NCBI GenBank assembly: GCA_031366795.1
Contig: JANLOX010000403.1
Span: 1 to 13,489 of the forward strand
DNA length: 13,489 nt
DNA from: Candidatus Eiseniibacteriota bacterium
Lineage (GTDB): Bacteria > Eisenbacteria > RBG-16-71-46
Direction: 5' to 3'
Notes under the pieces: model-generated
Database searches by the model: none
Told to the model about the DNA's origin: nothing
The model's input: the letters and a program-made list of their open reading frames with translations, nothing else
Shown: piece by piece, positions 1-13,489 of the stretch
Layout: every line of letters begins with the position of its first letter
How positions within the stretch are numbered: the first letter of the stretch is position 1
Program-made: the position numbers and the translations under genes

Positions 1-273
1 GTCTTCCTTCACTTCGTGCACCGGCATGCGCGAATGCTTGCCCAGCAATGCCCCCAGCCCGCTCTCGTGTTTGGGATCGAGGTGCTGAACCAGCACGAAC
101 GCCATCCCCGTATCCGATGGCAGGTGGGACAGCAGGGTGCTGAAGGATTCGAGCCCTCCGGCCGAAGCCCCAACACCTACCACCGGAAAAAGACGGGCAC
201 TCTCGGGGGCAATACCGACTTCATCGCCGGACTCTTCGGGAAGCAAGTCTTGAGGTGAGGTCGGATCAGCCAC
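1..273 (-). CDS. CheB-type methylesterase domain protein, N-terminal part (probably CheB/CheR fusion); truncated by the window edge
   Basis: Manual translation of the minus strand (codons ending at base 1) gives ...LFPVVGVGASAGGLESFSTLLSHLPSDTGMAFVLVQHLDPKHESGLGALLGKHSRMPVHEVKED. It has the CheB catalytic Ser motif GASAGG (171-154) and the catalytic His in VQH (90-82). The frame is closed upstream by TGA at 423-421, leaving no room for a ~120-aa receiver domain. The start is uncertain: GTG 273 chosen, GTG 360 possible. Confidence 0.9.
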   Translation of the reverse strand, partial: MADPTSPQDLLPEESGDEVGIAPESARLFPVVGVGASAGGLESFSTLLSHLPSDTGMAFVLVQHLDPKHESGLGALLGKHSRMPVHEVKED

Positions 274-614
274 GTGGCGCTTGGTCGCTTTCTGGCTCCT
301 CGGCTCCTGCTGCCAAGCAGGCGGGACGGGAGAGCAGGGAAGGGAATGTCCTGAGTCCACCCGTACGCGGCGCGACGGGCAGTTGTTCGGGCGGGGGCAT
401 GCCCCTCGCACCGGACACCTTCACCATTCGCATCTTCCATGCCGCTGGGAACGCGGGGCCGCGCCGCAATCCCGCGTATGGCGCGGTTGTTGCCTGATCG
501 CAGGCCATGCAACTCCAGTGCGTGCGCCCTTGAGCGCGCAGGCCGCGCACGACCTGTGGTCGGCACACTTCCACCGCGGGTGCGTTTGGCCACTCTTACG
601 ATCACTTTGTAACA

Positions 615-1409
615 ATGACTCCCGATCAGGAGCTTCGCTTGCGGGTCCGATCTGTCTCCATTTCCGGCTACGCGTTCCTGGCTGCATGCGTGTTCGCGAC
701 CCTCATCGGCATCGCCCCGGCCAGGATCACCTTCGCGGCCTCCGCAACGTTGCCGCCGGGCTTCGCCAATGTTCAGGTCGCCGGGGCGTTGGACGAACCC
801 GTGGGCTCGCGCTGGTTCCGGATGCCTCGCCGCTGCCGGCCCGCGTGCTGTTCGTCGAACAGCGCACTGCGCGCGTGCGCATGACCCTGGGCGAAGAAGT
901 GGTCACCACGTTTTGATCCGCAATCTCCCGGACGTCGTGGCACCCATCGCAAGTTACAACCACACCGATGGCGTCGTGGTCATCAGCGGCGGAGTGTACC
1001 GTCGCCCCGCGAGCGGCAATGTGCGATGCCCGCTCGAGTATGCTGGCAACTATTTCTTCCTCGACCACTACTCGGGATTCATGCGCCGGTCGACCGGAAG
1101 CGGTAATGCGTGGACGGCCGCGACCGCGGTGCCGGGGCAGCCGAGCGCGACCGACTGGGCGAGTGGCATGGAGAACGTCTCGAACATACTCGCCATGCCG
1201 GATGGTTCGCTGCTTTACGTCCGGCAGTCGGAGAACCCCGTCGCGCTCACGGCGGAGATCCGCGGCATCGCCGTTCTCGCCGCGGGATCGCATGGCGCTC
1301 ATGGGATGGCAACGATGCGAACGGCACCCCCGTCGCGGCGGGCCTCCACTTCGCGCAACTCGAAGTCCTGGGGCAAGTCGGCAGCACTCGCATCCTGCTT
1401 TTACGCTGA
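615..1409 (+). pseudogene. Degraded secreted PQQ-dependent glucose/sorbosone dehydrogenase-like beta-propeller protein with C-terminal FlgD-Ig-like domain
   Basis: Four consecutive pieces join into one protein. 615-805: signal-peptide-like hydrophobic stretch plus ATLPPGFANVQVAGALDEPVG. 806-~910, next frame: LALVPD...RVLFVEQRTARVR. ~910-1298, third frame: LPDV/APIASYNH..VVISGGVYR..EYAGNYFFLDHYSGFMRR..PDGSLLYV..EIRGI. 1299-1409, back in the first frame: WDGNDANGTPVAAGLHFAQLEVLGQVGSTRILLLR*. The family assignment is by motif recognition, not by a search. Confidence 0.75.
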
Positions 1410-1424
1410 CGGCACCTTGACACC

Positions 1425-3338
1425 ATGTCCTCCGTGAAGCACCTCACGTCCGGCTCCGCGACCACCCCCACGCGCGAACGGGGATCGATCGCAAGACTAT
1501 GGCGTTGGAAGGCGCTCAGCATTTCCGTGCTTGCGCTGGCCGCGATCGCGGCGCACCTGGTGATGCGTTTCGGGTTCCACGCCTCGTCCCAGACCGCAGA
1601 CCTGCCGTTGCTCGTGGGACTAGTGCTGGGCGGGATCCCGTATCTCTACGACCTGTTGCGCAATCTGCTGCGACGCGAATTTGGATCCGACCTGCTGGCC
1701 GGTGTTTCGATCGTCACTTCGGTGCTGCTCGGTGAATACCTCGCCGGCACCATCGTCGTCTTGATGCTCGCGGGCGGGGAGGCGCTCGAGAACTATGCCC
1801 TGCGCAGCGCCTCATCGGTGCTGGCGGCGCTCGCGAAGCGCATGCCCTCGATCGCCCATGTCAAGCACGCGGCGGTGATTGCCGACATCGCTCTGCAGGA
1901 CATCACGGTGGGGGATGAGCTCGTGGTGTATCCGCATGAGACCTGCCCGGTCGATGGCGTGGTCATTGAAGGCCACGGCGCCATGGACGAATCGTACCTG
2001 ACGGGTGAGCCCTTCCAGATCAACAAGACCTCGGGCTCGACTGTCATCTCCGGCGCGATCAATGGGGAGGCGGCGCTGACCATCCGGGCCACCCAGCTCG
2101 CGGCCGACTCCCGCTATGCGAAGATCATGGAAGTGATGCGCGAGTCGGAGTCGCAGCGGCCGCAGTTGCGACGGCTGGGCGACCAGCTGGGCGCCATCTA
2201 CACGCCGTTGGCGCTCTCTGTCGCCGGCATTGCCTGGGTGCTCAGCAGCAACCCCACGCGCTTTCTCGCGGTGCTCGTCATCGCGACACCGTGTCCCTTG
2301 TTGATCGCCATTCCGGTCGCCATCATCGGTTCGATCTCGCTATGCGCACGGCGGGCCATCATCGTGAAGAGCTCCGTCGTGCTCGAGCAGATCACACGCT
2401 GCCGCACGGCGATCTTCGACAAGACCGGAACGCTGACTTACGGCGAGCCGGCACTCACCGAACAACAAGTGGCACGCGGCTTCAACGCGCCTGATGTGCT
2501 GACGCTGGTGGCCAGCCTCGAGCGCTATTCGAAGCACCCGCTGGCCCGCGCCATTCTCGATGCGGCGAAGCAGGCCGGACTGCCATTGCTTGAAGCGACG
2601 GAAGTCTCCGAACTGCCCGGACTGGGGCTGCGCGGAACCGTGTCGAGCCGTTCGCTCCAGGTCACGGGACGCTTAGCACTCGACGCCGCACAGGTCAGCG
2701 GGATCGTGCCGGCGGCCGCGGGTGCTGGCGGACTGGAGTGCGTTGTGGTCATCGACAAGCGCTTCGCGGCGGCGTTCCGCTTCCGCGACGCACCGCGTTC
2801 GGACAGCGCGTTGTTCGTGAAGCACCTGCGCCCCAAGCACCAGTTCACCCGGATGATGATCATGTCCGGCGACCGGGAAGTCGAAGTGCGGCACCTCGCG
2901 GAGCAGGTGGGCATTTCCGAGATCTATGCCGGCCAGAACCCCGAGGACAAGCTGGCACTGGTGCGCAAGGAGACCGCGCTGGCGAAAACGCTTTACGTGG
3001 GTGATGGCATCAACGACGCCCCGGCCATGATGGCCGCCACGGTCGGTATCGCGATCGGGCAGAACAGCGACGTCACCACCGAGGCGGCCGGCGTCGTGAT
3101 CATGGACAACTCACTCAAAAAGATCGATGAGTTCATGCACATCAGCCGCCGCATGCGCACCATCGCGCTCCAGAGCGCAGTGGGGGGGATGGTGGTCAGC
3201 ATCGCGGGAATGATCCTCGCGGCGACTGGCCACCTGACGCCGGTCGAAGGCGCCGTCGCCCAAGAGGTCATCGACGCGCTGGCGGTGTTGAATGCCCTGC
3301 GCACAGCACTCCCGCCTCGCGTGATGGCCGACTATTGA
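1425..3338 (+). CDS. Heavy-metal-translocating P1B-type ATPase, P1B-5-like
   Basis: 637-aa ORF with TGE actuator motif (LTGEP), intramembrane TPCP (2286-2297), phosphorylation motif DKTGTLT (from 2418), SKHP, GDGINDAP and QEVID in the last TM (3261-3275). The start codon is uncertain because there is no clear SD before ATG 1425. Confidence 0.95.
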   Translation: MSSVKHLTSGSATTPTRERGSIARLWRWKALSISVLALAAIAAHLVMRFGFHASSQTADLPLLVGLVLGGIPYLYDLLRNLLRREFGSDLLAGVSIVTSVLLGEYLAGTIVVLMLAGGEALENYALRSASSVLAALAKRMPSIAHVKHAAVIADIALQDITVGDELVVYPHETCPVDGVVIEGHGAMDESYLTGEPFQINKTSGSTVISGAINGEAALTIRATQLAADSRYAKIMEVMRESESQRPQLRRLGDQLGAIYTPLALSVAGIAWVLSSNPTRFLAVLVIATPCPLLIAIPVAIIGSISLCARRAIIVKSSVVLEQITRCRTAIFDKTGTLTYGEPALTEQQVARGFNAPDVLTLVASLERYSKHPLARAILDAAKQAGLPLLEATEVSELPGLGLRGTVSSRSLQVTGRLALDAAQVSGIVPAAAGAGGLECVVVIDKRFAAAFRFRDAPRSDSALFVKHLRPKHQFTRMMIMSGDREVEVRHLAEQVGISEIYAGQNPEDKLALVRKETALAKTLYVGDGINDAPAMMAATVGIAIGQNSDVTTEAAGVVIMDNSLKKIDEFMHISRRMRTIALQSAVGGMVVSIAGMILAATGHLTPVEGAVAQEVIDALAVLNALRTALPPRVMADY

Positions 3339-3345
3339 GCCGCGC

Positions 3346-3762
3346 TCAAGCCACGTTCAGGGACGCGTCCGAAGACTCGATCGCGCGCCGGTGCCGGCGG
3401 CCCGCCGCATTTACGCGCCCGAATGCGGCGCGTAAACCATGCAGGTACAACCACGTGCCGGGTGTGCAGAGCACCCCGAACGCGTCGATTTCCTCGAAGG
3501 CAGATATCAGATTGTCGCGCAGCGCGGACTCGGCATGATCGACATCCGCCATGGGGCCATCGGCGAGCCCACGTACCCGGCGTCGATAGCGGGCGACCAA
3601 GGTCTCGAAGGCGAGACGGTCGCGCGCACCGGCGAGCCGCACCAATTCGCCATCGCCATGGAACTTGTATCGCACGGTGCGAAACGCGGAACCCAACACG
3701 CTGCTGGCCCGCGCGCGGCGCAGCATGGGACTGCTTGTACTCTCGTGATGTCTTGCAATCAT
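3346..3762 (-). CDS. ECF sigma-factor-like protein, region 2 only (~138 aa); standalone sigma2 protein or truncated remnant
   Basis: The translation contains DGELVRLAGARDRLAFETLVARYRRRVRGLA...DVDHAESALRDNLISAFEEIDAF....PGTWLYLHGLRAAFGRV...RR. This follows the ECF region 1.2/2 pattern D.ELV...GD..AF..LV.RY...V...A....D.AED..Q..F..A...L..F.....F.TWLY.IA.N. Start ATG 3762 has GGGAAGG upstream on the minus strand; the ORF track extends the frame to 3960. Stop TGA at 3348-3346 comes before any region 4. Confidence 0.72.
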   Translation of the reverse strand: MIARHHESTSSPMLRRARASSVLGSAFRTVRYKFHGDGELVRLAGARDRLAFETLVARYRRRVRGLADGPMADVDHAESALRDNLISAFEEIDAFGVLCTPGTWLYLHGLRAAFGRVNAAGRRHRRAIESSDASLNVA

Positions 3763-3926
3763 TGTTGCATCGCCTTCCCGGGGCACGGTCACGAATGGCA
3801 TCCATTCGCGCGAACCGGCCGCCACGCCCCGAAGGAAGCGCATCAATCGTGCCATCGCCTGCCAGCACGCTGCGGTGTGCTGCAGTGGGAGCGGGCTCCG
3901 GCACACCGGTCCCCATTTGGTCATGC

Positions 3927-3935
3927 TGCTATGCT
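3927..3935 (+). promoter_or_regulatory. Candidate extended -10 promoter element (TGcTATGCT) for cgs
   Basis: TG-n-TATGCT matches the TGnTATAAT consensus at the key positions and lies 62 nt upstream of ATG 3998. No recognisable -35. Confidence 0.35.
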
Positions 3936-3997
3936 GAGTTCGTCGTGTGGCTCGGGCCACGGCCTTCCGACGCCACGCTCACGGAAAGAGGCCGGCA

Positions 3998-6900
3998 ATG
4001 AATGACGAGCGCATCGCCGCTGCGAACACCGCGGCCCCGCCGCGCGAAGGTCGCGCCCGGCTGATCGGCCTGCACTCGAGCGCGCTGCACGGCGAGCTGC
4101 TCGGTGTGGAACGCCTCGAGGAGCGGGCCAGGGCGCTGGCCGCCGGTTACACCCTGGCGCGGCACTCACACCGGGGTCCAGTACGTGTCCAGCGCCGCCT
4201 CGTGGACGACGCCCGCGCGCTCCGGCATGCCTATCGTGCCCTGGCCGCCGATGTGCGCGGGGGGCGGGCAACCACCCCAGCGGCCGAGTGGCTGCTCGAC
4301 AACTTCCACCTCGTCGAGGGCGAGGTGCGCGAGATCCGGCATCACTTGCCGAGCCGCTACTACCAGGAGTTGCCCAAGCTGGCGACACGCGAGCTGGCGG
4401 GAACCGCGCGCGTTTATGCCATGGCGGTGGAACTGTTGCGCTTCAGCGACGCTCGCCTCGATGCGCAACGGCTCAACCGGTTCGTGACCGCGTTCCAGTC
4501 GGTGGCGCCGCTGAGCATCGGCGAGCTGTGGGCGTGGCCGAGCATGTTGAAGCTCGCGCTGGTCGAACACCTGCGCCGTCTCGCGGATGAACTCCTCGAG
4601 AGCCGCGCAGGCAGGCTGCTCGCGGATCACTACTTCGCGCAGTTCGAGGGCGCGCCCTCGGACAGCCGGCCACCACCGCTGCCCGAGGTCATCGACGTGG
4701 CCTTCGTCGACCAGTTGCTGCAGCGCATGCGCGAGTACGGCGCGGGAGCCGCCGCCATACGCAGGCAGCTGGAGGACCGCATCGCCGCGGCGGGCGCCAC
4801 CGTCGAGGAGGCGGTGCGTGCCGAACACCAACGGCTGGCGATGAACCACCTGTCGATGGGCAACTCCATCACCAGCCTGCGCCTGTGCTCCTCGCTCGAA
4901 TGGAATGATTACGTCGAGGGCGTGAGCCAGATCGAACTCATTCTGCGGCGCGATCCCTCCGGCGTCTACAGCCGCATGGACTTCACCAGCCGCGACCGTT
5001 ACCGCCGCGCGGTCGAAGAGATCTCGGAGCCCACCGGCGAGGCGCAGGTGCGCTCCGCCCTGCGCGCCATCGAGAGCGCGCGGCAGGCCGCCGAACAGCA
5101 CGGGGTCGAAGCGCTCGCCGCCCACGTCGGAATGCACCTGCTCGGCAGTGGGAGACGCGAGCTCGAAAACGACGTGGCCTACCACCCGCCGTTCGCCCAG
5201 CGCCTCAGGCGCATGATGCTGGCGCGGGCGACGTTCTTCTATCTCGGCTCCATCGCGTGCTTGAGTGGCTCCGGTGTGGCTGCCGCGGTGGCCGTGGTCC
5301 GCGCGGCCGGCGGACCGCAGGCGATGGAGTGGTGGGCGGCAGTCCTCGCGCTGGTGCCCGCCAGCGAACTCGCCCTGGCGATTGTGAACCGTGTCGCACA
5401 CCGGATGGTGCGGCCGTCATCGCTGCCGCGACTCGACCTGCGCCGCGGCGTCCCAGAACCGGCGCGCACCATGGTGATCGTGCCAACGATGATCTCGTCC
5501 GTCGATGGCGCTCGGGCGCTGGCCGATCACCTCGAGGTGCAGGCGCTGGCGAACACGGATCCCTGCGTTCACTTCGCACTGCTCACCGACTTCCCCGATG
5601 CGACCGAGGCATCCCTGCCGGGCGAGGATGAGATCCTCGCCGCCGCGGTCGCCGGCATCGAGGCGCTCAACGAGCGCTATGCCCCGGACCGTCACGACCG
5701 CTTCTACCTGATGCACCGCTCGCGCCGCTGGAATGCGAGCGAGGGCGTATGGATGGGATGGGAGCGCAAGCGCGGCAAGATCGAGGAATTCAACCGTCTG
5801 CTCCGCGGTGCCCCCGATACCAGCTTCACCACCCAGGTGGGGGAGCCGTCGCTGCTGCAACACATCCGCTACTGCATCACGCTCGACAGCGACACGCGCT
5901 TGCCACGGGATGCCGCGCGCCGCCTGATCGGCGTGATCGAGCACCCGCTGAACCGTCCCCGCTTCGATGCCGCAGTGGGCCGTGTCGTCGCGGGCTACGG
6001 CATCCTGCAGCCGCGCGTGAGTGTCACCATGGCGAGTGCCGCCGGGTCGCTGTTCGCGCGCGCCTACTCGGGACACACCGGCGTCGATCCCTATTCAACT
6101 GCCGTCTCCGATAGCTACCAGGACTTGTTCGCCGAAGGCATCTTCGTCGGCAAGGGGCTGTACGATGTCGATGCCTTCAGCGCCGCCCTGGAGGGCCGTG
6201 TGCGCGAGAACGCCATGCTCTCGCACGACCTGTTCGAGGGACTGTTCGCACGCTGCGCACTCGTCTCCGATGTCGAGCTCGTCGACGACTTCCCCTCCAG
6301 CGTGATCGCCCATACACGGCGCCAGCACCGTTGGGTCCGCGGTGACTGGCAGATCCTCCTGCACATCCTGCCGATTCTCGTGACACGCCGGGGGATCGTC
6401 GCCAGCCACCTGCCGTTGATCAGCCGTTGGAAGATCTTCGACAACCTGCGCCGCAGCCTGCTGGCGCCGGCACTGCTGCTCATGCTGGCCTCGGCGTGGA
6501 CGTGGCTCCCGGGATCGGCGCTGGGCTGGACCCTCGCCATCCTCGCAGTGGTCGCCTTCCCGCTGCTGCCGCCGTTGATGCACTTGATCGGCGGACCGCG
6601 CCCGCAGCAGCCGGGCAGCGTGTTCCTGCACGACGTCTGGTCGGAGCTCGAGACCGCGGGCGCACAGGTGTCGCTGCAGATCACGTTGCTGCCGTACCAC
6701 GCCTTCGAAATGGTCCACGCGATCGCGCTGACGTTGGTGCGCATGGTGATCACGCAACGCAGGCTATTGGAATGGGAGACTGCCGCGACGACAGCCGCGC
6801 GAGCCGCGGGCTTGTTGGCGCGCCAGGGCCCGCGCGTGTTCGCCGCCGAGATGTGGGCGGGCCCCGCAGCGGGGTTGCTGGTGTTGTTCGGGCTGCTGCC

Positions 6901-9900
6901 GCTGCATATCACTTCACTCGCCGTGGCATCGCCGTTCATCGCGGCTTGGCTGGCTTCGCCGCTCGTGGCGTGGTGGTTGAGCCGGCCCGTCGTCCCATTG
7001 CGCCAGATCCTGAGCGAAGCGGACGCGCAGCGACTGCGACGCACTGCCCGCAAGACGTGGCGCTATTTCGAGCGCTTCGTCACGCCTGAGGAGCATGCGC
7101 TGCCGCCTGACAACGTTCAGGAGATGCCGGAACTCCGCATCGCGCGCCGCACCTCGCCGACGAACATCGGCATGGGGCTGCTCTCGACGCTCGCGGCGCA
7201 CGACTTCGGCTACCTCGACACGCCCTCGCTGGCCGGTCGCATCGGCGCCACGCTCGCCACGGTCGAACAACTCGAGCGGTACGAGGGCCATCTGCTCAAC
7301 TGGTACGACACGGGGACCACGGCGCCACTCATGCCGCGCTACGTCTCGACCGTCGACAGCGGCAACCTCGCGGGCTCGCTGATGGCGCTGGCCGCCGGCC
7401 TGCTCGAGCTGGCGCACCGCTGCGAGGGGGACGGCCTGCCCGGGGACGAAGGCGAGCGGCGTTGCGCCGGTGCGATCGACACTGCGGGGGTGCTTGGCGA
7501 CTCGCTCGAAGCGGTTGCTCACGCTGCACATGCCGCGGCATCCCTGCTTGCGCGCTGCGCGGTGGCGCGCCGCGAGCTGGGCCTGCTCCGAGCCGCACTC
7601 GCGGGCTCCGGCGCCGCGGCGGAACGACTCGAGGCGGCGGCCCGTCTCGCCCCCACTGTGCGGTCCACGCTCGAACAGGTAGCGATGGCCGCCCCGGCTG
7701 GAAGTGACTCCAGTGAACTCGCGGAGTGGGGGAGACTGCTGCATGAAGCGCTCACGTCGCCCCCGGCGACCGGGCTCGCTCCGGGCGCGCTGCGTGCGGA
7801 ACTGCACGCGCTCGCCCTGCGGGCCGGCGCGCTCGCCGACGGTATGAAGTGGACGTTCCTCTACGACCGCACGCGCGGTCTGTTCTCGATCGGGTACCGG
7901 CTCACCGACGCGGAAGAGCCCGGCCGTCTCGACCCCTCGTACTACGACCTCTTGGCTTCCGAGGCGCGGCTCGCCAGCTTCATCGCCATCGCGCGCGGCG
8001 AAGTGCCGCAGGAGCATTGGTTCCGCCTGTCCCGCGCGCTGGTCAGCGTCGAGGGCTGCACAGCCCTCGTCTCATGGAGCGGCTCGATGTTTGAGTACCT
8101 GATGCCGTTGCTGCTGCTGCGCAGCCATCCCGAGACGTTGCTCGAGAGCACCTGCACCGCCGTGGTCCGCGCGCAGATTCTCTATGGGCAGCGCCACCGC
8201 GTGCCGTGGGGCATCTCGGAGTGCGCGTACGATGTGTGCGACCCGCACGGCAACTACCAGTACAAGGCATTTGGGGTGCCCGGTCTGGGACTCAAGCGCG
8301 GACTCGCCGAGGACCTCGTCGTGGCACCCTATGCCACCGCTCTCGCGGCGCTGGTTGATCCTGCGGCGGCTGCGGCGAACCTGCGCCGCCTCGCGCGGGA
8401 GGGAGCCACGGGAGCCTTCGGCTTCATCGAGTCGCTCGATTACACGCCGCGCAAGCAGCCGCAGCTCGAGGCCGAAGCCATGCGTGAAGCGGCGCGCCTT
8501 CATCCCGTGCGCGCCACCTTCGCGCACCACCAGGGCATGAGCCTGCTGGCGTTCGCGAATGCGCTGCTCGGCGCCCCCATGGTGCGGCGCTTCCATGCGG
8601 ATCCGCGCGTGCAAGCCACCGAGCCGCTACTGCAGGAACGTGTCCCGCGCTATGTCCCGGTGATCCGCCCGCGCCCACCCGAAACCACACGCGTGGAGCC
8701 ACTCGTACCGGCTGTTTCCCCAAGGCGTTATCGCTCGCCGCATACGCATTACCCGAACGCTCATTTCCTCTCGAATGGGCAGTACACCACGGTGGTGACC
8801 AATGCCGGTGGCGGCGCCAGCAGTTGGCGCGGCTACGCGGTCACGCGGCAGCGCGACGATCCCACCTGTGACCCGGGCAGCCAATTCGTCTACCTGCGGG
8901 ACGTGCGCAGCGGCCTGTTGTGGTCGGCGGCCCACCAACCCGTGTGCCGCGAACCGGACCGCTACGAGGTCACATTCTGCTCGGACGACGTGCTGTTCGA
9001 ACGCTCCGATGACGGCATCACGACGCGCCAGGAAATTAGCGTGTCACCCGAGGACGATGTCGAGGTGCGCCGCATCACGCTGACCAACCACAGCGACCGC
9101 CTGCGCGAAATCGAGGTGACCAGCCTGCTCGAACTCGTGCTGGCGCCGCCGGCGGACGATGTCTCGCATCCCGCATTCCAGAAATTGTTCCTCGAGACAG
9201 AGTACCATCCCGAGTTGACCGCGCTGCTGTGCGGCCGCCGTCCGCGCTCACCCGATGAACTGGCGCCGTGGGCCGTGCACGTGCTGAGCGCCGAACGCGG
9301 CGTCCATGGCGCGATCGAGTGGGAGACCGACCGCGCGCGCTTCGTCGGCCGCGGCCGCACGCCGGAGAATCCGGTCGCCCTCGATGGCCGCGCGTTGTCG
9401 GGCACCACCGGCGCCGTGCTCGATCCCGTGCTGAGCCTGCGCGCGCGCGTGCGCATAGCGCCCGGCGGCAGGGTGCGACTCGCCTTCGCGACCGGCATCG
9501 CCACGACGCGCGCCGCGGCGATCGCGCTCGCCGAGAAGTACGATGATTCGACCTCCGCAGCGCGTGCCTTCGCGCTGGCGACGACCCAGACGCAGCTGCG
9601 CCTGCAGCACTTGGGCATCTCCCTGGATGAGGCCCAGCTCTACGAGCGGCTCGCATCGCTGGTATTGTGGACCGATGCCTCGCTGCGCGCGGAGTCGGCG
9701 ATGATGGCCCAGAACACGCTCGGGCAATCGGGACTGTGGGCTCATGGCATCTCCGGCGACCTGCCGATCCTCGTCGTACGCATCGTCGAGGACACCGACC
9801 TGGGGCTCGTGCGCCAGGCGCTCAGGGCGCAGGAATACTGGCGGCTTAAAGGTCTGCGCGCCGACATCGTCATCCTGAACGAGCACCCGGCCACCTATCT

Positions 9901-12592
9901 CGACGCGATGCACGAGCAACTTCAGGCCGTGTTGGACAAGGGCACATGGGCCGCGTGGAAGCACCGGCCCGGCGGGGCCTTCCTGCTGCGCGCGGACCAC
10001 ATGGCGGATGCCGATCGCGTCCTGTTGCTGGCGGCGGCTCATGCCGTGCTCGGGGGTGAGCGCGGTGAACTGGCGGACCAGCTCGCGTTGCCCTCGGTCG
10101 AACCGCGTTGGCCGGCAGCATTGCATCCACTCGCCACACCCACGCCACGAACGGGGGGGACACCCATCGAGGTGGCGCCACCACCGCTCAGCCATGAGAA
10201 CGGCCATGGCGGTTTCACCGCCGGCGGACGCGAGTACGCCGTCGTGCTGCAGGGTGACGCCGACACCCCGATGCCGTGGGTCAACGTGATCGCGAACGAG
10301 CGCTTCGGCACCGTTGTGGGTGCTACGGGCGCTGCGTGGACGTGGTCGGGCAACAGCCGCGAGAACCGGCTGACACCGTTCGCGAACGATCCCGTTAGCG
10401 AATTCAGCGGGGAAGCGCTGTACCTGCGCGATGAAGACCAACAGGTCGTGTGGGGCGCCACACCGGGCCCGCTGCAACGCAAGCCCGACAGCGGGCGTTG
10501 GGTCACCCGACACGGCGCCGGCTTCACCAGTTATGCGCACGCGGAACGCGGCATCACCTGCGAGGTCACGGTATTCGTGCACGCCGAAGAACCGCTCAAG
10601 TTCACGCGCGTGCGGTTGACCAACCATGGCGCCGTTTCCCGGCGGCTCAGCGTATTCGCCTACAACGAGTGGGCGCTGTGCCCGCCACGCGCCGGCGAAC
10701 ACCGCTTCGTCGTGACGCAACAGCACGAACCCAGCGGCGCCATCATCGCGCGCAATCCCTATAACTCGGACTTTGCGGGGCTGGTCGCCTTTGCGCACTC
10801 CAGCCTGCCGCCCGCCTCAGCCACTGGGGACCGCCACGAATTCCTCGGCCGCAACGGCTCCCTGCGGCGCCCCGCAGCACTCGGCCGCATCGCGCTGTCG
10901 CAGCGTTTCGGCGCAGGGCTCGATCCCTGCGCCGCCATGCAGATACGCGTCGATCTCGAACCGAGAGAGACGCACGAATTCGTGCTGCTGCTTGGGAGCG
11001 GCCCGTCGGAAGCGGAGGCGCTGGCCTTGGTGAGCCGCTTCGGCAACACGGTCGCGGCGCAGGACGCGCTCGAGCAGGCGACCGCGAAGTGGGACACCAT
11101 TCTCGACACGGTGCAGGTGAAGACGCCCGACGACTCCTTCGACCTGATCATGAACCGCTGGCTGCTTTACCAGTCGCTCAGTTCAAGAGTCTGGGGACGC
11201 ACGGGTTTCTACCAGCCGGGCGGAGCCTATGGGTTCCGCGACCAACTGCAGGATGTGATGGCGCTGGGACTGGCGCGGCCGCAGTTGTACCGCGAGCACA
11301 TCCTGCGTTGCGCCAGCCGCCAGTTCGTCGAGGGCGATGTGCAGCACTGGTGGCACGCCCACACGGGGCGAGGCGTGCGCACGCGCTGCTCCGACGATCT
11401 GCTGTGGCTGCCGTTCGTCGTGGCGCACTATCTCGACTCAAGCGGCGATACGTCGGTACTCGGTGAGCCCGTGGCGTTCCTCGAAGCGCCGGTGCTCGCC
11501 CCCGGGGAGTTGGAGGCGTACGGGCAGCCGCAGGTCTCCGCCCAGCAGGCCACCCTCTACGAACATTGCGTCAGGGCCATCGAACACGGCCTGACCATCG
11601 GCCGCCATGGGTTGCCGCTGATCGGCACCTGCGACTGGAACGATGGCATGAATCGCGTGGGCCAAGGGGGCCGCGGTGAAAGCGTGTGGCTGGGCTGGTT
11701 CCTCGCCAAGATCCTGGGTGACTTCGCGGCCCACGTGGAAGCGCGCGGCGACACCGATCGCGCCACGCGCTGGCGCGCGGAGCGGGACCGCCTGGGCGCC
11801 ATGCTCGAGCAGGCCTGGGATGGCGCGTGGTACCGGCGCGCCTATTTCGACGACGGCACACCCTTGGGCTCGGCGCAGCTCGCGGAGTGCCGCATCGACG
11901 CCATCTCCCAGAGCTGGGCCGTGCTCTCCGGGGTCGCACCGGCGCGGCGCGCCGAGCGCGCCATGGATGCCGTGCGCATGCAGCTGGTGCGTCGCGATGC
12001 CGGTGTCATCCAATTGCTGGCGCCGCCGTTCGACCAGTCGAGCCTCGATCCCGGCTACATCAAGGGCTATGTGCCCGGTGTTCGGGAGAACGGCGGCCAG
12101 TACACGCACGCGGCATTGTGGACTGTCATGGCCATCGCCCAACTCGGCAGCGGGGATGAGGCGGTCGAGTTATTCCACATGCTCAACCCGATCAATCACA
12201 CGCGCACGCCTGCTGACGTCGACCGATACAAGGCCGAGCCCTATGTGGTGGCGGCCGATGTGTACACGCACGCGGCGCACATCGGCCGCGGCGGTTGGAC
12301 CTGGTACACGGGCTCGGCGGCGTGGATGCATCGCGTCGGGCTCGAGTCCATCCTCGGGCTGACGCGACACGGCGAGACCTTCGCCGTGACGCCGTGCATC
12401 CCTGGATCGTGGCCCGGATTCTCGCTGCGCTGGCGCTGCGGGACCACCCGCTACGCCATTGAGGTGCTGAATCCCGGGCACGCCAACCGCGGTGTGGTCT
12501 CGGCGACGCTCGACGGCGTGGCGGTCAACGCCAGGGCGATTCCGCTCAAGCTTGATGGCGCGGAGCACAAAGTCCTCGTGGTGATGGGGTAA
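3998..12592 (+). CDS. ndvB: Cyclic beta-1,2-glucan synthase (NdvB/ChvB/Cgs): GT84 synthase, TM region, glucoamylase-like transglycosylase/cyclisation domain, two GH94 beta-sandwich domains and GH94 phosphorylase catalytic domain
   Basis: Uninterrupted ORF. ATG 3998 is preceded by GGAAAGAGG, giving 2864 aa (the track starts at 3947). Motifs: GWERKRGK (5756-5779), TLDSDT (5879-5896), [21 protein letters not shown] (6320-6352), [29 protein letters not shown] (~8072-8107), WGISE (8207), [19 protein letters not shown]94 motifs: GFRDQLQD (11231), DWNDG (11633), ENGGQYTH (12086), WYTGSA. Confidence 0.95.
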
Positions 12593-12766
12593 CGTTGGGA
12601 GTTTCCCGAAAAATATTGCAGGTCATATCCATGATTTCATTGGCATTTAGAGACATTCGTTCACCCCGAGGCGCGCCTCACGTCGAATTGACTATCTTTC
12701 CTGACCCGAACACGGGACACTGCGCTCGTCTTGGGTTGCGTGTGGATGTGATGTCGACGTTCAGAT

Positions 12767-12795
12767 CCGCCGGGGACTTTTCCGGCGGTTTTTTT
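12767..12795 (+). terminator. Intrinsic (rho-independent) terminator between cgs and csp
   Basis: CCGCCGG(GG)-ACTT-(TT)CCGGCGG GC-rich stem, immediately followed by a T7 tract (12789-12795). Confidence 0.85.
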
Positions 12796-12903
12796 GTGGG
12801 TCTTCTCACTTCAGCACCAATCGAAGCAAAGGTCATTCTGACCGGACGCGGCCGCGGCGTGTAAACGTGGCAAGTGCGGGTCCTTAACGGACCCAAGTAC
12901 AAC

Positions 12904-12908
12904 AGGAG
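12904..12908 (+). promoter_or_regulatory. Shine-Dalgarno of csp
   Basis: AGGAG 6 nt upstream of the GTG start at 12915. Confidence 0.8.
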
Positions 12909-12914
12909 TTCCAA

Positions 12915-13115
12915 GTGGCTACAGGCACCGTGAAGTGGTTCAACGAGGCAAAGGGCTTTGGCTTCATCTCCCAGACGGATGGCGAGGATGTGTTCGTGCA
13001 TTTTTCGGCCATCACCGGCGACGGCTTCAAGACGCTGGCAGAGGGTGAAGCGCTCGAGTTCGACGTGACGCGTGGCCCGAAGGGCCTGCAGGCGGCGAAC
13101 GTTCGCAAGGCTTAG
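12915..13115 (+). CDS. csp: Cold-shock protein (CspA family RNA chaperone)
   Basis: 66 aa, [18 protein letters not shown]...[10 protein letters not shown]...[23 protein letters not shown], with RNP1 (KGFGFI) and RNP2 (VFVHF). Good SD. The exact paralog cannot be assigned. Confidence 0.98.
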
Positions 13116-13140
13116 TACCCTCGGGTACCACCTCGCACGT

Positions 13141-13170
13141 AGGGGCGGCGTTCGCAAGAACGCCGCCCCT
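13141..13170 (+). terminator. Stable hairpin downstream of csp (probable terminator or 3' stabiliser)
   Basis: Perfect 13-bp stem AGGGGCGGCGTTC-GCAA-GAACGCCGCCCCT with a GNRA tetraloop, 25 nt after the csp stop. No canonical U-tract follows. Confidence 0.7.
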
Positions 13171-13345
13171 CGGCGTATCTGGCGGATCGGGTGTGAGGTC
13201 GCCAGGGGATTACAAGACCGCACCCGTGGCATGAATGGTGCGGTGCTTCCTCGCGGAGCGGAGGACGCCGGTCCGATGCGCGAGCCGCACGATCCCCGAG
13301 GATGGAGGCCCAAGTGCCGCACGCCCGCAAGCAGTCCCGCACCGG

Positions 13346-13489
13346 ATGACGCCACGCATCGCGCCTGCACGCGGCGGCCGCGCCGTGATCCCGCGGCTCG
13401 ACGTCTTCATCGTGCTGAGCCCAAAGGCCGCACGAACCGAGTCGACGCAATCGGGGGCACTGTTGCGCGAAGCGACAGCAGCGCGCGGC
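13346..13489 (+). CDS. Probable N-terminus of a diacylglycerol/lipid kinase family (YegS/DgkB-like) protein; runs off the window
   Basis: Open frame to the window end: MTPRIAPARGGRAVIPRLDVFIVLSPKAARTESTQSGALLREATAARG. VFIVLSPKAAR followed by a predicted helix ending in ARG resembles the DAGK N-terminal pattern 'hhhhNPxAG....helix..G', with N->S and G->A changes. Only 48 codons are visible. Alternative start GTG 13385. Confidence 0.35.
   Translation, partial: MTPRIAPARGGRAVIPRLDVFIVLSPKAARTESTQSGALLREATAARG

Follow-up and report, generated by a model that had tools for sequence, protein, structure and literature searches.

Split sigma factors, namely SigO-RsoA and Sig7-Sig8 of Tn916, and the truncated sigma factors of phages are already known. 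The late sigma factor of phage T4, gp55, is a truncated protein that recognises only a -10-like element, has no -35-reading domain, and works together with gp33 and the sliding clamp. In the alphaproteobacterial general stress response, an ECF-derived sigma-like domain is found in PhyR, where it serves as a protein-binding mimic rather than as a sigma factor; the parts of this protein that resemble sigma-2 and sigma-4 are fused to a receiver. The beta' clamp helices are the common dock of sigma-2 and of NusG/RfaH, and in vitro sigma region 2 and beta' can together recognise and melt a -10 element. The B. subtilis genes yvrI and yvrHa are adjacent.

In both SigO-RsoA of B. subtilis and Sig7-Sig8 of Tn916, the sigma-2 function resides on a small polypeptide of its own, and in the latter system the sigma-4 partner is encoded in the same locus, as described in those parts of the sources that were available (PMC7826278; preprint 10.64898/2026.10.01.756105). 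EcfP, an ECF43-type sigma factor with no DAED motif in region 2.2, is reported to be intrinsically inactive until phosphorylated (PMC8999054, available in part); unlike the protein described here, it has the full length of an ECF and its own cognate kinase. Proteins without a sigma-4 domain are discarded in ECF classification 2.0, for which, in the sections of PMC7826278 that could be consulted, the criterion is a sigma-4 domain (PF04545/PF08281) within 50 aa of sigma-2. Hence families such as the stand-alone sigma-2 proteins described here are invisible to classification pipelines that drop proteins of this type, and a limited full-text literature search turned up no work on a stand-alone sigma-2 family that lacks a partner, or on such a family controlled by sigma-54.

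The sigma-2 gene and its product

The window analysed here is a 13,489 nt stretch of DNA, contig JANLOX010000403.1 of a Candidatus Eiseniibacteriota bacterium. It contains, at 3346..3762 on the minus strand, an intact gene for an autonomous ECF sigma-2 domain without sigma-4. The frame encodes 138 aa without internal stops and ends in ...RRHRRAIESSDASLNVA*, with the stop codon at 3346-3348. A Shine-Dalgarno-like GGGAAGG, read from the sequence, lies at 3773..3779 (minus strand), 10 nt 5' of the ATG at 3762. Gene callers have used an alternative start at Met13, giving a product of 126 aa (P0003); the 138 aa form appears the more likely translation product, since P0006, a 76% identical homologue in which the 12 residues further upstream are retained, has Thr rather than Met at residue 13.

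The gene is monocistronic, being flanked by a convergent and a divergent neighbour. The former encodes a heavy-metal P-type ATPase (1425..3338, plus strand; TIGR01525, E = 6.7e-144), whose stop codon at 3336-3338 is separated from that of the sigma-2 gene by 7 bp (3339-3345). The latter, cgs, encodes a 2864 aa cyclic beta-1,2-glucan synthase of the GH94 type (3998..12592, plus strand), the supersandwich and catalytic domains of which were matched with E values of 5e-152 and 6e-117 respectively. Its start is most likely the ATG at 3998, behind GGAAAGAGG, which leaves a divergent region of 235 bp common to cgs and the sigma-2 gene. The initial annotation had described an open frame preceded by a Shine-Dalgarno sequence, an ATPase stop codon 7 bp away and a divergent region of about 235 bp, and the coordinates bear out each of these. 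A scan of 3200-4100 returned neither sigma-70 promoters nor terminators. Elsewhere in the window there is a decayed gene at 615-1437 (plus strand), composed of the overlapping frames 615-884, 769-1437, 968-1420 and 1110-1409 with three stops in one read-through; the sole match of this region is a weak one to FlgD_ig (E = 0.061).

Thirteen NCBIfam sigma models match residues ~34-130 of the protein to profile positions ~11-106 of ~200, always in the first half of the model. The best of these, SigM (E = 2.4e-10, positions 11-106 of 204), gives 40 bits, far under its cut-off of 190 bits; judged from these alignments, the similarity to ECF sigma factors is real but degenerate. The Pfam model Sigma70_r2 (PF04542), with a gathering threshold of 24 bits, does not match the window protein at E ≤ 1. 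It gives 29.7, 23.8 and 18.8 bits with relatives from genomes G059, G057 and G023 respectively, and matches 27 of the 42 members of the family described below at E ≤ 0.01, the window protein not being among them. No member (0/42) is matched by Sigma70_r4 or Sigma70_r4_2, Response_reg found no match in the family proteins, and the open reading frame ends ~20 residues beyond region 2.4. With sigma-2 present and no sigma-4 within 50 aa, the 138 aa protein would be discarded under ECF classification 2.0. Weak matches to Pfam HTH_16 (PF12645) were seen in six of the 42 members, with a best E value of 1.4e-4, and the same domain is listed by the ESM Atlas on 12% of one look-alike cluster.

A profile built from the 42 members matches PDB structures of region 2 from E. 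coli sigmaE and P. aeruginosa AlgU (4LUP, 2MAP, 1OR7, 6IN7 and 6JBQ) with E ~3e-18, covering sigmaE residues 5-92. The AF2 model of the full-length protein (pLDDT 77, pTM 0.44) predicts helices at 12-33, 37-45, 49-68, 76-96 and 101-137; it had no match in the PDB with Foldseek, and a VIA-wide search returned only generic helical hairpins (Z ≤ 7.2). A model trimmed to residues 30-125 (pLDDT 75, pTM 0.57) superposes on region 2 of sigmaE, whether alone, with -10 DNA or with RseA, with TM scores of 0.78-0.84 and rmsd of 1.6-2.0 A over 86-91 columns. The protein is thus laid out as a family-specific N-terminal helix (~12-33), regions 1.2/2.1-2.4 (~35-118) and a short Arg-rich tail (GRRHRR..SSD) similar to the 'head' of the linker between sigma2 and sigma4 in sigmaE, which extends the last sigma-2 helix. 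Relative to sigmaE, it lacks the linker body and sigma-4, and it has in addition the N-terminal helix, an extra ~30 residues. The proposal in the initial annotation that this is a sigma-2-only derivative of an ECF is supported by the NCBIfam matches, the profile match to the PDB, the predicted fold (TM ~0.8) and the uniform lack of sigma-4; of the Sigma70_r2 match without Sigma70_r4 that it had expected, the lack of region 4 was seen throughout, and region 2 was matched in most of the family but not in the window protein itself.

Residues were mapped to sigmaE with an offset of +30 before a one-residue gap and +31 after it. Residues D48, A51, F52, R58 and Y59 are the retained equivalents of sigmaE D18, A21, F22, R28 and Y29, D83 stands in the place of E52, and F95 and W104 correspond to F64 and W73, which in sigmaE form the pockets for flipped -10 bases (PMC6648896; preprint 10.1101/2020.08.17.253617; both available in part). 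By contrast, the acidic DAED-type stretch has become HAES, with S79 at the position of D48, Q51 is replaced by R82 and the wedge residue N80 by R111. According to the portions of PMC8999054 and PMC6648896 available, the changed positions are of importance in studied ECFs, whether for binding core or for melting. On this mapping, the core-binding and DNA-pocket residues are partly kept. The most invariant stretch of the family (TPGTW) is the loop C99-T-P-G-T-W104, lying between F95 and W104; the equivalent F64-W73 loop of sigmaE sets -10 specificity, as far as the accessible text of PMC6648896 goes. The largest subclade of the family has two conserved Cys residues, one at the sigmaE Q51 position (ALCE) and one in the specificity loop (CTPGTW), the first of these positions being Arg in the subclade of the window protein; redox control is a possibility for the largest subclade only.

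A family of short proteins and its full-length relative

A word-indexed search found eight other proteins, all of 104-142 aa, five of them 76-85% identical to the window protein and three 41-49% identical, with no longer homologue among 2300 candidates. When 1.84 billion representatives, clustered at 50% identity, were searched exhaustively with the family profile, the top 34 clusters (E ≤ 6e-19) were of 73-194 aa. Thirty-two of these were of at most 152 aa, the two longer ones having low-complexity tails and no sigma-4, and the first full-length ECF appeared at rank 35. In each of the 13 loci that were read as DNA, the stop codon lies 16-39 residues past the WLYLHG-type motif; the loci were drawn from the window, two paralogues in G004, G016, G023, G010, G059, two loci in G057 and five metagenome contigs. 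The initial annotation had set out as a refutation that the closest homologues might all be full-length and the truncation unique; the opposite was found, since every one of the closest homologues is short and the truncation extends to the whole family. It had also suggested that the gene could be a remnant truncated when the ATPase arrived. However, the same end point is found beside unrelated neighbours in 12 other loci, so the truncation was not caused by the ATPase.

In a maximum-likelihood tree, 42 short proteins separated from the 48 nearest full-length ECFs on one branch with SH-aLRT support of 100, although this was calculated from few alignment columns (93, all in sigma-2) and with rows picked by their score to the family profile; the branch of short proteins is divided into three subclades. 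The family therefore appears, from its sequences, to be of single origin and derived from the RpoE-like ECF of the lineage. In the 25 closest DNA pairs (44-61% amino acid identity), Nei-Gojobori (NG86) dN/dS was 0.34-0.74 and pN was below pS in every case; this agrees with the dN/dS below one that the initial annotation had proposed looking for, but with synonymous sites near saturation it is only a weak test of constraint. Among near-identical strains in four sediment-metagenome runs there were only two SNPs in the gene, both nonsynonymous (L43R and D68E) and both changing to residues that occur in homologues; so small a number of sites carries no weight.

Among full-length proteins, the closest relative is a conserved RpoE-like ECF, ~205 aa long, found in 88 of the 89 genomes of the window's taxonomic family, and represented in the window's own genome on contig C171 (L030, ~3130-3753, plus strand). 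In that locus and in 27 others, this parent ECF is always on the same strand as, and behind, a conserved amidohydrolase-like gene. The short proteins are far more sparsely distributed: seven of the 89 genomes are carriers, six having core members (at least 140 bits) and G010 having a divergent short member. No member was found at E ≤ 1e-34 in the 117 genomes of the other 17 families of the phylum, such that in the genomes scanned the sigma-2 family was detected solely in a single taxonomic family within a Candidatus Eisenbacteria-type phylum. Both genomes of the same genus as the window lack a homologue beside cgs (74% nucleotide identity in both) and, in the one that has it, beside the orthologue of the ATPase. 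Hence, with this absence and only seven carriers, the gene is dispensable. The ESM Atlas contains further clusters of 119-149 aa 'Sigma-70 region 2 domain-containing' proteins from other phyla, some of which may be fragments.

The upstream region

A sigma-54-type promoter, with -24 TGGCAC and -12 TGC elements (TGGCACGATTGATGC), is found at 3840..3854 on the minus strand, 92 nt 5' of the start codon. The motif TGGCAY-N5-NTGC occurs 72-113 nt before the start codon in nine of 12 family loci, in register and in all three subclades, and is missing from the other three, including G057:C36. It was found in none of 28 regions upstream of the parent ECF and, between -130 and -50, upstream of only two of 205 other ORFs from the same loci, the overall rate being 26 matches in 638,148 nt. 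Taken alone, the occurrence in the window is not significant, as there are two matches where 0.48 are expected and 20 of 200 shuffles reach two. The second of these motifs (TGGCATGAATGGTGC), at 13227-13241 (plus strand), is just before ORFs 13235.. and 13072.., which run off the window. The conserved sigma-54-type promoter of the sigma-2 family is a new feature, missed in the initial annotation.

The window's own genome contains rpoN (G000:C189). A response regulator of the sigma-54 activator type is divergent from the G010 member, and one of the G004 paralogues (paralogue 2) is adjoined by a response regulator and a hybrid kinase, with an activator 5.7 kb away; within the window, no sigma-54 activator gene was identified. 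Just upstream of the promoter there is an inverted repeat (3873..3908) with 13 nt arms, 85% complementary and separated by a 10 nt gap, which is a candidate site for a regulator or activator. From the -24 GG and -12 GC elements at a fixed upstream distance, rpoN in the window's own genome and the activators near relatives in G010 and G004, we infer that an enhancer-binding activator and sigma-54 would be needed to transcribe the sigma-2 gene.

Downstream of the sigma-54 motif, the largest subclade has conserved blocks in the 5' leader (..CGTTC..GGGCC.GAT.CGGACGACGA.GGGGGAGG..ATG; L034, L018, L026, L039 and L015), kept although the proteins are only 55-60% identical; these could form a structure in the leader or serve as a regulatory site. 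A sigmaE-like sequence, GAACTC-N15-CCAAA, noted by eye in the intergenic region, was dropped as a candidate because the promoter of the parent ECF was not derivable, the sequence upstream of the parent being the coding sequence of a conserved gene; an ECF-like promoter regex matched one of 11 loci.

Genomic partners and possible modes of action

The relationship with cgs varies between the seven carrier genomes. In three the genes are linked: they are adjacent in the window, cgs is 1.8 kb and 8.3 kb from the two paralogues in G004, and the distance in G016 is 12.5 kb. Separate contigs carry cgs in G057, G059 and G010, and the G023 copy is in fragments. Thus the pairing emphasised in the initial annotation recurs in part of the family, yet cgs has no sigma-2 gene beside it in either same-genus genome. 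G059 also has a second cgs-like copy (C17:25489-28824), split over frames and with four TGA stops, which is probably a broken paralogue. Other neighbours of the family encode an OmpA/TSP3 outer-membrane protein, OMP beta-barrels, an L,D-transpeptidase, DUF892, YtxH and DUF948 proteins; these envelope and stress functions fit an RpoE-like ancestry, but are only suggestive of it. Small proteins of the general-stress type (DUF892/YciE-like, YtxH and DUF948) adjoin three family members (L024 9867-10370, L034 607-966 and L017 740-1159).

Within 1.5-3 kb of eight family loci, none of 110 ORFs of at least 130 aa and none of 102 ORFs of 50-129 aa encodes a sigma-4, nor is there an anti-sigma gene next to the sigma-2-only genes in these loci. 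An adjacent, co-oriented sigma-4 gene, of the type seen in the same locus in Tn916, is therefore absent from all eight, and a neighbouring partner for the split sigma factor that had been put forward initially is not supported. The window's own genome has 21 r4_2 and 18 r2 matches, and in five other carrier genomes there are many r4_2 matches. The initial annotation had proposed looking for a standalone sigma-4 gene; the window's own genome has one orphan ORF of 49-55 aa on contig C448 (L028 5974-6123 and 5669-6145, both minus strand), but this covers region 4.2 only (Sigma70_r4_2, E = 2.6e-10, positions 13-51 of 54). An anti-sigma-like ORF is directly behind it, and the fragment has the look of what is left at the 3' end of an ECF operon from which the sigma-2 part has been lost.

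Our preferred explanation, to which we would assign a probability of about 0.4, is that the gene encodes a sigma-54-induced mimic of sigma-2, acting on RNA polymerase through the clamp-helix site of beta' and competing with, or retuning, full-length sigma factors. Sigma-54 and an enhancer-binding activator would switch on the gene, and the lone sigma-2 protein would then dock on the beta' clamp helices, where, not being a complete sigma factor, it would compete with or retune the full-length ones, the RpoE-like parent first among them. The invariant loop C99-T-P-G-T-W104 would still touch a -10-like non-template strand, or else some other conserved ligand, and the output may concern envelope or osmotic-stress genes, for example cgs. 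We infer the binding to beta', the loop contact and the nature of the output from the comparisons above. Competition is favoured because the protein has no -35-reading part, no linked partner and a descent from an RpoE-like parent. Against it are the weakened acidic motif (HAES) and the presence of R82 and R111 at positions for core binding and melting, and a lone sigma-2 should bind core far more weakly than tethered sigma-2 and sigma-4, going by the part of PMC6648896 available. The three of 12 loci that have no sigma-54 motif, the lack of significance of the motif within the window alone, the two nonsynonymous SNPs, the moderate dN/dS values near synonymous saturation and the dispensability of the gene also count against it. 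A complex prediction for the window protein with residues 270-375 of beta' (the clamp helices) scored 0.10, against a mark of 0.32, which speaks neither for nor against binding; beta' was taken from G016 because the window's own genome has no assembled rpoC N-terminus. Pure competition also leaves the invariant specificity loop unexplained, which keeps alive the readings in which the protein is a -10-only sigma, half of a split sigma or a pausing factor, whilst the weakened acidic motif does the same for a decoy.

It is somewhat improbable that the protein is a minimal initiation factor, binding beta', reading a -10-like element with its CTPGTW loop and opening promoters without a -35 contact, or else that it supplies sigma-2 to a split sigma, the sigma-4-like or flap-binding partner being encoded elsewhere. 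Such a role would suit the conservation of the F95-W104 loop, the family's most constrained stretch and the determinant of -10 specificity in sigmaE (PMC6648896, in the part available), along with the retention of both pocket aromatics and of the linker 'head' in the tail; there are precedents in SigO-RsoA and in Sig7-Sig8 (PMC7826278; preprint 10.64898/2026.10.01.756105; each available in part), and the orphan C448 fragment offers one sigma-4.2 sequence in the same genome. The difficulties are that the partners in Tn916 are paired in one locus (preprint 10.64898/2026.10.01.756105, in part), whereas no sigma-4 ORF is near any of the eight family loci and the C448 fragment is remnant-like. To these are added the replacement of the wedge Asn by Arg, and the finding, in the section of preprint 10.1101/2020.08.17.253617 that could be consulted, that AlgU truncations without region 4 are hypomorphs or nulls. 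T4 gp55 likewise has no -35-reading domain; however, it belongs to a phage and operates alongside gp33 and the sliding clamp, and against PHROGs the window protein had no match, two relatives having only weak generic sigma matches (phrog_1740, E = 7.5e-4 and 1.6e-5). Were the protein instead a decoy, titrating, in the manner of PhyR partner switching, a regulator of the RpoE-like parent, whether an anti-sigma factor or some other protein that binds sigma-2, induction by sigma-54 would switch the parent on. Its descent from an ECF present in nearly all genomes of the taxonomic family would accord with this, as would the weakened core-binding residues, appropriate to a mimic that should not block RNA polymerase, and the family-specific N-terminal helix, which could add binding surface; class I anti-sigma factors make contact with both sigma-2 and sigma-4 (PMC7406223, in the available part). 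Yet no anti-sigma gene was seen adjoining the parent ECF in the window's own genome or any sigma-2-only gene, anti-sigma affinity mostly requires sigma-4 too, and the protein has no receiver or other switch domain; PhyR has a receiver and a sigma-4-like part, and the weakened acidic beta'-contact motif that recalls EcfP is accompanied in the window by neither sigma-4 nor a kinase context. A decoy of this sort would be quite unlikely.

We consider it a long shot that the protein might be a sigma-derived elongation or pausing factor, residing on the beta' clamp helices of elongating RNA polymerase at the NusG/RfaH site and reading a non-template motif, for instance through the 8.6 kb cgs. The dock that sigma-2 shares with NusG/RfaH, the invariant specificity loop and the linkage to cgs in three of seven genomes would be compatible with it, and no -35-reading part would be required; nevertheless the case is made purely by analogy, cgs is unlinked in the other four genomes and no candidate recognition motif was found. 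Finally, that the gene is a non-functional ECF remnant, cut off by a local rearrangement, is scarcely credible. The window copy escapes Sigma70_r2, the gene is missing from same-genus genomes and both population SNPs are nonsynonymous, but open frames that stop at one shared point occur in 13 loci and ~34 clusters, a conserved promoter and Shine-Dalgarno sequence are present, motifs are invariant across proteins of 25-50% identity and pN is below pS in 25 of 25 pairs. A one-off remnant is rejected by the family-wide short length, the monophyly of the short proteins (SH-aLRT 100) and the open frames.

A more elaborate possibility, speculative and on balance unlikely, is that the sigma-2 domain of an RpoE-like ECF has turned into an autonomous accessory factor of RNA polymerase, made on a signal from sigma-54 and its activator, loading on the beta' clamp helices and with the CTPGTW loop reading a specific non-template motif; its role would be that of a minimal -10-only sigma, or of a pause or processivity factor comparable to RfaH for envelope genes, such as the 8.6 kb cgs. 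If true, this would be a natural experiment on what sigma-2 alone does in a cell. The family shows that a lone sigma-2 domain can persist for a long time with sigma-54-type control of its own, control that would link two unrelated sigma families in one circuit. Given the clusters of short sigma-2 proteins in the ESM Atlas from other phyla, the phenomenon may be wider, and the family provides a natural test of the -10 element's recognition and melting by region 2 and beta' observed in vitro.
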